Assembly (NCBI GenBank): GCA_045128835.1 | Contig: JBGVRX010000002.1 | Location: forward strand, 44,145 to 108,144 | Direction: 5' to 3' | DNA length: 64,000 nt | Source of the DNA: Bacilli bacterium | GTDB taxonomy: Bacteria; Bacillota_I; Bacilli_A; RFN20; DUOF01 | In this document: piece by piece, positions 1 to 64,000 of the stretch | Layout: each line of letters begins with the position of its first letter | Numbering within the stretch: position 1 is the first letter of the stretch | Made by a program: the position numbers and the translations under genes | The notes under the pieces: model-generated | What the model was told of the DNA's origin: nothing | The model's input: only the letters and a program-made list of their open reading frames with translations | The model's database searches: none

Positions 1-3000
1 TTAGTGATTTTACTGTTGCTGTAAAAAATAGTGATGGTTATACTTCTATTAGAAATGTAGGAGACTATATAGTTGAAGTTGCAATTGATGATGTTGTATA
101 TAGCCAAGCGGGCACAATTAAAGTTACTAAGAAAACTTTAAAGACTACAGTTGATTGTGTTAGTTTCGTTTATAATGGTCAAAAACAACAACCAACATTT
201 GCAATTAGCGAATATGTTGAAGGTGATGATGTAAGCGTTGTTACTTCAACTGCTACATCAGTAAATGTAGGAGAAAATTATAGTGTTAGTGCAACTTTAG
301 TTGGTGAAGATGCTGTTAATTACAACTTAGAATTTACTACTCAAATTTATGAAATTGAAGCTCTGAAAGTTGAATTGGAAGTAAAACCTTATCGTTATTT
401 AAAACTATCAGAAGTAGGAGAAGATGTTTTCTTTGAATATACAATCAAAAATAACGGAAGTTTAAACCCAACTATTGTTTATGAAATAAGAAAAGGAAAC
501 GATGTAGTTGCAACTGTTAGTAATAATCAAGTTAGTGTAGAAGATGGTGCTACATATGGCGTAGGAGAATATAAGGTTTACGCGACTATAAAATCTCGAA
601 ATTATTATGTAGAGAAGTCAATTCCTTGCGACCTAGTAGTTGTTGAAGATAAAGATTATTATATAGTTGAAGTTACTTTTATTAAAGAAGATAAAGTAAT
701 TAGCGAAAGTATATATGATGGTAAAGAGATTTTAGTAAATGTTTCTGTTTCACTATTAGAAACTGGAGAAAGTGTTGAAAAATTTGAGTACGTCATTAAT
801 AATTCTAGTGATACTAAGATTATTAATAGAGGCACATATAAGGTTAGTGTTTCAGTAGATAATGTTACATATAATGATTATGCTCAAATTGTTGTAGCTG
901 CTAGAGAAATTGATTTTGTGTATGATTCAATTAGTTTCGTATATGATGGTAATTTTAAGCAACCAACATTATCTTTAGTAGGCTGTGTTTCGGGTGATGA
1001 TATTGCAGTTAGAGCCGTTAATAGCACTGTAAATGTAGGTGATTATACATTAAATGGAGCACTAGTAGGAACTAGTATTTCAAACTATGAGTTAGTTAGA
1101 GAAATAACTGTAGATTATTCTATAACTAAAGCTAAATTAGAAGTTACAATAGATAAAGTTTCTTCAGTATTTGGAAATGATGAAAATATATTAACGTTCA
1201 CATATAAAGGTAATGTTTCTAGTAAAGATAATATATATAACTTTATTTCGTTAGAAAAAGAAGATGGAAGTGAAGCTGGTTATTATGATGTTACTGGAAC
1301 TAATTCTAATAGCAACTATGAAGTTACTTTTATTGGTGAAGAAGATGCATATGAAATTAGTAAACGTCCATTAACTATTGATATTAGTAAGATTACAATT
1401 ACTTATGGTGAAGCTCATCAACCATTAACTTCTAGATTAATTGTTGGCACTCTTGTAGGTGATGATAAATATGATGATATCGTAAGAATTTATAGAGATG
1501 AAGGAAATAATGCTGGTGTATATACAATTTATTTTGAAAATAAATCAAACAATTATGATATTCAAGAGATAACATCTACTTATACAATACTTCCTAGAAA
1601 AATAGAGGTTGCTATAAGTGACGCCACTAGTGTATATGGTGATGCATATGAAGAGATTAAAGTTGATTTAATAAGTGGAACATTAGCAAGTGGAGAAACT
1701 TTAGATGACGTATTTGAAGTTTATTGCCCGTTAGAAAGAAAAGTAGGTATATATGAAATAGTTGCTAGAGAATTAGGTAATGTAAACTATGAATTAACTG
1801 CAAGATATTCAAATGAAAACTATTCAATTTATGAGATTACAAAAAGACCTATAACAATTGCCGCGGATGATGTTAAAGTTGATAGTGATACAACATGGAG
1901 CCAATTAGAGCCGCTTATAAGATATGAGATTCTTTCAGGAGATATTTCAGAAAATGATAATTTAAATATCGAATTAAGTATAGAAATGCAATCTGGAATA
2001 ACTTTAACTGAACAAAACTATGACACTGTTTTCGGTGGTGGTACTCATACTATAAAAGTTAAAGCTTCTAATAGTAATTACAATATGAATATTATTTATG
2101 GTAAATTAGTAGTTACAAAATGTATGGTCTCGATTCAAGGTATTGTAACAAGTTATGTTTATGATGAAAGTTTAAATGTTGTGCCTTTTAATTGGAGAGA
2201 AAACATTGTTAATTACAATATGAGTGCTAATGATAATAGTTTTGAATATGTTTTAACAATGCTTGATGTAACAACTGGTGAATATGTTCAAGTTGAAACA
2301 GTTTCTGGTGCGGGAGACTATATTTTACAAATAAATATCGTTTATACTCATGCATATGAATTCGAAAAAGGAACAAAGTCAACATACAATATTTTTGTGG
2401 ATAAAAAGGATATTAGTGATCAAATAACTATTTATAATATTCCTAGTAATAATAGTTCTAAATATAATACTTTAGGCTTCTTGCCAGGAGCAGAACTTCC
2501 TTCTGATTATCAATATGTATTCTTTAATGAAAGTTTACTTTGTGATGAGGAAGAAGTTGAAATGGCACTTAACGCAGGTAACTATGTATATAATGTTGTT
2601 ATTGATAATCTTAATTATAAAGGAAGTAAAACAGTAGAATTTGAAATAACTAAGGTTGATATTTCTGAAAACATCAGTTTCAATAAGTCCGTTAATGAAG
2701 TTGTAATTGCTACTGAAATTAATAGTGTAGTTGCTAGCGTTGAAGAATATGATGTAGATATAAATTATGTTTATTATAAAGTTGAAGGTAGTAACTTAGT
2801 TGAAGTTAATGAAGTTGTTTCGGGAACATATCTTGTTAAAACTATTATAAGTAATAGAAACTATTGCGGTTATAAAACACTACAAATAGAGGTAATTACT
2901 TCAGTTTCAGGTAAAATAGATGAAATTAAGAATTTAACTGCATTATTTGAAGAAACAGAAAATGAGGAAGAAAAGGCTGTTTTAATAGAGCAAATGACGG

Positions 3001-3254
3001 CACTGTTAAATAGTCTAACGCAATCTGATTTAGAGCAAATTCAAGCCAATTCAACATATCAAGAAGCAATCTTACAATGGGAAACTAAACATGAAAATTA
3101 TGTTGCAAGATTAGATGAATTAGAAAAAGAATTAGCAAGAAAAGATGCAATCGTGCTATGGACAATTATTGCTTCTTCAATAGTTGTTGTAGGGACAATA
3201 ATTACTATGAGTATAATATTAGTTAAAAGGAAAAATAAAAAGACATTAGCTTAA
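1..3254 (+). CDS. C-terminal part of a very large repetitive cell-surface protein; the frame is open from the window start. Repeated ~70-80 aa MBG/YDG-like modules and a C-terminal TM anchor.
   Basis: Frame 3 is open from nt 3. Recurrent motifs (FVYDG..KQP, VGDY, NYE(L/V)T) recur. The C-terminus IVLWTIIASSIVVVGTIITMSIILVKRKNKK is a hydrophobic anchor followed by a basic tail. Confidence 0.6.
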   Translation, partial: SDFTVAVKNSDGYTSIRNVGDYIVEVAIDDVVYSQAGTIKVTKKTLKTTVDCVSFVYNGQKQQPTFAISEYVEGDDVSVVTSTATSVNVGENYSVSATLVGEDAVNYNLEFTTQIYEIEALKVELEVKPYRYLKLSEVGEDVFFEYTIKNNGSLNPTIVYEIRKGNDVVATVSNNQVSVEDGATYGVGEYKVYATIKSRNYYVEKSIPCDLVVVEDKDYYIVEVTFIKEDKVISESIYDGKEILVNVSVSLLETGESVEKFEYVINNSSDTKIINRGTYKVSVSVDNVTYNDYAQIVVAAREIDFVYDSISFVYDGNFKQPTLSLVGCVSGDDIAVRAVNSTVNVGDYTLNGALVGTSISNYELVREITVDYSITKAKLEVTIDKVSSVFGNDENILTFTYKGNVSSKDNIYNFISLEKEDGSEAGYYDVTGTNSNSNYEVTFIGEEDAYEISKRPLTIDISKITITYGEAHQPLTSRLIVGTLVGDDKYDDIVRIYRDEGNNAGVYTIYFENKSNNYDIQEITSTYTILPRKIEVAISDATSVYGDAYEEIKVDLISGTLASGETLDDVFEVYCPLERKVGIYEIVARELGNVNYELTARYSNENYSIYEITKRPITIAADDVKVDSDTTWSQLEPLIRYEILSGDISENDNLNIELSIEMQSGITLTEQNYDTVFGGGTHTIKVKASNSNYNMNIIYGKLVVTKCMVSIQGIVTSYVYDESLNVVPFNWRENIVNYNMSANDNSFEYVLTMLDVTTGEYVQVETVSGAGDYILQINIVYTHAYEFEKGTKSTYNIFVDKKDISDQITIYNIPSNNSSKYNTLGFLPGAELPSDYQYVFFNESLLCDEEEVEMALNAGNYVYNVVIDNLNYKGSKTVEFEITKVDISENISFNKSVNEVVIATEINSVVASVEEYDVDINYVYYKVEGSNLVEVNEVVSGTYLVKTIISNRNYCGYKTLQIEVITSVSGKIDEIKNLTALFEETENEEEKAVLIEQMTALLNSLTQSDLEQIQANSTYQEAILQWETKHENYVARLDELEKELARKDAIVLWTIIASSIVVVGTIITMSIILVKRKNKKTLA

Positions 3255-3275
3255 ATGCTTAATGTCTTTTTTTTG
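3240..3275. terminator. Bidirectional intrinsic terminator between convergent genes
   Basis: The aagacatta / taatgtctt stem is followed by a T8 run. An A-run lies upstream, which gives a T-run for the minus strand. Confidence 0.5.
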
Positions 3276-4685
3276 CCCTCTACAATAAACTTTTTCGGAT
3301 AATATTAATAATGCTGAATACAAGAATCCTGGACCAAAATTATGGAAGTGACAGTCAAATAAAGAAAGAAGAACAAATCCTAATAATGTTATTGCAATAA
3401 TCATGTTTCCTAGATTTTTGTTTTTCCATAGCATTTTTAGTGTTTGGAACCTATGGAATAAATATGCAAGTATACCTATAATTCCGCAACATGCTAAAAT
3501 TTGAACATAAGTGTTGTGGTATCTTGGTGGTAAAAAGTCCCCCGTTTGATAAGTAACACCCCAACGATAAGCATCGCATTCATAGAAGCCTTTACCAAAA
3601 ATAGGAGATTCTTTAAATTGTTTTAAACCGTTTTCGTATATTTCTATTCTTCCACTGTCATCTGTTCCTGCCTTATAAACTGAAGCAAAGATGTCTTGTA
3701 TTTTTTCTTTAAATACAATAAAGCCTCCAACTAAACATAAAAATAAGAAGGCGAATAAACCTAGATTTTTAATTTTCTCTTTACCGGTGCTTTTTATTAG
3801 AGTTAATAAAGCGCAAATTGCATATATAATAGATCCCATAAGCATACCGTTTCTACTTTGATTAAAGATTAAGAAAACTAGGAATACAGTACCTATTAAA
3901 GAGTAAATCCATCCATTTTTCTTAGTACAAGCAAAATAGAATGGTGCAGGTATACAGAAAATCATTGCTGAAGCTACATTATTATAATGTCCCCATCCGG
4001 TATAAAGGTTACTTCTACTGAATGCTCCATCAGTGACGAATAAACCAGCATCAATAAGCATATATAGTATTTCGATACACATTAGTACTCCAATAAGAGT
4101 AAATAGGAGAGGAAAGTAGTTTTCACTAACTCTTTTCCAATTAACTGTATAGTAGAAACAGAAGTAAGTAAATCCTAAAGCAAGAATTTGTATTAAACCG
4201 AATATTGCCGTTTGTAAACTATAACTTGATGAGAACAGTCCTCCAAGAATATAAGCTAATCCTAAAGCAAAGAATCCATAAAATAGTTTAGGTACTTTTC
4301 TTTTTTCTTTATCCGTGATTAGTTCAAATGTTACTCTTGATAAGATAAATATGAATATTGTGATTCCTATTATTATCATATGTGTTATTGCACTTTGTTC
4401 TAAGAAAATTGAAGTTTGTTCTTTTGATAAAGGATTATTACTTTTTGAAAATGTCATGTAACTACAACAAGACATTGGGAAAGCACATAATAAATCATCA
4501 CAAAATAAACACGCTAAGGTAATCATTAAAGTGTACATGTAATAAACTGGTATTTCTAAGCCAAAAACATTAGAAATAGCAGCTAAACCTATAATTAAAA
4601 CCATTGCCCAAACTGAATCTAAGCATTTTCTAATTATTTTTATTAAAGGGTTTTCTAATAATTTAGGATACAATTTTACTAACAT
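3246..4685 (-). CDS. Polytopic integral membrane protein (>=10 TM), possibly O-antigen ligase/polymerase (Wzy_C-like)
   Basis: 479 aa, highly hydrophobic multi-TM. An NQSRNG motif resembles the Wzy_C loop. No closer identification is possible. Confidence 0.4.
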   Translation of the reverse strand: MLVKLYPKLLENPLIKIIRKCLDSVWAMVLIIGLAAISNVFGLEIPVYYMYTLMITLACLFCDDLLCAFPMSCCSYMTFSKSNNPLSKEQTSIFLEQSAITHMIIIGITIFIFILSRVTFELITDKEKRKVPKLFYGFFALGLAYILGGLFSSSYSLQTAIFGLIQILALGFTYFCFYYTVNWKRVSENYFPLLFTLIGVLMCIEILYMLIDAGLFVTDGAFSRSNLYTGWGHYNNVASAMIFCIPAPFYFACTKKNGWIYSLIGTVFLVFLIFNQSRNGMLMGSIIYAICALLTLIKSTGKEKIKNLGLFAFLFLCLVGGFIVFKEKIQDIFASVYKAGTDDSGRIEIYENGLKQFKESPIFGKGFYECDAYRWGVTYQTGDFLPPRYHNTYVQILACCGIIGILAYLFHRFQTLKMLWKNKNLGNMIIAITLLGFVLLSLFDCHFHNFGPGFLYSALLILSEKVYCRGQKKDIKHLS

Positions 4686-4800
4686 GTTTTACTCTACCTC
4701 AATTTCTTTGTTTTATATATTATTGCAAGTGCAATAAAAAGTTTCAATTGAAATGCGTTTTTTTCTGTGATAGAATAAAAGCGTACATGGAGGATGGCAC

Positions 4801-5361
4801 ATGAAACTAAAATATAAAAACGCGTTAGGTATAATGTACCAAGGAGAACCAACTTTAACAAAGGTTATCCAAAAATTTGTGGATGAATTTCCAGAAGCAT
4901 TCCAAAGAAAAATTAATTTAGGAAGGGAAAACGGAATTACTTCAAAAGAAGGAAAGAGATATGAATTCGAAGAATCAGGAAATGAATTCAGTGTATCTTT
5001 AGGAAGCAGTACTAATTGTAGTAAAGAGTACATAAATTTATGGCTAAAAGGTATTAGTAATGATGATATGACTTGCTGGCCTAGATTTGAAGGTGAAAGA
5101 CTAATTGGATATATAACTATGTATTTGTATCCAACAGAAGGTAGAGGAAAACCTTTAATCGTTAGTTATGATTATTATGTAAAAAAAATAGATAAAAAAG
5201 TTATGTTAACAATAACTACTAATGTTAACTCAGAAAATAAAGATAATGGAGATAGATTAGAAGCATATGGATTGCTTGGTGTACAACAAGATGTTATAAA
5301 TGGATATTATCAAGTTGATACAAATCAAATCTTAGCTGATAATAGAACAGGTTCTAGGTAA
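4801..5361 (+). CDS. hypothetical protein
   Basis: 186-aa ORF with coding-like composition; an RBS-like ggaggatg lies upstream. Confidence 0.4.
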   Translation: MKLKYKNALGIMYQGEPTLTKVIQKFVDEFPEAFQRKINLGRENGITSKEGKRYEFEESGNEFSVSLGSSTNCSKEYINLWLKGISNDDMTCWPRFEGERLIGYITMYLYPTEGRGKPLIVSYDYYVKKIDKKVMLTITTNVNSENKDNGDRLEAYGLLGVQQDVINGYYQVDTNQILADNRTGSR

Positions 5362-5396
5362 CACTAGAACTTTTTTATAAAAAACCAATTTACTAC

Positions 5397-5425
5397 TTGA
5401 AATAGTAAAAGTTATTTGGTATTAT
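5397..5425 (+). promoter_or_regulatory. sigma-A type promoter for rplS (-35 TTGAAA, 17 nt spacer, -10 TATTAT)
   Basis: ttgaaa-N17-tattat lies ~75 nt upstream of the rplS start. The intervening leader contains a GC-rich segment gctgcaggtggtccgctcac. Confidence 0.45.
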
Positions 5426-5502
5426 ATACGAGCATTATGCTGCAGGTGGTCCGCTCACATAGTTTGATGAACACTTAAGATACGAAAAAGGAGGATGTCG
5501 CT

Positions 5503-5853
5503 ATGAACATGAATTTAGTAAACGAAATTACAGCTACTCAACTTAGAAAAGATATCCCTGAATTCAGATCAGGAGATACAGTTAAGGTTCATGTTAGAAT
5601 TACTGAAGGAGAAAAATCTCGTATTCAAATTTACGAAGGTTTAGTAATCTCTGTAAAAGGCGGAGGCGTTTCAAAAACTTTCACAGTTAGAAAGATTTCA
5701 GGAAGCCAAGTTGGAGTTGAAAGAACATTTATGTTTAACTCACCAGTAATTGCTAAATTAGATGTAGTAAGAAGAGGTAAAGTACGTCGTAATAAAATCA
5801 ATTACATTCGTAACTTATCTGGTAAAGCCGCTAGAATTAAAGAAGCTAACTAA
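5503..5853 (+). CDS. rplS: 50S ribosomal protein L19
   Basis: Conserved L19 sequence (VHVRI.EGEK.RIQ.YEG.VI); RBS aaggagg. Confidence 0.95.
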
Positions 5854-5863
5854 TAAGAAGAAA

Positions 5864-5890
5864 AAGGAATTAAGCATTCCTTTTTTTTTA
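5864..5890 (+). terminator. rho-independent terminator after rplS
   Basis: aaggaat-taagc-attcctt hairpin followed by a T9 run. Confidence 0.6.
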
Positions 5891-5909
5891 TATAAATTAT
5901 ATAATTAAT

Positions 5910-6494
5910 ATGGGTGATAATATGACGGAAAAAGAAAATGAAATTACCGTTAAACTTAAATGGGGATTAGATGAAACTAAACTTAATTTTGTTAATAAAG
6001 GTGTTAGATTAATTACTAGTTTTGTTTTAAATGATACTTATTTAGTTAAGAATGATGCTGATATAAATAAAGACTCCAATTTACAAATATTATCACAAGC
6101 AATTATTTTAAGAGAAGTTGAGAGTTCTCAACCTGAAAAAGTATTAATCTATAAAGATAAAAAGCATGATGAAAAAGGAAATATAATAGAGTGTAAAAAA
6201 TATTCGTGCCCTATAGTTGATATGGATAAAACCCATGATTTGTTTGAGGCTATTGGTTATAAAGAATGTTTTACTGTGGAGCAAGAATGCTTGGAGTACG
6301 AAATGAATGGAACAAATATATTTCTTGAATACATTCCTGATATTGGATTATTCTTAGAATTAGAGAACAATAATAAGAGTGTGGATGAATTAGTGTGTAT
6401 GTTAGATGAGTTTGGTATAGCATATTATGAAGATGATTATTTTGTAAAAAAGGCTAGTTTAATGCTAGATGAAATAAGAAAACAAAGAAGGTAA
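5910..6494 (+). CDS. CYTH-domain protein (class IV adenylate cyclase / triphosphate tunnel metalloenzyme-like)
   Basis: N-terminal EIxxKLK motif and C-terminal acidic beta-strands (FLEYIPDIGLFLELE) typical of the CYTH/CyaB fold. Confidence 0.4.
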   Translation: MGDNMTEKENEITVKLKWGLDETKLNFVNKGVRLITSFVLNDTYLVKNDADINKDSNLQILSQAIILREVESSQPEKVLIYKDKKHDEKGNIIECKKYSCPIVDMDKTHDLFEAIGYKECFTVEQECLEYEMNGTNIFLEYIPDIGLFLELENNNKSVDELVCMLDEFGIAYYEDDYFVKKASLMLDEIRKQRR

Positions 6495-6498
6495 GAAT

Positions 6499-7179
6499 AT
6501 GAAAAATAAAAAAGTTGAAGAAGTAAAAACTGAAGAAAAAAAAGAACCAGTTGTAGAAACAAAAGTTGAAGAAGAAACTAATCCAGTAAAAGCGTTTTAT
6601 AAGAAACATAAAAGTAAATTTAATTTTGCTTATATGATTATTATATGTTTGATAGTGGCTAAACTTTTAACTTCTTTTGTGTTTATTAGTGTTATGGTTG
6701 ATGGCTCTTCAATGTCACCAACTTTAACAAATGGAGATAAGGCAATAACAGATGGATTATTTTATAAAATTGGTGGTATCGATCGTTTTGATATCGTTAT
6801 TTTTGAAGAGAAAGGTTATGAAGAAAGATTGGTAAAAAGAGTTATCGGATTGCCGGGAGAAACTGTTAGATTTGAAAAAGGTGTTCTTTATATTAATGGA
6901 GAAAAAGTGGATCAAGATTTTATTCCTGAAGAATTAGCTGCTCAAACTGATACTCCTTACTATAATGATACGTTTGAATGTACTTTAAAAGATGATGAGT
7001 ATTATGTTGTAGGAGATAATAGAGTTCATGGTAAATCAGCAGATTCTAGATATTTTGGGCCTATTAAAAAGAGTCAAATTAAAGGTGTAGGGTTATTAAA
7101 ATTTGCAACTTGTAAATCTGTTAGTGAAAGTGGCGCATGTAAAGGCTTAAAGCTAATTTGGCCAACAACAGTAAAATAA
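6499..7179 (+). CDS. lepB: signal peptidase I
   Basis: An N-terminal TM segment precedes the S26 catalytic boxes VDGSSMSPTL and GDNRxxSxDSR (GDNRVHGKSADSRYFG). Confidence 0.85.
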   Translation: MKNKKVEEVKTEEKKEPVVETKVEEETNPVKAFYKKHKSKFNFAYMIIICLIVAKLLTSFVFISVMVDGSSMSPTLTNGDKAITDGLFYKIGGIDRFDIVIFEEKGYEERLVKRVIGLPGETVRFEKGVLYINGEKVDQDFIPEELAAQTDTPYYNDTFECTLKDDEYYVVGDNRVHGKSADSRYFGPIKKSQIKGVGLLKFATCKSVSESGACKGLKLIWPTTVK

Positions 7180-7208
7180 GATAATTAAGTTTGAAAGAGG
7201 GTGGAAGA

Positions 7209-8060
7209 ATGAATGTACAATGGTTTCCAGGCCATATGGTTAAAGCGTTAAAGGAAATATATGAAAAGCAAAAAATGGTTGATATGATAATAGAAATCGT
7301 TGATTCTAGAGCCCCTTTATCAAGTAGAAATCCGGAATTAGTTAATATTCAAAAGCCTCGACTTATTATAATGAGTAAAAAAGATTATGCGGACCCTAAT
7401 ATTGTTAAGGAATGGATTAATCATTTTACTAATAATGAAGTTAAGGTTGTAGCACAAGATTTAGTGAATGGTTTTAATTTAAAAGAGATTGTTAATGCAT
7501 GTAATGAATTAATGAAACCTAAATTTGAAAGAGATGCTAAAAGAGGAATTAGAAACAGAACAGTTAGAGCAATGGTTGTAGGTATTCCTAATGTAGGTAA
7601 ATCCACTTTCATTAATAAGTTAGCTAAAAGAAAAGCTGCGAAAGCTGGTAATCAACCTGGTGTTACAAAATCACAACAATGGGTTAAGACAGAAAATATA
7701 GAATTATTAGATACTCCAGGCGTTTTATGGCCTAAGTTTGAAAGTAAGGACATAGGTATTAAATTAGCCCTAGTAGGTACTATAAAAGAAGAAATTTTAA
7801 ATTTAGATGAATTAGCGGTAATTTGTTATAAGTTTTTAGAAGAATATTATCCTAATGAATTAAGGAAAAGATATGAGTTGGAAGTAATTGATGATAATGT
7901 TTTTGAAAATATTTGTTCAAGAAGAAAACTTTTAAAAAGCAATGGGGAATATGATATTGATAAGGCAAAATATTTGTTATTAAAAGAATTTAAAGAAGGT
8001 ATTATTGGTAAAGTGTGTGTGGAAAGGCCAGGTGTAGATTATGGCATCTTTAGAGTATGA
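7209..8060 (+). CDS. rbgA: ribosome biogenesis GTPase A (YlqF/RbgA)
   Basis: Starts IQWFPGHM (circularly permuted GTPase). G-motifs GIPNVGKST and DTPG are present. RBS gagggtgg lies 6 nt upstream of the ATG at 7209; the track start 7191 is less likely. Confidence 0.85.
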   Translation: MNVQWFPGHMVKALKEIYEKQKMVDMIIEIVDSRAPLSSRNPELVNIQKPRLIIMSKKDYADPNIVKEWINHFTNNEVKVVAQDLVNGFNLKEIVNACNELMKPKFERDAKRGIRNRTVRAMVVGIPNVGKSTFINKLAKRKAAKAGNQPGVTKSQQWVKTENIELLDTPGVLWPKFESKDIGIKLALVGTIKEEILNLDELAVICYKFLEEYYPNELRKRYELEVIDDNVFENICSRRKLLKSNGEYDIDKAKYLLLKEFKEGIIGKVCVERPGVDYGIFRV

Positions 8061-8661
8061 GGACGAGTTTAGAAGAAAAGGTTATAAAAGAATATTAGGG
8101 ATTGATGAAGCAGGTAGAGGTCCTCTTGCTGGTCCTTTAGTAATTGCAGGAGTAGTTTTACCAGTAGGCTTTTATAATGAAGAAATAGATGATTCTAAAA
8201 AAGTAACTGATAGCAAAAGAAGAGAACTGTTTGATATAATAATGGCTAATGCTTTAGAAGTTAAGGTTAATGTTGTTGATGTTGAAACTATCGATAAATT
8301 AAATATTTTAAGAGCTACAAAAGAAGGAATGGAAGAAATCGTAAGATTAGTTGGAGATAATTGCGATGCTGTTTTTGTTGATGCAGTTAAATTAGATGGA
8401 ATTGATAAACCTGTGTTATCCTTAATTAAAGGTGATGCTTTATCTATGTCTATAGCAGCGGCCTCTATCATTGCTAAAGTAACTCGTGACGATATTATGA
8501 TTGAGTTAGATAAAGAATACCCTATGTATGATTTTAAAAATAATAAGGGATATGGAACAAAGAAACACTTATTAGCATTAGATGAATATGGGATTACAAA
8601 ACATCATCGTATGTCTTATGCCCCAGTATACAAAGCTAGTATGCCTAAATTGGATATTTAG
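8041..8661 (+). CDS. rnhB: ribonuclease HII
   Basis: GIDEAGRGPLAGPLVIAGV active-site motif. The rplS-ylqF-rnhB order matches Bacillus. Confidence 0.9.
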   Translation: MASLEYEDEFRRKGYKRILGIDEAGRGPLAGPLVIAGVVLPVGFYNEEIDDSKKVTDSKRRELFDIIMANALEVKVNVVDVETIDKLNILRATKEGMEEIVRLVGDNCDAVFVDAVKLDGIDKPVLSLIKGDALSMSIAAASIIAKVTRDDIMIELDKEYPMYDFKNNKGYGTKKHLLALDEYGITKHHRMSYAPVYKASMPKLDI

Positions 8662-9260
8662 TGGTGAGTTTTATGGCAGTGTTTTTTAAGTTTGATGCGG
8701 ATGGAATGATTTTAGTGGCAAGAACAAGATTTTCTTCAAAAATTGGTGAGAAAGAGTTTGAAAGAAAAGCTAAGATTATAGATGAAGAAAGATTTCTTTC
8801 TAAGTATCCAAAAGAAAGAGATATATTAAAAAAGCAGATAGAAAAATTGAAGTTTATTTATGAGAAACGTATTTCTAGAGTAGGTCTAGTTATGCAATAT
8901 TTATATACTGAAGGTATGTATCCATCTGGATGTTTTGTTGGGGACAGATATTTTCCTAGGGGTCACGAAGATGGAGCGGAAAAGACCAAGGCTATTGACT
9001 ATGGTTATTGCTTCTATAGTAAAAAGTTTATGGATGAGATTATTAAGAACAAATATATGTTTGAACCGCCAGAAGATTTTTATAAAAAAAGTATAGATGA
9101 TTGTTCTATATATAGTGGTTCTCATTTTTTTGCTGGAGAAGAAAGAATTACGGAAGAAGAGTATATGAAATATATGACAATAATTAAGGAATTAACGGGT
9201 ATAAGAGATGCGAGAAAACCGTTGGAGACAAGAACACCAAAAGTCAATATAAAAAGATAG
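8661..9260 (+). CDS. hypothetical protein (no recognisable domain; not the YraN nuclease fold)
   Basis: 199-aa ORF, start overlapping the rnhB stop. Confidence 0.4.
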   Translation: MVSFMAVFFKFDADGMILVARTRFSSKIGEKEFERKAKIIDEERFLSKYPKERDILKKQIEKLKFIYEKRISRVGLVMQYLYTEGMYPSGCFVGDRYFPRGHEDGAEKTKAIDYGYCFYSKKFMDEIIKNKYMFEPPEDFYKKSIDDCSIYSGSHFFAGEERITEEEYMKYMTIIKELTGIRDARKPLETRTPKVNIKR

Positions 9261-9292
9261 GCTTAAATGAATAATATAAAGTATAATAATAC

Positions 9293-9321
9293 TTGATAAA
9301 TCAAGTAATGCATGGTAAAAT
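9293..9321 (+). promoter_or_regulatory. Promoter of the rimP-nusA-ylxR-ylxQ-infB-rbfA operon (-35 TTGATA, 17 nt, extended TGgTAAAAT -10)
   Basis: ttgata-N17-taaaat, with a TGn extended -10. Confidence 0.5.
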
Positions 9322-9332
9322 ATTGGCGTTGA

Positions 9333-9360
9333 AGAGAGGGAAAACCCTCTCTTTGTTGTT
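9333..9360 (+). terminator. Leader hairpin/attenuator in the nusA operon leader (agagaggg-aaaa-ccctctct + TTGTTGTT)
   Basis: Perfect 8-bp GC-containing stem with a tetraloop, then a U-rich tract. It lies between the promoter and the rimP RBS. Confidence 0.5.
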
Positions 9361-9375
9361 AAATGGGGGGTTAAG

Positions 9376-9843
9376 ATGACATTAGAAGAGAAGCTAAAGA
9401 AGATTATTGAGCCGGTTTTAGAAGAGATGAACTTGATACTTTATGAGTTAAAGTATGAAAAAGAAGATAATGAAAATTATCTTAGAATTTTCTTGGAAAA
9501 AGAACATGATGTAATGGATTTAGATACATGTGTTGAAGCTAGCGAAAAAATATCTTTATTGTTAGATAAAGAAGATCCTATTCCATCAGAATATTACTTA
9601 GAGGTTGCTTCAAGTGGTAGAGAAAAATGCTTTAATGGTAAAGCGGACTACGAAGCTAATATCGATAAGTACATTTTAGTAGACACTAGTGAATTAGTTA
9701 ATGGATATGATGAACTTGTTGGATACTTGAAAGAAGTAACTGATGAAGGAATAAAATTAGAAATTAATCTTAAGGGTCGTATTAAGGTTGTTGACATCCC
9801 ATTTAAGATAATAGAAAAAGCTCATTTGACATATAAGATTTAA
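9376..9843 (+). CDS. rimP: ribosome maturation factor RimP
   Basis: Conserved N-terminus and position directly upstream of nusA. Confidence 0.85.
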   Translation: MTLEEKLKKIIEPVLEEMNLILYELKYEKEDNENYLRIFLEKEHDVMDLDTCVEASEKISLLLDKEDPIPSEYYLEVASSGREKCFNGKADYEANIDKYILVDTSELVNGYDELVGYLKEVTDEGIKLEINLKGRIKVVDIPFKIIEKAHLTYKI

Positions 9844-9863
9844 TAGGAGGAAATTAAGTAAAA

Positions 9864-11417
9864 ATGGATGCTAAAAAGTTATTAAATGCTTTAGAAGAAT
9901 TTGTAGAAGAAAAAGGTATGACTAAAGCAGTTGTTGTTGATGCTTTAAAGGAAGCTTTAGAAAAAGCTTATAAAAAGCACATTGATCCAGATGTTTTATG
10001 TAGAGTAGACATTAATGGTGAATTAGGTACAATTGAAATGTATGAATTGAAAAATGTAGTTGAAGAAGTTGAAGATGACTTATTTGAAATTGAATTGGAT
10101 GAAGCTAAAGAAAAAGATCCTAACATTAAAGTTGGAGATGTTTTAGAAATTCCAGTAGATACAGAAACTTTATCTAGATTAGCTGCTCTTCAAGCTAAAC
10201 AAGTATTTTTCCAAAAAGTAAGAGAATTTGAAAAACAAGAAGTGTATGACAAATTCATTGATAAGAAAGATGATATCATCGTTGGTATTATTGATAGAGT
10301 TGAGCCTGGATTTGTTTTGGTTAACATTGGTAGCAAAAGTAGCGCTATTATGAAAATGAGTCACACAATTCCTGGTGAAACATTCAAATCAGGGCAAACT
10401 GTTAAAGTATACGTTGTAGATGTAGATAAGAGTGCTCAAGGTGCTCCAGTTGTAGTATCTAGAACTGTTCCTGGATTCTTAAAGAGATTATTTGAAAACG
10501 AAATTCCTGAAATTTATGATGGTACAGTAGAAATCAAACATATTTCAAGAGAAGCTGGAGATAGAGCTAAAGTATCTGTATTCTCAAGAAATAAAGATGT
10601 AGACGCTACAGGTGCTTGTATTGGACAAAAGGGATTAAGAATTCAAAAGATTTCTAACCAAATCTTAGGTGAAAAAATTGATGTAATTAACTATTATGAT
10701 GATTCAGTATTGTATATTGCTGAAGCTTTAAAACCTGCTGAAGTTGTTGGTGTAGCAGTAAATGAAGAAACTAAAACAGCAATAGCAGTAGTTAAAGATG
10801 ATAGTTTCTCATTAGCTATTGGTAAAAGAGGAATTAATGCTCGTTTAGCAGTTGCATTAACTGGTTACAAAATTGATATTAAGACATTAACTAACGCTGT
10901 AGCAGAAGGTGTTGAGTATACAACAGTTGAACAAGCTAGAGCAAACTACGAGTATAACAAACAAACTCCAGTTGTAGAAGAAGTTGTTGAAGAAGTTGTT
11001 GAAGAAACTGTAGAGACTCCTGTTAAAGTTGTTGTAGAAGAACCTGTAAAAGTAGAAGTTAAGGTTGAAGAAAAACCAGTTAAGACTGAAGTTAAAGAAG
11101 AAGTTAAGACAAAGACAGAAAAACCTTTAAGAATGCCTAAGTTCCTTAAAGAAGATAATGTTAAACCTTCTAAGAAAGAAGAAACAAGACCTTCAGGAAC
11201 AGGTAAGAAAAAGAAAGAGGATGAAAAGGAAGTTAGAAGAACTGTTCTTTCATCTAAAGAACTTGAAGATATCAAGAAGAAAAATGAAGAGGCAAGATCA
11301 TATATGCCTATTTATACAGATGCTGAGTTAGAAGAACTTGAAGATGATGTTGATGATGACGACTACTATGATAACGTTGACTACGACGAGTATGACAAAT
11401 ACTATGATGAGGACTAA
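9864..11417 (+). CDS. nusA: transcription termination/antitermination factor NusA, with a long acidic/VEE-repeat C-terminal extension
   Basis: S1 and KH domains (GxKGxRI). The C-terminal ~150 aa are low-complexity (VVEEVVEEVVEE, KK/EE rich). Confidence 0.9.
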   Translation: MDAKKLLNALEEFVEEKGMTKAVVVDALKEALEKAYKKHIDPDVLCRVDINGELGTIEMYELKNVVEEVEDDLFEIELDEAKEKDPNIKVGDVLEIPVDTETLSRLAALQAKQVFFQKVREFEKQEVYDKFIDKKDDIIVGIIDRVEPGFVLVNIGSKSSAIMKMSHTIPGETFKSGQTVKVYVVDVDKSAQGAPVVVSRTVPGFLKRLFENEIPEIYDGTVEIKHISREAGDRAKVSVFSRNKDVDATGACIGQKGLRIQKISNQILGEKIDVINYYDDSVLYIAEALKPAEVVGVAVNEETKTAIAVVKDDSFSLAIGKRGINARLAVALTGYKIDIKTLTNAVAEGVEYTTVEQARANYEYNKQTPVVEEVVEEVVEETVETPVKVVVEEPVKVEVKVEEKPVKTEVKEEVKTKTEKPLRMPKFLKEDNVKPSKKEETRPSGTGKKKKEDEKEVRRTVLSSKELEDIKKKNEEARSYMPIYTDAELEELEDDVDDDDYYDNVDYDEYDKYYDED

Positions 11418-11423
11418 TTAGTA

Positions 11424-11681
11424 GTGAAAAAAGTTCCATTAAGAAAATGTGTTGCCACTAATGAAAGACTTCCTAAAGGAGAACTTGTTAGAATTGTAAA
11501 AAATAACGAAGGTAAAGTTTTCGTTGATTTAACAGGTAAAGCTAATGGAAGAGGGGCATACTTAAAAAAGAGTAATGAGGCAATTGATGTTGCTATCAAG
11601 AAAAATAGTTTAGGTAGAGCCTTGGAATGCACAATTGACCAAGAAGTTTATGATGAACTTAGGAAATTAGTTAGTGAATAA
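11424..11681 (+). CDS. ylxR: YlxR family (DUF448) RNA-binding protein
   Basis: PLRKC.....P...L.R motif; GTG start; canonical position after nusA. Confidence 0.8.
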   Translation: MKKVPLRKCVATNERLPKGELVRIVKNNEGKVFVDLTGKANGRGAYLKKSNEAIDVAIKKNSLGRALECTIDQEVYDELRKLVSE

Positions 11682-12000
11682 AGCGTTAAGTACCTTAGGT
11701 ATTTGTGCTTGTGCAAGAAAAATAAGTTATGGCGAGACACTTTTAAAAGACATCAAAGGTAAAAAAGTGCATTTGGTTGTAGTAGCAAGTGATTCAAGTG
11801 ATAACTCAAAAAAGAAGATTATTGATAAGTGCAACTTTTATGGTTGTGAATATGTAGTTTGTTTTGATAAAGAGAGCATTACTAAGTCAATTGGAAGAGT
11901 TGACTTAGTAAGTTCTGTTGGAATTAAAGATTATAATTTAGTTAAAAAATTTAAAGAAAATATAGAAAGGGAAGGTGGTTCTAATGAAGAAAAACAATAA
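11674..12000 (+). CDS. ylxQ: L7Ae/YlxQ family ribosomal-protein-like RNA-binding protein
   Basis: GK..LVVVASD motif; located between ylxR and infB. Confidence 0.75.
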
Positions 12001-13810
12001 ATCAAATTATGATAAAAGAACTTCTAATTTTGATAAGAAACATACTGAAAAAAATGAAGGTGAAAAGGTTGTTGTTTTCAAAGGAAGTAAAAGTGTTCAA
12101 GACCTTGCTAAAGAGTTAGGTGTTAGCGCTACTGAAGTTATTAAGTTTTTATTCATGGAAGGTAAGATGGTTACCATCAACTCTGATTTAGACATTTCTT
12201 TAGCCGAATTAGTTTGTTTAAATTACGGATATGACATAAAAATAGAAAAAGAAGTTAGTGAAGAAAATTTTGAAGAATTAGAAATCGTAGATGATGAAAA
12301 AGATTTAAAAGAAAGACCTCCTGTTGTTACAATTATGGGACACGTTGACCATGGTAAAACAACTCTTTTAGATGCAATTAGAAAAACTAGAGTTGTTGAA
12401 GGAGAAGTTGGTGGTATTACTCAAAGTATAGGTGCTTACCAAGTAGAAATAAATGGTAAAAAGATTACTTTCTTAGATACTCCAGGACACGAAGCTTTTG
12501 CTGCTATGAGAGCAAGAGGTGCGCAAATTACAGATATCGTTATTATCGTAGTTGCTGCTGATGATGGTGTTATGCCTCAAACTAAAGAAGCTATAGATCA
12601 CGCTAAAGCAGCTGGTGTTCCTATTATTGTTGCAGTTAACAAAATGGATAAACCAGGAATTAATGTAGAAAGATTATATAGTGAATTAAGTGAAATTGAT
12701 ATTATTAGTGAAGAATGGGGCGGAGAGAATATCTTCTGTAAAGTAAGTGCTAAAACAGGTCAAGGAATCGAAGAATTACTTGAGTCTATCTTAGTTCTTT
12801 CTGAACTTCAAGAATATAAAGCAAATCCATCTCGTTATGCTTACGGTACAGTAATTGAATCTAAACTTGAAAAAGGTAGAGGTACTGTTGCAACTTTATT
12901 AGTTCAAAATGGTACTTTAAGACATGGTGATAGTATTGTTGCTGGTACTGTATTTGGTAGAATTAGACAAATGAGAAATGATAAAGGTAAAGTTATCAAA
13001 GAAGCAGGTCCTTCAATGCCAGTAGAAATTACAGGTTTAAATGAAGTTCCAGGTGCTGGAGATAAATTTATGGCTTTCCAAGATGAGAAAAAAGCTCGTG
13101 AAGTAGCAGATAAGAGACTTACAGAAAAGACTTTATTAGATCGTCGTGGAAACACAAGTGTATCTTTAGAAGATTTGTATAACCAAATTAAAGTTGGTGA
13201 TGTTCAAACTATTAATATCATTATTAAAGCTGATAGTGATGGTTCAAGTGAAGCTGTTAAACAATCACTATTAAAATTAAGTAATGATGAAGTTAAGATT
13301 AATGTTATAAGAGCACAATCTGGTGCAATTACGGAATCTGATGTTTTATTAGCTAGTGCATCAAAAGCAATTATTTATGGATTCAACGTTAGACCTGACG
13401 CTTCAGTAAGAGCAAAAGCTGAAGAAGAAAGTGTTGATATAAGATTACATAGAATCATTTATGCTTTGGTTGAAGAAATTGAGGCTGCTATGAAAGGTAT
13501 GTTAAAACCAACATACAAAGAAGTAGTTACAGGTCTTGCTGAAGTTAGACAACTTTATAAAGTATCTAAAGTTGGTACAATCGCAGGAAGTTATGTAACG
13601 AGTGGTGTAATCAAAAGAGATTGTGGTGTTAGACTATTAAGAAATGGTGTAGTAGTTTATGAAGGTAAACTTGCTTCACTTAAGAGATTCCAAAATGATG
13701 CTAAAGAAGTATCAACAGGTTATGAATGCGGAATTATGATTGAAAACTTTAATGATTTAAAAGAAGGAGATCATATTGAAGGATTTGTAATGGAAGAAGT
13801 AAAAAGATAA
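11984..13810 (+). CDS. infB: translation initiation factor IF-2
   Basis: GTP-binding motifs [14 protein letters not shown] and NKMD. The ATG at 11984 has RBS ggaaggtgg; the track start 11975 is GTG. Confidence 0.9.
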
Positions 13811-13835
13811 AAAATAGTATTAGGTGGGATTATAA

Positions 13836-14174
13836 ATGGCAAAATTAAAACAAGAAAAACTTGCTGTTCAAATCCAAAAATATATTAGCGATATTATTCA
13901 ATTTGAATTAAAAGCTGATAATTTAGGAATTGTTACAGTTACTAGAGTAAAAGTTAGTGATGATAATTCATGGGCTAAAATATTCGTTAGTTTCTTAGAT
14001 AAAAATAGAGAAGAAAAGTTAGAAAAACTAAAAGAGTATAAAACTCCAATTAGAACAGCTTTAGCTAAGAAATTAACTATTAGAAGAACTCCTGATTTAG
14101 CTTTCGCATTAGATGATAGTTATGAAAAAGGAGAAAAAATCGAGAAAATCATTAGAGAGTTACATAATAAATAA
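13836..14174 (+). CDS. rbfA: ribosome-binding factor A
   Basis: Size, position after infB, and the conserved RTP.L.F..D motif. Confidence 0.85.
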   Translation: MAKLKQEKLAVQIQKYISDIIQFELKADNLGIVTVTRVKVSDDNSWAKIFVSFLDKNREEKLEKLKEYKTPIRTALAKKLTIRRTPDLAFALDDSYEKGEKIEKIIRELHNK

Positions 14175-14189
14175 CTCTCTTTTTTTATA

Positions 14190-14214
14190 CAAAAAAAGCA
14201 CTAATTAAAGTGCT
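14190..14214. terminator. Hairpin terminator shared by convergent rbfA and the PP-loop gene
   Basis: agcact-aattaa-agtgct stem with an A7 run upstream, which is the T-run for the minus-strand gene. Confidence 0.45.
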
Positions 14215-14969
14215 TCATCTTCTTCTTTCTTTTTCTCTTTTTCCCATAAATCTAATTTATCTAGATTATGTAACATTAATAGGAAGTTGTCTTCCGCCAT
14301 TGGGTATTTTTTATATAAATCCCTTAGCATTGTTTTCATATTTTCTCTTTCTGTATGTTTATCGTTAGGGCAAGTTGAAGTAACGATAGGGACATTTAAT
14401 TTGTTTGCAGATTTTACAATTAATTTTTCTCTAGCATATACAAAAGGTCTAATGAATGTTATTTCGCTTCTATCTAAGTACATTTTAGGTTTAAATGTAG
14501 CAATTCTACCTCCAAATATCATGTTCATTGCTAAAGTTTCGATAGCATCTTCGCTATGGTGAGCAAAAGCAACTTTATTACAATTAAACTTTTTAGCACC
14601 TTCAATAACAACAGCTTTCTTTATTTTAGAGCAAATTGAACAAGGAAGTCTACCATTGTTTTGGACATTTGCTTGTAGTATTTCATAAGCATGAGAAGGA
14701 ACTATTTCAAAACGGATGTTTTGTTCTTTGTACCATTCTACCATAGGACTAGGATCCATGTTAGGAAATCCCATTTCAATATGAATTCCAACGATGTCGA
14801 ACTTCTTTTTACTTTCGCACATTCTTTTATAAGCATTCATTGCATATAAAAGCAAAACAGAGTCTTTTCCTCCGCTTACACCTACGGCAATTGTGTCTCC
14901 TTCTTCAATTAGATTGTAATCTTCATCTGCTTTTTTTATACAGCCTAAAATATCTCTTAAATAGTACAT
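14205..14969 (-). CDS. PP-loop ATPase, tRNA 2-thiocytidine/tRNA-cytidine(32) sulfurtransferase TtcA family
   Basis: SGGKDS PP-loop motif and paired CxxC cysteine clusters (CSIC, STCP). Confidence 0.7.
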   Translation of the reverse strand: MYYLRDILGCIKKADEDYNLIEEGDTIAVGVSGGKDSVLLLYAMNAYKRMCESKKKFDIVGIHIEMGFPNMDPSPMVEWYKEQNIRFEIVPSHAYEILQANVQNNGRLPCSICSKIKKAVVIEGAKKFNCNKVAFAHHSEDAIETLAMNMIFGGRIATFKPKMYLDRSEITFIRPFVYAREKLIVKSANKLNVPIVTSTCPNDKHTERENMKTMLRDLYKKYPMAEDNFLLMLHNLDKLDLWEKEKKKEEDEAL

Positions 14970-15025
14970 AACATCATCCTTTTAAATAACAATGCAATAA
15001 TATACTATTATTGGAGATTTTTCAA

Positions 15026-15883
15026 TTATTTCTTTGATATCTTATTTAATAATTTTTCTGCGCCAGATAAATTTCCTTTTTTGGACTTTGTTTCTTTTCT
15101 TTTGTCTATTTGTTTTAGGATTGATTTTTCTAATTCATCTGGATCAATGCCTAAATAATTTCCCTTTGAAACAGCAGTTTGTGTTTTATATTTTAAAAGA
15201 GTTAAAGCAACATTTAAATCATGCATTATAACCTCTTCCTCAATATCTTTTCTTACATCTGCATCCATAAGACTAATATAGTATGTGTAATATAAATAGT
15301 TAGACAATTCATCTACGGCTGCTAGACTTGTTACTACATCAGAAGCAAATTCATTAGCGCTTACTTCAGCAGGAGAAAGCGTATATATTTCTTTCTTTGT
15401 TAAATCATCTTCGGGTAATATTCCTTTTTCCTCACAAATTGCAGAAAATAATTTTTCGTATAAACTTATAAAATAAAGATAAGCTTTATCTTTTTGATTA
15501 GGTGTTAATTCTTCTTCTTGAACTAAATCATTTACTAATTCATATTGATAATAATGGTAGCATTCGTGGGCAATAGTTGTGACTAAAAAGTATGGTAGAA
15601 ACACTTCTAAATTTAAATCACTTCTAAATTTGTTTTCGGCAAATGAGTAATCTACAAAGAAACTGTTTAAGCAAATAAAAGCAGGAACTCCTTTCATGAA
15701 GACTCCTCCGACAGTTTTTTCTTCGCTTAGGGTGTCAAATGTAACAATAACAGGTTCTAAATTTAATTTTCTGAAGAAATATTTAGCCAATTGATTTATT
15801 GCTTCAATCCTTTCTTCACGGCTAAGTGCATTATAATTTTTAGGGGCAAACTTTTCTAATAATTCCATGATTACCAACTCCAT
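15026..15883 (-). CDS. hypothetical protein with an HExxH (HECYH) metallopeptidase-like motif
   Basis: 285-aa ORF; IAHECYHYYQ motif. Confidence 0.4.
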   Translation of the reverse strand: MELVIMELLEKFAPKNYNALSREERIEAINQLAKYFFRKLNLEPVIVTFDTLSEEKTVGGVFMKGVPAFICLNSFFVDYSFAENKFRSDLNLEVFLPYFLVTTIAHECYHYYQYELVNDLVQEEELTPNQKDKAYLYFISLYEKLFSAICEEKGILPEDDLTKKEIYTLSPAEVSANEFASDVVTSLAAVDELSNYLYYTYYISLMDADVRKDIEEEVIMHDLNVALTLLKYKTQTAVSKGNYLGIDPDELEKSILKQIDKRKETKSKKGNLSGAEKLLNKISKK

Positions 15884-16041
15884 GACTATATTATATTATT
15901 GAGTTTGCTCTATTTCAATTATAATTTTTATTAAGTGGGTTAGGGCATTAAGATTTTCTTTGCTATTTTTAATATTATAATATTAAATAAATTGAATAAA
16001 AGCGATAAGTGTTGTAAAATTAGATGGTGAGGTGAAAGAGA

Positions 16042-18174
16042 GTGGCAAAGAAAGTATTTGAAAAAGAATTTGCAGGTAAAAAAATTATAGTTGAAACAGG
16101 AGAAATGGCTAAACAAGCTGATGGTTCTGTTTTAGTTAGATATGATGATACAGTTATTTTATCAACAGCTGTAGCAAGTAGTGAGAAGAAGGATACAGAT
16201 TTCTTCCCTTTAACTGTTACATTTGAAGAAAAATTATATTCAGTTGGTAAAATTCCTGGTAGTTTTTTAAGAAGAGAAGGAAAACCAAGTGAACACGCTA
16301 CATTAACAGCAAGATTAATTGATAGACCTATTAGACCTTTATTTGCTGAAGGTTTCAGAAATGAAGTTCAAGTAGTTAATACAGTTCTTTCAGTTAATAA
16401 GGATGCAACTCCTGAAATGGCTGCTATGTGGGGTGCAAGTTTAGCATTATGTGTAAGTGATATCCCATTTAATGGTCCTATCGCTGGTGTTTATGTAGGT
16501 AGAGTTGATGGTAAATATATCGTTAACCCATCAGTTGAAGAAATGGATAAGAGTGACATCGAATTAGCTGTTGCTGGTACTAAAGATGCAATCAACATGG
16601 TTGAAGCAGGTAGTAAAGAAGTAAGCGAAGAAGATATGCTTGGCGCTATCATGTTCGGTCATGAAAAGATTAAAGAATTAATCGCTTTCCAAGAAGAAAT
16701 CGTTAAAGAAGTAGGAAAAGCAAAAAGAGAAATCGAATTATATGAAGTAAGCGAAGAGATCAGAAATGATGTTGAAGCTAGAGCAAAAGATAGATTATTA
16801 GAAGCTATCAAAATTCAAGGTAAACTTGAAAGATATGCAGCTATTGATGCAATCAATGATGAAGTTGTTGCTTTATATGAAGAAAAAGAATACAAAGATG
16901 ACAAAGAAAAGAAAAATATCTTAATGCAAGTTAAAGATGTATTACATGATATTGAAAAAGCAGAAGTAAGAAGATTAATTACTGAAGATAAAGTTAGACC
17001 TGATGGTAGAGCTATTACAGAAATTCGTCCTCTTAACTCTCAAGTAGATTTATTACCAAGAGTACATGGTAGTGCAATGTTTACTAGAGGTGAAACTCAA
17101 GTATTATCAGTATGTACATTAGGCGCTCAAGGTGATGAACAAATTCTTGATAACGTAACTGATGAAGAAACAAAGAGATTCATGCATCACTATAACTTCC
17201 CACCTTATTCAGTAGGTGAAGTTGGAAGAATGGGTAGTCCTGGTAGAAGAGAAATCGGACACGGTGCATTAGGGGAAAGAGCATTACGTCAAGTAATTCC
17301 TAGTGAAGAAGTATTCCCATATACAATAAGAGTTGTAAGTGAAGTTTTAGAATCTAACGGAAGTAGTTCACAAGCTTCAATTTGTGCTTCAACAATGGCA
17401 TTAATGGCATCAGGTGTTCCAATTAAAGCTCCAGTTGCAGGTATTGCAATGGGATTAATTACTAATGGACCTATCGATTCAGGTGCTCCTTATACAATCC
17501 TAACTGATATTCAAGGTATGGAAGATCACTTAGGTGATATGGACTTCAAAGTTGCTGGTACTGAAAAAGGTATTACAGCATTACAAATGGATATCAAAAT
17601 TACAGGTATCAACGAAGAAATTTTAAGAAAAGCATTAGCACAAGCTAAAGTTGGTAGAAAAGAAATCATGGCTAACATGATGAGTGCTATTAGCGAAGTT
17701 AGACCTGAATTAAGCAAATATGCTCCAAAAGTTGGAATGATGCAAATTAACCCAGATAAGATTAGAGATGTAATCGGTTCTGGAGGAAAAACAATCAATG
17801 ATATTATTGCTAGATGCGATAACGTTAAGATTGATATTAGTGATGAAGGTAAAGTTGTTGTTTACCACCTTGATAGAGAACCAATTAATAAGGCTCTAGC
17901 AATCATCACTCGTTTAACTAAAGAAGCAAGAGTTGGAGAAATCTATGATGCTAAAGTAGTAAGACTTGAAAACTTTGGTGCATTCGTTGAATTATTCGAA
18001 GGATGCGATGCATTAGTTCACGTTTCAAAAATATCACACGAAAGAGTAGCATCTCCAAAAGATGTATTAAAAATCGGTGATGTTGTTAAAGTAGTAGTTA
18101 CTGAAATCGATGAAAAAGGAAGAGTAAATGCTTCAATAAAAGATTTACTTGCTAAACCTGAAGAAAGTAAATAG
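16042..18174 (+). CDS. pnp: polyribonucleotide nucleotidyltransferase (PNPase)
   Basis: Two RNase PH domains, a KH domain (GSGGKTI) and an S1 domain. GTG start with RBS ggtgaggtga. Confidence 0.95.
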
Positions 18175-18185
18175 TTATAAAAATA

Positions 18186-18222
18186 AAAAGGTTTCTAAGA
18201 TTTAATTAGAAACCTTTTTTTT
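18186..18222. terminator. Bidirectional rho-independent terminator after pnp
   Basis: aggtttctaa / ttagaaacct 10-bp stem followed by a T8 run, with an A-run upstream. Confidence 0.7.
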
Positions 18223-18913
18223 ATGGTTTTTTAGGTGTGCTTTTTAATTGCTCCACTTCTTTAAGTTCATCGTCTATTCCTAGTCTTTGAGAAATGTAAG
18301 CAATTGATTTTTCGGCAATGAATATGTGACGCACATCTTTCATTTGTTCTTCTTTTGAAATGTTACTAAATCTATTACCTAATTCAGTTCCTTTAGCGTA
18401 TGCATTTGCAGGTCTATTTTTCCATAGTAAGTGAATAGCAGAACCTATAACATTTACTAAAACTTCTCTTTGAGCAGGATCTGCTAGATATACATAGTTA
18501 TCTAGTGTTAATTCTACCGCCACTTCTGCAGCTTCTTTGTTTTCTTTTTGCCAATGAGGTGATAATTGAGAATATTTCATTTTAGCAATATCAATACTTA
18601 TTGAGTTATCTTCATTTTTTCTAACGTAAGGTAATGTCAAGAAACGTGGATCCCTTAAAATCATATCTACATATCTCTTTTCTTCTGGAGATTCAGTTGG
18701 GTCTAGTTTCTTCCATTTTTCCACTTGTTTAGGATTGCCTTTTTCGTCTAAAACAACATTTCCTTTATCATCTTTTATATAAGTTGTTTTTTTCCAAATT
18801 TCATGTAATTCACTCGCGGTTAAAGTGACAAGTTCTTCTACTGGCAGCTTGTTTAGTGTCTTTTGAATGCGCTCATTAAGCCTAAAGATATCTATTTTAG
18901 CCATTTTAGTCAC
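18221..18913 (-). CDS. hypothetical protein
   Basis: 230-aa ORF with no recognisable motif. Confidence 0.4.
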   Translation of the reverse strand: MTKMAKIDIFRLNERIQKTLNKLPVEELVTLTASELHEIWKKTTYIKDDKGNVVLDEKGNPKQVEKWKKLDPTESPEEKRYVDMILRDPRFLTLPYVRKNEDNSISIDIAKMKYSQLSPHWQKENKEAAEVAVELTLDNYVYLADPAQREVLVNVIGSAIHLLWKNRPANAYAKGTELGNRFSNISKEEQMKDVRHIFIAEKSIAYISQRLGIDDELKEVEQLKSTPKKP

Positions 18914-19073
18914 TTCCCCTTATATATTTTAGTTTATCATTTTCTCTAACTTATTACAAATTGAATATATTAAATGTGCAAAAAAAAGAAATATCAGTTT
19001 ACTTATAAATTTATTGTTTTATAATTGTACTGTAAATATATTAATTAATATATTTAGATGGAAGGAGAATAAT

Positions 19074-19769
19074 ATGATTATTTTAAGAAATGTAAATAAG
19101 ATATACGGCAAAGGTGAAGGTGCGGTTCATGCTTTAAAGGATGTAAATTTAGTAATTGAAGAAGGAAAATTTACTGCGATCCTTGGTAAATCAGGAAGCG
19201 GTAAATCAACATTAATGAATGTTATTGGGGCATTAGATAGTCCTACTAGTGGAACTATTGAGTCTAAGGGATTAATTTTAAATAAAATGAATAAGAATGA
19301 CTTGGCTAAATATAGAAATGAAACAACAGGTTTTGTTTTCCAATCATTCTATCTTGAGCCAACATTTACAGTATTAGAGAATGTTGCTATGCCTTTAACT
19401 ATTGCTGGAGTAAATAAGAAAACTAGAGAAGAAAAGGCATTAAAAATTATTAATGAATTAGGTCTTGGAGAAAAAGTTAATAAGAAAGCATCAGAATTGT
19501 CAGGCGGACAAAAACAAAGAGTTAGTATTGCTAGAGCTTTAGTAAGTGACCCGGATATTGTTTTAGCAGATGAACCAACTGGTAACTTAGACAGCCAAAA
19601 TGGTGCTGAAGTTATGAATTTATTAAAAGAAATCGTAAGAAAAGGTAAATCAGTAATTCTAGTAACACATAACATGGAAGATGCTAAAAATGCTGATAAT
19701 ATAATTGAAATTAAGGATGGAATTGCAACAGCAAGTTATATGAGTAAATATAAGGAGTTATTTAATTAA
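19074..19769 (+). CDS. ABC transporter ATP-binding protein (MacB/LolD/FtsE-like)
   Basis: Walker A GKSGSGKST, ABC signature LSGGQKQR and Walker B ILADEPT. RBS ggaaggag precedes the ATG at 19074. Confidence 0.85.
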   Translation: MIILRNVNKIYGKGEGAVHALKDVNLVIEEGKFTAILGKSGSGKSTLMNVIGALDSPTSGTIESKGLILNKMNKNDLAKYRNETTGFVFQSFYLEPTFTVLENVAMPLTIAGVNKKTREEKALKIINELGLGEKVNKKASELSGGQKQRVSIARALVSDPDIVLADEPTGNLDSQNGAEVMNLLKEIVRKGKSVILVTHNMEDAKNADNIIEIKDGIATASYMSKYKELFN

Positions 19770-21100
19770 TGAAATCTTTTGATAGATATAAGATATCATT
19801 ACATAATATAAAGAATAATAAATCGAGGTCCATCCTTACTACGATTATTGTTTATATTATTTCGTTGTTAATAATGGTTATATTGTGTATTGGTATATCT
19901 TTTTCAAGCAACACGCAAAACATAATAAGAAAGTATTATCAAGAGTCTGGAGAAGCAATATATGTAACTTATAATAACTATGGTTATGGGGACGGTCCTG
20001 TTAAACTTTTAGACGTTAATGCGTATAGTAATTTGCCTAGTATTCTAGAAGAATATGAAGATTTAATTCAATATTCGAAGTATGGTTACAATTCAATGGG
20101 AAATTCAATTGTTGTGCAAGAACATAAGTTCCCTATTTCTGGAAACATTGAAATTTTAGAGGGTAGAAATGTTAATCCGTTAGATTCTAATACTAATAAG
20201 GTTTTGGTATCTGCTGATTATGCTCAAAAATACTATGATTCAACAGGAAACTTATTGAAACCTGGAACTTCATTTAATTATTCATTTGAATTTTATACAA
20301 TTGAAGAAAATTATAGTTCTAAAAATAATGTAAAGAATCTTACTTTTGAAGTTGTAGGCATTTTTGAGGTAAAAGAGGATGAAGATAAAAAATCATATGA
20401 ACAATCTTTAGTTTCAAGTAGTGCACCTATTATTGCGGATGCTGCTTATTTAATTAATAATGTTCCAAGTCTTTATTATACATCTTTAGATTATTATCAT
20501 AATGTCACTAAAACTAATTTTAATAGTAGTGAATTAACTGACAAATTGGATGGTTTAGTAAATGCTTTATCCGATACTCTTCCTAATAACGATCCAAGAT
20601 GGAAGAATGTTTCTTGTTATGCATTAGATGATTTAAAAATGTCTAGTTTAATAGGAGCAATTATAATCGGATTTGCTTCATTTTTGTGTTTGGTTTTAAT
20701 TCTATTATCAATTGGTTCTTTGGCTAATACAATAATGATATCAGTAGACAAAAATAAGAAGTTTATTGGTTTATTAAAAGCTTTAGGCTTAAATGAAAAA
20801 GACTTAAAGTCAACAATTAAATTAGAATCTATAACAACAATTGTTTTAGGAGTATTATTGTCTTTTGGCACAGTATTCTTATTTAAAGGAATAGTAGGAG
20901 ATTTAAACGAATTATTGTTAAGTTCAATGTTTGCTACTTATTTAAATAGTATTGAATATTCAATAATCTTTAGTTTACCTATTTATGTACCAATTATTGT
21001 TCTAATATTCTTTATCTTCTTTACTTTGTTGTTTGCTAGAGGAAGTATGTCTAAGATTGCAAAAACTGACCCAATGGCAGTTATAAGTGAGGTGGCATAA
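19769..21100 (+). CDS. FtsX-family ABC permease with a large extracytoplasmic domain
   Basis: N-terminal TM, a ~250-aa soluble loop, then C-terminal 3-4 TM. Start overlaps the ATPase stop. Confidence 0.7.
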   Translation: MKSFDRYKISLHNIKNNKSRSILTTIIVYIISLLIMVILCIGISFSSNTQNIIRKYYQESGEAIYVTYNNYGYGDGPVKLLDVNAYSNLPSILEEYEDLIQYSKYGYNSMGNSIVVQEHKFPISGNIEILEGRNVNPLDSNTNKVLVSADYAQKYYDSTGNLLKPGTSFNYSFEFYTIEENYSSKNNVKNLTFEVVGIFEVKEDEDKKSYEQSLVSSSAPIIADAAYLINNVPSLYYTSLDYYHNVTKTNFNSSELTDKLDGLVNALSDTLPNNDPRWKNVSCYALDDLKMSSLIGAIIIGFASFLCLVLILLSIGSLANTIMISVDKNKKFIGLLKALGLNEKDLKSTIKLESITTIVLGVLLSFGTVFLFKGIVGDLNELLLSSMFATYLNSIEYSIIFSLPIYVPIIVLIFFIFFTLLFARGSMSKIAKTDPMAVISEVA

Positions 21101-21101
21101 T

Positions 21102-22787
21102 ATGAAGCGTAAAGATTATAAACGATTAGCTAAAATAAGCTTAAAAGCAAGAAAGAAAACAACTAGAAGTACAGTAAGAGGAATAAGTTTTGGTTTAATT
21201 CTTTTAATGCCTTTATTATTTATTGTTATTGCATTCCATTTGGATTTAAATAAGGAAGTAAATAAAGATCCTTCAATTAGAGTATTTAATATAGATTATT
21301 CAAATGAGGATGCTAAAGAAGGTTATTCTATAACTACAATGAAAGAAGAAAAATTAGATAAAATTTCTGAAATAAAAGGTGTAGAAAATATTATAAAATA
21401 CAATCAATATACATTTAGTAATTCGATGACTCAATGGGATGAAAGTATTAATAACATGAAAAAATTATCTCCTTTTGAAGTTGTTATAGGAGATAAAACG
21501 TTCTCTTTAGATTATGATTTAGGGACCACAGAAGATTATAGATCTGATGAAGTAGGAATTACAGTTATTGATAAAGATTATGGTAATAGTATTTTCTTAA
21601 AAGCCGATTATAGTGTATCAAATAGCCCTTTATATGCAGGAAAAGAATTTTCTAGTAATTCTGCAAAAGAGATAATGATATCATCAAATATTCTTAAATA
21701 TTACAATTTAACAGTAGAAGACGTTTTAAATAAAAATATAACTATAAATTATGTTTTACAAAGTTCATATGATACGACAACATCTTTAACTGAAGCCAAT
21801 AATACGTCTATACAACCATTTGAAGGAATTCCAGTAAGTATTTTAAAAGATTATAAAATTATTGGTGTTTTTGATTCAACTATTTATAAAACTGAAGTTA
21901 GAATGAATACTCAAAAATCATATATGTCTAAAGAAGATAAATATGAAACTTATTTCTGGATTACAACAGATTCAGTATTAGGCGTTAATGACAGTAGTTA
22001 TATTCCTGAAATTATAAGAATTGAAGTAGAAACAGAAGATGGATACTCATATCAAAGAACTCTTTATTATTATAAGGATACTCCAGTTAATTTATCTAAG
22101 AGCGCTAAAGCAAATGGATTAGCATTTATTCCTTTAGGTATGGGAGTTAGAAATGGAGATAATGGAGATTCTATTATTTCTTTTAAAACTCTAGTTGAAT
22201 TTGAATCATATGGCGCGGCAAATAATGCTGTATCAGTCGTAAATGGTTTGTATGAAGAAGGTGCAACAGGGACAGAAGATCAAAGTGTTACTAATTCATA
22301 TATGCAAGATACATTTATGAATTATAGAATGTTCTATAATGTATTTACTTATGCGTGTATTGTATTAGCGATATTTGGTGGAGTGATTTTCTTTGCTACT
22401 TTGTTAAACTTATACAATACAATTCATTATTCTGTTCAATCTAGAAGAAATTATTTAGGTATGATAAGAGCTATTGGTATGAAAGGTAAAGAAGTAACTA
22501 AAATGTACTTTGTTGAAGTTTTTCAAATATTTAAAAGGTCATATATTTGGACTGCAATATTTGGTGGAGGTATATGTTATGGTATAACATTACTATTTAA
22601 GATGATAATGGAAAGTGATGCTGCGGCTATTCTAACAATCAATTTATCTCTTAATCCAATCTACATATTAGTAGCATTTGGTGCTTTAATTATTGTCAAT
22701 ACATTAATATCATTGATGTTTGCTTTAATTGCTTGTCATAATGTTTCAAAAAAACCAATATTAGAAGTATTGGTAGAGAATAGGTAG
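21102..22787 (+). CDS. second FtsX-family ABC permease (large extracytoplasmic domain)
   Basis: Same topology as the upstream permease. RBS gaggtgg precedes the ATG at 21102. Confidence 0.65.
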   Translation: MKRKDYKRLAKISLKARKKTTRSTVRGISFGLILLMPLLFIVIAFHLDLNKEVNKDPSIRVFNIDYSNEDAKEGYSITTMKEEKLDKISEIKGVENIIKYNQYTFSNSMTQWDESINNMKKLSPFEVVIGDKTFSLDYDLGTTEDYRSDEVGITVIDKDYGNSIFLKADYSVSNSPLYAGKEFSSNSAKEIMISSNILKYYNLTVEDVLNKNITINYVLQSSYDTTTSLTEANNTSIQPFEGIPVSILKDYKIIGVFDSTIYKTEVRMNTQKSYMSKEDKYETYFWITTDSVLGVNDSSYIPEIIRIEVETEDGYSYQRTLYYYKDTPVNLSKSAKANGLAFIPLGMGVRNGDNGDSIISFKTLVEFESYGAANNAVSVVNGLYEEGATGTEDQSVTNSYMQDTFMNYRMFYNVFTYACIVLAIFGGVIFFATLLNLYNTIHYSVQSRRNYLGMIRAIGMKGKEVTKMYFVEVFQIFKRSYIWTAIFGGGICYGITLLFKMIMESDAAAILTINLSLNPIYILVAFGALIIVNTLISLMFALIACHNVSKKPILEVLVENR

Positions 22788-22797
22788 GTGAGATAAT

Positions 22798-25152
22798 ATG
22801 AAGAAAATATTTAAATATTTATTATTGTTTGTCTGTGTTATCTCGCTAGTTGGATGTAGTAAAGATGGTGTTACTATAAAAGAGCCTAGAACTATTATTT
22901 TGAATGTAGATAGTGAGGTTGTTCCTACTTTCTCAAGTAACTTTGGCACTGGTAGTTACAATGAAACTACCAAAACATATACTCATAACATAGAATCTAT
23001 AAAAGATTTATATATAACTATGTCACATGAAGATTTAAAAACTGTTACAGTTTATGTATCTACAAATGAGATGAGTGAAAAAACAATTACTAAGAATGTA
23101 TCGTTTGGTGTGGAACTAGATGCTAAAGTTCAAATTACAGTAGAGGGAGTGAAAAGTTTAGAGGGACTTGAAATATCAAAACCTTTAAATTACTCTAACT
23201 TAGTAGTAGGTAAAAAGAATACTTTTTCAATGGTTTTGCCATCTAGAGAAAGTGATTATGAAATTAAGTTTACTTTACCTAATTATAAAGAATTTAATCT
23301 AAGTTTAAAGAAAGAAAAATTAGTTAGTGGTAATGCTAAAATTTCTACAATGGCTCTAACAGAAAATCAATTTTTAATAGATATAATTGGTAATTATTAC
23401 AACTATAGTATTTATTCTAAAACAACAAATGAACTAGTTGCTTCAGGATCAAATTATGATATAAATCCAACTACAACTCATGCGGTTATAGATGGAGGAG
23501 ATAGTTATTATATTTATGTTATTAAAAATAATGGTGGAAGTTTCATGAAAGAATTACCAACTAATGAAAATGTTGTTATTGATGTAGGCAACAACTATGT
23601 AAGTTATATGGGATATGTAGATTTTAATACAACATGTAGCTATAGTTCGGCTTATTTATATAATAAAGTAACAGGTGAATTTAATTATGGTGGTAGTCTG
23701 TATGGTTCTTTAGAGGACTATGGATTGTTGTTGTATAGTTATTATGGTGATTCTTTATATTTAGATGATTTAGCAAGTGTTACAACTACTAGTGATGGTT
23801 TTTCTTATCAAGCACAAATTGATTGTACTAATATGGTAGAAGTTTCATTTGATATCACTAAAGTTGATGCTAGAACGAATGATGTGTTAGGTAAAATTAG
23901 TGATACTAGTTATATTAATTTTTCATTGTTAGAAAAAACTTCTTATACTAATGGAGTATTTAGTGGAGAACTAGTAATGATAGAATCAGGCAGTGTTTAC
24001 ATTGATTTATATAATAAAGATAACGTAAAACTTAAAACAGTTACTGAATATATTGATCAATCATTTAGAGGAGGAATATTCTCAGGAACAGTAGAATATG
24101 AAGGAAAAACTATACCATATACATTCCCTATATTTATGGAAAAACTAGTGTATAGTAGCGGTTCATATACATATCCTGCTCAAATTATAAATACAGATAT
24201 TTCTCTAGTTTCAGTTAAATTTTTAACTGAATATGGTTATGTTAATTCATTAGGGGAAGGGCATTATCTTATGGATGAAGAAAATAATATAATAATGCCA
24301 ACACTAATTGGAGGAGTAGCTTATTTTGAGATGGCTGTAGGAGCAACATATAGATTTAAAGATGGAAGTAGAAACTATACGTTCACTGTAACAGAGGAAA
24401 ACGTAAATACAGGTTATGTTTTATTTAAAGATGATTCTATAACTAGTATTAAAATAAAATTACATAAAGGATACTATGTTCAAGTTGATGATATGGCAGG
24501 TATGAAATTCTATGCTGATAGCGAGGGTTATGTGACTATTCCAGTAGGAAATAGATCATACTTATATTTCATTATATCAAATGGTATTATAGACATGAGT
24601 ACGTATTTAAATTTTGATGGTAGAGATTGTTATGAGTATGGAGCGTTTTATCTTCTTAAAGGAGCTAGTATCTCGTCAAGTTATCCTTACTATTATACAA
24701 ATGACGTGAATGATGCCGACGGTAATGTTTATTCTTTATTGCGTAAATATGATGAAAATGACACAATAACAGAGTTGTTTACTACACTTGTTAAAATTGA
24801 TACAAATAATTTTAGAGAAGATAATCAAAAGATTCAAATAAGTGATTTTGTTTATGATAATGAATACAAATCATATTATTTAGATTTAGGCCAATATTAT
24901 GATCATGTAATCAAATTTGACTCTAGTTATCCAACTAGCGCTGTAAGTTTCTCTAGCGAAGTATATGAAGTTGAATTTTATAATAGTGTTAGTGGAAATT
25001 GGGAGAAATACATTTATGTTTATGATGATACTACAATAACACTAGAATATGGAAATGATTCATATACAATCACTAGTCATGATGATAAAAACTTGAAATT
25101 AACTATTGAAGATAATGGAAACGGGTTAGAATTGATAATTAATTCTCAATAA
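22798..25152 (+). CDS. 784-aa lipoprotein of unknown function, cotranscribed with the ABC/FtsX genes
   Basis: Signal peptide with lipobox LVGC. Ser/Tyr/Asn-rich mature region. Confidence 0.6.
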   Translation: MKKIFKYLLLFVCVISLVGCSKDGVTIKEPRTIILNVDSEVVPTFSSNFGTGSYNETTKTYTHNIESIKDLYITMSHEDLKTVTVYVSTNEMSEKTITKNVSFGVELDAKVQITVEGVKSLEGLEISKPLNYSNLVVGKKNTFSMVLPSRESDYEIKFTLPNYKEFNLSLKKEKLVSGNAKISTMALTENQFLIDIIGNYYNYSIYSKTTNELVASGSNYDINPTTTHAVIDGGDSYYIYVIKNNGGSFMKELPTNENVVIDVGNNYVSYMGYVDFNTTCSYSSAYLYNKVTGEFNYGGSLYGSLEDYGLLLYSYYGDSLYLDDLASVTTTSDGFSYQAQIDCTNMVEVSFDITKVDARTNDVLGKISDTSYINFSLLEKTSYTNGVFSGELVMIESGSVYIDLYNKDNVKLKTVTEYIDQSFRGGIFSGTVEYEGKTIPYTFPIFMEKLVYSSGSYTYPAQIINTDISLVSVKFLTEYGYVNSLGEGHYLMDEENNIIMPTLIGGVAYFEMAVGATYRFKDGSRNYTFTVTEENVNTGYVLFKDDSITSIKIKLHKGYYVQVDDMAGMKFYADSEGYVTIPVGNRSYLYFIISNGIIDMSTYLNFDGRDCYEYGAFYLLKGASISSSYPYYYTNDVNDADGNVYSLLRKYDENDTITELFTTLVKIDTNNFREDNQKIQISDFVYDNEYKSYYLDLGQYYDHVIKFDSSYPTSAVSFSSEVYEVEFYNSVSGNWEKYIYVYDDTTITLEYGNDSYTITSHDDKNLKLTIEDNGNGLELIINSQ

Positions 25153-25157
25153 AATTA

Positions 25158-25182
25158 AGGGCTTCGTTAGAAGCCTTTTTTA
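25158..25182 (+). terminator. rho-independent terminator after the lipoprotein gene
   Basis: ggcttc-gtta-gaagcc hairpin followed by a T6 run. Confidence 0.6.
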
Positions 25183-25237
25183 TTAGTTAATCACCTATTT
25201 TTTTATTATACATAAATTAAAATGAAAGGGTGATTGA

Positions 25238-26092
25238 ATGAAATCAAAACTAATTACAGCCTTAGTAACTCCTTTTAACAAAGAAAAAACTATAGATGAA
25301 GAAGAGTTAAGAAGACTTATTAAGGATGTAGAGAGTCAAGGAAGTGACGGAATAGTTTTAGGGGGCACAACAGGAGAAGGAACTTCTTTAACCGTAAATG
25401 AGTTAAAAAGAATTATTGAAATAGCAAATGAAGTAACTAATGTGGAAATAATTATAAATGTAGGAACTAACTGTACCTATAAAACGATAGATTTAATAAA
25501 TAGCATTAAGGACTTAAGACATGATGCTTTAATGATGATAGTTCCTTACTACAACAAACCTACTCAAAAAGGAATTTATGACCATTTTAAAACGATTGCT
25601 GATACTTTTAAAGATGAGAAGTTTATTTTATATAATGTTCCTAGTAGAACAGTAGTTAAATTAGAAACAAACACTTTATTGTCATTAATAGGTGAATGTC
25701 CAAATATTATAGGTTTAAAGCATTCTAGTAGTGATTTTGAAATAGTAAAAGAAGTTAAAGAAAAACACCCAAATTTTCTTATTTACAGTGGTGATGATAA
25801 ATATACACTAGATATGCTAAAAGTGGGCGCAGATGGTGTTATTTCGGTGATTTCTCATGTGTTTGGTAAAGATATGAAAGAATTAATTGAAGATTATAAT
25901 AAAGGAATAGAAAATATTGTGTTAGACAAATATATAAAGGAATTAAGTGATATATTATTTTGTGAGACTAATCCTATTCCTATAAAGTATGTTTTGTCAA
26001 AAAAAGGATATGATTCAATGTGTTTAAGGCTTCCTTTAGTAGAGTTAAGTAAAGATAAACAAAAGAATATTGATATAATTTTAAATTTATAG
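25238..26092 (+). CDS. dapA: DapA/NAL-family lyase (4-hydroxy-tetrahydrodipicolinate synthase-like)
   Basis: N-terminal (A)LVTPF motif, GTTGE, the YNVPSRT motif, and a Schiff-base lysine in the GLKHS region. Confidence 0.65.
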   Translation: MKSKLITALVTPFNKEKTIDEEELRRLIKDVESQGSDGIVLGGTTGEGTSLTVNELKRIIEIANEVTNVEIIINVGTNCTYKTIDLINSIKDLRHDALMMIVPYYNKPTQKGIYDHFKTIADTFKDEKFILYNVPSRTVVKLETNTLLSLIGECPNIIGLKHSSSDFEIVKEVKEKHPNFLIYSGDDKYTLDMLKVGADGVISVISHVFGKDMKELIEDYNKGIENIVLDKYIKELSDILFCETNPIPIKYVLSKKGYDSMCLRLPLVELSKDKQKNIDIILNL

Positions 26093-26140
26093 TTTATCTT
26101 TTGTTTAATCGTTAATACTTATAAATGGGAGGAAAATAAA

Positions 26141-26560
26141 ATGAATAATAAACTTACAAGATACAACGATGATGATTTATTTAGTGGCAGTTGGCTTAAA
26201 ACTTTTTTTGATTTACCTGTTTTAAATAATTCTAATATTTTAAAAACAAATATTAGAAAGGAAGGAAATACTTATTTTTATGATGTCGCAGTTCCAGGCT
26301 ACAGTAAAGATGATGTTTCTATTAACTATGAGAATGGGTATTTAATTGTAGAAGCTAAGGTTAGTGAAGAACATAATAATTCTAATAATAAATATGTAAG
26401 GCAAGAAAGGTATTTGGGTAGTTGCTCTAGAAGTTTCTATATTGGTGAGGTAGATGAAAAGCAAATAAAAGCTAAATATAATAACGGTGTACTTAGTATT
26501 TCTTTTAAAGAAGAAACAAATAATAAAGAAACAAAAATAAAAACTATCGAAATTGAATAA
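26141..26560 (+). CDS. Hsp20/alpha-crystallin family small heat shock protein
   Basis: Alpha-crystallin domain (F.RSF.L) and the C-terminal GVL.I.F.K motif. Confidence 0.85.
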   Translation: MNNKLTRYNDDDLFSGSWLKTFFDLPVLNNSNILKTNIRKEGNTYFYDVAVPGYSKDDVSINYENGYLIVEAKVSEEHNNSNNKYVRQERYLGSCSRSFYIGEVDEKQIKAKYNNGVLSISFKEETNNKETKIKTIEIE

Positions 26561-26564
26561 ATAA

Positions 26565-26606
26565 AAAACCTCTTGTTATTAAAAATAAGAGGTTTTCTTT
26601 TTTTAT
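26565..26606. terminator. Bidirectional terminator between hsp20 and trxB
   Basis: aaaacctctt / aagaggtttt stem followed by a T-rich run. Confidence 0.65.
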
Positions 26607-27499
26607 TTGTTATTTAAGTAGTTAATAGCTTCAGTAGCAGCGACTGTTCCATCACTTGTAGAAATAGTTACTTGTCTAAATGCTTTATCTCTACAGTCTC
26701 CTGCGACAAAGATTCCAGGAAGTTCAGTCTTACAGTTATTAGATTCAATATAACCGTATTTATTGGTTTTTAGAATGTTTTTTACAAATTCACTTTGAGG
26801 AGTTAATCCAATTGAGATAAACATTCCATCAAGTGTAATTTCAGAGTCGATTCCATCAGTAGTGATAATAATAGATTCTAATTTGTCTTCACCAATTATT
26901 TTCTTTACTGTTGAGTTTGTAATAACTTCAACGTTATTCTTTTCTTTTAAATTGTTTTCTAATGCACCTTCACAAGTAAGTGTAGGTAAGTTTTGAATAA
27001 CATATACTTTTGTACAAATATCTGACATAGTTAGAGCATTTATAATAGCACTGTTACCTCCACCTATAATAGCAACAACTTTATCTTTGAAGAAGAATCC
27101 ATCGCATGCAGTACAGAAATGTATTCCATTACCGATTAAGTTTTCTTCATTTTCTAATCCTAATAAACGATATTTTGAACCTGTTGCTATAATAACGCTT
27201 TTTGCTTCGTAAGTGTTATCATCTGTTACTACTTTTTTTGTATCTCCATCAATTATTTCTTTTACTTCTTCTAATTCAAATTCAACGTTTAAACTATCTA
27301 CTTGTTCAAACATATTATTAGCTAATTCACTTCCACTTATGCTTGTAAATCCAGGATAGTTCTCAATTAATGGAGAAGAGGCCATTTGGCCTCCGATTGA
27401 TTCTTTCTCCAGAATTAAAACTTTCTTATTGGATCTAGCAGCATATATTGCAGAAGTCATCCCAGCAGGACCACATCCAACAATAATTACATCGTACAT
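26603..27499 (-). CDS. trxB: thioredoxin-disulfide reductase
   Basis: FAD motif GCGPAG, redox-active CTACDG, and NADPH motif GGGNSA. Confidence 0.9.
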   Translation of the reverse strand: MYDVIIVGCGPAGMTSAIYAARSNKKVLILEKESIGGQMASSPLIENYPGFTSISGSELANNMFEQVDSLNVEFELEEVKEIIDGDTKKVVTDDNTYEAKSVIIATGSKYRLLGLENEENLIGNGIHFCTACDGFFFKDKVVAIIGGGNSAIINALTMSDICTKVYVIQNLPTLTCEGALENNLKEKNNVEVITNSTVKKIIGEDKLESIIITTDGIDSEITLDGMFISIGLTPQSEFVKNILKTNKYGYIESNNCKTELPGIFVAGDCRDKAFRQVTISTSDGTVAATEAINYLNNK

Positions 27500-27510
27500 A
27501 TTAATACCTA

Positions 27511-29880
27511 TTATAATGTTTCAATATATTTTTTGATGTTAGATAAATTAACGATATTTTGAACTTCGTTGTTTTTGATAACTACTAGTGTAGGAGCTTG
27601 TTTTACTCCGTATTTTTTAGTTAATTCAACTTTTTCTTCAGCATCTACGAAGTTGAATTTAGTAGATGATTTATCTAATAATTTTTCAGCCATTCTACAG
27701 TTAGGACAAGTTTTTGTTCCAAATAACATTATTTCATCTTCACTTACAGAAGTTGTAGTTGAAGTTCTTGAAGTTGCTGTAGTAGTTGTAGTTGTTTTAG
27801 GTGAAGAAGAACAACTTAAGTCGTAATTCTTTCTGTTTTTGTATTCTTGAGTCTTACCATCGTTCCAGTTTTTAACAGGACGGTAGTAACCAGTGATTCT
27901 ACTGTAGATTTCAGTTTCAGCACCACAGTCAGGACATGTAGATACTTCACCGTTAATATATCCATGAGTTCTACAAATTGAATATACTGGAGATAATGTA
28001 TAGTAAGGTAATTTGTAGTTTTCAGAAATCTTTCTTACTAGGTTAGCAGCAGATTTCCAATCTTCTAATCTTTCACCTAAGAATGCATGGAATACAGTAC
28101 CAGAAGTATAAAGAGTTTGTAATTCATCTTGAATATCTAATGCTGCGAACATATCATCAGTGTATCCTACTGGAAGGTGAGAACTGTTTGTATAATAAGG
28201 TGTTTCTCCTTCTTTTGCAGCAGTGATTAAATCAGGATATAAACTCTTATCTTTCTTAGCAAAACGATAAGTAGTAGATTCAGCAGGAGTAGCTTCTAAG
28301 TTATATAGATCACCATATTCTTCTTGATAATCTGACAATTTTTCTCTCATGAAGTTAAGAACGTTCTTAGTGAATTCTTGTGCTTCTGTTTCTGTTAAAT
28401 CTTTCTTAATCCATTTAGCATTTAAACATGCTTCATTCATACCAACTAATCCGATTGTAGAGAAGTGGTTATTGAATGTACCTAAGTATCTTCTTGTATA
28501 TGGATATAATCCTTCATTTAATAATTTTGTAATAACATTACGTTTGATTTTTAAACTTCTTGCAGCTAAATTCATCATGTTTTCTAATCTTTCATAGAAT
28601 TCTTTTTCTGTTTTAGCTAAGTATGCGATACGAGGAATATTGATAGTTACAACACCAATTGATCCTGTTGATTCACCACTACCGAAGAATCCTCCTGATT
28701 TCTTTCTAAGTTCTCTTAAGTCAAGTCTTAAACGGCAGCACATACTACGAACATCACTTGGTTCCATATCACTATTGATATAGTTAGAGAAGTAAGGTGT
28801 TCCGTATTTTGCAGTCATTTCAAATAATAATTTGTTGTTTTCTGTTTCAGACCAGTCGAAGTCTTTTGTGATTGAATAAGTTGGGATTGGGTATTGGAAT
28901 CCTCTTCCGTTAGCATCTCCTTCGATCATTGTTTCGATGAATGCTTTGTTTACCATATCCATTTCTTTTTGACAATCTTTATATTTGAAGTCAACTTCTT
29001 TACCTCCAACGATACAGTTAAGTTCTGCTAAATCGTTTGGAACAGTCCAGTCTAATGTGATGTTTGTAAATGGTGCTTGAGTACCCCATCTACTTGGTGT
29101 ATTAACACCATATATAAATGATTGAATACATTGTTTAGTTTGTTTGTATGTTAAATTATCGATTTTTACAAATGGTGCTAAATAAGTATCGAATGATGAG
29201 AATGCTTGAGCTCCAGCCCATTCATTTTGCATGATACCTAAGAAGTTAACCATTTGGTTACATAAAGTTGATAGGTGTTTAGCAGGAGATGATGTAATCT
29301 TTCCAGGAATGCCTCCTAAACCTTCTTGGATTAATTGTTTTAAACTCCATCCAGCACAATAACCTGTTAACATTGAAAGGTCATGTAAGTGGATGTCACA
29401 GTTACGATGAGCATCAGCAATAGCGTTATCATAAACTTCACTTAACCAGTAATTAGCAGTAATAGCTCCAGAGTTTCCTAAAATTAATCCGCCTACTGAA
29501 TAAGTAACAGTAGAGTTTTCTTTAACTCTCCAGTCAGTAACATTTAAGTAACTATTCACTACATCTTTATAATCTAATACTGTAGATTTCATGTTACGCA
29601 TTTTATCGTGTAATTTACGGTATAGGATGTAAGCTTTAGCGACATCTCCATAACCAGCACTAATTAAAACGCTTTCAACGCTATCTTGGATGTCTTCAAC
29701 ATCTACGATATTATCTTTTACTTTGCTTTCGAAATTAGCAGTAACTTTTAATGCTAAGAAATCAATGATGTTTTCATCATATACTTTATTCTCAGCTTCA
29801 AATGCCTTAGTTATTGCTTCTGTGATTTTTTTGATTTCAAATGAAACTATTTTTCCTTCTCTTTTTCTTACTTTAAACAT
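27511..29880 (-). CDS. nrdD: anaerobic ribonucleoside-triphosphate reductase (class III) with a C-terminal glutaredoxin/NrdH-like domain attached via a poly-Thr linker
   Basis: N-terminal ATP-cone and an IHLHDL active-site region. Zn-ribbon CPDCG plus the glycyl-radical motif SRITGYY. Then PKTTTTTTATSRTSTTTS, followed by a thioredoxin-fold domain with CPNC. Confidence 0.9.
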   Translation of the reverse strand: MFKVRKREGKIVSFEIKKITEAITKAFEAENKVYDENIIDFLALKVTANFESKVKDNIVDVEDIQDSVESVLISAGYGDVAKAYILYRKLHDKMRNMKSTVLDYKDVVNSYLNVTDWRVKENSTVTYSVGGLILGNSGAITANYWLSEVYDNAIADAHRNCDIHLHDLSMLTGYCAGWSLKQLIQEGLGGIPGKITSSPAKHLSTLCNQMVNFLGIMQNEWAGAQAFSSFDTYLAPFVKIDNLTYKQTKQCIQSFIYGVNTPSRWGTQAPFTNITLDWTVPNDLAELNCIVGGKEVDFKYKDCQKEMDMVNKAFIETMIEGDANGRGFQYPIPTYSITKDFDWSETENNKLLFEMTAKYGTPYFSNYINSDMEPSDVRSMCCRLRLDLRELRKKSGGFFGSGESTGSIGVVTINIPRIAYLAKTEKEFYERLENMMNLAARSLKIKRNVITKLLNEGLYPYTRRYLGTFNNHFSTIGLVGMNEACLNAKWIKKDLTETEAQEFTKNVLNFMREKLSDYQEEYGDLYNLEATPAESTTYRFAKKDKSLYPDLITAAKEGETPYYTNSSHLPVGYTDDMFAALDIQDELQTLYTSGTVFHAFLGERLEDWKSAANLVRKISENYKLPYYTLSPVYSICRTHGYINGEVSTCPDCGAETEIYSRITGYYRPVKNWNDGKTQEYKNRKNYDLSCSSSPKTTTTTTATSRTSTTTSVSEDEIMLFGTKTCPNCRMAEKLLDKSSTKFNFVDAEEKVELTKKYGVKQAPTLVVIKNNEVQNIVNLSNIKKYIETL

Positions 29881-29884
29881 AAAC

Positions 29885-30613
29885 TTACCTCTTTCCTCTC
29901 CCCCTAATTGTTACATTAGGATATCTTCTTTCTAATTTTTTTTCGATTTCTAGTAATTCAGCATCGCTAAACCCACTTAATCCTTTTTGTAAAACTGTAT
30001 CGCAATCTCGATAATTTTGAATGTAGAATTTAACGCTTGGACCTAGATAGTCTAGAATTTCTTCAATATTTTCGAAACTATGCAACTCTTTTACTACAGT
30101 TGTTCTAAACTCATAGTCGATATTAGATGATTTAAGAACATCAATACTTTCTTTTATATCATCTAAACTTACTTTTGCTCCGGAAGTAACATCATACTTT
30201 GAAAAAGTGTTTTTTACATCCATTGCTACATAATCGATCAGGTTACAATCAATTAGTTTCTTCAATATTTTTGGTTTGCTACCATTAGTGTCCAATTTAA
30301 CTTTATAACCTTTCTCTTTTATTTTTCTAATGAACAGTTCAATATCTTTCTGTAATAGTGGTTCCCCTCCACTAATACATACTCCATCAATCAACCCCTT
30401 TCGTTTATCTAAATAATCAAATAAAACCTGCTCATCAATTTTATTTGAGTCATTAGCACCTTTAATCAAGCCACTGTTATGACAGAACGGACATTTAAAG
30501 TTACACCCTTGAGTGAAAATTATACATGCCGTATGTCCAGGAAAATCAACCAATGTTAATTTTTGAAAACCACTAATTTCCATAATTGTATTTGTTTCCT
30601 CCAAATTTAACAA
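29885..30613 (-). CDS. nrdG: anaerobic RNR activating enzyme (radical SAM)
   Basis: CNFKCPFCHN radical-SAM cluster motif, 242 aa. Confidence 0.85.
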   Translation of the reverse strand: MLNLEETNTIMEISGFQKLTLVDFPGHTACIIFTQGCNFKCPFCHNSGLIKGANDSNKIDEQVLFDYLDKRKGLIDGVCISGGEPLLQKDIELFIRKIKEKGYKVKLDTNGSKPKILKKLIDCNLIDYVAMDVKNTFSKYDVTSGAKVSLDDIKESIDVLKSSNIDYEFRTTVVKELHSFENIEEILDYLGPSVKFYIQNYRDCDTVLQKGLSGFSDAELLEIEKKLERRYPNVTIRGRGKR

Positions 30614-32549
30614 AACCTACATTGTTCTCTATTAAATGATTAATAATGTTTAATATATCTTTTTGTTTACTACTCTTAGATAAATTTACTATTACTAAAT
30701 TTCCTCCTGTTAGTAGTGATTGATATTTTCCAATGTAGTAGAAGTCTTCTTCTTTGTTTGATTTGAATTCGAATAAACTATCGATTCTTGAATAATGTTC
30801 TTTATCGGTGATTTTCTTTCTGATTCCATATATTGATTTATCTAATTCCATTAATTTCTTTAATGGACGACGTTTGCTTGTTTCGCTGACAACGAAATTC
30901 ATTTTGGTTTCTTTTGTATATTTTATGCACTGTTCTTTTACGTAATTTATAATACTTACTAATAATTCTTTTTGTTTTATTTCATCTTTTTCTAAATTTA
31001 AGACACATTCGCTTAGACCTGCAAGTTCTAAGTTTAAAACACCTTTTTTGATAATCTTTCTGATCTTTTGACTGCTTTCTAACTTTTCGTCATCAATGAT
31101 ATTTCCGTTAAATAATATTTGGTAATTATCTTTACTCTTATCACCAATGATTTCAAAGATATTAACTAAGCAGTTTTTAGCCATTTCTAACCAACCATCA
31201 AGAGCTAGGTAGAAATCTTTGATATCTTTATTTTCGTACTTAAACCCTAGTCTACCCATATTTACTGAAACAGAAGCTACAATCATTCTTCCAGTAGATT
31301 CGTTTTCTTCATAAACATAATTTTCATAAACTCGGTGTCCATTACTGAAGTATTCGGTATTTTCTAAATTGTAACTAGTATTTATATTAGCTAAAGCAAT
31401 GTTTTTTTCTTCAATAATTAAACCGCTTACTTTATTTAATAAATCTTTATTGGTATCTTTACTTATTTTATAGATGGTAGTTATATTTTCTAGTCTATCC
31501 ATCTTTTCTAAGATAGATAAGTAAGTTTCATTTATTAATGTTCCATCTAATGAAGTATTTCCTCCTAAACTAATTGAATACTTTTTGTTTTCTAAGTAAT
31601 TGTTGTTTAGATTGTTTAGCAGTACTTCAAGTGAATTAACTAGTAGACTTTTTATGTATTTCATACTGTCACTATAAGCTAAATCGAATATTTCTTCTGT
31701 TTTTTTGTTAAGAATAAAGTTATCAAATAAAGTTTTCTCAAAATAAATACTGTTTTGTTTATCGATGATTTCTTCGATTCTTTTGATATTTATATATTCT
31801 AAATATCCAGTTAAATCTAAGTATTTATTTAAATTGCTTTTTAATTCTTCTTTAAATTGTTCGCTAACATAAGGTAGTAACAAATGATCTAATGCGTCTA
31901 TGCATATTTCACCATCAATTTCTAGTTTTACATTTAAGGCATTAAATATTAAGTCATTTGGGAAACTCTTGTTAATGTCTTTTGTAAAAATTGGGTGAGT
32001 TGATGATAACTTACCTAGATTGAAGTAATCTAAGTTATGTATGTATAAATTTCCTTCTTCGTGAGATCTAACATACTTGTTATCTAAAACAAAAGCTTTT
32101 GTATATTCACATGATATGGTTTTTCCAAAATCCAAAAGGATTTCATTTGGGGTACTATCTTTTTTGAATTCACCAATACGTTCAATTGCTTTTGCAAATT
32201 TGTGTTGTTGTCTTAAACCAAATACTTTTCTAGAAGTTGCTCTTCTAATTCTGTAATCACTAAATGCCTCATAAACATCGGTGAAATTGTTTTCTTTTAA
32301 TTTTGTTTCTATAATATCTTGTATATCTTCAACATTGATAGTCTTTCTATCTATGTAAGTGTTGTTGATGAAATTTAGAACGTCTGCGTAAACTTTATTA
32401 ATTCCAGGTTCAGAATTAATAGGTCTAACTTGGTCGAAGGCTTTTTTGATTGCTACAGCAATTTTGGTGCTGTTGAACTCAACTCTTTGACCGCTTCTTT
32501 TGACGACAACTAAATCTTTTAAGATATTTTTTATGTTCTCCCCAGCCAT
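30573..32549 (-). CDS. NrdD-like paralog: ATP-cone plus truncated/degenerate class III RNR core lacking the catalytic Cys and the glycyl-radical domain
   Basis: N-terminal ATP-cone (VVKRSGQRVEFNSTKI). LYIHNLDYFNLGKL aligns to the NrdD IHLHDL..GYCAGW region but the catalytic Cys is replaced. No RxxGY and no Zn ribbon. Overlaps nrdG by 41 nt. Confidence 0.6.
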   Translation of the reverse strand: MAGENIKNILKDLVVVKRSGQRVEFNSTKIAVAIKKAFDQVRPINSEPGINKVYADVLNFINNTYIDRKTINVEDIQDIIETKLKENNFTDVYEAFSDYRIRRATSRKVFGLRQQHKFAKAIERIGEFKKDSTPNEILLDFGKTISCEYTKAFVLDNKYVRSHEEGNLYIHNLDYFNLGKLSSTHPIFTKDINKSFPNDLIFNALNVKLEIDGEICIDALDHLLLPYVSEQFKEELKSNLNKYLDLTGYLEYINIKRIEEIIDKQNSIYFEKTLFDNFILNKKTEEIFDLAYSDSMKYIKSLLVNSLEVLLNNLNNNYLENKKYSISLGGNTSLDGTLINETYLSILEKMDRLENITTIYKISKDTNKDLLNKVSGLIIEEKNIALANINTSYNLENTEYFSNGHRVYENYVYEENESTGRMIVASVSVNMGRLGFKYENKDIKDFYLALDGWLEMAKNCLVNIFEIIGDKSKDNYQILFNGNIIDDEKLESSQKIRKIIKKGVLNLELAGLSECVLNLEKDEIKQKELLVSIINYVKEQCIKYTKETKMNFVVSETSKRRPLKKLMELDKSIYGIRKKITDKEHYSRIDSLFEFKSNKEEDFYYIGKYQSLLTGGNLVIVNLSKSSKQKDILNIINHLIENNVGFVKFGGNKYNYGN

Positions 32550-32578
32550 ATAAATTCTCCTAACTTTTGTCTATTCCA

Positions 32579-32607
32579 ATCATAGCAAACACTATATATG
32601 TGGTCAA
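32579..32607 (-). promoter_or_regulatory. Promoter of the nrd operon (minus strand: -35 TTGACC, 17 nt, -10 TATGAT). An NrdR-box-like palindrome (CCACATATATAGTGTT) lies in the spacer.
   Basis: On the minus strand the sequence reads ttgacc-acatatatagtgtttgc-tatgat. The spacer matches the NrdR box consensus acaCwAtATaTwGtgt. Confidence 0.5.
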
Positions 32608-32861
32608 TGTTTTTTTTTACCTTTTTTTAAAAAAATAAAAATCAATATTTTTGACTAAAAAATTTTTTGGCAAAAAAAACATGATGGTTTTCATTGGCGC
32701 TCTAAGCGAAAAAAAGTTTCTGAATTAACGAAATTTGGAAATATTTTTAAAAAAATTTTTTCTCTTATTATAGGAATTTTATTTTAATGAGACATAAAAG
32801 CAGAAAAAAAACAAAGATTTTGACTATATTTGATATAATAAATTTGTAAAGGAGGGCGCAC

Positions 32862-33974
32862 ATGAACATTAAAATCGCAGATGAAATACTTGAAGTATTA
32901 AATTTGATTAGCAAAGACGGGTATGAAGCATATGTTGTAGGTGGTTATATTAGGGATGCACTTCTAGGAAAAGTAAATTTTGATGCCGATATAACTACAA
33001 GTGCTACTCCAAATAAATTGAAGGAAATATTTAGTAATTATGAATTAGAAGAATCTTTTATGGAACTTGGAAGTATTAAGTTCCAATTTAATGATTATCA
33101 TATAGAAATAACTACTTATAGAAAAGAATATGAATATATAAATCATAGGAAACCCTCTAAAGTAGAGTTTACTACTTCTTTAAAGGAAGATTTAATAAGA
33201 AGAGATTTCACTATCAATGCTTTATGCAGTGATGGGAAAAATGTTGTTGATATGTTTGATGGAATAAATGATTTAGAAGACAAAAGAATAAAAACTATAG
33301 GAAATCCTTTTGTTAGATTTGAAGAAGATGCTTTAAGAATTTTAAGAGCTTTAAGATTTGCTTCTAAGTTAGAATTTAGTTTAGAGGATGTTAAAGAGGC
33401 AATTTATGCTAATTATAAATATTTAAAAGATATTGCTTTTGAAACAAAACTTAGAGAGTTAAGAGGACTTTTAAACGAGAAAAACTATATAAATATTTTA
33501 AAAGAGTATAAAGATGTATTAATAGATATTTTTGAACTTGATAATTTAAGAGTTCATTTATTTAGTGATAGTTTAAGTTTTGAAGATAGAGAAAGGTTGT
33601 TTTTTTATGATAGCCAATATAATAATTTAGCAAATAAAGATATTAAATTTATAAATGATAAAAAAGATTTGAAAAGAAAATTAAGGGAATACGGTAAAGA
33701 AAATATTGAAACTTTGCTGTTATTTAAAAGTAGAGTCTTAAAAGAAGATATTATTATATATAATTTATTAAATAATATATTAAATAATGAAGAATGTTAT
33801 AATTTGAAAATGTTGGCGGTAAATGGAGAAAATCTGTTGCAGTTTAATATTGAAAAGAATAAAATAGGTAAGCATTTGAATATGTTATTAGATGCGGTAA
33901 TTGAAGAAAAGTGTTCTAATGAGGAAAGTGAATTATTAGAATATTTAAGAAATATATTGAATGAAGAGGGATAG
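32862..33974 (+). CDS. cca: CCA-adding tRNA nucleotidyltransferase / poly(A) polymerase family, head domain only (370 aa)
   Basis: Pol-beta-like NT motif GGYIRDALLG...DADI and a downstream RRDFTINA motif. Confidence 0.8.
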   Translation: MNIKIADEILEVLNLISKDGYEAYVVGGYIRDALLGKVNFDADITTSATPNKLKEIFSNYELEESFMELGSIKFQFNDYHIEITTYRKEYEYINHRKPSKVEFTTSLKEDLIRRDFTINALCSDGKNVVDMFDGINDLEDKRIKTIGNPFVRFEEDALRILRALRFASKLEFSLEDVKEAIYANYKYLKDIAFETKLRELRGLLNEKNYINILKEYKDVLIDIFELDNLRVHLFSDSLSFEDRERLFFYDSQYNNLANKDIKFINDKKDLKRKLREYGKENIETLLLFKSRVLKEDIIIYNLLNNILNNEECYNLKMLAVNGENLLQFNIEKNKIGKHLNMLLDAVIEEKCSNEESELLEYLRNILNEEG

Positions 33975-33975
33975 A

Positions 33976-35133
33976 ATGAATTTTTTATATAAAACTTTTA
34001 TTAAAAATTATCAAGACGTAAAGAATCCTCAAGTTGCTAAAAAATATGGTTTGTTAGCAAGTATTGTTGGTATTGTTTTGAATTCTTTTTTGTTTGCTGC
34101 TAAATTAGTTGTAGCAATATTAAGTGGAAGTGTTTCTATCATAAGTGATGCTTTTAATAACTTAAGTGATGCCTCTAGTTCTGTTGTTACACTTATTGGT
34201 TTTAAGATTTCTTCCAAACCTGCTGATGAGGATCATCCTTTTGGTCATCAAAGAATGGAGCATATTTGTGCTTTTATTGTTTCGGCGATTATTTTATATA
34301 TTGGAATAGAATTAGGAATATCTAGTATTCAAAAAATCATTAATCCTAGTATAGTTGAATTTAGTTATATAACTTTTGGTATTTTAATAGTTACTATTTT
34401 TGTTAAATTATGGATGAGTTTTTTCTATAAGAAGACAAGTAAGAAAATAGATTCGTTGTCTTTAAAAGCAAGTAGTAAAGATTCACTTAATGATGTAATT
34501 GCAACTTCAGTTATTGTTGTGGGCTTATTCATTGGGAAATTATTTAATATTAATATAGATGGATATTTAGGAATTGTAGTTTGTGCTTATATTTTAATAA
34601 GTGGTGTATTCATTATTAAAGAAACTATTAATCAGTTAATTGGTGGAACTCCAGATAAAGAAATAATAAATAAAGTAGTTGAGGAGATATCTAAAGAAGA
34701 ACAAGTTATTGGTGTTCATGATGTTTTATATCATAGTTATGGTTTAGGGGAAGTATATATAAGTTTACATGCTGAAATGGATAGTTCGTTAACTCTAATT
34801 GCCGCGCATGATATCGTAGATAATTTAGAAAAAATGATTAAGAAAACGTATAATGTAGAGTTAGTTATACACGTAGATCCTATTTTATTGAATGATGAGC
34901 TTTTAAGTGAAGTTAGTTATAAGTTAAAAAATATTATTAAAAAGATTAGCGATAAGTTAAGCTATCACGAATTAAAGATAATAAATAAAAAGAAGAGAAC
35001 TACTATTTGTTTTGATTTACTAGTCCCTTATAATTTTGAAATGAATAATAAGGAAATATATGATTTAGTTAATAAAGAGTTAAGATTAATAAATGATGAT
35101 TATAGAGCAAGTATAAATTTTGATAAGTATTAA
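33976..35133 (+). CDS. cation diffusion facilitator (CDF) family metal efflux transporter
   Basis: 6 TM plus a C-terminal cytoplasmic domain. Conserved SDAxxxxxD in TM2 and HxxxD (HDIVD). RBS gaagaggg precedes the ATG at 33976. Confidence 0.8.
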   Translation: MNFLYKTFIKNYQDVKNPQVAKKYGLLASIVGIVLNSFLFAAKLVVAILSGSVSIISDAFNNLSDASSSVVTLIGFKISSKPADEDHPFGHQRMEHICAFIVSAIILYIGIELGISSIQKIINPSIVEFSYITFGILIVTIFVKLWMSFFYKKTSKKIDSLSLKASSKDSLNDVIATSVIVVGLFIGKLFNINIDGYLGIVVCAYILISGVFIIKETINQLIGGTPDKEIINKVVEEISKEEQVIGVHDVLYHSYGLGEVYISLHAEMDSSLTLIAAHDIVDNLEKMIKKTYNVELVIHVDPILLNDELLSEVSYKLKNIIKKISDKLSYHELKIINKKKRTTICFDLLVPYNFEMNNKEIYDLVNKELRLINDDYRASINFDKY

Positions 35134-35136
35134 AAA

Positions 35137-35163
35137 AGTTACCGAGAGGTAACTATTTTTTTT
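35137..35163. terminator. Bidirectional terminator (agttacc-gaga-ggtaact + T8)
   Basis: Perfect 7-bp stem flanked by A- and T-runs. Confidence 0.6.
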
Positions 35164-35662
35164 CTTCTTCATTTTCTTTTTCTATTTGAGCACCTGTAAT
35201 ATCTGCGATTTTATAAACGGATGTATTACTTAATGTTACTGGATATTGCCCGGTTGAGGTAAATAAAGTCCATTTATTATCTTTTTTTACAAGTTTATGA
35301 ATGTCTTTGATTTCCGTTACTAGGTTATTAACGTAAATGCTTTTTTCCGCTCTTAGGATAACTGATTGACCTATTGTTCTTGTAAAGATTATAAGAGCAA
35401 TTGTAGGAAGTATTTCTGTAAATATTAAATGATTTGTGGTCATTTCATCTCCGATAGAAATCCAAATGATTATTTTTATTACAATAATTAAGAAAGCACT
35501 TACATAAGAGAACCAATATAATAATGGGTCCGTTACTTCTTTTCTCATTCCAAATTTTTTGGCTTGAGTTCTAATTGTTTTTATTCTAAGGAATGTTATT
35601 AAAACAAAGGCAATCATGGCTAATGAAGAGATAATAATTAGCAAAATATTCAATAACTTCAT
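35153..35662 (-). CDS. membrane protein, 2 TM plus a C-terminal soluble domain (bacterial PH-like?)
   Basis: 169 aa with two N-terminal hydrophobic helices. Confidence 0.4.
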   Translation of the reverse strand: MKLLNILLIIISSLAMIAFVLITFLRIKTIRTQAKKFGMRKEVTDPLLYWFSYVSAFLIIVIKIIIWISIGDEMTTNHLIFTEILPTIALIIFTRTIGQSVILRAEKSIYVNNLVTEIKDIHKLVKKDNKWTLFTSTGQYPVTLSNTSVYKIADITGAQIEKENEEEKK

Positions 35663-35739
35663 AGCCTTTCTCCTCCTTTTAAATTTCTCTTATTATAAAA
35701 TATTAAATTTTTTAAATCAATAACTTCACAAGTTTGATT

Positions 35740-36624
35740 TTAGTTAGCTGTTTCTAGCAGTTCTTTTATTTTTAAAACGTCTTCTTTCATTGTTGAAGCT
35801 CCAGCAGTAATTCCTATTTTTTGATGTTTTTTTTCGATAAATATTTTTATTAAATCTAAGACTTCTTCTGGATTTTCGATAAAATAAGTTTCTATGATAG
35901 TGCTTATATTATTGTATAGTTCTTTAGAATTACTTGAGTGTTTACCTCCAATGACAATCATAACATCCATGTCTTTTGCTAATTTTTCAGCAGCTTTATT
36001 GATGTTTTTTTGAGCATTACAAATAGTATTTCTATATTCAAAATGCTTGTTGTTCTTTTTCATCAAATCTTCAATTAAATTAATATATTTTTCTGATTTA
36101 TCTCTAGAAAATGTTGTTTGGACAACTAGATAATATTTTTCATAAGATAAATCAATACTATTTATCTCTGATTCATCTTCAATTAGGATAGGACTATCTT
36201 TGCACCAACCAATTGTAGCGAATACTTCTGGATGCATTGCTTTATTATTAAACCCGTATTTACCAATTAGGATTATTTTATATCCAAGTTCTGATTTTTC
36301 TTTTACTAGAAGATTAATGGTTTTTACATTAGGACAAGTGCAATCAAGATAACTGATGTTATTCTCTTCTAAATATTTAAAAGTAGAAAGTGGTTCGCCA
36401 TGACCTCTAATGATTACGTAGTCATTTTTTTCTAATTCACTTAATGTTTCCTTTTGCTTAGCGCCACTCTTTTCTAATTCATTTAAAACGTTTTTGTTAT
36501 GAAGTATTTCTTTGTATAAGACAACATTTTTATTTGTTTTTAGTACTTCTTTAGTTTTATTAACAGCAGTAGTTGAGCCATAGCATAACCCACATATAGG
36601 TGATACATATACATCAAACTTCAT
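35740..36624 (-). CDS. ispH: 4-hydroxy-3-methylbut-2-enyl diphosphate reductase
   Basis: Three conserved Cys (C12, C96-region DCTCPNV, C...NTIC) and the GGKHSSNS and TAGASTM motifs of IspH/LytB. Confidence 0.85.
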   Translation of the reverse strand: MKFDVYVSPICGLCYGSTTAVNKTKEVLKTNKNVVLYKEILHNKNVLNELEKSGAKQKETLSELEKNDYVIIRGHGEPLSTFKYLEENNISYLDCTCPNVKTINLLVKEKSELGYKIILIGKYGFNNKAMHPEVFATIGWCKDSPILIEDESEINSIDLSYEKYYLVVQTTFSRDKSEKYINLIEDLMKKNNKHFEYRNTICNAQKNINKAAEKLAKDMDVMIVIGGKHSSNSKELYNNISTIIETYFIENPEEVLDLIKIFIEKKHQKIGITAGASTMKEDVLKIKELLETAN

Positions 36625-36626
36625 TT

Positions 36627-37229
36627 TTAATTACCTAAGAAAGATTTTTCTTCTTTTAATAGTTTTTGAATAGCTCTACCTCTATGAGAAACGCTATTTT
36701 TTTCTTCTGCGGTTGCTTCTCCAAAACATTTGTTTATATCAGTAGAGAAGAACAAGCAATCATAACCAAAAGAAGTATCTCCAGTTTCTTCTTTTAAAAT
36801 GTATCCTTCAGTTTTTCCTTCAACATGAATATAAGTGTCATTAGGGAAATATTCTACTAAAGAACATATAAAGTAAGCACTACGATCTTCTTTATCGCTT
36901 AATTCCTTCAATAGTTTGTTTCTATTTTCTTTGTTATTTCCATGTCCTCCAGCATATCTAGCGCTGTAAACTCCAGGCATTCCATTTAATGAATTTACGC
37001 ATAGTCCACTATCATCTGCAATAACAGAAGCATTTATATTTTTTTCTTTTAAATAAGCGCTGATTGTTTTTGCTTTTATTAAAGAGTTTTCTAAGAATGT
37101 TTCACCAGTTTCTTCAATTTCTTCAGTATAGTTAATGTCTTTTAAAGATAATACTTGGTCATTTGAAAATATTTCTTTAAATTCTTTTATTTTATGTTCG
37201 TTTGATGAGGCTAAAATTATTGTTCTCAT
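36627..37229 (-). CDS. rdgB: non-canonical purine NTP pyrophosphatase (RdgB/Ham1 ITPase)
   Basis: SSNEHKIKE, GMPGVYSARY, FGYDCLF and SHRGRA motifs. Confidence 0.85.
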   Translation of the reverse strand: MRTIILASSNEHKIKEFKEIFSNDQVLSLKDINYTEEIEETGETFLENSLIKAKTISAYLKEKNINASVIADDSGLCVNSLNGMPGVYSARYAGGHGNNKENRNKLLKELSDKEDRSAYFICSLVEYFPNDTYIHVEGKTEGYILKEETGDTSFGYDCLFFSTDINKCFGEATAEEKNSVSHRGRAIQKLLKEEKSFLGN

Positions 37230-37414
37230 TTATATCTCTCCTTTACTAAACTATCATAGCATAATACTACTTTATAAAAAATATTATTAAAGGAATAAAA
37301 ATAAAGCAAATCTCGACTTAAGAGAATAATTAATTTATTTTTGGTCAAATATTGTTATAAAAAAATATTAATTGTATACTTAGCATGTAGTTAAAGATGG
37401 GGGGATAAATAACT

Positions 37415-38605
37415 ATGGAAAGAAAAGTAGGTACTATATCGAGAGGAATTAGATGTCCTATTATTCGTGAAGGAGATAATCTAGTAGATATTACTGTAAA
37501 CAGTGTACTAGAAGCGTGTGAAAGTGAAAACTTCTCTTTAAGAAATAAAGATGTTGTTGCACTTACAGAGTCAATCGTTGCAAGAGCACAAGGAAATTAT
37601 GCAACTGTTGACGATATTGCAGCAGATGTAAAAACTAAATTAGGTGGCGATACAGTAGGAGTTATTTTTCCTATATTATCAAGAAATCGTTTTGCAATAT
37701 GCTTAAGAGGTATTGCTAAAGGATGTAAAAAGGTTGTTTTAATGCTAAGTTATCCAAGTGATGAAGTTGGAAATGCTTTATTAACTTATGATCAATTGGA
37801 TGAAAAAGGCGTTAACCCATATAGTGATGTATTATCACTTGAAACATATAGAGAATTATTTGGTGAAAACAAGCATGAATTCACTGGTGTAGATTATGTT
37901 TCTTATTATGCTGATATTGTTAAAGAAGCAGGAGCAGAAGTAGAAATCGTTTTTGCTAACCAAGCTAAGGCTATTTTAAATTACACAGATACAGTTTTAA
38001 CTTGTGATATTCATACAAGAGCAAGAACAAAGAGAATCTTAAAAGCTGCTGGTGCTAAAGTGGTATTAGGATTAGATGATATTTTAACTTCTTCAGTAAA
38101 TGGAAGTGGATATAATGAAAAATGGGGGCTACTAGGTTCTAATAAATCTACTGAAGATAAAATTAAATTATTCCCTCGTGATTGTTTTGAATTAGTAAGC
38201 GGTATACAAAATAAAGTTTATGATTTAACAGGAAAGCATATTGAAGTTATGGTATATGGTGATGGAGCATTTAAAGATCCTCAAGGTAAGATTTGGGAAT
38301 TAGCCGATCCTGTTGTTTCTCCAGCATTTACTGATGGATTAATTGGTACTCCAAATGAACTAAAACTTAAATATTTAGCAGATAATGATTTTAAAAATTT
38401 AAGTGGCGATAAACTAAAAGAAGCTATTAAAGACAGTATTAAAGCTAAAACAGGAAACTTAGTAGGTAATATGGCGTCTCAAGGTACAACTCCTAGACAA
38501 TTAACTGATTTAATTGGTTCATTATGTGATTTAACTAGTGGTTCTGGAGATAAGGGAACTCCAATAGTACTAGTTCAAGGATATTTCGATAATTATACAG
38601 ATTAA
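37415..38605 (+). CDS. CofE-like protein (F420-0:gamma-glutamyl ligase family, PF01996-like)
   Basis: N-terminal ISRGIRCPIIREGDNL resembles the CofE GxRxPxxxxGDDL motif. Glycine-rich nucleotide-binding segments are present. Confidence 0.55.
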   Translation: MERKVGTISRGIRCPIIREGDNLVDITVNSVLEACESENFSLRNKDVVALTESIVARAQGNYATVDDIAADVKTKLGGDTVGVIFPILSRNRFAICLRGIAKGCKKVVLMLSYPSDEVGNALLTYDQLDEKGVNPYSDVLSLETYRELFGENKHEFTGVDYVSYYADIVKEAGAEVEIVFANQAKAILNYTDTVLTCDIHTRARTKRILKAAGAKVVLGLDDILTSSVNGSGYNEKWGLLGSNKSTEDKIKLFPRDCFELVSGIQNKVYDLTGKHIEVMVYGDGAFKDPQGKIWELADPVVSPAFTDGLIGTPNELKLKYLADNDFKNLSGDKLKEAIKDSIKAKTGNLVGNMASQGTTPRQLTDLIGSLCDLTSGSGDKGTPIVLVQGYFDNYTD

Positions 38606-38612
38606 TAAATTG

Positions 38613-38640
38613 GCTACTCAAAAAGAGTAGCTTTTTATTT
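38613..38640 (+). terminator. rho-independent terminator
   Basis: gctactc-aaaaa-gagtagc hairpin followed by TTTTTATTTTTT. Confidence 0.7.
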
Positions 38641-38708
38641 TTTCTTGAATTTTAGTTTGTTATAATTTAACTACCTTTTTGGTAGTTTTTTGTTTGGGAG
38701 GTGAGTGT

Positions 38709-39422
38709 ATGGAAAATAATAAAACAAGATTTTTAAGTGGCAATGTTTTAAAGATAATTGGTTTAATAAGTATGGTTGTTGATCATGTCGGATATATGTT
38801 TTTTGAAAATTGTATGTGGCTTAGAATAATTGGAAGATTATCTTTTCCTATATTTGCCTTTATGATAGCAGAGGGATGTAAATATACTAGTAATAAGTTA
38901 AAGTATTTTTTGTCTGTATTTGTGGTTGCTTTAGTATGTCAAGTAGGAGTATTTGTATTTGATGGCTCTACTAAAATATATTCATTGATGTCTTTAGCCA
39001 TATCTATTCCTATTATTTATTTATTACAACTTTTTAAGAAGAGTTTATTTAATAAGGATAAAAGCAAATATGTTTATGGAAGCTTATTTATTTTATCTAT
39101 TGTTACTTTATATTTTTTGAATAAAATTATTGAAATTGATTATGGCTTTTTTGGAACTATATTAGCGGTGCTTACTAGTTTATTTAAAAGAGAAAAAGGT
39201 AAAGAAGATAATCTTTATTTAGATTTAATTTTAATGGGGATTGGGTTAATTCTTTTAGCTAAGTTTACTTTCGTGGAGCAATATTATGCTTTGTTATCAT
39301 TACCTATTTTAGGGTTATATTCTGGTAAAAGAGGCAAGTTAAATATGAAGTGGTTCTTCTATTTGTTCTATCCTCTTCATTTTGTTGTTTTAGAGTTAAT
39401 TTATTTAATAATTTATCATTAA
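38709..39422 (+). CDS. TraX-family membrane protein
   Basis: The LKIIGLISMVVDHVGY motif is characteristic of TraX. Multi-TM. RBS gggaggtgag precedes the ATG at 38709. Confidence 0.55.
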   Translation: MENNKTRFLSGNVLKIIGLISMVVDHVGYMFFENCMWLRIIGRLSFPIFAFMIAEGCKYTSNKLKYFLSVFVVALVCQVGVFVFDGSTKIYSLMSLAISIPIIYLLQLFKKSLFNKDKSKYVYGSLFILSIVTLYFLNKIIEIDYGFFGTILAVLTSLFKREKGKEDNLYLDLILMGIGLILLAKFTFVEQYYALLSLPILGLYSGKRGKLNMKWFFYLFYPLHFVVLELIYLIIYH

Positions 39423-39475
39423 GAAAAGCAATTTTATTTGTCAAATGTTAATATATTAGAGGTAGAGGTGTAGTT

Positions 39476-40222
39476 ATGGAAAAGAAAAATAAAAAGAAAC
39501 CAGCATTTTATAGACTAAGCGTTTCTATTGCAAAATTATTTTATAAGAAAAGAACTTTTGTGGGGGTAGAAGACTTACCAGAAGAACCTTCATTAATTAT
39601 AGGAAATCACGCTCAACTTCATGGGCCACTTGCTTGCGAGGCTTATTTTCCTACTGATAAAGCCATTTGGTGTATCGGCGAGATGATGAATTTAAAGGAA
39701 GTTCCATCTTATGCTTATAAAGACTTTTGGTCATATAAACCTAAATGGATTCGTTGGTTTTATAAAATATTATCTTATGTTATAGCGCCGATATGTTCTT
39801 ATTATTTAAAACATGCGGATACAATTGCTGTTTATAAAGATACAAGATTATTAAAAACATTTAGAGATACAATGGAAAGGTTAGATGATGGAGCAAATGT
39901 AGTAATATTCCCTGAATGTCATCAAGATTTTAATGATATAGTTTGTGAGTTTCAAGATAAGTTTGTAGATGTAGCAAAGCTTTATTATAATAAAACAGGT
40001 AAATGTTTATCTTTTGTTCCTATGTATAATGCTGCGACAATTAAAACAATTGTATTTGGGACTCCAATTAAGTATGATCCTTCAATTGATATAAAGGAAC
40101 AAAGACAAATAATGTGCGAATATTTAAAGAAAGAAATAACTAAACTTGCTAAGGAATTACCAGTTCATAAAGTAGTCCCATATAAAAATATAAAGAAAAA
40201 AAACTACGTTAATTCAAAATAA
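39476..40222 (+). CDS. putative lysophospholipid/glycerol-3-phosphate acyltransferase (PlsC-like)
   Basis: NHxxxxxG block (GNHAQLHGP) and the VIFPEC motif typical of acyltransferase box III. Confidence 0.45.
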   Translation: MEKKNKKKPAFYRLSVSIAKLFYKKRTFVGVEDLPEEPSLIIGNHAQLHGPLACEAYFPTDKAIWCIGEMMNLKEVPSYAYKDFWSYKPKWIRWFYKILSYVIAPICSYYLKHADTIAVYKDTRLLKTFRDTMERLDDGANVVIFPECHQDFNDIVCEFQDKFVDVAKLYYNKTGKCLSFVPMYNAATIKTIVFGTPIKYDPSIDIKEQRQIMCEYLKKEITKLAKELPVHKVVPYKNIKKKNYVNSK

Positions 40223-40297
40223 TATTTATTTGTTTAATGGCAATAATATAAATATATTGCTTTAATGATTTAATATAAATAGAAAGAATGATTAAAG

Positions 40298-41035
40298 ATG
40301 GAAAAAAATGAAAGAAAAAAATTAATAAAAAAATTAATAGCATCAGGTATTGGTTTGGCTGTTTTTTTGGTGCTTGTTTATATTGTTTTGAAAAAGTTGG
40401 GATTAACACAAATTAGTCAATCAGAAATGCAAGAAGCGATAAGTTCAACAGGAGCAATAGCACCTCTTATCTTTATTTTAGTAACTTTTTTACAGGTTAC
40501 ATTTATTCCTATTCCTAGTACAATTCCTATTATTGTTGGGTCTTATTTGTTTGGGCCTATTCTTGCTTTTATATATTCATATATTGGGTTAATGGTAGGT
40601 TCAATAGTAGCATTTTATTTAGGTAAAGCTTTAGGTAGACCTTTTATAAATTGGTTGTCTGGAGGTAAAGAAGAAACTGATAAATGGATGAAGAAATTGC
40701 ATGGGAAAGAAAAAATATTATTATTCTTTATGTTTTTGTTCCCTGTATTTCCAGATGATTTGTTATGTTCAATCGCCGGTATTTTGCCAATTAATTTCCC
40801 AACCTTTTTAATTATGCAAGTTTTAACTAGAGCTACTACAGTTGGATGTACTTTATTATTTATGAGCGGCGAGGTTATACCTTTTAATGCTTGGGGGATT
40901 TCTCTTATTGTATTAGCGGTTATTTTTTGCTTCTTTGCATTTATTTATTGTTTTAGAAATGCAGATAAGATTAATGATTATTTTAGTAAAATGTATAATA
41001 AAGTTTTTAAAAAAGAAGAAACTAAAAATAAATAG
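40298..41035 (+). CDS. DedA/TVP38/TMEM64 family membrane protein
   Basis: Multi-TM with the conserved F.P.FPDDLL....G motif. Confidence 0.7.
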   Translation: MEKNERKKLIKKLIASGIGLAVFLVLVYIVLKKLGLTQISQSEMQEAISSTGAIAPLIFILVTFLQVTFIPIPSTIPIIVGSYLFGPILAFIYSYIGLMVGSIVAFYLGKALGRPFINWLSGGKEETDKWMKKLHGKEKILLFFMFLFPVFPDDLLCSIAGILPINFPTFLIMQVLTRATTVGCTLLFMSGEVIPFNAWGISLIVLAVIFCFFAFIYCFRNADKINDYFSKMYNKVFKKEETKNK

Positions 41036-41045
41036 AATGAAGTAT

Positions 41046-41073
41046 AGAAGTCTAAAAAGACTTCTTTTTTTAT
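41046..41073 (+). terminator. rho-independent terminator
   Basis: agaagtct-aaaa-agacttct hairpin followed by a T8 run. Confidence 0.7.
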
Positions 41074-41100
41074 TAACAAAATTTTAGGCTGTGCTATAAT
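41073..41100 (+). promoter_or_regulatory. sigma-A promoter (-35 TTAACA, 16 nt, extended TGtgcTATAAT)
   Basis: Perfect TATAAT with an upstream TG; drives the small ORF and the ferritin-VIT1/ZIP genes. Confidence 0.5.
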
Positions 41101-41109
41101 CAAAATAAG

Positions 41110-41346
41110 GTGATGGATATGGAAAAGATAATTGAAGAAGTAACCGAGAAAATTATGAATTTAGAAATAGGTAATATTTTTACTTTGTCTTCATATTTTA
41201 GTGAGTATTCTTTAACAAGTAATGAAAAATTAAAGATTTCATTAAAAATTATTAATGATTTAAGAAAAAATGGATTAATAAAGGAAGTTAATGAAGAAGA
41301 AACTGTAGGTTTGATCTACAATATTCCATTCGTCATTATTGATTAA
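41110..41346 (+). CDS. hypothetical small protein
   Basis: 78-aa ORF. Confidence 0.3.
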   Translation: MMDMEKIIEEVTEKIMNLEIGNIFTLSSYFSEYSLTSNEKLKISLKIINDLRKNGLIKEVNEEETVGLIYNIPFVIID

Positions 41347-41360
41347 GAAGGAGGAAAAAC

Positions 41361-42236
41361 ATGAAAAAAGAATTATCTAGTAAAGCATTGTCTATTATAA
41401 AGAAGATGCAACAAAGCGAATTAACAGAAAGTGTTATTTATGAAAAAATAGCTAAGTTTGCTAAAGGAGAAGATAATAAGAAAACTTTACAACGTTTAGC
41501 AAAAGAAGAAAAGAGCCATTATGAAATTTGGAAGAGTTATACGGGTCTTGAAATGAAACCTCAAAAATTAAAGGTTTTAAAGTATACGATGATTGCTAGA
41601 GTATTTGGCTTTACTTTTGCAGTTAAATTAATGGAAAAAGGCGAAGAGAATGCTCAATCAGAATATGAGTTATTAGCACAAGAAGTTGAAGAAAGTATTG
41701 TTATAAGACAACAAGAAGAAGAGCATGAAAAAGCTTTACTTGAAATGCTTGATGAAGAAAGATTAAGATATGTAGGAAGTATGGTTCTAGGTCTTAACGA
41801 TGCTTTAGTTGAGTTAACTGGTTCTTTAGCTGGTTTTACATTTGCAATGCAAAATACAAAACTGATTGCTTTATCAGGGTTAATAATAGGAATATCAGCG
41901 ACTTTTTCAATGGCATCTAGTGAATTCTTGTCTGCAAGAAGTGAAGGAAGAACTGATGCATTTAAATCTTGTGCATATACAGGTATTGCTTATTTGATTA
42001 CTGTTGTTTTATTAATTGCACCTTATTTATTATTGAGTAATTATATGGTTGCTTTAGGATGCATGATTGGTATCGTTTTACTTATTATTACAGTATTTAC
42101 TTATTATACTTCTGTTGCTCAAGGTCAACCATTCAAATCAAGATTCTTAGAAATGGCTATAATTAGTGTTACTGTAGCAGTTGTTTCATTCGGTGTTGGT
42201 GTTTTAGCTAAACAATTATTTGGTGTAGATATTTAA
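41361..42236 (+). CDS. ferritin-like (rubrerythrin/ER) domain fused to a VIT1/CCC1 iron-manganese transporter domain
   Basis: N-terminal E..H ferritin-like helices (LAKEEKSHYEIW) and C-terminal TM helices of the VIT1 type. RBS aaggagga. Confidence 0.7.
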   Translation: MKKELSSKALSIIKKMQQSELTESVIYEKIAKFAKGEDNKKTLQRLAKEEKSHYEIWKSYTGLEMKPQKLKVLKYTMIARVFGFTFAVKLMEKGEENAQSEYELLAQEVEESIVIRQQEEEHEKALLEMLDEERLRYVGSMVLGLNDALVELTGSLAGFTFAMQNTKLIALSGLIIGISATFSMASSEFLSARSEGRTDAFKSCAYTGIAYLITVVLLIAPYLLLSNYMVALGCMIGIVLLIITVFTYYTSVAQGQPFKSRFLEMAIISVTVAVVSFGVGVLAKQLFGVDI

Positions 42237-42247
42237 GGTAATTTAGT

Positions 42248-43027
42248 ATGAGTACAATATTAGTTGGTATCACAATACCATTTTTAGGAACAATATTAGG
42301 ATCATTTTTAGTTTTCTTTTTAAAGAATACTTTAAGTGAAAAGATAGAAAAAATATTACTAGGATTTGCTGCAGGAGTAATGATGGCGGCTTCAGTTTGG
42401 TCATTAATAATTCCTTCAATTAATATGCCGGAAGGAATGGGAAATTTTTCTTTTGTTCCCGCAGCAGTAGGTTTTTTATTAGGTATATTTTTCTTGCTAA
42501 TACTTGATATTTATATACCTCATTTACATGTTAATAGCGAGGAACCAGAAGGTGTTAAGTCAAAATTAAAGAGAGCAACAATGCTTTTTATATCTGTTGC
42601 TTTACATAATATTCCAGAAGGTATGGCAGTAGGTGTTGTTTTAGCGGGAGCTTATTATGGAAATGCTTTAATTACGTTTACTGGTGCACTTACTTTGGCA
42701 ATAGGTATTGCAATTCAAAACTTTCCAGAAGGGGCAATTATATCTTTACCTTTAAAGAGTGAATGTGTATCTAAACCTAAATCGTTTTTATTAGGTGTGA
42801 TGTCAGGAATAGTAGAACCAATTGCTGCAATTATAACAATTTTACTTATTAAATATATAGAACCTATATTACCGTATTTATTATCATTTGCAGCTGGAGC
42901 AATGATTTATGTAGTTGTGGAGGAGTTAATTCCAGAATCACAAGCAAAAAAACATAGTAACTGGGCTACTATATCATTAGCGATAGGCTTTACTTTAATG
43001 ATGATATTAGATGTGGCTTTAGGATAA
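42248..43027 (+). CDS. zupT: ZIP-family zinc/metal transporter
   Basis: Two HNIPEG / NFPEG motifs in an 8-TM protein. Confidence 0.85.
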   Translation: MSTILVGITIPFLGTILGSFLVFFLKNTLSEKIEKILLGFAAGVMMAASVWSLIIPSINMPEGMGNFSFVPAAVGFLLGIFFLLILDIYIPHLHVNSEEPEGVKSKLKRATMLFISVALHNIPEGMAVGVVLAGAYYGNALITFTGALTLAIGIAIQNFPEGAIISLPLKSECVSKPKSFLLGVMSGIVEPIAAIITILLIKYIEPILPYLLSFAAGAMIYVVVEELIPESQAKKHSNWATISLAIGFTLMMILDVALG

Positions 43028-43032
43028 AACAA

Positions 43033-43058
43033 AAAAAGGACTTAGGTCCTTTTTATTT
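43033..43058. terminator. Bidirectional terminator
   Basis: aggac-ttag-gtcct stem flanked by an A7 run and a T5 run. Confidence 0.6.
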
Positions 43059-43754
43059 TACTAAAGTTACAAATATTATTTTATCGTTATTAGTGCCTAT
43101 TACATATTCTTCATTTTCTTGTTTTATTAGTGAAACAGTTATCTCATCATTAAGTTTACTTTCATTAATAAAGTTTATTTCAAAATGAGATATAGTTTTT
43201 CTTTCACAAGCGTTTAATACTAAATTAGCGTAGTTAGTATTATTCATATGTTGATTTTGGTCTAAATCACTGAATTGGACTTTATGGTTAAACATAAAGT
43301 TTTTTTCTTCATTAGGAAGAATTATTTTATTGAATTTATCAGTATAGTTTATATCAGGGAATATTTCTCCGATATAATTAATGTTATCAGTTCTTTCAAG
43401 CATTCTAGTACTACTATTTATAACACACCATTTAGAAGTGCCAATAATTAGAACTTCTCCCTCTTTACTAGATATTTTCATATCTCTATCAAAATCAATT
43501 CTTCCTTTTTCATGAGGCCAAGTTTCTACGATTACTTCTTCATTTATTTTAGGCATTCTTAGAATATCAAATTTAACTCTACTTAGAACCCAATATAGAT
43601 TTTTAGAAAGCATTGATTCGTATCCAACACCTATTTCTTCACCATGAATAGATGCGACATCTTGAAATATTTCAAGTATTGATTTAGCTGTTAAGTTATT
43701 ATTTATATCAAAATGACTATTATATAAAGTCATTGTAGTTTTGTATTTTAACAT
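43053..43754 (-). CDS. acyl-ACP thioesterase family protein
   Basis: Tandem hotdog-domain pattern (YWVLSRV...; second half with NQHMNN). Confidence 0.6.
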   Translation of the reverse strand: MLKYKTTMTLYNSHFDINNNLTAKSILEIFQDVASIHGEEIGVGYESMLSKNLYWVLSRVKFDILRMPKINEEVIVETWPHEKGRIDFDRDMKISSKEGEVLIIGTSKWCVINSSTRMLERTDNINYIGEIFPDINYTDKFNKIILPNEEKNFMFNHKVQFSDLDQNQHMNNTNYANLVLNACERKTISHFEINFINESKLNDEITVSLIKQENEEYVIGTNNDKIIFVTLVK

Positions 43755-43765
43755 TTTATATCTCC

Positions 43766-44173
43766 TTATCTATTTTTAGTTTTTTTGGTTTCTAGTTCAT
43801 TCATTTTTAAATTGCATTTATAAATTTCAGTGTCATAGCCATCTTTATAAATAGAATACCCATGTTTTTCATAAAAGGATTTAACAACATCTCCTTCTTC
43901 ATCGTGAGGGTAGAACTTGCCTTCAACTACTTTAATGTAATGTTCTATGCAATCGTTTTCAAATAATTTAAGAAGCATTGATCCAATTCCTTTAGTTCTA
44001 TATTCTTTATTTACAACAATATTATTTAGCCAAACTTTACCACTGCGTTTAAATTTATAATTAATGAAACCTACTATTTCATTATTATCTATTGCTTCGA
44101 TTTGAATATAATCATCTTTTTCTTTTCTTTCAAATTTCATAATTTCACCTTGCTTGCTTTTAATTATAATCAA
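43766..44173 (-). CDS. GNAT family N-acetyltransferase
   Basis: V..EYRTKGIGS.LL acetyl-CoA binding motif. Confidence 0.75.
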   Translation of the reverse strand: MIIIKSKQGEIMKFERKEKDDYIQIEAIDNNEIVGFINYKFKRSGKVWLNNIVVNKEYRTKGIGSMLLKLFENDCIEHYIKVVEGKFYPHDEEGDVVKSFYEKHGYSIYKDGYDTEIYKCNLKMNELETKKTKNR

Positions 44174-44268
44174 ATTTATTGATTTTGAAATTATTTTTTA
44201 TTCAAAAAATTGTTATAGCTATAAATAATCTATACAATATAAGTATTATGTATTAAGGAGGGTTTGTT

Positions 44269-45681
44269 TTGGAAAATAAACTAGAGAAAAAGTATGGCTT
44301 ATTTATGGCCATATGTATGGTAATTGGAATTGTTATTGGTTCTGGTATTTTCTTTAAGGCTCAAGATATTCTTGTAGATACTGGAGGAAATATGTTGATT
44401 GGGGTTTTAGCATTCTTAATTGGTGGAGTTGTAATGATTATTTGTGCTTTATCATTTGCAAACTTTGCTTCTAAATATGAAAAAGTTAATGGGATTGTAG
44501 ATTATGCAGAAGCGATAGTAGGAAAGAAGTATGCTTATTTTGTAGGTTGGTTTGTTAGTATTATTTATTTTCCTGCGATGACCTCTGTTTTAGCGTGGGT
44601 TAGTGCTAGATATACGCTTGTTTTGTTTGGTAGTAGTGATATTACTGGAGGTTTGTGTCTAGCTCTTGCTTGTATGTATTTAATTATGGCTTATGCACTT
44701 AATGTTTTGTCTCCAAAGTTAGCAGGTAAATTTCATGTTTCTTCAACTATTATAAAATTAATTCCTATTTCAATTATGATAGTAGTAGGCACAATAATTG
44801 GGTTAATAAACGGAAATACTGTTAATGCCTTTAGTGAAGCATCATCTAGTGGTTCTGTTAGATTTGATTCAATATTTTCAGCAATAGTAGCAGCTTCGTT
44901 TGCTTATGAAGGTTGGATCATTGCAACGACAATTAACTCAGAATTAAAGGATTCAAAAAAGAATCTTCCTAAGGCTTTAGTTATTGGAACTCTTATTATT
45001 ATTGTTGTATATACTTTATATTTTATATCTTTAACAGGCGGTGCAAATACTGAGACATTAATGAATAAAGGCGCTACTACAGCATTTACTAATTTATTTG
45101 GTTCAATAGGAGGAACAATACTTAATGCCTTTATTGTTATTTCTTGTTGGGGAACTTTAAATGGTTTAATGCTTGGATGTACTAGAGGGGTTTATTCATT
45201 GGCTGTTCGTGGATTAGGGCCTAAACCTAAAACTTTGGCAAATGTAGATGAGAACACTAATATGCCTGCGAATGCTGGTGTCGTAGCAGTTCTTGCTTGT
45301 GCTTGTTGGTTGTTCTATTTTGTAGGAGCAAATTTAGTAGAAAATCCTATTTTTGGAGTATTTAGTTTTGATTCATCAGAACTTCCAATTGTAACTACTT
45401 ATGCAGTTTATTTACCTATTTTTATTATGTTTATTATTAAAGAAGGTAAAAAAGATAAATTGAAAAATATGGTGCTTCCTATAGTTGGATGTATTTGTTG
45501 TGTGTTTATGATATTTGCTGCGATATATTCTCATGGGGTTGTTCCTTATTTAGAAGCTAAAGAAAATGGAACATTCGCATTCCCAATATTATTTTATTTA
45601 ATATTATTCGTTGTTATCATGGGAATTGGATTGTTATTTAATATAAAGAAAAATAAAACAGAAAAAGAAAAGGACAATTAA
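44269..45681 (+). CDS. APC-family amino acid permease
   Basis: 12 TM with the GSGIF motif in TM1. TTG start with RBS aaggaggg. Confidence 0.8.
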   Translation: MENKLEKKYGLFMAICMVIGIVIGSGIFFKAQDILVDTGGNMLIGVLAFLIGGVVMIICALSFANFASKYEKVNGIVDYAEAIVGKKYAYFVGWFVSIIYFPAMTSVLAWVSARYTLVLFGSSDITGGLCLALACMYLIMAYALNVLSPKLAGKFHVSSTIIKLIPISIMIVVGTIIGLINGNTVNAFSEASSSGSVRFDSIFSAIVAASFAYEGWIIATTINSELKDSKKNLPKALVIGTLIIIVVYTLYFISLTGGANTETLMNKGATTAFTNLFGSIGGTILNAFIVISCWGTLNGLMLGCTRGVYSLAVRGLGPKPKTLANVDENTNMPANAGVVAVLACACWLFYFVGANLVENPIFGVFSFDSSELPIVTTYAVYLPIFIMFIIKEGKKDKLKNMVLPIVGCICCVFMIFAAIYSHGVVPYLEAKENGTFAFPILFYLILFVVIMGIGLLFNIKKNKTEKEKDN

Positions 45682-45697
45682 AATGTCCTTTTTTTCT
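45669..45697 (+). terminator. rho-independent terminator
   Basis: aaggaca-attaaaa-tgtcctt hairpin followed by a T6 run. Confidence 0.65.
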
Positions 45698-46131
45698 TAC
45701 ATTAATCCAATCATGAATCCTATAATGAAACCAACTATAATTGCAATTAGTAAAACATTTGATCCTTTTTTCTTTCCTTCATTTCTGTTTTCTAATGCTT
45801 CAAAGTCTGTGTTGTTATTGAAACGGAAAGCATTTCCTGCTGATAAACTAAATTTAGGTTTACCGCTCAAATAAATATCTTCAGTTCCTGCGGGAATTTT
45901 ATACATTTCATTACAATACTCTTTACTCATTTTATCGGCAATTACAAATATTTTTGCTTCAGTATCGTCGATTGTAAAAGTTGATTCTTGTCCGTTTTTT
46001 AATTCTCCTAGTTTACGACAAGGTGTGCCTTTAATAGTAAGTTCATTACTTTTAATATCTTCGATGTAAACTTTGAATTTACCTAGACACGCAACAAATG
46101 TCTTCTCTCTTTTAATTGTTAAATTTCTCAT
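45697..46131 (-). CDS. hypothetical tail-anchored protein (C-terminal TM)
   Basis: 144 aa; the C-terminus VLLIAIIVGFIIGFMIGLM is a single TM. Confidence 0.4.
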   Translation of the reverse strand: MRNLTIKREKTFVACLGKFKVYIEDIKSNELTIKGTPCRKLGELKNGQESTFTIDDTEAKIFVIADKMSKEYCNEMYKIPAGTEDIYLSGKPKFSLSAGNAFRFNNNTDFEALENRNEGKKKGSNVLLIAIIVGFIIGFMIGLM

Positions 46132-46298
46132 TTTTAGTCCTCCTATAAGTTATTCATAATTAAATTATAGTACAAAATTTACAATATTCCAGTTTTTTTC
46201 ACATAATTCAAACTTCCTTTTTAAGAGTCATATAAATAAAAAAAAGTGAGTGCTAGAATAATTTCATAGTTAGTTAGTGAAAAACGGAGGGGTTATTT

Positions 46299-47984
46299 AT
46301 GAAAAGGCGTGGCTTTATACGAGTAGTATTAGTTTTGTTATTTGCATTAGTTATATCGGCTTGTTCGTTGCAGAAGGATCAAAATATTAAATCAATTGCA
46401 ATTAATGAGAAATCAATCCCTGAGTTTGTTTTAATAGGTGAATTTGATAAAGCAGGAATTGAAGCTTTAGTTACCTATGAAGATGGCACTCAAGAGACAA
46501 TTGAAGTAAATTCAAATCTTTTAAAAGATGCTTATCAAGAGCAAATAAATAAAGCTGGTGAATATGAGTTTGAAATTTTATTTAGAGGACAATCAGCTAA
46601 ATTTAAAGTTAAAATAGTAGATGCAGAAGGAGCACATGTTGTCAAATTCTTTAATGGTTTTAACGAACTAGTTTCAATGCAACTTGTAAAACATGGAGAA
46701 GCGGCTAAGGCTCCAGAAGGAGCAGCGCATCTTTTAAAGGGTTATGAGTTTGTTGGATGGGATAGAAAGTTTGAAAATGTTAGAGAAGATATTGAGGTTT
46801 ATGGTATATACGCTAAGGTTGATGAAGCAGAAAATGAGCAAGAAGAAAATATGGAATTTAGAAATGAATTGTTTGCTGCAGTAGAAAATATGAGAGATGG
46901 CAATGTAAATGTTTTAGAAGTATGGGAATCAGTAGCTAAACGTTTTGAAAAGAGTTTAGTTTATGGTGATAATCATGAGTTAATGCATGTAGTAAAGAAG
47001 GAAATAAATGATGATAGAGAAGTAATATATCATAAGTATTCTAAGCAACTTAGTGAAACTGCAAATATTAAATATTATTATGAAAAGTTTGATGAGGATG
47101 GATTCTATACTAAAGTAGAAACATTTGTAGATGAATTTGATCAATATGATATATATGCAGCAGTAAAGAAAATAGTATCTTCTACAGATATGTTAAATTA
47201 CTCTGTAATGCATACAGCAGAGGAGAAGATTTATAAGTTAGAAGCCGTAATTCCAAATCGTGGAGATGGAAATTATAAAAGCGAACAAATCGAAATCTTA
47301 TTTAATGAAAATCAAATTATATCATTAAAGAGATTCTTGAATTATCCTAATACAACAGGAATTATTGAAAAAGTATTATCAACATCACAATACTTTGAAA
47401 TTAATGTAGAAGAGCCTGTAGTATTTCCAAAAGATATTGATTTAGGAAAGATAGTAGGAAGCGTATTCAATCATGATGTAGGAATTTATGTATATGAACT
47501 TAGAGATGAATTTGTGTTAGTAAAAACAATTAAAAATGATGCTGATAATAGAGCAGCTAGAATTATTGAAGGAAATGAAATGAACTTCATGTGGGACAAG
47601 GATGTTGCTACTTACTATACTAAAAAAGTTCAAGATGTAGGAATGGAGATTGTAAGAGTTTTTAAAACAACTAATTCGGAAGAAAGATATGGAAATATGT
47701 TCTACTATGAATGGAAGAACTTAGCTAACTATCAACCATCAATTAGTTTAGATGAACAAGGAAGAATTGAAGTGATGTTTAGGGTTGGAGAAACTAGTAG
47801 TTCAAGAGCTCATAATGTTGTATTCATTATAGAAAATAATAGATTAGTAGAATTTGAAAAACATCATTATGAGGCAAATGAAAAAGTTGTAACAGAGAGA
47901 ATGGAATTACATTATGCAGAGACAGAGGTAGAAGTTCCTCAAGAATACATTAATAGTGAACCAAATGCTCATGTGGAACAATAA
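46299..47984 (+). CDS. lipoprotein of unknown function
   Basis: Signal peptide with lipobox ISAC. 561 aa. Confidence 0.5.
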   Translation: MKRRGFIRVVLVLLFALVISACSLQKDQNIKSIAINEKSIPEFVLIGEFDKAGIEALVTYEDGTQETIEVNSNLLKDAYQEQINKAGEYEFEILFRGQSAKFKVKIVDAEGAHVVKFFNGFNELVSMQLVKHGEAAKAPEGAAHLLKGYEFVGWDRKFENVREDIEVYGIYAKVDEAENEQEENMEFRNELFAAVENMRDGNVNVLEVWESVAKRFEKSLVYGDNHELMHVVKKEINDDREVIYHKYSKQLSETANIKYYYEKFDEDGFYTKVETFVDEFDQYDIYAAVKKIVSSTDMLNYSVMHTAEEKIYKLEAVIPNRGDGNYKSEQIEILFNENQIISLKRFLNYPNTTGIIEKVLSTSQYFEINVEEPVVFPKDIDLGKIVGSVFNHDVGIYVYELRDEFVLVKTIKNDADNRAARIIEGNEMNFMWDKDVATYYTKKVQDVGMEIVRVFKTTNSEERYGNMFYYEWKNLANYQPSISLDEQGRIEVMFRVGETSSSRAHNVVFIIENNRLVEFEKHHYEANEKVVTERMELHYAETEVEVPQEYINSEPNAHVEQ

Positions 47985-47999
47985 ATAAAATACTAATGA

Positions 48000-48026
48000 A
48001 AGGGGTGCATTGCACCTCTTTTTTTA
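48000..48026 (+). terminator. rho-independent terminator
   Basis: aggggtgc-att-gcacctct hairpin followed by a T7 run. Confidence 0.7.
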
Positions 48027-48074
48027 GTTGAAACTTGATGGCGGTTATTATATAATTTTTTTGGAGATGATGGT

Positions 48075-48449
48075 ATGAGAGTATATTTATTACTAGAAGA
48101 AGTAAAACAATATGTAGAAGGTGCACTTGCTTATTTAAATGAGCAAAAAAGAAATTATACATATGAAGAGATTGTTGCTTTAGAAAGCAGAGCACAAGAA
48201 AAGTATAGTACTCTATATAAAAAGAAGGCATTTAAATCATCAATAACGGCGTTAGAAGGAAGAAGAATAACTTCATTGCATTCTAAATATATAATATTAA
48301 ATTATTTGAAAACGATCATGGAAACACTAGATGTAAGTAATACATCAGAAATTAAAAATATAGATATAGACGATTTAAGCTTAAAAATTTTTGAAAAAAC
48401 AGATAAACTTGGTTATTCAAAATATTTAGAATCAAAGAATAAAAGATAA
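48075..48449 (+). CDS. hypothetical protein
   Basis: 124-aa ORF. Confidence 0.35.
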   Translation: MRVYLLLEEVKQYVEGALAYLNEQKRNYTYEEIVALESRAQEKYSTLYKKKAFKSSITALEGRRITSLHSKYIILNYLKTIMETLDVSNTSEIKNIDIDDLSLKIFEKTDKLGYSKYLESKNKR

Positions 48450-48463
48450 AGAGGACAAAATAA

Positions 48464-48486
48464 AAACCACGATTGTGGTTTTTTTT
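48464..48486. terminator. Bidirectional terminator
   Basis: aaaccac-gatt-gtggttt hairpin followed by a T9 run, with an A-run upstream. Confidence 0.65.
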
Positions 48487-48487
48487 A

Positions 48488-49138
48488 TTATATTTCGTTA
48501 TTTAATACGCTTGTTACTAGTTTAGTAATATGTTTAGCGTTATCTACATAGAAAGCGTTCATTCCTAAGTGTCTAGCAGGTGTTAAATCTGATTCAACAC
48601 TATCACCGAATACATAAACATCGTGAGGATGAGCATTTTCTTTCTTTACAATTTCTTCATAATAATGTTGTTTTGATGGATCTTCTTTTTTGAATTCGTT
48701 ACCAATTACTTTTTTAAACCATTTAGTATTAACATTAATTTTATCCATATAATAATAGATATGTTTTAAAGAAGAATTACTTACAACATATACAGAATAA
48801 TTCGAACATAATTCTTCCATGAATTTACTATCTACGATTTGATTTGTATCAATAACTATGTCATAAATGAAATCATTTTGCCAATTATAGAAATCATCGA
48901 TTGTGATATTCATTTCTTTGTATTTTTTCATTAATCTAATCATACAGCGAACAATATCGTTTCCTGTAGTAGCACTTAACCATCTAGGGTTTTCTTTACA
49001 TATTATTTCATATTGTTCATCTGATAAATGAGCTAAAAATTGTCTTCTGTTATCTTCGATATTTTTTGTTACCTTATCAAATTTGTGTTCACCAGAATAA
49101 AATGTTCCATCAAAATCAAAAATAAAAACTTTTTTCAT
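48488..49138 (-). CDS. HAD-superfamily hydrolase
   Basis: Motif I FIFDFDGTFY (DxDGT) and motif IV GDSxxD. Confidence 0.7.
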   Translation of the reverse strand: MKKVFIFDFDGTFYSGEHKFDKVTKNIEDNRRQFLAHLSDEQYEIICKENPRWLSATTGNDIVRCMIRLMKKYKEMNITIDDFYNWQNDFIYDIVIDTNQIVDSKFMEELCSNYSVYVVSNSSLKHIYYYMDKINVNTKWFKKVIGNEFKKEDPSKQHYYEEIVKKENAHPHDVYVFGDSVESDLTPARHLGMNAFYVDNAKHITKLVTSVLNNEI

Positions 49139-49277
49139 ATAATACCTCTTTTAATCTTTACATATTTTTGATTTTAAAGACATTATTATTAAAAGTCAAT
49201 TAATGAAGGTGTTAAAAACTAAATAAATACTATATATCATTAAAGAGTAATGATATAATTAAATTAAGGTGATTAAA

Positions 49278-50492
49278 ATGATTAAGTATGAAACACTCAA
49301 AAAAATTAGTGATGAAATAGATGATTTAGAGTCTAGTATTTATGATTTAGAACGCGAAAAAAGATACTTAGAAAATGATAAAAGAGAGGCTGAAGGCGTA
49401 TCTAACATAGGTATGGCTACAATGGCTGTTAATATGACTGTTGGACTTTCTTCAAAAATGGTAGCAGATAATAAGGTAAGAGAACTTGAAAGTAAAATTG
49501 ATAAAATAAAAGATAAAATATATGAAACTGAAAAACTTTTATCAAAAAGAAAAACAGAATATCGTGATGCTTTAAAGGAATGGGAAGAAGAAAGAAAAGA
49601 GGCGGAACTTGTAATAGATGGTGATAATATCTATATAAAAGGTGATAAAGATAAAAAAGATGTTTTAGAGTCTGTGAAGAGTGTTCGTGAAAATAGAAAA
49701 AATAGATATAATGAGATTAAAAAAAATAAAGATGTTATGGACTATGTAGATGCTAGAATAGAACTTATTCAAGAATTTGAAGATAGAGGGTTCTGTCATA
49801 AAACAGATACTTTTAAATCTGATTTTTATAAAGATTTTTTGAGAATTGCAAATTATGTTAGTTTCTCTTGTCAAGATGAAATAGAGGGCTATTATGTTCC
49901 AAAATCAGGTTTTGATAAAGAACTAATTACTGTTTTGAAAAATAGAATTGCTATTTGCGAAGATAACATTGCAAATCAAAAGAAAACATATGAAAGATTA
50001 ACTCCTGGATTTTTTGGAAATTTGTTTAAGGCTGCATATAACAAAAAGTATATGAAGGTTAAATCTTTAGCGGAACACGAAATCTCTTGTCAAAAACTAA
50101 AAATTGCGGAATATGAAAGAGAAATAAAGGCTGTTTTAGACTTTAAAGAGAAATATCCTCAAGTTTATGATGAAAAACTTAATAAATTAATTAAGGACTA
50201 TGAAAATAAGAGAAATACATTAGATGAAAAAGGTGAGTTACATCTTGCTAGAGAGATTGTAGAAATTGTAAAAGGATTAAAGGAAAATCGTTGTATAGTT
50301 CATAAAGGTGTTTTCTTGCCTTATGAAGTAAAACAATATTTACTTGAGAATAATTTGTCGTTATCAAAAGAAAATCTTGTTGCATGTATGGATAAAATGG
50401 ATCAATTAGATAATGAGATAAAGAAGGATGTAAAAAATATTTTGGAAGATGAAGGTGGATATACACCTTTAAATCAGGTAAAGAAAAGATAG
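49278..50492 (+). CDS. hypothetical coiled-coil protein
   Basis: Lys/Glu-rich heptad-like sequence. RBS aaggtga precedes the ATG at 49278. Confidence 0.45.
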   Translation: MIKYETLKKISDEIDDLESSIYDLEREKRYLENDKREAEGVSNIGMATMAVNMTVGLSSKMVADNKVRELESKIDKIKDKIYETEKLLSKRKTEYRDALKEWEEERKEAELVIDGDNIYIKGDKDKKDVLESVKSVRENRKNRYNEIKKNKDVMDYVDARIELIQEFEDRGFCHKTDTFKSDFYKDFLRIANYVSFSCQDEIEGYYVPKSGFDKELITVLKNRIAICEDNIANQKKTYERLTPGFFGNLFKAAYNKKYMKVKSLAEHEISCQKLKIAEYEREIKAVLDFKEKYPQVYDEKLNKLIKDYENKRNTLDEKGELHLAREIVEIVKGLKENRCIVHKGVFLPYEVKQYLLENNLSLSKENLVACMDKMDQLDNEIKKDVKNILEDEGGYTPLNQVKKR

Positions 50493-50504
50493 AGAGTAGT
50501 AGAT

Positions 50505-50533
50505 TTGCAAAAAAAATAAAGATATGATATAAT
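50505..50533 (+). promoter_or_regulatory. Near-consensus sigma-A promoter (-35 TTGCAA, 17 nt, -10 TATAAT) driving the large ncRNA locus
   Basis: ttgcaa-N17-tataat. No ORF lies downstream for >600 nt. Confidence 0.55.
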
Positions 50534-50539
50534 ACCAAA

Positions 50540-51125
50540 CTGTGGAGGTGCAGTATTCTAGTCAGTTTTGCTGCTATGAAGACGTATTAAGACGTTTGAG
50601 GGCACATCTATGAAGTTCTTGGTGCTTGCTTTGGTTGCCCAAACTGGGGTGGGTGCTGAGAGTTAAGATTTTTGGGCGCACTATAACGGCATATAGTATA
50701 CGACCCAACTATCGCGGAGACGCAGATGGGTGTAGATTCGTTTACACTCCCTGCGAAGAACCTGCATTGCAGTAACATGTGTGCAGTGTAGCCTGGTTTG
50801 AGTGAATAACGAGGGATTACATGTATGACAAATATAAATACTTGGCCAGTTTTATATTCTGATTTTGTATGAAATCTTATTTGCAAAACATCCTAGTAGC
50901 ATGTCAAAGCTGTCAAGGAAAACTTCTAGACTGTTAAATTTATTTAGATGTTTTAAGGATTATAGTGTGTACTAAGTGGCGATTCGGTGTGTAAACTTGC
51001 TTAATAGGAAACTGCTCTACTGGTAACGGTAAGCGTGAGTTTGAGAAATTCGACCGAACCTAAGACATAAGGTTTACTTAATTCATTACCTTCACATAAC
51101 GCAGTGCATTCGTGCTGCGTTTTAC
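50540..51125 (+). ncRNA. Large (~585 nt) structured noncoding RNA candidate; OLE-like (ornate large extremophilic) RNA or related large ornate RNA
   Basis: 650 nt without any credible ORF in an otherwise gene-dense region. GC content is visibly elevated (~43-45%) relative to the flanking ~28%. Many local helices (ctgcattgcag, gtgtagattcgtttacac, cgcag...ctgcg). Own strong promoter. 3' hairpin aacgcag-N10-ctgcgtt. A DxxxD 4-TM protein gene lies immediately downstream, like oapA. Confidence 0.5.
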
Positions 51126-51126
51126 T

Positions 51127-51154
51127 TTGTAAATATTTAAGATTAGTATATAAT
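51127..51154 (+). promoter_or_regulatory. Candidate internal promoter upstream of the oapA-like gene (-35 TTGTAA, 16 nt, -10 TATAAT)
   Basis: ttgtaa-N16-tataat. Confidence 0.4.
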
Positions 51155-51189
51155 GTAATTAACAATTAAGTAATGAGAGGATATGAAAA

Positions 51190-51807
51190 ATGGAAAAAGA
51201 TGGATCGAAAAAGAAAAAGAATAAAAATGTGTTTACGGAATATTTTAGGTGGCCATTAATAGTTTTGGCAGTTTCTTTATTTTTATCATTTTCTTTTAGT
51301 TTTCTTAGTGAATTAGCATTGAGTAATGCTAGTTTAGTAGTAGCTATTTTAGTTATTGTGTTCTTTATGTTTGTATCAATAATAACTGACGCTATTGGTG
51401 TTGCAGTTACTGCAGCAGTGGAAGTGCCTTTTAGAGCAATGGCTGCTAAAAAAGTAAAAGGTGCGAAAGAAAGTATTATTTTAATTAATAATGCAGATAA
51501 GGTTGCAAGTATTATTGCAGATATCTTAGGTGATATTTGTGGTATCTTATCAGGAGCCGCAGGTGCAGTTGTTACAGCTAAACTTATTGAAGGAGTAACA
51601 GACTCAATGCAACTTGTAGTAATAGCATCTATGGTTAGTGCAGTTATCGCAGGTGTAATTATCTTTGGTAAAGCCATGGGTAAAAAAGTAGCTTTGGATA
51701 ATTGCGATAAAATAGTGCTTATGATAGGTAAAATAGTTTATATATTTACTTTTGGTAAATTATCACTAAAGAATAAAAATCCAAACAAACAACAAGGGTC
51801 TAATTAA
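51190..51807 (+). CDS. small 4-TM membrane protein with DxxxD motifs in TM helices, OapA-like (OLE-associated protein A)
   Basis: 205 aa; 4 predicted TM helices. TM2 has ITDAIGV. TM3 has ADILGDICG, a DxxxD motif. Located directly 3' of the large ncRNA. Confidence 0.5.
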   Translation: MEKDGSKKKKNKNVFTEYFRWPLIVLAVSLFLSFSFSFLSELALSNASLVVAILVIVFFMFVSIITDAIGVAVTAAVEVPFRAMAAKKVKGAKESIILINNADKVASIIADILGDICGILSGAAGAVVTAKLIEGVTDSMQLVVIASMVSAVIAGVIIFGKAMGKKVALDNCDKIVLMIGKIVYIFTFGKLSLKNKNPNKQQGSN

Positions 51808-51885
51808 GTTAGGCTCTTTTTTATTTAGTAAAATGAAAGAAAGTGTGATATACTTTTAATAGTTAATTAGTAAAGGGGATAAGTC

Positions 51886-52443
51886 ATGTATTATAGAATA
51901 AGTTGTGATGCTGAAAATTACAGAAATTATATTTTAAAAAAAGAAGAAGTTAAAGAAGGCGACGAACTTTATCGTGACAAGTTTGATGGCAGTTCTCAAA
52001 AAGATAATTATGAAACACAAACTTTTGTAATGACAAGAAAAAGAGAAGTAAGTTTTCCAGTAGCAGATATATTTTTTAGTGATCTTCCTATTTGTAGTGA
52101 AAGAGCAAAAGAAGTTATAGAAAGTATTTGTAATGAGGGAGAGATAGAATTTTTACCATGTGAAGTAGAAGCAACAGAAGGTAATTATTATATTTTAAAT
52201 GTACTGGGTGCAGAAGATTGCGTTGATTATGATAATTCGGATTTTGTTAGATTTTCTAGTGGTAGAATAATGTTTTTTAATCATATAAAGTTTAATAAGA
52301 AAATAGAAAGGCACTTTTTTAGAATTACAGATTTAATTAATGGTTTTTATTTTATAAGTGAAGAAACTAAAGAAATTTTAGAAAAAGCTGATTTGAAAGG
52401 TTTAGTTTTTGATAATAGTTTATTTATAGAAAAGAGTAACTAG
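51886..52443 (+). CDS. hypothetical protein (possible immunity/accessory protein)
   Basis: 185-aa soluble ORF between the ncRNA/oapA locus and the RiPP cluster. Confidence 0.4.
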   Translation: MYYRISCDAENYRNYILKKEEVKEGDELYRDKFDGSSQKDNYETQTFVMTRKREVSFPVADIFFSDLPICSERAKEVIESICNEGEIEFLPCEVEATEGNYYILNVLGAEDCVDYDNSDFVRFSSGRIMFFNHIKFNKKIERHFFRITDLINGFYFISEETKEILEKADLKGLVFDNSLFIEKSN

Positions 52444-52522
52444 TGTTTTAGAGGCACAAACCTTAGATATATCTTGAATAAAGGGCACTTTTGTGGTAGC
52501 ATTAGTGCATAGAGGTGATAAC

Positions 52523-52609
52523 ATGGATATTAAAATTGAAGATGTTTTAGACTTAGAAGTTGCATTAGTAGACAACTGTGGCTGCGCTAATGGCGGAGAC
52601 AAGTGTTAA
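52523..52609 (+). CDS. RiPP precursor peptide, 28 aa: MDIKIEDVLDLEVALVDNCGCANGGDKC (acidic leader plus Cys/Gly-rich core)
   Basis: ATG at 52523 is preceded by RBS gaggtga (52513-52519). Stop TAA at 52607. Not in the ORF track (too short). Directly upstream of two rSAM/SPASM genes. Confidence 0.6.
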   Translation: MDIKIEDVLDLEVALVDNCGCANGGDKC

Positions 52610-52634
52610 TTTAAAAAAAATTTAATAAGAAAAG

Positions 52635-52667
52635 GCATAACAGTTTTATTAAATTGTTATGCTTTTT
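52635..52667 (+). terminator. Intrinsic terminator/attenuator immediately after the precursor gene
   Basis: gcataacagttt-tatt-aaattgttatgc 12-bp stem (1 GU) followed by a T5 run. It lies between the precursor stop and the next gene's RBS. Confidence 0.6.
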
Positions 52668-52688
52668 AGTTATTCAAAGGAGAAGTAT

Positions 52689-53111
52689 ATGAAAAAAATA
52701 TGCAATTTAAGCCAAAGTAAAATAGAATTAAAAGGCTTTTTAGAAGATAAATTAGAAAATATGGGATCTAGTGATTTTAATGTGTTAGTAATAGATGATC
52801 AAAAGGAAAATAAAGGATTAGTAATTAAATATCAAGATAAACTAGATTGTGTTATATTAAATGATTACAAAGGGAATCTTAATGACATCTTTTTTGTTCC
52901 TGTTGTTATAACTAGTGAAGTTAATAATGCTCCTCAATATTTTTACTGTAAAGATAATATTGAAGAAGTTCTTTTGGATATTGAAAAGTTTAGTAATGCT
53001 ATACCTAATATGAGAAGAATTTCAGCGGAAGAAATTTCATGTAAGATGGTTGATTTAACATCTAAGAAAAAGAAAGGCAATTCTAATAAATTAAAGATAT
53101 TGGTAGGGTAA
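52689..53111 (+). CDS. hypothetical 141-aa protein in the RiPP operon
   Basis: RBS aaggaga lies 5 nt upstream of the ATG at 52689. The track start 52659 lies inside the terminator hairpin. Confidence 0.45.
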   Translation: MKKICNLSQSKIELKGFLEDKLENMGSSDFNVLVIDDQKENKGLVIKYQDKLDCVILNDYKGNLNDIFFVPVVITSEVNNAPQYFYCKDNIEEVLLDIEKFSNAIPNMRRISAEEISCKMVDLTSKKKKGNSNKLKILVG

Positions 53112-53115
53112 GAGT

Positions 53116-54315
53116 ATGTATAGAGGCTATTTAATTGATTATAGAAAAGAAAACGATGATTTATATATCTTAAAAAATAAAAAGAGCGGGGTTTATTATT
53201 ACTCTAACTATGTTGCTACTAGAGTTTATGAATTATTAGATAAAAGAGTTAGTGTTAAAGAAATAGTAGAAACTTTAGCTAAAGAATATAATGCTCCTAT
53301 TTATTTTATGGAGAAGATGGTTTTAATGGCTATTTCTCAAATTCAAAGTAAAGAAGATGCTGTACATTGGAAACAAGAGTCTAAATTCCCTTTAAGAGTA
53401 TCTTGGAGATTAACAGATCGATGTAACTTAAAGTGCTTACATTGTTACGCTACTTGTGAAAGTGAAGCAAAACAAAAAGAATTACCTTTAGAAACAATAA
53501 AATCAATCGTAGATAAATTAGAAGAAGCAAATATTTTTGAAATCTCTTTAACAGGAGGAGAAATATTTGTTAGACATGATTTAAAAGAAATAATTGAGTA
53601 TATTAATTCTAAGAATATTACTTTAGCTTTATTTACTAACGCCACATTAGTTTTAAGTAACTATGAGTGGTTAAAAGAATGTCATATTAGAAGATTTAAT
53701 ATAAGTTTAGATGGATTAGAAGAAGAACACGATTTATTAAGAGGAAAAGGTAATTTTAAAAGAACAGTAGATGCGATAAAACTTTTACAAAAAGATGGGG
53801 CAAGAATAGTAATAAATTGCGTTATTAACTCTTTAAATGTTCATAGGCTAGTAGAAATATTGCATTTCTTTGTAGATAATAAATTAGAATTCCAATTTTC
53901 ATTGATGACTCCAATTGGAAGAGGGGCAGATAACATTGATATCGTTCCTAAAAAAGAAGTTTATATGGAAGCAGTTAAGAAGTTACAAGAAGAATATGAA
54001 AAACTTAAAATAGCGGGATTTATTCATAATGCTTATACTGGAGAGGATTTGCAAATTGATGAAGATGGAGAAACTACTGTTAGTGAAGATAAATGGGTAT
54101 GTAATGCTGGTACTACTAAGTTTGATATAGATGTTAATGGTGATGTCTATTGTTGTCCATTTAGTAAGAGTAGTTTTGTAGGTAATATTGTAGATAAAAC
54201 AGTAAAAGAGTTATGGGAAAATGAGAGTAGATTTAATTTTATTAATTTCACTAAGACATATAATGGAAGATTCTGTAAACCAATAGGAGATACAATGAAT
54301 GAACAAAATAAGTAA
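53116..54315 (+). CDS. radical SAM/SPASM-domain peptide-modifying enzyme with an N-terminal RRE/PqqD-like extension
   Basis: CNLKCLHCY (CxxxCxxC). SPASM region CNAGTTKFDIDVNGDVYCCP...C. The ~95-aa N-terminal region contains a VSVKEIVETLAKEY..P wHTH-like segment. Confidence 0.85.
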   Translation: MYRGYLIDYRKENDDLYILKNKKSGVYYYSNYVATRVYELLDKRVSVKEIVETLAKEYNAPIYFMEKMVLMAISQIQSKEDAVHWKQESKFPLRVSWRLTDRCNLKCLHCYATCESEAKQKELPLETIKSIVDKLEEANIFEISLTGGEIFVRHDLKEIIEYINSKNITLALFTNATLVLSNYEWLKECHIRRFNISLDGLEEEHDLLRGKGNFKRTVDAIKLLQKDGARIVINCVINSLNVHRLVEILHFFVDNKLEFQFSLMTPIGRGADNIDIVPKKEVYMEAVKKLQEEYEKLKIAGFIHNAYTGEDLQIDEDGETTVSEDKWVCNAGTTKFDIDVNGDVYCCPFSKSSFVGNIVDKTVKELWENESRFNFINFTKTYNGRFCKPIGDTMNEQNK

Positions 54316-55636
54316 TCAAGTATTAAAACTGTCACAAAATTTAAAATTTTTAGAAGTTAATGAAAAAGTATCTATTTGTTACAATAAAAATGCTTTTAAA
54401 CCAGTATTATTACCTAATTCAGTTAGAGAAAACTATTTAAATGGTCTTAGAGAAATAAATAATCCGGATGAAAATATTGTAAAGATGTTTACTAATAATT
54501 ATATTGGCTTTTTTGATAAGGAATTAACTAAAGAAGAAATATATAGTAAGTTAAAACAAGATTATGATAAGAAAGAATCTACTTTAAATGTTAGATTTAT
54601 TCCAAGTTATAATTGCGATAAGAATTGCTCTTATTGTTTAATTCAAAATATAAGAGGTCAGATGAAAGAGTCTTTTGATCTTAGTTATTTAGATAATTTA
54701 AAAAATCTTGTAGATATTTATAAGAAGAGTACTCCTAATTTAAATAAAGTTAGCGCTACTATTATTGGAGGAGAACCTACTTTAGATAAGAACTGGGATA
54801 TTACTAAAAAGTTCATCAATGAGCTAAATAAGTATTTTGATAAAAAAGAACATGTTCTAGTTACAAATGGGTATGGAGTTAATGAATCATTATTAAAAGA
54901 GTTTAAGGATATGGGCGGTAAATCTGTTTACTTATCATATGATTTAAGAGGTAATGTTATAGATGATAGTGAGCCGGAATCTAAGTCTAATTTTGAAAAA
55001 TTTAAGAGTTTGTGCCTTTTAGTAGTTAATAATGGTGTTTCTTTGACAGTAGATTTTAAATGTAATAAAGATACTAAAATAAATGAAACCGTTAAGTCTT
55101 TCTTGGATAATCTTATCTCTTTAGATTCTTCAATAAATATTGTCGCATCTAAAATAGTATCTCAAAAAGAATATGATGTTTTAGAAAGCCCTCAATGTCA
55201 AAGGTATGAACTTGTAGATTTAAAAGAGGAAGATATATTGCCTGTATATTATGAGTTTATAAATTTATATCCTTATAATTTTTCTTATCCTAGACAATTT
55301 GAAATAATGATTTATAGATGCTCTACTGTATCAATGAAATCATTTGTAGTATTCCCAAATGGAAAAGTATCTTTATGCGGTAAGTTATATTCCTCAAATC
55401 CCGATAATATACCTTATATTTATGATTTTAAAACAAGTGAATTTAACTTTGAGTTAACTGAATCGTTTTGTAAGACAGTGTTAGATGATGAAGAATGTAA
55501 AGAGTGCGAGTATTCACTTATTTGTGGAGGCAAGTGTCCTTTTAAAAAAGGAAAATGTGATAAAGAAAAAATAAATGTAGAGTTATTACTAGAAATTTAT
55601 AAAAGCAATATAAAAAGACAATTAAATAAAAAGTAA
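54299..55636 (+). CDS. second radical SAM/SPASM-domain enzyme, translationally coupled to the first
   Basis: YNCDKNCSYC radical-SAM motif. C-terminal SPASM cysteines CKECEYSLICGGKCPFKKGKC. Overlaps the upstream gene by 17 nt. Confidence 0.85.
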   Translation: MNKISNQVLKLSQNLKFLEVNEKVSICYNKNAFKPVLLPNSVRENYLNGLREINNPDENIVKMFTNNYIGFFDKELTKEEIYSKLKQDYDKKESTLNVRFIPSYNCDKNCSYCLIQNIRGQMKESFDLSYLDNLKNLVDIYKKSTPNLNKVSATIIGGEPTLDKNWDITKKFINELNKYFDKKEHVLVTNGYGVNESLLKEFKDMGGKSVYLSYDLRGNVIDDSEPESKSNFEKFKSLCLLVVNNGVSLTVDFKCNKDTKINETVKSFLDNLISLDSSINIVASKIVSQKEYDVLESPQCQRYELVDLKEEDILPVYYEFINLYPYNFSYPRQFEIMIYRCSTVSMKSFVVFPNGKVSLCGKLYSSNPDNIPYIYDFKTSEFNFELTESFCKTVLDDEECKECEYSLICGGKCPFKKGKCDKEKINVELLLEIYKSNIKRQLNKK

Positions 55637-55660
55637 GATGCAAATTTAGCATCTTTTTTA
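55635..55660 (+). terminator. rho-independent terminator closing the RiPP operon
   Basis: aagatgc-aaattta-gcatctt hairpin followed by a T6 run. Confidence 0.7.
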
Positions 55661-55790
55661 TTGCTGGAAAAAACTTTGTTTTCATGAAAAGTATGCTTGT
55701 GGCATAAAAGATAAGACTGAATGCTCTAGAATGAAAATTTCTTCTTTCATTTTATATATTTCTATAATATAATTGAAGTAGGTGATTTAG

Positions 55791-56267
55791 ATGAATATTA
55801 AGTTTTATAAAAGTTGTTATGATTTAGCGGCATTTGCTACTTGTCTTAAAGATGGTAAGCCTACTCTTACTATAGGAGATAGAGTACAAGAAAGAATTGA
55901 ATTTACGGATAATTTCTTTGTTGTTGCTCAATATAAGTTTTTAGGTTCAGATTATTTGTCTTCATTTGATTATGAAGTTCATAGTTTTTCTATTAACTTT
56001 ATAAGAGATGATGAGTTAGTAGAATCTATTAATTTTGAAAAGAAGTTTGATTGTAAGAAAGTTGGTTCTTTAGCAGATCCTAGAGTTAATAAGGAAGCGA
56101 AAATGGAAGTTATTAAAGAATGTAGACCTACTAAAGCTGAGCAATTTGAAAATATGTTTAAGAAAACAAAACTACAAAGTCATGAAGTAGCAATGGTAAT
56201 TGCAAAGAATAAAAAGTTGTTCGATGAATTAGTTGCTAAACAAGAAATAAAAAATGTAAAAAAATAA
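55791..56267 (+). CDS. hypothetical protein
   Basis: 158-aa ORF. Confidence 0.4.
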   Translation: MNIKFYKSCYDLAAFATCLKDGKPTLTIGDRVQERIEFTDNFFVVAQYKFLGSDYLSSFDYEVHSFSINFIRDDELVESINFEKKFDCKKVGSLADPRVNKEAKMEVIKECRPTKAEQFENMFKKTKLQSHEVAMVIAKNKKLFDELVAKQEIKNVKK

Positions 56268-56332
56268 GGCCATAAGGCCTTTTTCTTTTGGTATTAATAT
56301 AAACAAAAAGTTAGGAGTTTCCTAACTTTTTT
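56266..56332. terminator. Two adjacent hairpin terminators between convergent genes
   Basis: aaggcc-ataa-ggcctt + T5 for the plus strand. gttagg-agttt-cctaac flanked by A/T runs for the minus strand. Confidence 0.65.
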
Positions 56333-56984
56333 AACGACTGCTTACTTTTTCTTTGTTTTCACTTTTATCTTTTAAAAGTTTCACGTATTCTTCTAGGCAT
56401 AAGCCTTGTTCACTCATAGCTTTAGCGTGTTCTACTCCGACATATCTAAAGTGCCATAATTCACCATTAAATCCTGTTATTTCTTTTTTACTGTCATCAT
56501 ATCTTTTTATTAATCCAAATTGAACTGCTTCTTTTTCAATGATTTTAAATGTTTTTTGATATATTCCCATTTTTTTTGATAATTTTCTAGCCTTATCTCT
56601 TAGTGGCTTAGGGATAACAGGGCATTTGAAACGTAAATCAAAGGCTAATCCAGTATGATGTTCACTTGTACCAGGGAGAGCTACATGATTTTTAACCCAC
56701 TCTTCACCATATTCTTCTTTTAATTCTTCCATAACCTTTTTTTGAGTTTCAATAGATCTCCAAGTAGAACGGGCATCTACATCTATAAGATATTTTCTCT
56801 TCATATGTTTAACAAGTGCAGTATATGCTTTGAAAGTTTCTTCTTCTAAACAACTTTCTCCATCTTCATCTTTATAAGGAACATAGTTAAACATTTCCTT
56901 TAACATTTCTTCTTTTTCTGGTGTTAATGGGTGATTCTTACTTACAATAATTAAGTATTTATCTAAATCTATTTGTTGTTCCAT
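56331..56984 (-). CDS. VanY-like D-alanyl-D-alanine carboxypeptidase (M15 peptidase)
   Basis: Zn-binding signature GTSEHHTGLAFDL (SxHxxGxAxD) and a downstream EWWH-like (ELWHFRY) motif. Confidence 0.7.
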   Translation of the reverse strand: MEQQIDLDKYLIIVSKNHPLTPEKEEMLKEMFNYVPYKDEDGESCLEEETFKAYTALVKHMKRKYLIDVDARSTWRSIETQKKVMEELKEEYGEEWVKNHVALPGTSEHHTGLAFDLRFKCPVIPKPLRDKARKLSKKMGIYQKTFKIIEKEAVQFGLIKRYDDSKKEITGFNGELWHFRYVGVEHAKAMSEQGLCLEEYVKLLKDKSENKEKVSSR

Positions 56985-57225
56985 TTTTTATTACCTCTCT
57001 TTGCTTAGGTCCTATCAATATAACACATATTTCTAAAAATTGGAAGTATTAGTTTTTGGGCCTATATTTCGTTGTTGAAAGGTTGTTTTATCAATGATAT
57101 AATCTTTTCGGTGATTAAAGTGATTCTATATAGAGTTATGTCAAGTTATGAATTGAAGCAATTAATGGGTGTTAATGTTAATGAAAATGATAGAAATGTA
57201 TTGTATGGTAATAACACTTTTAAAT

Positions 57226-57711
57226 ATGAAAAAAAATACTGAGTATATGCATTTCTTTAGATATGCAGATCACGCGAAAGCAATGGTCTATAAGTTTGGA
57301 GAAATTATTGTAAGATGTGATATTCCGGATGAACTTGTAGATCAAGAAGGGTTTGGTTTTTATAGTAATGAAATCTCTGTTCTTCCTGAATGCATAATAA
57401 AAAAGGAAAATTTTGATGTTAATTTTATAAAAGGGTTTAAATATCAACTTACATGTGGTTGGAGTAATCCTCCTATTCCTATTGAAGAGCATAAGGGTAG
57501 ATATATTGGAGGATATGGCGAGTTATATGCTGAATTATTTAATGATTTGAAAAAACAATACTATAAAGAAGATCCTCCAGAGTTAATTAATTCTTATATA
57601 GTAGGGAAATTAAAAGGAAAAAACTTAGATGAAATCTTATTGAGGTATATAGATAAAGTTGATCAAAAACATAAACCTAATGGTTTTTCTAAATTATTTA
57701 TGAAAAGATAA
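57226..57711 (+). CDS. hypothetical protein
   Basis: ORF with an uncertain start; the upstream M-rich extension in the track is unlikely. Confidence 0.3.
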   Translation: MKKNTEYMHFFRYADHAKAMVYKFGEIIVRCDIPDELVDQEGFGFYSNEISVLPECIIKKENFDVNFIKGFKYQLTCGWSNPPIPIEEHKGRYIGGYGELYAELFNDLKKQYYKEDPPELINSYIVGKLKGKNLDEILLRYIDKVDQKHKPNGFSKLFMKR

Positions 57712-57785
57712 TAGGCATATATTGGTGCCTATTTTTTTGTGTTGAAAGGAGAAACTTGAGATGGTAAAATATTGCTAGTGAGGAA

Positions 57786-58376
57786 GTGAAATTTATGGCA
57801 TTTGAAATATATTCGGGACCAAATTATGATGTTATAGAAATAGAGGAAGTAAATAGGAAGTATCAAATTGCGGCATTTGCTAAAAATGATGATGGGAAAA
57901 TTGGTACATCTATGATAGATAGAGTAGATAATAAGATTAAGACAATAATATACACTGATGGTAAGGTTATTAAGGTTGAAAAGAGTGAACCAATTCCTAT
58001 AAGCGAATATTTTATTGATAAGAAAAAATATAATTATGAAGTTAATCAATTAGTAAAGAAGAGATTATATATTGAAGATGCTACTTATATTGTTAAAGTT
58101 AATTTAGCAGAAGAAATATTAGATTTCGAAAGTAGAGGAAGAAAAGGAAGAGGTAACTTCTACGTTATAACTTCTAGTGAACTTTTAGTTAAAGACAAGA
58201 AGGATAAAGAAGCTATAAGGAAAGCAAAAGAAACAGTAAAAAGTATAAAAGCAAATTCTAGAGAGTTTAATTCTGTTTGGGATGTTTTGTTTAAGAAAAA
58301 AGCAAATAATGAATCTACTTTAGAATATGAAAGTACTCAAGAAGATATATATCAATTAAAGAGTAGAACTAGATAG
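57786..58376 (+). CDS. hypothetical protein
   Basis: 196-aa Lys-rich ORF. Confidence 0.4.
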   Translation: MKFMAFEIYSGPNYDVIEIEEVNRKYQIAAFAKNDDGKIGTSMIDRVDNKIKTIIYTDGKVIKVEKSEPIPISEYFIDKKKYNYEVNQLVKKRLYIEDATYIVKVNLAEEILDFESRGRKGRGNFYVITSSELLVKDKKDKEAIRKAKETVKSIKANSREFNSVWDVLFKKKANNESTLEYESTQEDIYQLKSRTR

Positions 58377-58383
58377 TTACTAA

Positions 58384-58414
58384 GATGTGTGTTTAGCGCA
58401 TCTTTTTTATTGAA
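58384..58414 (+). terminator. rho-independent terminator
   Basis: aagatgtg-tgtttag-cgcatctt stem followed by a T6 run. Confidence 0.55.
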
Positions 58415-58470
58415 GAAGCGGTTATGTTGACTAGAAAATAGAGAAATCATATAATTATTATAGTTTTGAG

Positions 58471-58866
58471 GTGATTTTAATGGAGAATAAGGAAAACAAA
58501 AAAAGAAGATTTGAATGGTATCTTTTGGGAGCAATAATTTCAGTAGTAGCTTTTATGGGATTTTATGTTTTTAATGATAATATTATAATATCTGTAGGAT
58601 TAAGTGTTGTTTGCTTGGGGTATAGTTTGTTTTTGAATAGTGCGAAAGGAATGAAACATTCAATTATAAAGACATTGGTTACTTTTATATTATTAGCGAT
58701 TGTAATAATGCTTATAGTATTGCTTAGTCAATCTCAAATAAATATTGCGGAGTTACCTAAAAATATATACGATACTGTTATTACTTCTTTTATACTTTTG
58801 CCAGGTATTGATTTGTTTGTTAAAACTATTGTAATAGTTGCTTATATGTTTTCTTCGGTAGCATAA
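58471..58866 (+). CDS. small membrane protein (4 TM)
   Basis: 131 aa, hydrophobic. Confidence 0.4.
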   Translation: MILMENKENKKRRFEWYLLGAIISVVAFMGFYVFNDNIIISVGLSVVCLGYSLFLNSAKGMKHSIIKTLVTFILLAIVIMLIVLLSQSQINIAELPKNIYDTVITSFILLPGIDLFVKTIVIVAYMFSSVA

Positions 58867-58877
58867 TATATAAAAAT

Positions 58878-59966
58878 ATGAAGAAGATAATCACTAAGAT
58901 ATTAGTTTTATTTTTAACCGTTTCATCTATGATGATTTTTTCATCATGTAAAAAAGTGTCATATGACAACTATAACATTCATGCTGAAGGTATTAAAAAT
59001 ATAATTATTTTAATAGGTGATGGCATGGGTAAAAATCATATTGAGAATACTAAAACTTATTTTGAACTGGGAGAACAATCATTTGAAAAATATTATATTA
59101 CAGATGTAAATACAAATTCTCTTACAGTAGAATCTCCGACAGATAGTGCTGCTGGTGCTACAGCGTTAGCAACAGGAGTTAGTGTAACAAATGGTAGAGT
59201 TGGATATGATGGGAAAAATAATTTAAAAAATATCATGGAATACGCTAGTGATAAAAACATGAAAACCGGGATAGTCACAAATGATTATTTGTTTGGTGCT
59301 ACTCCAGCTGGGTACTCTTCGCATGCAAGTGATAGGACAGATGTAGGGACAATATTAGCAACTCAAAGCACAAGTCCACTAGATTTATTAATAGGCCAAT
59401 ATCACGAGATTTATTATGAATATGAAGAGTTATTTACTTCTAATGATTTTGTTATGTGTGATGAAGAGGAAGAATTATATTCTATAGATTTTTCTAAAAA
59501 AGTTATCGCTAATTTAGATAATATTTATTCTATATATAATCCCGAGATGATTAATCCAATAAATATGGTTGATTTAGCTGAGTACGCAATTGATTATTTG
59601 GATAATGATAATGGTTTTGTTTTAATGATTGAGTGCGCTTATATAGATAAGTTTAGTCATGCTAACGAGATTATTCCTGCTTTATCAGAGGTAAGAACTT
59701 TGTTTGATATAGCAGATTATGTTTTGGAATACATTAAAGACAATGAAGATACAGCTTTAATTATTACTGCAGATCATGAAACTGGAGGATTAATTAAAGC
59801 AGAAAGTAAAGAGAATGTTACTGATTCGTTGTATACAAGTGATGACCATAGTGCTGCGAATGTATCGTTATATTCTATAGGAATAGGACTTGATACTAGT
59901 AAAGTTGTTAGAAATACTTTTATATTTATTGTGTGCTATAAAACTGTAAGTGAAGAAGATAATTAA
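58878..59966 (+). CDS. alkaline phosphatase family lipoprotein (short form)
   Basis: Lipobox FSSC. ILIGDGMG metal site. TDSAAGATALATG (active Ser in DSA). ADHETGG. DDHSAANVSLYSIG. Confidence 0.7.
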   Translation: MKKIITKILVLFLTVSSMMIFSSCKKVSYDNYNIHAEGIKNIIILIGDGMGKNHIENTKTYFELGEQSFEKYYITDVNTNSLTVESPTDSAAGATALATGVSVTNGRVGYDGKNNLKNIMEYASDKNMKTGIVTNDYLFGATPAGYSSHASDRTDVGTILATQSTSPLDLLIGQYHEIYYEYEELFTSNDFVMCDEEEELYSIDFSKKVIANLDNIYSIYNPEMINPINMVDLAEYAIDYLDNDNGFVLMIECAYIDKFSHANEIIPALSEVRTLFDIADYVLEYIKDNEDTALIITADHETGGLIKAESKENVTDSLYTSDDHSAANVSLYSIGIGLDTSKVVRNTFIFIVCYKTVSEEDN

Positions 59967-60062
59967 GTTATTATGGGTTTAAAAAAGGCAAAATATTGTC
60001 TGTTTTAGGCCCATTATTTTATTTAAGTTGTATAATTTAGTTAAAGTATGGAGGATTTTAAA

Positions 60063-61100
60063 ATGGATAAAAACGAAAACATGAAGCAAAACTCTAAAAA
60101 ATTTAGAGTGGGTGTTATTGGTTGTGGTCGTATTTCTGTTAGACATCTTTTGCCTTTAACATCAATTGAAGAAGTTGAACTTGTGGCTTGCTGTGATATC
60201 AAAAAGGATAGAGCAGACGCTGCAGCAAAAGAGTATGGGATAAAGGCATACTATTCATATGAAGAAATGTTAGAGAAAGAAAATTTAGATGCTGTACATT
60301 TGTGCTTACCTCATTATCTTCATTCTAAGGTTGCGATTTGTGCTTTTGAACATGGAGTAAATGTTCTTACAGAGAAACCAATGGATGTAGACTTTGATAG
60401 CGCAGTTAGAGCTGTTGAAGTAGCTAAAGAGAAAGATTTGCAATTTGGTGTAATATTTCAATGCAGATACAATAATCCTGCTCAACTAGTTAAAAAGGCT
60501 GTTACAAGTGGTAAGTTAGGAAAAATATTATCAGCACGTTCTGTTTTAACATGGCATCGTTCAGATGATTATTATAAAAGTAGTGACTGGAAAGGTACTT
60601 GGGATAAAGAAGGCGGCGGTGTTGTAATTGACCAAGCAATTCACTCTATTGATTTAGTAAACTGGATTATTGATAGTGAGATAGAGTCAATTGATTGTAC
60701 TATGCATAATAGAGGGCATAAAATAGTTAGTGTTGAAGATACTGCAGAAGGGTATATTACTTATAAAAATGGAACTAAGTATGGCTTTTACTGTATGAAC
60801 AATTATTGTTGTGATGAACCTATTGAAATTCGTATGTTCTGTGAAAATGGTAAAGTTGTTTTTAGTTATCATGATGCTTATATTACGTATAATGATGGGA
60901 CTATGGAAGAGGCTCATGAAAACAATAAAACAAATGCTGCGGATGGAGGCAAAGATTATTGGGGTTCATGGCATATTCGTCAAATACGTCAATACTATAA
61001 TGCTTTATTAGGCAAAGAAAAACTTGAAATCAGTGGTGAAGAGGCTTTAAAGACACATAAACTTATCATGACTTTATATGATAAAGGTGGAATGAAGTAA
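60063..61100 (+). CDS. Gfo/Idh/MocA family NAD(P)-dependent oxidoreductase
   Basis: Rossmann GVIGCGRIS motif and an EKP motif. RBS ggagga precedes the ATG at 60063. Confidence 0.8.
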   Translation: MDKNENMKQNSKKFRVGVIGCGRISVRHLLPLTSIEEVELVACCDIKKDRADAAAKEYGIKAYYSYEEMLEKENLDAVHLCLPHYLHSKVAICAFEHGVNVLTEKPMDVDFDSAVRAVEVAKEKDLQFGVIFQCRYNNPAQLVKKAVTSGKLGKILSARSVLTWHRSDDYYKSSDWKGTWDKEGGGVVIDQAIHSIDLVNWIIDSEIESIDCTMHNRGHKIVSVEDTAEGYITYKNGTKYGFYCMNNYCCDEPIEIRMFCENGKVVFSYHDAYITYNDGTMEEAHENNKTNAADGGKDYWGSWHIRQIRQYYNALLGKEKLEISGEEALKTHKLIMTLYDKGGMK

Positions 61101-61166
61101 AAAAATATTCCTTGTTATTTAATTTGACAAGGATTTTTTTAATAATTTTTATAGGAGATGATTGTA

Positions 61167-61694
61167 ATGAATCGAAAAGAGATGCATAAAATTGTTTTTT
61201 CTTTATATTGCGTTTTTTGTCTTATTTTAGTGTTTTTTATGAATTTTGGTTATGGATATGTTGTGGAAACGCTTCCAACAACACCATTTGGAGACATAAT
61301 AGAGGAAAGGTTTTTTTATAGTGTTCCTTTACGAGAATTGCTTTTAAAGGATGATGTTAAAGTTTTTGATACTACAACAGCACAGATTAGAGAAAACATT
61401 CCTGGGGCGACAATATTTTTATGGATAAGTATATCTTTAATAATTCTTGCTATTGTTCTTTCAATTATTAATATTTTAACAGAGAAATCGTATTTAAGTT
61501 TTATATGTTCTATTTGCTTGATTATAGCATTTTTCTTGTTTATGCCTATTCCAGCGTTTTATCACAGGGTTAAGGGGGTTGCTGAAGGATTTGTTAGATA
61601 TTTAATGTATCCACTTAGCCAGGTTATTGCAGGTTTGGTAAGTAGCATAATTGTTGCAATTTTTGAAGGCAGAAAATGCTTCGGCGGGAAATAA
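61167..61694 (+). CDS. hypothetical membrane protein
   Basis: Multi-TM. RBS aggaga precedes the ATG at 61167. Confidence 0.4.
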   Translation: MNRKEMHKIVFSLYCVFCLILVFFMNFGYGYVVETLPTTPFGDIIEERFFYSVPLRELLLKDDVKVFDTTTAQIRENIPGATIFLWISISLIILAIVLSIINILTEKSYLSFICSICLIIAFFLFMPIPAFYHRVKGVAEGFVRYLMYPLSQVIAGLVSSIIVAIFEGRKCFGGK

Positions 61695-61721
61695 ACATAA
61701 TTTTTATTAAAGGAGAACATT

Positions 61722-62243
61722 ATGTATACTGTATTAGAAGAAAAAAGAAATGAAAAAAATTTGAATTCTATAGGCTTTTATATTGCAATTAATGAGAATG
61801 GAAATTTATTGATGTTTCCTAGTGGCAAAGGAAGAGATATTCAAGTATATATTGAAAATAATATAAATAATATGACTTTAAATGAGTTTTCTTCATATAG
61901 TTTAAAGTTAATGGATATGTCATTAATGAAAGAAAATATCGATTTTGAGGAAGAGACCATAGATAAATTTCATGATTTTGAAAAAAGTGAGTATAAAGAA
62001 GATAAATGTAAAAGTATGAAGTTAATTAAAATAGAACTCCATAAAACATACCCAAATAAACTTATTATTGTAGATATGGTAAATGTATCTAAGTATGAAT
62101 GGGGCGGAGGCAGATATATGCATTTCTTGCCTATCACTTCAAGTAATGAAGAAGTTTTTGATTATATAAAGAAGGTATATAGTTATAAAGGTCATATGCC
62201 TGGTGCTACTCAAGAGGAAAAGAAAGAATATAGAGTTATGTAA
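61722..62243 (+). CDS. hypothetical protein
   Basis: 173-aa ORF with RBS aaggaga. Confidence 0.4.
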   Translation: MYTVLEEKRNEKNLNSIGFYIAINENGNLLMFPSGKGRDIQVYIENNINNMTLNEFSSYSLKLMDMSLMKENIDFEEETIDKFHDFEKSEYKEDKCKSMKLIKIELHKTYPNKLIIVDMVNVSKYEWGGGRYMHFLPITSSNEEVFDYIKKVYSYKGHMPGATQEEKKEYRVM

Positions 62244-62374
62244 AAGATAGCAAGTAATATTTGCTATCTTTTATTTTGTCATTTTATTATATAGTGAAAT
62301 TTTAGGTTTATAAAATTGTGATATCGTTGTTATGACATTTATCAAATGATAGAATTGATGGTGTATAGAGGTGA

Positions 62375-63055
62375 TTGGTAATGTTCAACTTTTTGAAAAA
62401 AGATAATTCGTACCCAGGATTATTATATAGAGAATATGGTAAAGCTAATAAATTTAATAAAGAAATAGCAATTTTATTTGTTAGTGATACACATAACGCT
62501 TTATATGGTAATGAGAAAGAATTTTCTAAAATTGCTAAAAAAGAATATGATGTTTGTATTTTATTAGGAGATCATAGTAATAGTGATATTGATATTATTT
62601 TAAAATATGTGCCTATAAATAAGATTTATGGTATTTTGGGAAATCATGATACTTTTTCTTTGTACGAAAATTATAATATTGAATCATTGCATAATAAAGT
62701 AGTAGAAGTTAATGGAGTTAAGATTTCAGGATTTCAAGGGTCGTTTAAATATACTAGTAAAGAAAAGCCTTTGTTTACTCATGAGGAGAGTATTGATATT
62801 TTAAATAATTTAGAGGGTTCTGATATTTTTGTTACTCATGATAAGCCTTTCTTGATAGATAATAATGATCCACCTCATGATGGATTAAAGGGAATTACTA
62901 ATTATATTTTTAAAAATAAAATTCCTTTTCATATTCATGGACATCTACATAATAATGAAAGAATGATATTGAAAAATAAATCAATTAGTTATTGTGTTTA
63001 TCCATTTGAATTAATGAAATTTAATACCGATGGAATTAAAACCTCAAAAGTTTAG
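62375..63055 (+). CDS. calcineurin-like metallophosphoesterase
   Basis: Motifs D.H (SDTHN), GDHSNSD, GNHD and H.H (HIHGHLH). Confidence 0.7.
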   Translation: MVMFNFLKKDNSYPGLLYREYGKANKFNKEIAILFVSDTHNALYGNEKEFSKIAKKEYDVCILLGDHSNSDIDIILKYVPINKIYGILGNHDTFSLYENYNIESLHNKVVEVNGVKISGFQGSFKYTSKEKPLFTHEESIDILNNLEGSDIFVTHDKPFLIDNNDPPHDGLKGITNYIFKNKIPFHIHGHLHNNERMILKNKSISYCVYPFELMKFNTDGIKTSKV

Positions 63056-63170
63056 TAAAATCCTAGGGAAATCGGCAAAATTTGTCAAAAAAAGTGATAT
63101 TTATTTGCAAAAAAAATTGAAGAATTTTTAATAATGGTATACAATTAAATCGTTATCTGGAGGTGCAGTT

Positions 63171-64000
63171 GTGGCTAAGGAGTTTAAAGAGATTTTAAAA
63201 GAGGCCAAAAAAGATAACGTTGAGTCAAAATTAATTGTTGCAGATAAGTATGAATCTGATGGAAAATATAAGGACGCTTTTAAATGGTATTTAGAGGCGG
63301 CAAATGACGGGAAGATAGAAGCTCAATTAAAAGTTGCAGATTATTATTTTGATGGAGTATATGCTAAAAAGGATCACACTGAAGCTTGCTTTTGGTATAG
63401 TAAAGCAGCAGACGGTGGGAATATTGAAGCTATGACGAAATTAGCTGATTTGTATAAAGATGGATTCGTTGTTGAAAAGGATTTAGATAAGGCCTTTAAT
63501 TTATATTATAAGGCAGCAGATGCTGGAAATAATGAAGCAAAATATAATTTAGGTGTCATGTACAGAAATGCACTAGGAGTAGAACGAGATGATAATAAGG
63601 CTTTCTACTGGTTTTCTGAAGCAGCAAAAGAAAAGCATGAAAAAGCTATTGTTAACTTAGGATACTGCTATTGCAATGGAATAGGTACTTTTGTTGACCA
63701 AAAAAAAGGTATTGCTTTATACGAACAAATCGCAAAATTAGGCAATAAAACAGCGTTATATAATTTAGGCATGTGTTATAAAGATGGATTTGGTGTTGAG
63801 AAGAACACTAGTCTAGCTATTGCTTGTTTTGAAGAAGCAGGAAAAAAAGGACATGGAAAAGCATTATATGAAATAGGATTAATATATCAAACTAATCCTG
63901 ATTTCAGAAGAAATATAGAGTTTGCCTTAACTAGTTATGAACGTGCGATTAAATGTGGTTGTTTAGAGGCATCAATAAAAATAGCAGAAGTATATTTAGA
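63171..64000 (+). CDS. Sel1/TPR-like repeat protein (partial; runs off the window end)
   Basis: GTG start after RBS ggaggtg. Repeated A..G...A...L(A/G)..Y..G.GV.KD..KA..W(Y/F)..AA modules (>=7 Sel1-like repeats). Not in the ORF track. Confidence 0.65.
   Translation, partial: MAKEFKEILKEAKKDNVESKLIVADKYESDGKYKDAFKWYLEAANDGKIEAQLKVADYYFDGVYAKKDHTEACFWYSKAADGGNIEAMTKLADLYKDGFVVEKDLDKAFNLYYKAADAGNNEAKYNLGVMYRNALGVERDDNKAFYWFSEAAKEKHEKAIVNLGYCYCNGIGTFVDQKKGIALYEQIAKLGNKTALYNLGMCYKDGFGVEKNTSLAIACFEEAGKKGHGKALYEIGLIYQTNPDFRRNIEFALTSYERAIKCGCLEASIKIAEVYL

Follow-up and report, generated by a model that had tools for sequence, protein, structure and literature searches.

A 28-codon gene as the probable precursor of a previously undescribed radical-SAM peptide family from uncultured anaerobic Bacilli

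Identification of the peptide gene

In the 64-kb stretch of DNA that was analysed (the window), a plus-strand open reading frame (ORF) of 28 codons is very probably the gene for the precursor of a ribosomally synthesised peptide with post-translational modification (RiPP) that is cross-linked by the two radical-SAM enzymes encoded downstream, rSAM1 and rSAM2. It represents a very rare, previously undescribed family of peptide natural products of uncultured anaerobic Bacilli, a new form of radical-SAM RiPP. The generic marks of such systems were found, namely a translated-looking precursor ORF beside the enzymes, their co-occurrence in 18/18 loci, and a maturase with an RRE and an auxiliary cluster. 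The features of the locus are shown in Table 1.

Table 1. Features of the peptide locus. Positions are counted from the first nucleotide of the window.
Feature	Position	Strand	Characteristics
Spurious antisense ORF, 60 aa	52420..52602	-	TTG start, no SD site; unconserved
Putative sigma-A promoter	52474..52502	+	-35 TTGAAT (52474-52479), 17-nt spacer, extended -10 TGgTAGCAT (52494-52502)
RBS of the peptide gene	52512..52518	+	GAGGTGA, read in the sequence, 4 nt before the ATG
Precursor peptide gene (putative)	52523..52609	+	28 codons and stop; translation MDIKIEDVLDLEVALVDNCGCANGGDKC
Leader, about residues 1-17	52523-52573	+	Boundary to the core inferred
Core, about residues 18-28	52574-52606	+	NCGCANGGDKC; same approximate boundary
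Terminator-like hairpin and TTTTT	52634..52667	+	GGCATAACA...TGTTATGCC-type stem; between the peptide and accessory genes
Accessory protein, 140 aa	52689..53111	+	No known family; N-terminal alpha/beta domain, conserved C-terminal tail
rSAM1, 399 aa	53116..54315	+	PqqD/RRE N-terminal domain, CX3CX2C (C103/C107/C110), partial Twitch-like SPASM (C329/C347/C387)
rSAM2, 445 aa	54299..55636	+	CX3CX2C (C106/C110/C113), full 7-Cys SPASM (C341, C360, C400-x2-C403-x5-C409-x3-C413, C420)

A plus-strand gene of this length, starting at the ATG at 52523 and preceded by a GAGGTGA ribosome-binding site, had been proposed in the first-pass annotation, and the observation was confirmed by sequence comparison: the ORF is carried by all of the 18 homologous loci (18/18), with substitutions biased towards synonymous ones. 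The ribosome-binding site was found as described, with 7 nt from the last G of GAGG (52515) to the ATG, and a SD site (GGAGG or GAGGTG) lies 4-9 nt 5' of the peptide ATG in 11/11 loci inspected.

The same annotation had called the gene unannotated, which is correct for the relatives L001, L002 and L092, where it is absent from public gene calls, but not for the close relatives L091 and L093, where a 38-aa form starting at an upstream GTG has been called. In L001, L002 and L092 an in-frame TAG stands immediately 5' of the ATG, so that the frame has only the 28 codons; from its presence in L001 and L092, the conserved start is the ATG at 52523 and not the GTG at 52493. Among the ORFs of 20-70 aa on both strands of the window, this is the only one with a D-x-C-stop ending. 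The proposed core is unusually short.

Upstream of the gene, the -35 and -10 hexamers and the TGn element are positionally kept in L001 and L002 (TTGAAT-17 nt-TGaTAATAT), within surrounding upstream DNA that is 57% identical. The site was below the threshold of a consensus promoter scan (8/12 matches), and the promoter is thus a putative one, proposed from its conservation.

The gene had further been placed immediately 5' of the maturase genes. This position has to be corrected, as the accessory gene and the terminator-like hairpin intervene; the ORF, preceded by its SD site, ends 79 nt 5' of the accessory gene, which is followed by those of rSAM1 and rSAM2. The maturase context itself stands, with both enzymes encoded on the same strand and a PqqD-type RRE identified by Pfam in rSAM1.

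Conservation of the peptide and its gene set

The family was traced by searches with rSAM1 and with the accessory protein. In all of the 18 loci fetched (18/18) a homologous small ORF heads the same gene set, in the order small ORF, protein of approximately 140-200 aa without known family, and rSAM1, on the same strand; rSAM2 is encoded further downstream in every locus where the fetched DNA reaches that far. The larger relatives L008, L009, L090 and L094 add ABC exporters and extra tailoring enzymes.

The 18 loci encode 10 distinct peptide sequences. All of these (10/10) end in Asp-x-Cys-stop, and another Cys, 7-10 residues further upstream, is also never replaced. In the numbering of the peptide in the window, the invariant residues are C19, D26 and, at the C-terminus, C28. 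Depending on the peptide, the first Cys and the Asp are separated by 5-9 residues, and only the D-x-C-COOH arrangement is fixed. The part common to distant members is a segment of the leader with the consensus L-[EK]-[DE]-[VI]-[LF]-x-[LVF]-[EK]-x-x-L.

Nucleotide changes in the gene were mostly synonymous. With respect to L001, a relative of 87% identity, 6/7 changed codons were synonymous (binomial P about 3e-4), and the coding sequence was 91% identical against 57% for the upstream DNA. Between more divergent loci, 13/22 changed codons were synonymous for L003 and L007 (P about 4e-5) and 13/26 for L008 and L090 (P about 4e-4). Judged from these substitutions, the peptide gene is shown to be real and under purifying selection, which is the synonymous-biased conservation that the first-pass annotation had suggested looking for.

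It had also been suggested that the acidic LDLEVAL region of the leader could serve RRE recognition. This region lies in the conserved leader segment, which on the basis of its sequence is compatible with such recognition. Its description as helix-like was unsupported; the leader is usually taken up by an RRE as one more beta-strand. No precursor family of NCBIfam was matched by the peptide at E <= 1, which constitutes weak negative evidence, since such short peptides give models of low sensitivity.

Radical-SAM enzymes and accessory protein

rSAM1 shows the architecture of RiPP maturases, that is, an RRE, a radical-SAM domain and an auxiliary cluster. Pfam matched PqqD (30.9 bits, cut-off 23.4), SPASM (31.2 bits, cut-off 21.5) and Radical_SAM, and the N-terminal domain of the AF2 model has three strands and three helices. 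Although Pfam detected PqqD in the three closest rSAM1 sequences only, conservation of the N-terminal residues extends over the whole family. Of the SPASM motif, rSAM1 lacks the CX2CX5CX3C part. The nearest solved sequence was SkfB (1.5e-16), and the best Foldseek matches of the AF2 model were SkfB (1.3e-15), CteB and SuiB.

rSAM2 is conserved in the related loci, with 36% identity in L003 and 45% in L008 over the available part; no solved relative was found for it by sequence. Its best NCBIfam matches were weak: TIGR04463, with 58.2 bits against a cut-off of 525, and Clo7bot (TIGR04334), with 48.8 against 600. Neither enzyme reached any curated NCBIfam cut-off, and therefore the reaction chemistry cannot be read from homology, a point that has been emphasized for radical-SAM enzymes in general (PMC10288494).

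The accessory protein has a variable N-terminal domain and is most conserved in its tail, R-I-x-[SA]-E-[ED]-[ILV]-S-C-[KR]-M-[IV]-[DS], in which the Cys is invariant and which is disordered in the predicted model.

Proposed biosynthesis

Transcription from the putative promoter, which precedes the ribosome-binding site by about 20 nt, would give a short transcript, most copies of which would terminate at the hairpin and T-run after the stop codon, so that the precursor would be made in excess; read-through past the hairpin would express the accessory protein and both enzymes. Terminator read-through with excess precursor is established in lantibiotic and sactipeptide operons.

The leader, through its L-E/K-D/E-V/I-L/F-x-hydrophobic-E/K motif, would dock on the N-terminal RRE of rSAM1, and rSAM1 and rSAM2 would then abstract hydrogen atoms in the core of about 11 residues. 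We infer thioether cross-links from the Cys residues and the invariant Asp: the thiols of C19 and C28, and of C21 where present, would be joined to carbons of other residues. The most likely acceptor is the invariant Asp at position -3, in which case the link would be a beta-thioether, as in ranthipeptides; alternatively, Gly or another residue could be bound through an alpha-thioether, as in sactipeptides. In freyrasin, PapB forms Cys-to-Asp beta-thioethers (PMC8326336), and this enzyme tolerates Cys-Xn-Asp with n = 0-6 (PMC9413430).

For the accessory protein, docking on one of the enzymes via its conserved tail is probable; the disorder of this tail was predicted for the monomer. No gene for a protease, an exporter or immunity was found linked to the locus in the 64-kb window, and with a locus this compact, removal of the leader and export would fall to unlinked functions.

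Comparison with known systems

Among the closest known systems are the ranthipeptides (SCIFF/thermocellin-CteB, freyrasin-PapB and NxxcA-NxxcB), for which anaerobic Firmicutes likewise encode a short Cys-containing precursor beside a radical-SAM/SPASM enzyme with an RRE, and CteB is within the top three structural matches of rSAM1. The core Cys residues and the invariant Asp may follow the Cys-to-Asp logic of freyrasin (PMC8326336, PMC9413430), with a fixed spacing in the D-x-C part only, and D-x-C, with its presumed acceptor upstream of the Cys, recalls N-x-x-C of NxxcA, where the acceptor is also upstream (PMC8326336). On the other hand, the peptide did not match SCIFF or other curated precursor models, and no curated ranthipeptide maturase, which would place the enzymes in the SCIFF/QhpD/PapB-type group, was present in the best 25 of the 86 NCBIfam matches of rSAM1 or among the 21 of rSAM2. 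The locus also differs in having two radical-SAM enzymes instead of one, a unique accessory protein, a core of about 11 residues with an obligatory C-terminal Cys, and a rSAM1 without the CX2CX5CX3C motif.

With the sactipeptides (SkfA-SkfB, subtilosin-AlbA and StsA-StsB) the locus shares the best match of rSAM1, SkfB, both by sequence and by structure, as well as the SkfB layout of RRE, radical-SAM domain and single, Twitch-like auxiliary cluster. The CxC...GG of the core in the window resembles the CxCxC...GxGxG of StsA (PMC10288494). However, rSAM1 is no equivalog of StsB, AlbA, SkfB or ThnB, the scores for the first three being far under the cut-offs (107 against 625, 88 against 850 and 76 against 300 bits, respectively); Gly is not conserved in the family (e.g. 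SCAGEAHNDSC), in contrast to Asp, and the second enzyme with a full SPASM domain and the accessory protein have no counterpart in those systems.

For rSAM2, TIGR04463 and Clo7bot aligned over nearly its full length, and both are named as radical-SAM/SPASM peptide maturases, but its scores are roughly ten times under their cut-offs. The precursors of TIGR04463 (rSAM_vs_C_rich) and Clo7bot are presumably Cys-rich peptides of Firmicutes, as judged from the model name, and to our knowledge both families are themselves uncharacterised.

Mycofactocin (MftA/MftB/MftC) offers a different kind of likeness, with a precursor of about 30 aa whose decisive residues are at the extreme C-terminus, and with a GT2 glycosyltransferase, MftF, which has its parallel in the larger relatives. 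MftA, as the source of mycofactocin, and PqqA, as that of PQQ, are precedents for peptides that serve as scaffolds. Since the only strictly fixed features of the present peptide are at its extreme C-terminus (D-x-C-stop, compared with Val-Tyr in MftA), it could conceivably be a sacrificial scaffold, whose C-terminal Asp-x-Cys is remodelled and excised as a small sulfur metabolite or redox cofactor, an explanation that we consider unlikely. rSAM1 scored 121 bits with the MftC model (TIGR03962), which is within its four best NCBIfam matches, and the larger loci add, together with the GT2 enzyme, an acyl-carrier protein, two alpha/beta hydrolases and a carbamoyltransferase, a set typical of small-molecule tailoring.

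The MftC score is nevertheless far under its cut-off (265 bits), and in structure rSAM1 is matched better by SkfB, CteB and SuiB. Its RRE is part of the enzyme itself and is not a separate MftB, homologues of MftD and MftE are missing, the peptide ends in D-K-C and not in V-Y, and the host appears to be an anaerobic member of the Bacilli class and not an actinobacterium. No peptidase or flavoenzyme able to release the product is encoded in the window; a role for the entire core is suggested by its conserved small residues and by the invariant Cys at about -10, and the ABC exporters of L008 point to a secreted product rather than a cofactor. We likewise regard as doubtful that both radical-SAM enzymes convert Asp-x-Cys into a sulfur metabolite or cofactor with the accessory protein as an adaptor of a previously unseen family, docking by its Cys tail and possibly providing a Fe-S ligand. 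If the peptide were such a scaffold, its product would be decorated further in the larger relatives, by glycosylation, carbamoylation or acylation.

Hairpin downstream of the peptide gene

The hairpin starts 24 nt after the peptide ORF and folds with -19.2 kcal/mol (z-score -5.5 with respect to shuffled sequences). A hairpin and T-run are present at the equal position in L001, L092 and L093, and at that position, with a differing sequence, in L003 and L007. A consensus terminator scan missed it because its stem is AU-rich and its apical region long, beyond the limits of the scan for loop and G-C pairs, and folding and comparison were used instead. The region matched no Rfam family; a sub-threshold match to 6A sRNA (E = 0.27) was attributed to chance.

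Three Cys codons near the end of the ORF, followed by this hairpin, would also fit a reading in which the short ORF is only an attenuation leader, sensing Cys-tRNA supply or ribosome stalling and thereby controlling the terminator before the enzyme genes, with the true substrate elsewhere, for example in the Cys tail of the accessory protein, the most conserved and in the model disordered part of that protein. This is very improbable, since the fold shows no apparent alternative antiterminator pairing overlapping the ORF, and selection on the amino-acid sequence is not limited to the Cys codons but covers the peptide from end to end, with the leader motif and the invariant Asp. Furthermore, L008, L090 and L009 keep the peptide without a clear hairpin and T-run, the leader-binding RRE of rSAM1 demands a leader-bearing peptide as its substrate, and the accessory protein, with a conserved tail behind a variable N-terminal domain, shows the opposite of what is usual in precursors.

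Antisense ORF

That the true gene is the minus-strand ORF, with the plus-strand ORF arising by accident, is barely credible and is already contradicted by the comparative sequence data, even if the minus-strand ORF is the only one of 60 aa or more at the site and stays open in close relatives across the overlap with the peptide gene, because both frames share wobble positions: it has a TTG start and no SD site, the same DNA differences within the overlap cause three amino-acid changes in its frame against one in the plus frame, and beyond the overlap the sequences of the window and L001 are unrelated because of a 2-nt indel, located in L001 and L002 between the ribosome-binding site and the ATG of the peptide gene, that shifts its frame. 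The antisense ORF is moreover interrupted by stops in L092, and in L003 the antisense strand has no ORF of 20 aa or more there, in agreement with its earlier description as spurious. Relatives with a broken plus frame and a preserved antisense ORF were looked for as well, and the opposite was found, the plus frame being open.

Distribution and significance of the family

Precursor genes this short are under the length limits of standard gene callers, and consequently whole peptide clusters look like orphan radical-SAM enzymes. With the hidden gene, two unexplained enzymes and an unknown protein become a coherent four-gene module. With about 3.2 kb and an 11-residue core, the module is a compact test case for the action of two enzymes on Cys-...-Asp-x-Cys-COOH, and it is also suited to finding the contribution of the accessory protein. 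Literature searches with the core motifs, Clo7bot and related terms found no description of this peptide family.

To the rSAM1 of the window no record corresponded in an exact sequence look-up, and its close relatives were about 13 among 5.8 billion clustered proteins. The accessory family gave 12 matches among 1.84 billion proteins, about 11 of them credible. The protein P0227 (1371 aa) was rejected as an accessory homologue, being a repeat protein that matched by chance. In the GTDB species-representative genomes, searched with a rSAM1 profile, rSAM1 identity was at most 33% in the best 80 of 583 confirmed loci, and on this sequence evidence the family appears to be absent from the species representatives.

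A metagenome scan with the accessory-protein profile added one new locus (L090), a single one because confirmation was made against the first sequence only. Family members were seen only in metagenome-derived contigs and MAG assemblies. The host of the window looks like an uncultured anaerobic member of the Bacilli; its Bacilli-like placement was made from PNPase, for which a relative with 72% identity was found. A blastn search of a phage collection gave no match to the locus. The locus is chromosomal, and the window also has NusA, IF-2, PNPase and NrdD.

Small ORF and gene calls

A small ORF preceded by a Shine-Dalgarno (SD) site is located directly 5' of the accessory-protein gene in the window and in 17/17 homologous loci fetched from other assemblies and metagenome contigs (L001-L009 and L090-L097; 18 loci with the window). 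The plus-strand ATG at 52523 and the well-spaced GAGGTGA site reported in the first-pass annotation were both read in the window, where this ORF is the only one ending in Asp-x-Cys-stop among the ORFs of 20-70 aa on both strands of the whole 64 kb. It had been placed immediately 5' of the maturase genes; it is upstream of them on the same strand, but a hairpin and the accessory gene intervene.

Features of the window around and beyond the peptide gene
Feature	Position	Strand	Description
NrdD-like ORF	27511-29880	-	
NrdD-like ORF	30573-32549	-	
Long ORF	51159-51677	-	172 aa
Long ORF	51190-51807	+	205 aa
Imm11 immunity-protein gene	51886-52443		Pfam
Antisense ORF	52420-52602	-	60 aa, TTG start
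RBS GAGGTGA	52512-52518	+	GAGG core to ATG, 7 nt
Peptide gene	52523-52609	+	ATG to TAA; product MDIKIEDVLDLEVALVDNCGCANGGDKC
Terminator-like hairpin	52634-52662, then TTTTT to 52667	+	fold -19.2 kcal/mol; z-score -5.5 vs shuffles
RBS AAGGAG	52677-52682	+	accessory gene
Accessory gene	52689-53111	+	140 aa
rSAM1	53116-54315	+	399 aa; Pfam PqqD 30.9 bits (cut-off 23.4), Radical_SAM, SPASM
rSAM2	54299-55636	+	445 aa; Radical_SAM and SPASM TIGR04085 domain

At a threshold of at least 60 aa, the sole ORF listed at this site is the antisense one, as originally described; at a threshold of at least 20 aa the plus-strand frame is listed too, with a length of 38 aa and its start moved up to a GTG at 52493. 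Since an in-frame TAG immediately precedes the ATG in L001, L002 and L092, the conserved start is the ATG and not the upstream GTG. The gene had been considered unannotated, which holds for these three loci, where just 28 codons are available and public gene calls are lacking, but not for L091 and L093, where the 38-aa version is annotated. Genes of 35-39 aa are annotated in most distant loci. The minimum gene length of Prodigal is 90 nt and the 87-nt peptide gene falls under it. Annotation of short precursor genes is inconsistent between loci: the 35-aa precursor of L096 (2662-2769) is uncalled, and the identical sequence is called in L094 and L095.

Coding potential of both strands

The peptide genes of the window and L001, whose rSAM1 proteins are 87% identical, differ at 8 nt in 7 codons, six of which are synonymous (expected synonymous fraction 0.19, binomial P ~3e-4). 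Synonymous codons were 13 of 22 changed between L003 and L007 (P ~4e-5) and 13 of 26 between L008 and L090 (P ~4e-4). Identity between the window and L001 was 91% in the coding sequence, 57% in the 83 nt upstream and 79% in the downstream spacer.

The antisense ORF is open across the overlap because its wobble positions are shared with the plus frame; it accumulates three amino-acid changes there, versus one in the plus frame. It starts with TTG without an SD site; in L001 and L002 its frame is shifted by an indel of 2 nt that falls between RBS and ATG, in L092 it is interrupted by stops, and L003 lacks a counterpart. Homologous loci were searched for a disrupted plus frame with a preserved antisense ORF and the opposite was found: the plus frame is open and changes are mostly synonymous. 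The plus-strand 28-codon gene is thus almost certainly real, and the antisense ORF has a negligible chance of being the gene.

A second pair of long antisense ORFs was observed further upstream. The 205-aa plus-strand ORF shows a weak CNNM-like match and L091 has it conserved, which makes its 172-aa minus-strand partner another probably spurious ORF.

Peptide family

Ten distinct peptide sequences were obtained from the 18 loci. Three positions never vary among them: the first Cys of the core, Asp at -3 and the C-terminal Cys. The leaders share the motif L-[EK]-[DE]-[VI]-[LF]-x-[LVF]-[EK]-x-x-L.

Peptide sequences and the loci encoding them
Peptide	Loci
MDIKIEDVLDLEVALVDNCGCANGGDKC	window, L091, L093
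MDIKIEDVLDLEVAYVDNCGCANGGDKC	L001, L002
MNIKIEDVLDLEVAYVDNCSCANGGDKC	L092
MNKNKKKVKVTKTTLKDVLKVKTNLSLSCAGEAHNDSC	L003-L006
MKKAKKVAITKATLKDVLKVKTHLSLSCTGQAHNDAC	L007
MKKAKKVTVTKTTLKDVLKVKTSLSLSCSGEAHNDAC	L097
MNEKFDFEISGEDLEEIFALEEKLVSTCGCAQCGGSDKC	L008
...ILEESIEDIFELEEKLVSSCGCAQCGGSDKC	L090
MEQILVVEGNESLEELLEFESELVSTCSCIGSDKC	L009
MEQILVVEENESLEELLEFESELVSSCTCNGSDKC	L094-L096

The family is small. Only about 13 close relatives of rSAM1 (40-99% identity) were found among 5.8 billion clustered proteins, followed by generic SPASM enzymes. The accessory protein had 17 relatives in the same set. Reading every protein of a set of 1.84 billion with HMMER gave 12 representatives, of which about 11 were credible and one, a chance repeat match, was rejected. 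Species-representative genomes appear to lack the family, with rSAM1 identities of at most 33% among the best 80 of 583 confirmed loci.

Radical-SAM enzymes and accessory protein

Residues of rSAM1 invariant among relatives of 40-99% identity include C103, C107 and C110 (CX3CX2C), C114, C235, C329, C347 and C387. The sequence lacks the CX2CX5CX3C block that a full SPASM domain would have, which suggests a Twitch-like enzyme with a single auxiliary cluster. In its AF2 model (mean pLDDT 77, pTM 0.79) residues 7-77 form three strands followed by three helices, the topology of a PqqD-type leader-binding domain (RRE). The nearest solved sequences were SkfB (1.5e-16), MoaA and SuiB, and the top full-length Foldseek matches were SkfB, CteB and SuiB. 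The latter three are RRE-bearing RiPP maturases, two of which form thioethers. In rSAM2, C106, C110, C113 and the seven cysteines of the canonical SPASM motif are kept throughout the relatives; its identity is 36% to the L003 counterpart and 45% to that of L008 over the available part, and no solved relative was found by sequence.

Among the matches listed, neither the peptide nor either enzyme matched a curated NCBIfam precursor or maturase family: those of rSAM1 (including TIGR04053, MftC, WgkB, StsB, AlbA and SkfB) were all far under the cut-offs, and the best of rSAM2 (TIGR04463 and Clo7bot maturases) reached about one tenth of them.

The accessory protein has no Pfam or NCBIfam match. Its AF2 model (pLDDT 74) comprises a confident alpha/beta domain (residues 1-105), poorly conserved at 17-33% identity to distant relatives; confidence is low from residue 108 onwards. 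This C-terminal tail, RISAEEISCKMVDL, is predicted to be disordered and is the most conserved segment (consensus P-x3-[RK]-I-x-[SA]-E-[ED]-[ILV]-S-C-[KR]-M-[IV]-[DS], Cys invariant). It may become ordered when a partner binds, with one or other radical-SAM enzyme as the most plausible candidate, and its Cys might ligate a cluster or itself be modified.

Expression signals

In the diverged upstream DNA a -35 TTGAAT and an extended -10 stay in place, the latter reading TGgTAGCAT in the window and TGaTAATAT in L001; the promoter is putative, as the site was under the threshold of the consensus scan. The hairpin and T-run 3' of the peptide gene are present in the window, L093, L001 and L092, and recur in L003 and L007 with an unrelated stem sequence, which points to selection on the structure; no clear equivalent was found in L008, L090 or L009. 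Leaky terminators are an established arrangement by which precursor transcript outnumbers enzyme transcript, and the hairpin could act in this way, leaving precursor transcript in excess. Taken mechanically, the accessory ORF would begin at 52659, within the hairpin; homologues and the AAGGAG site place the true start at 52689.

Proposed product

The peptide is very probably the precursor of a radical-SAM-modified peptide, and the system most likely belongs to the radical-SAM RiPPs. The core Cys thiols probably form bonds to carbon, and by analogy the invariant Asp would be their favoured acceptor. Freyrasin contains Cys-to-Asp beta-thioethers, and in NxxcA the acceptor is upstream of the Cys (PMC8326336); PapB tolerates Cys-Xn-Asp with n = 0-6 (PMC9413430). 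Radical-SAM chemistry is unpredictable without close characterised relatives (PMC10288494), and a thioether involving Asp is put at slightly under even chances. A sactionine-type link, as made by SkfB or StsB, would be the alternative to it. A role as scaffold peptide for a small molecule or cofactor is unlikely, and one as attenuation leader peptide very improbable.

Clusters of this kind regularly turn up in genome mining. Two different radical-SAM enzymes and the obligatory C-terminal Asp-x-Cys set this one apart among radical-SAM RiPPs, as does an accessory protein from a previously unseen family; the literature searched mentions neither the core motifs nor the peptide family.

Gene neighbourhood

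A compact form (peptide, accessory protein, rSAM1 and rSAM2) was found in the window, L001-L007, L091-L093 and L097. The extended form (L008, L009, L090 and L094-L096) carries two alpha/beta hydrolases and a carbamoyltransferase between rSAM1 and rSAM2. In part of this group they are joined by a GT2 glycosyltransferase, an acyl-carrier protein, two ABC exporters or a LytTR response regulator. The additional genes of the extended form suggest heavier tailoring of its product.

The window is chromosomal DNA with genes for NusA, IF-2, PNPase and anaerobic NrdD, and has no linked protease or exporter. Its PNPase shares 72% identity with one labelled 'MAG: Bacilli bacterium', which makes an uncultured anaerobic member of the Bacilli class the probable host. 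Two NrdD-like ORFs stand almost in tandem, the second matching NrdD models only in parts. Downstream of the module are a 158-aa gene without assigned function and a VanY-type peptidase gene on the other strand; the close relative L093 has an extra 335-aa gene (3884-4891) between rSAM2 and the 158-aa gene, absent from the window (55637-55790). Orphan polymorphic-toxin immunity-type genes adjoin the module. The neighbour is Imm11 in L091, in L093 and, upstream of the peptide gene, in the window; it is a SUFU-like gene in L001 (6003-6584), L002 (9817-10398) and L092. These neighbours suggest that the module sits in a variable island of inter-bacterial conflict.
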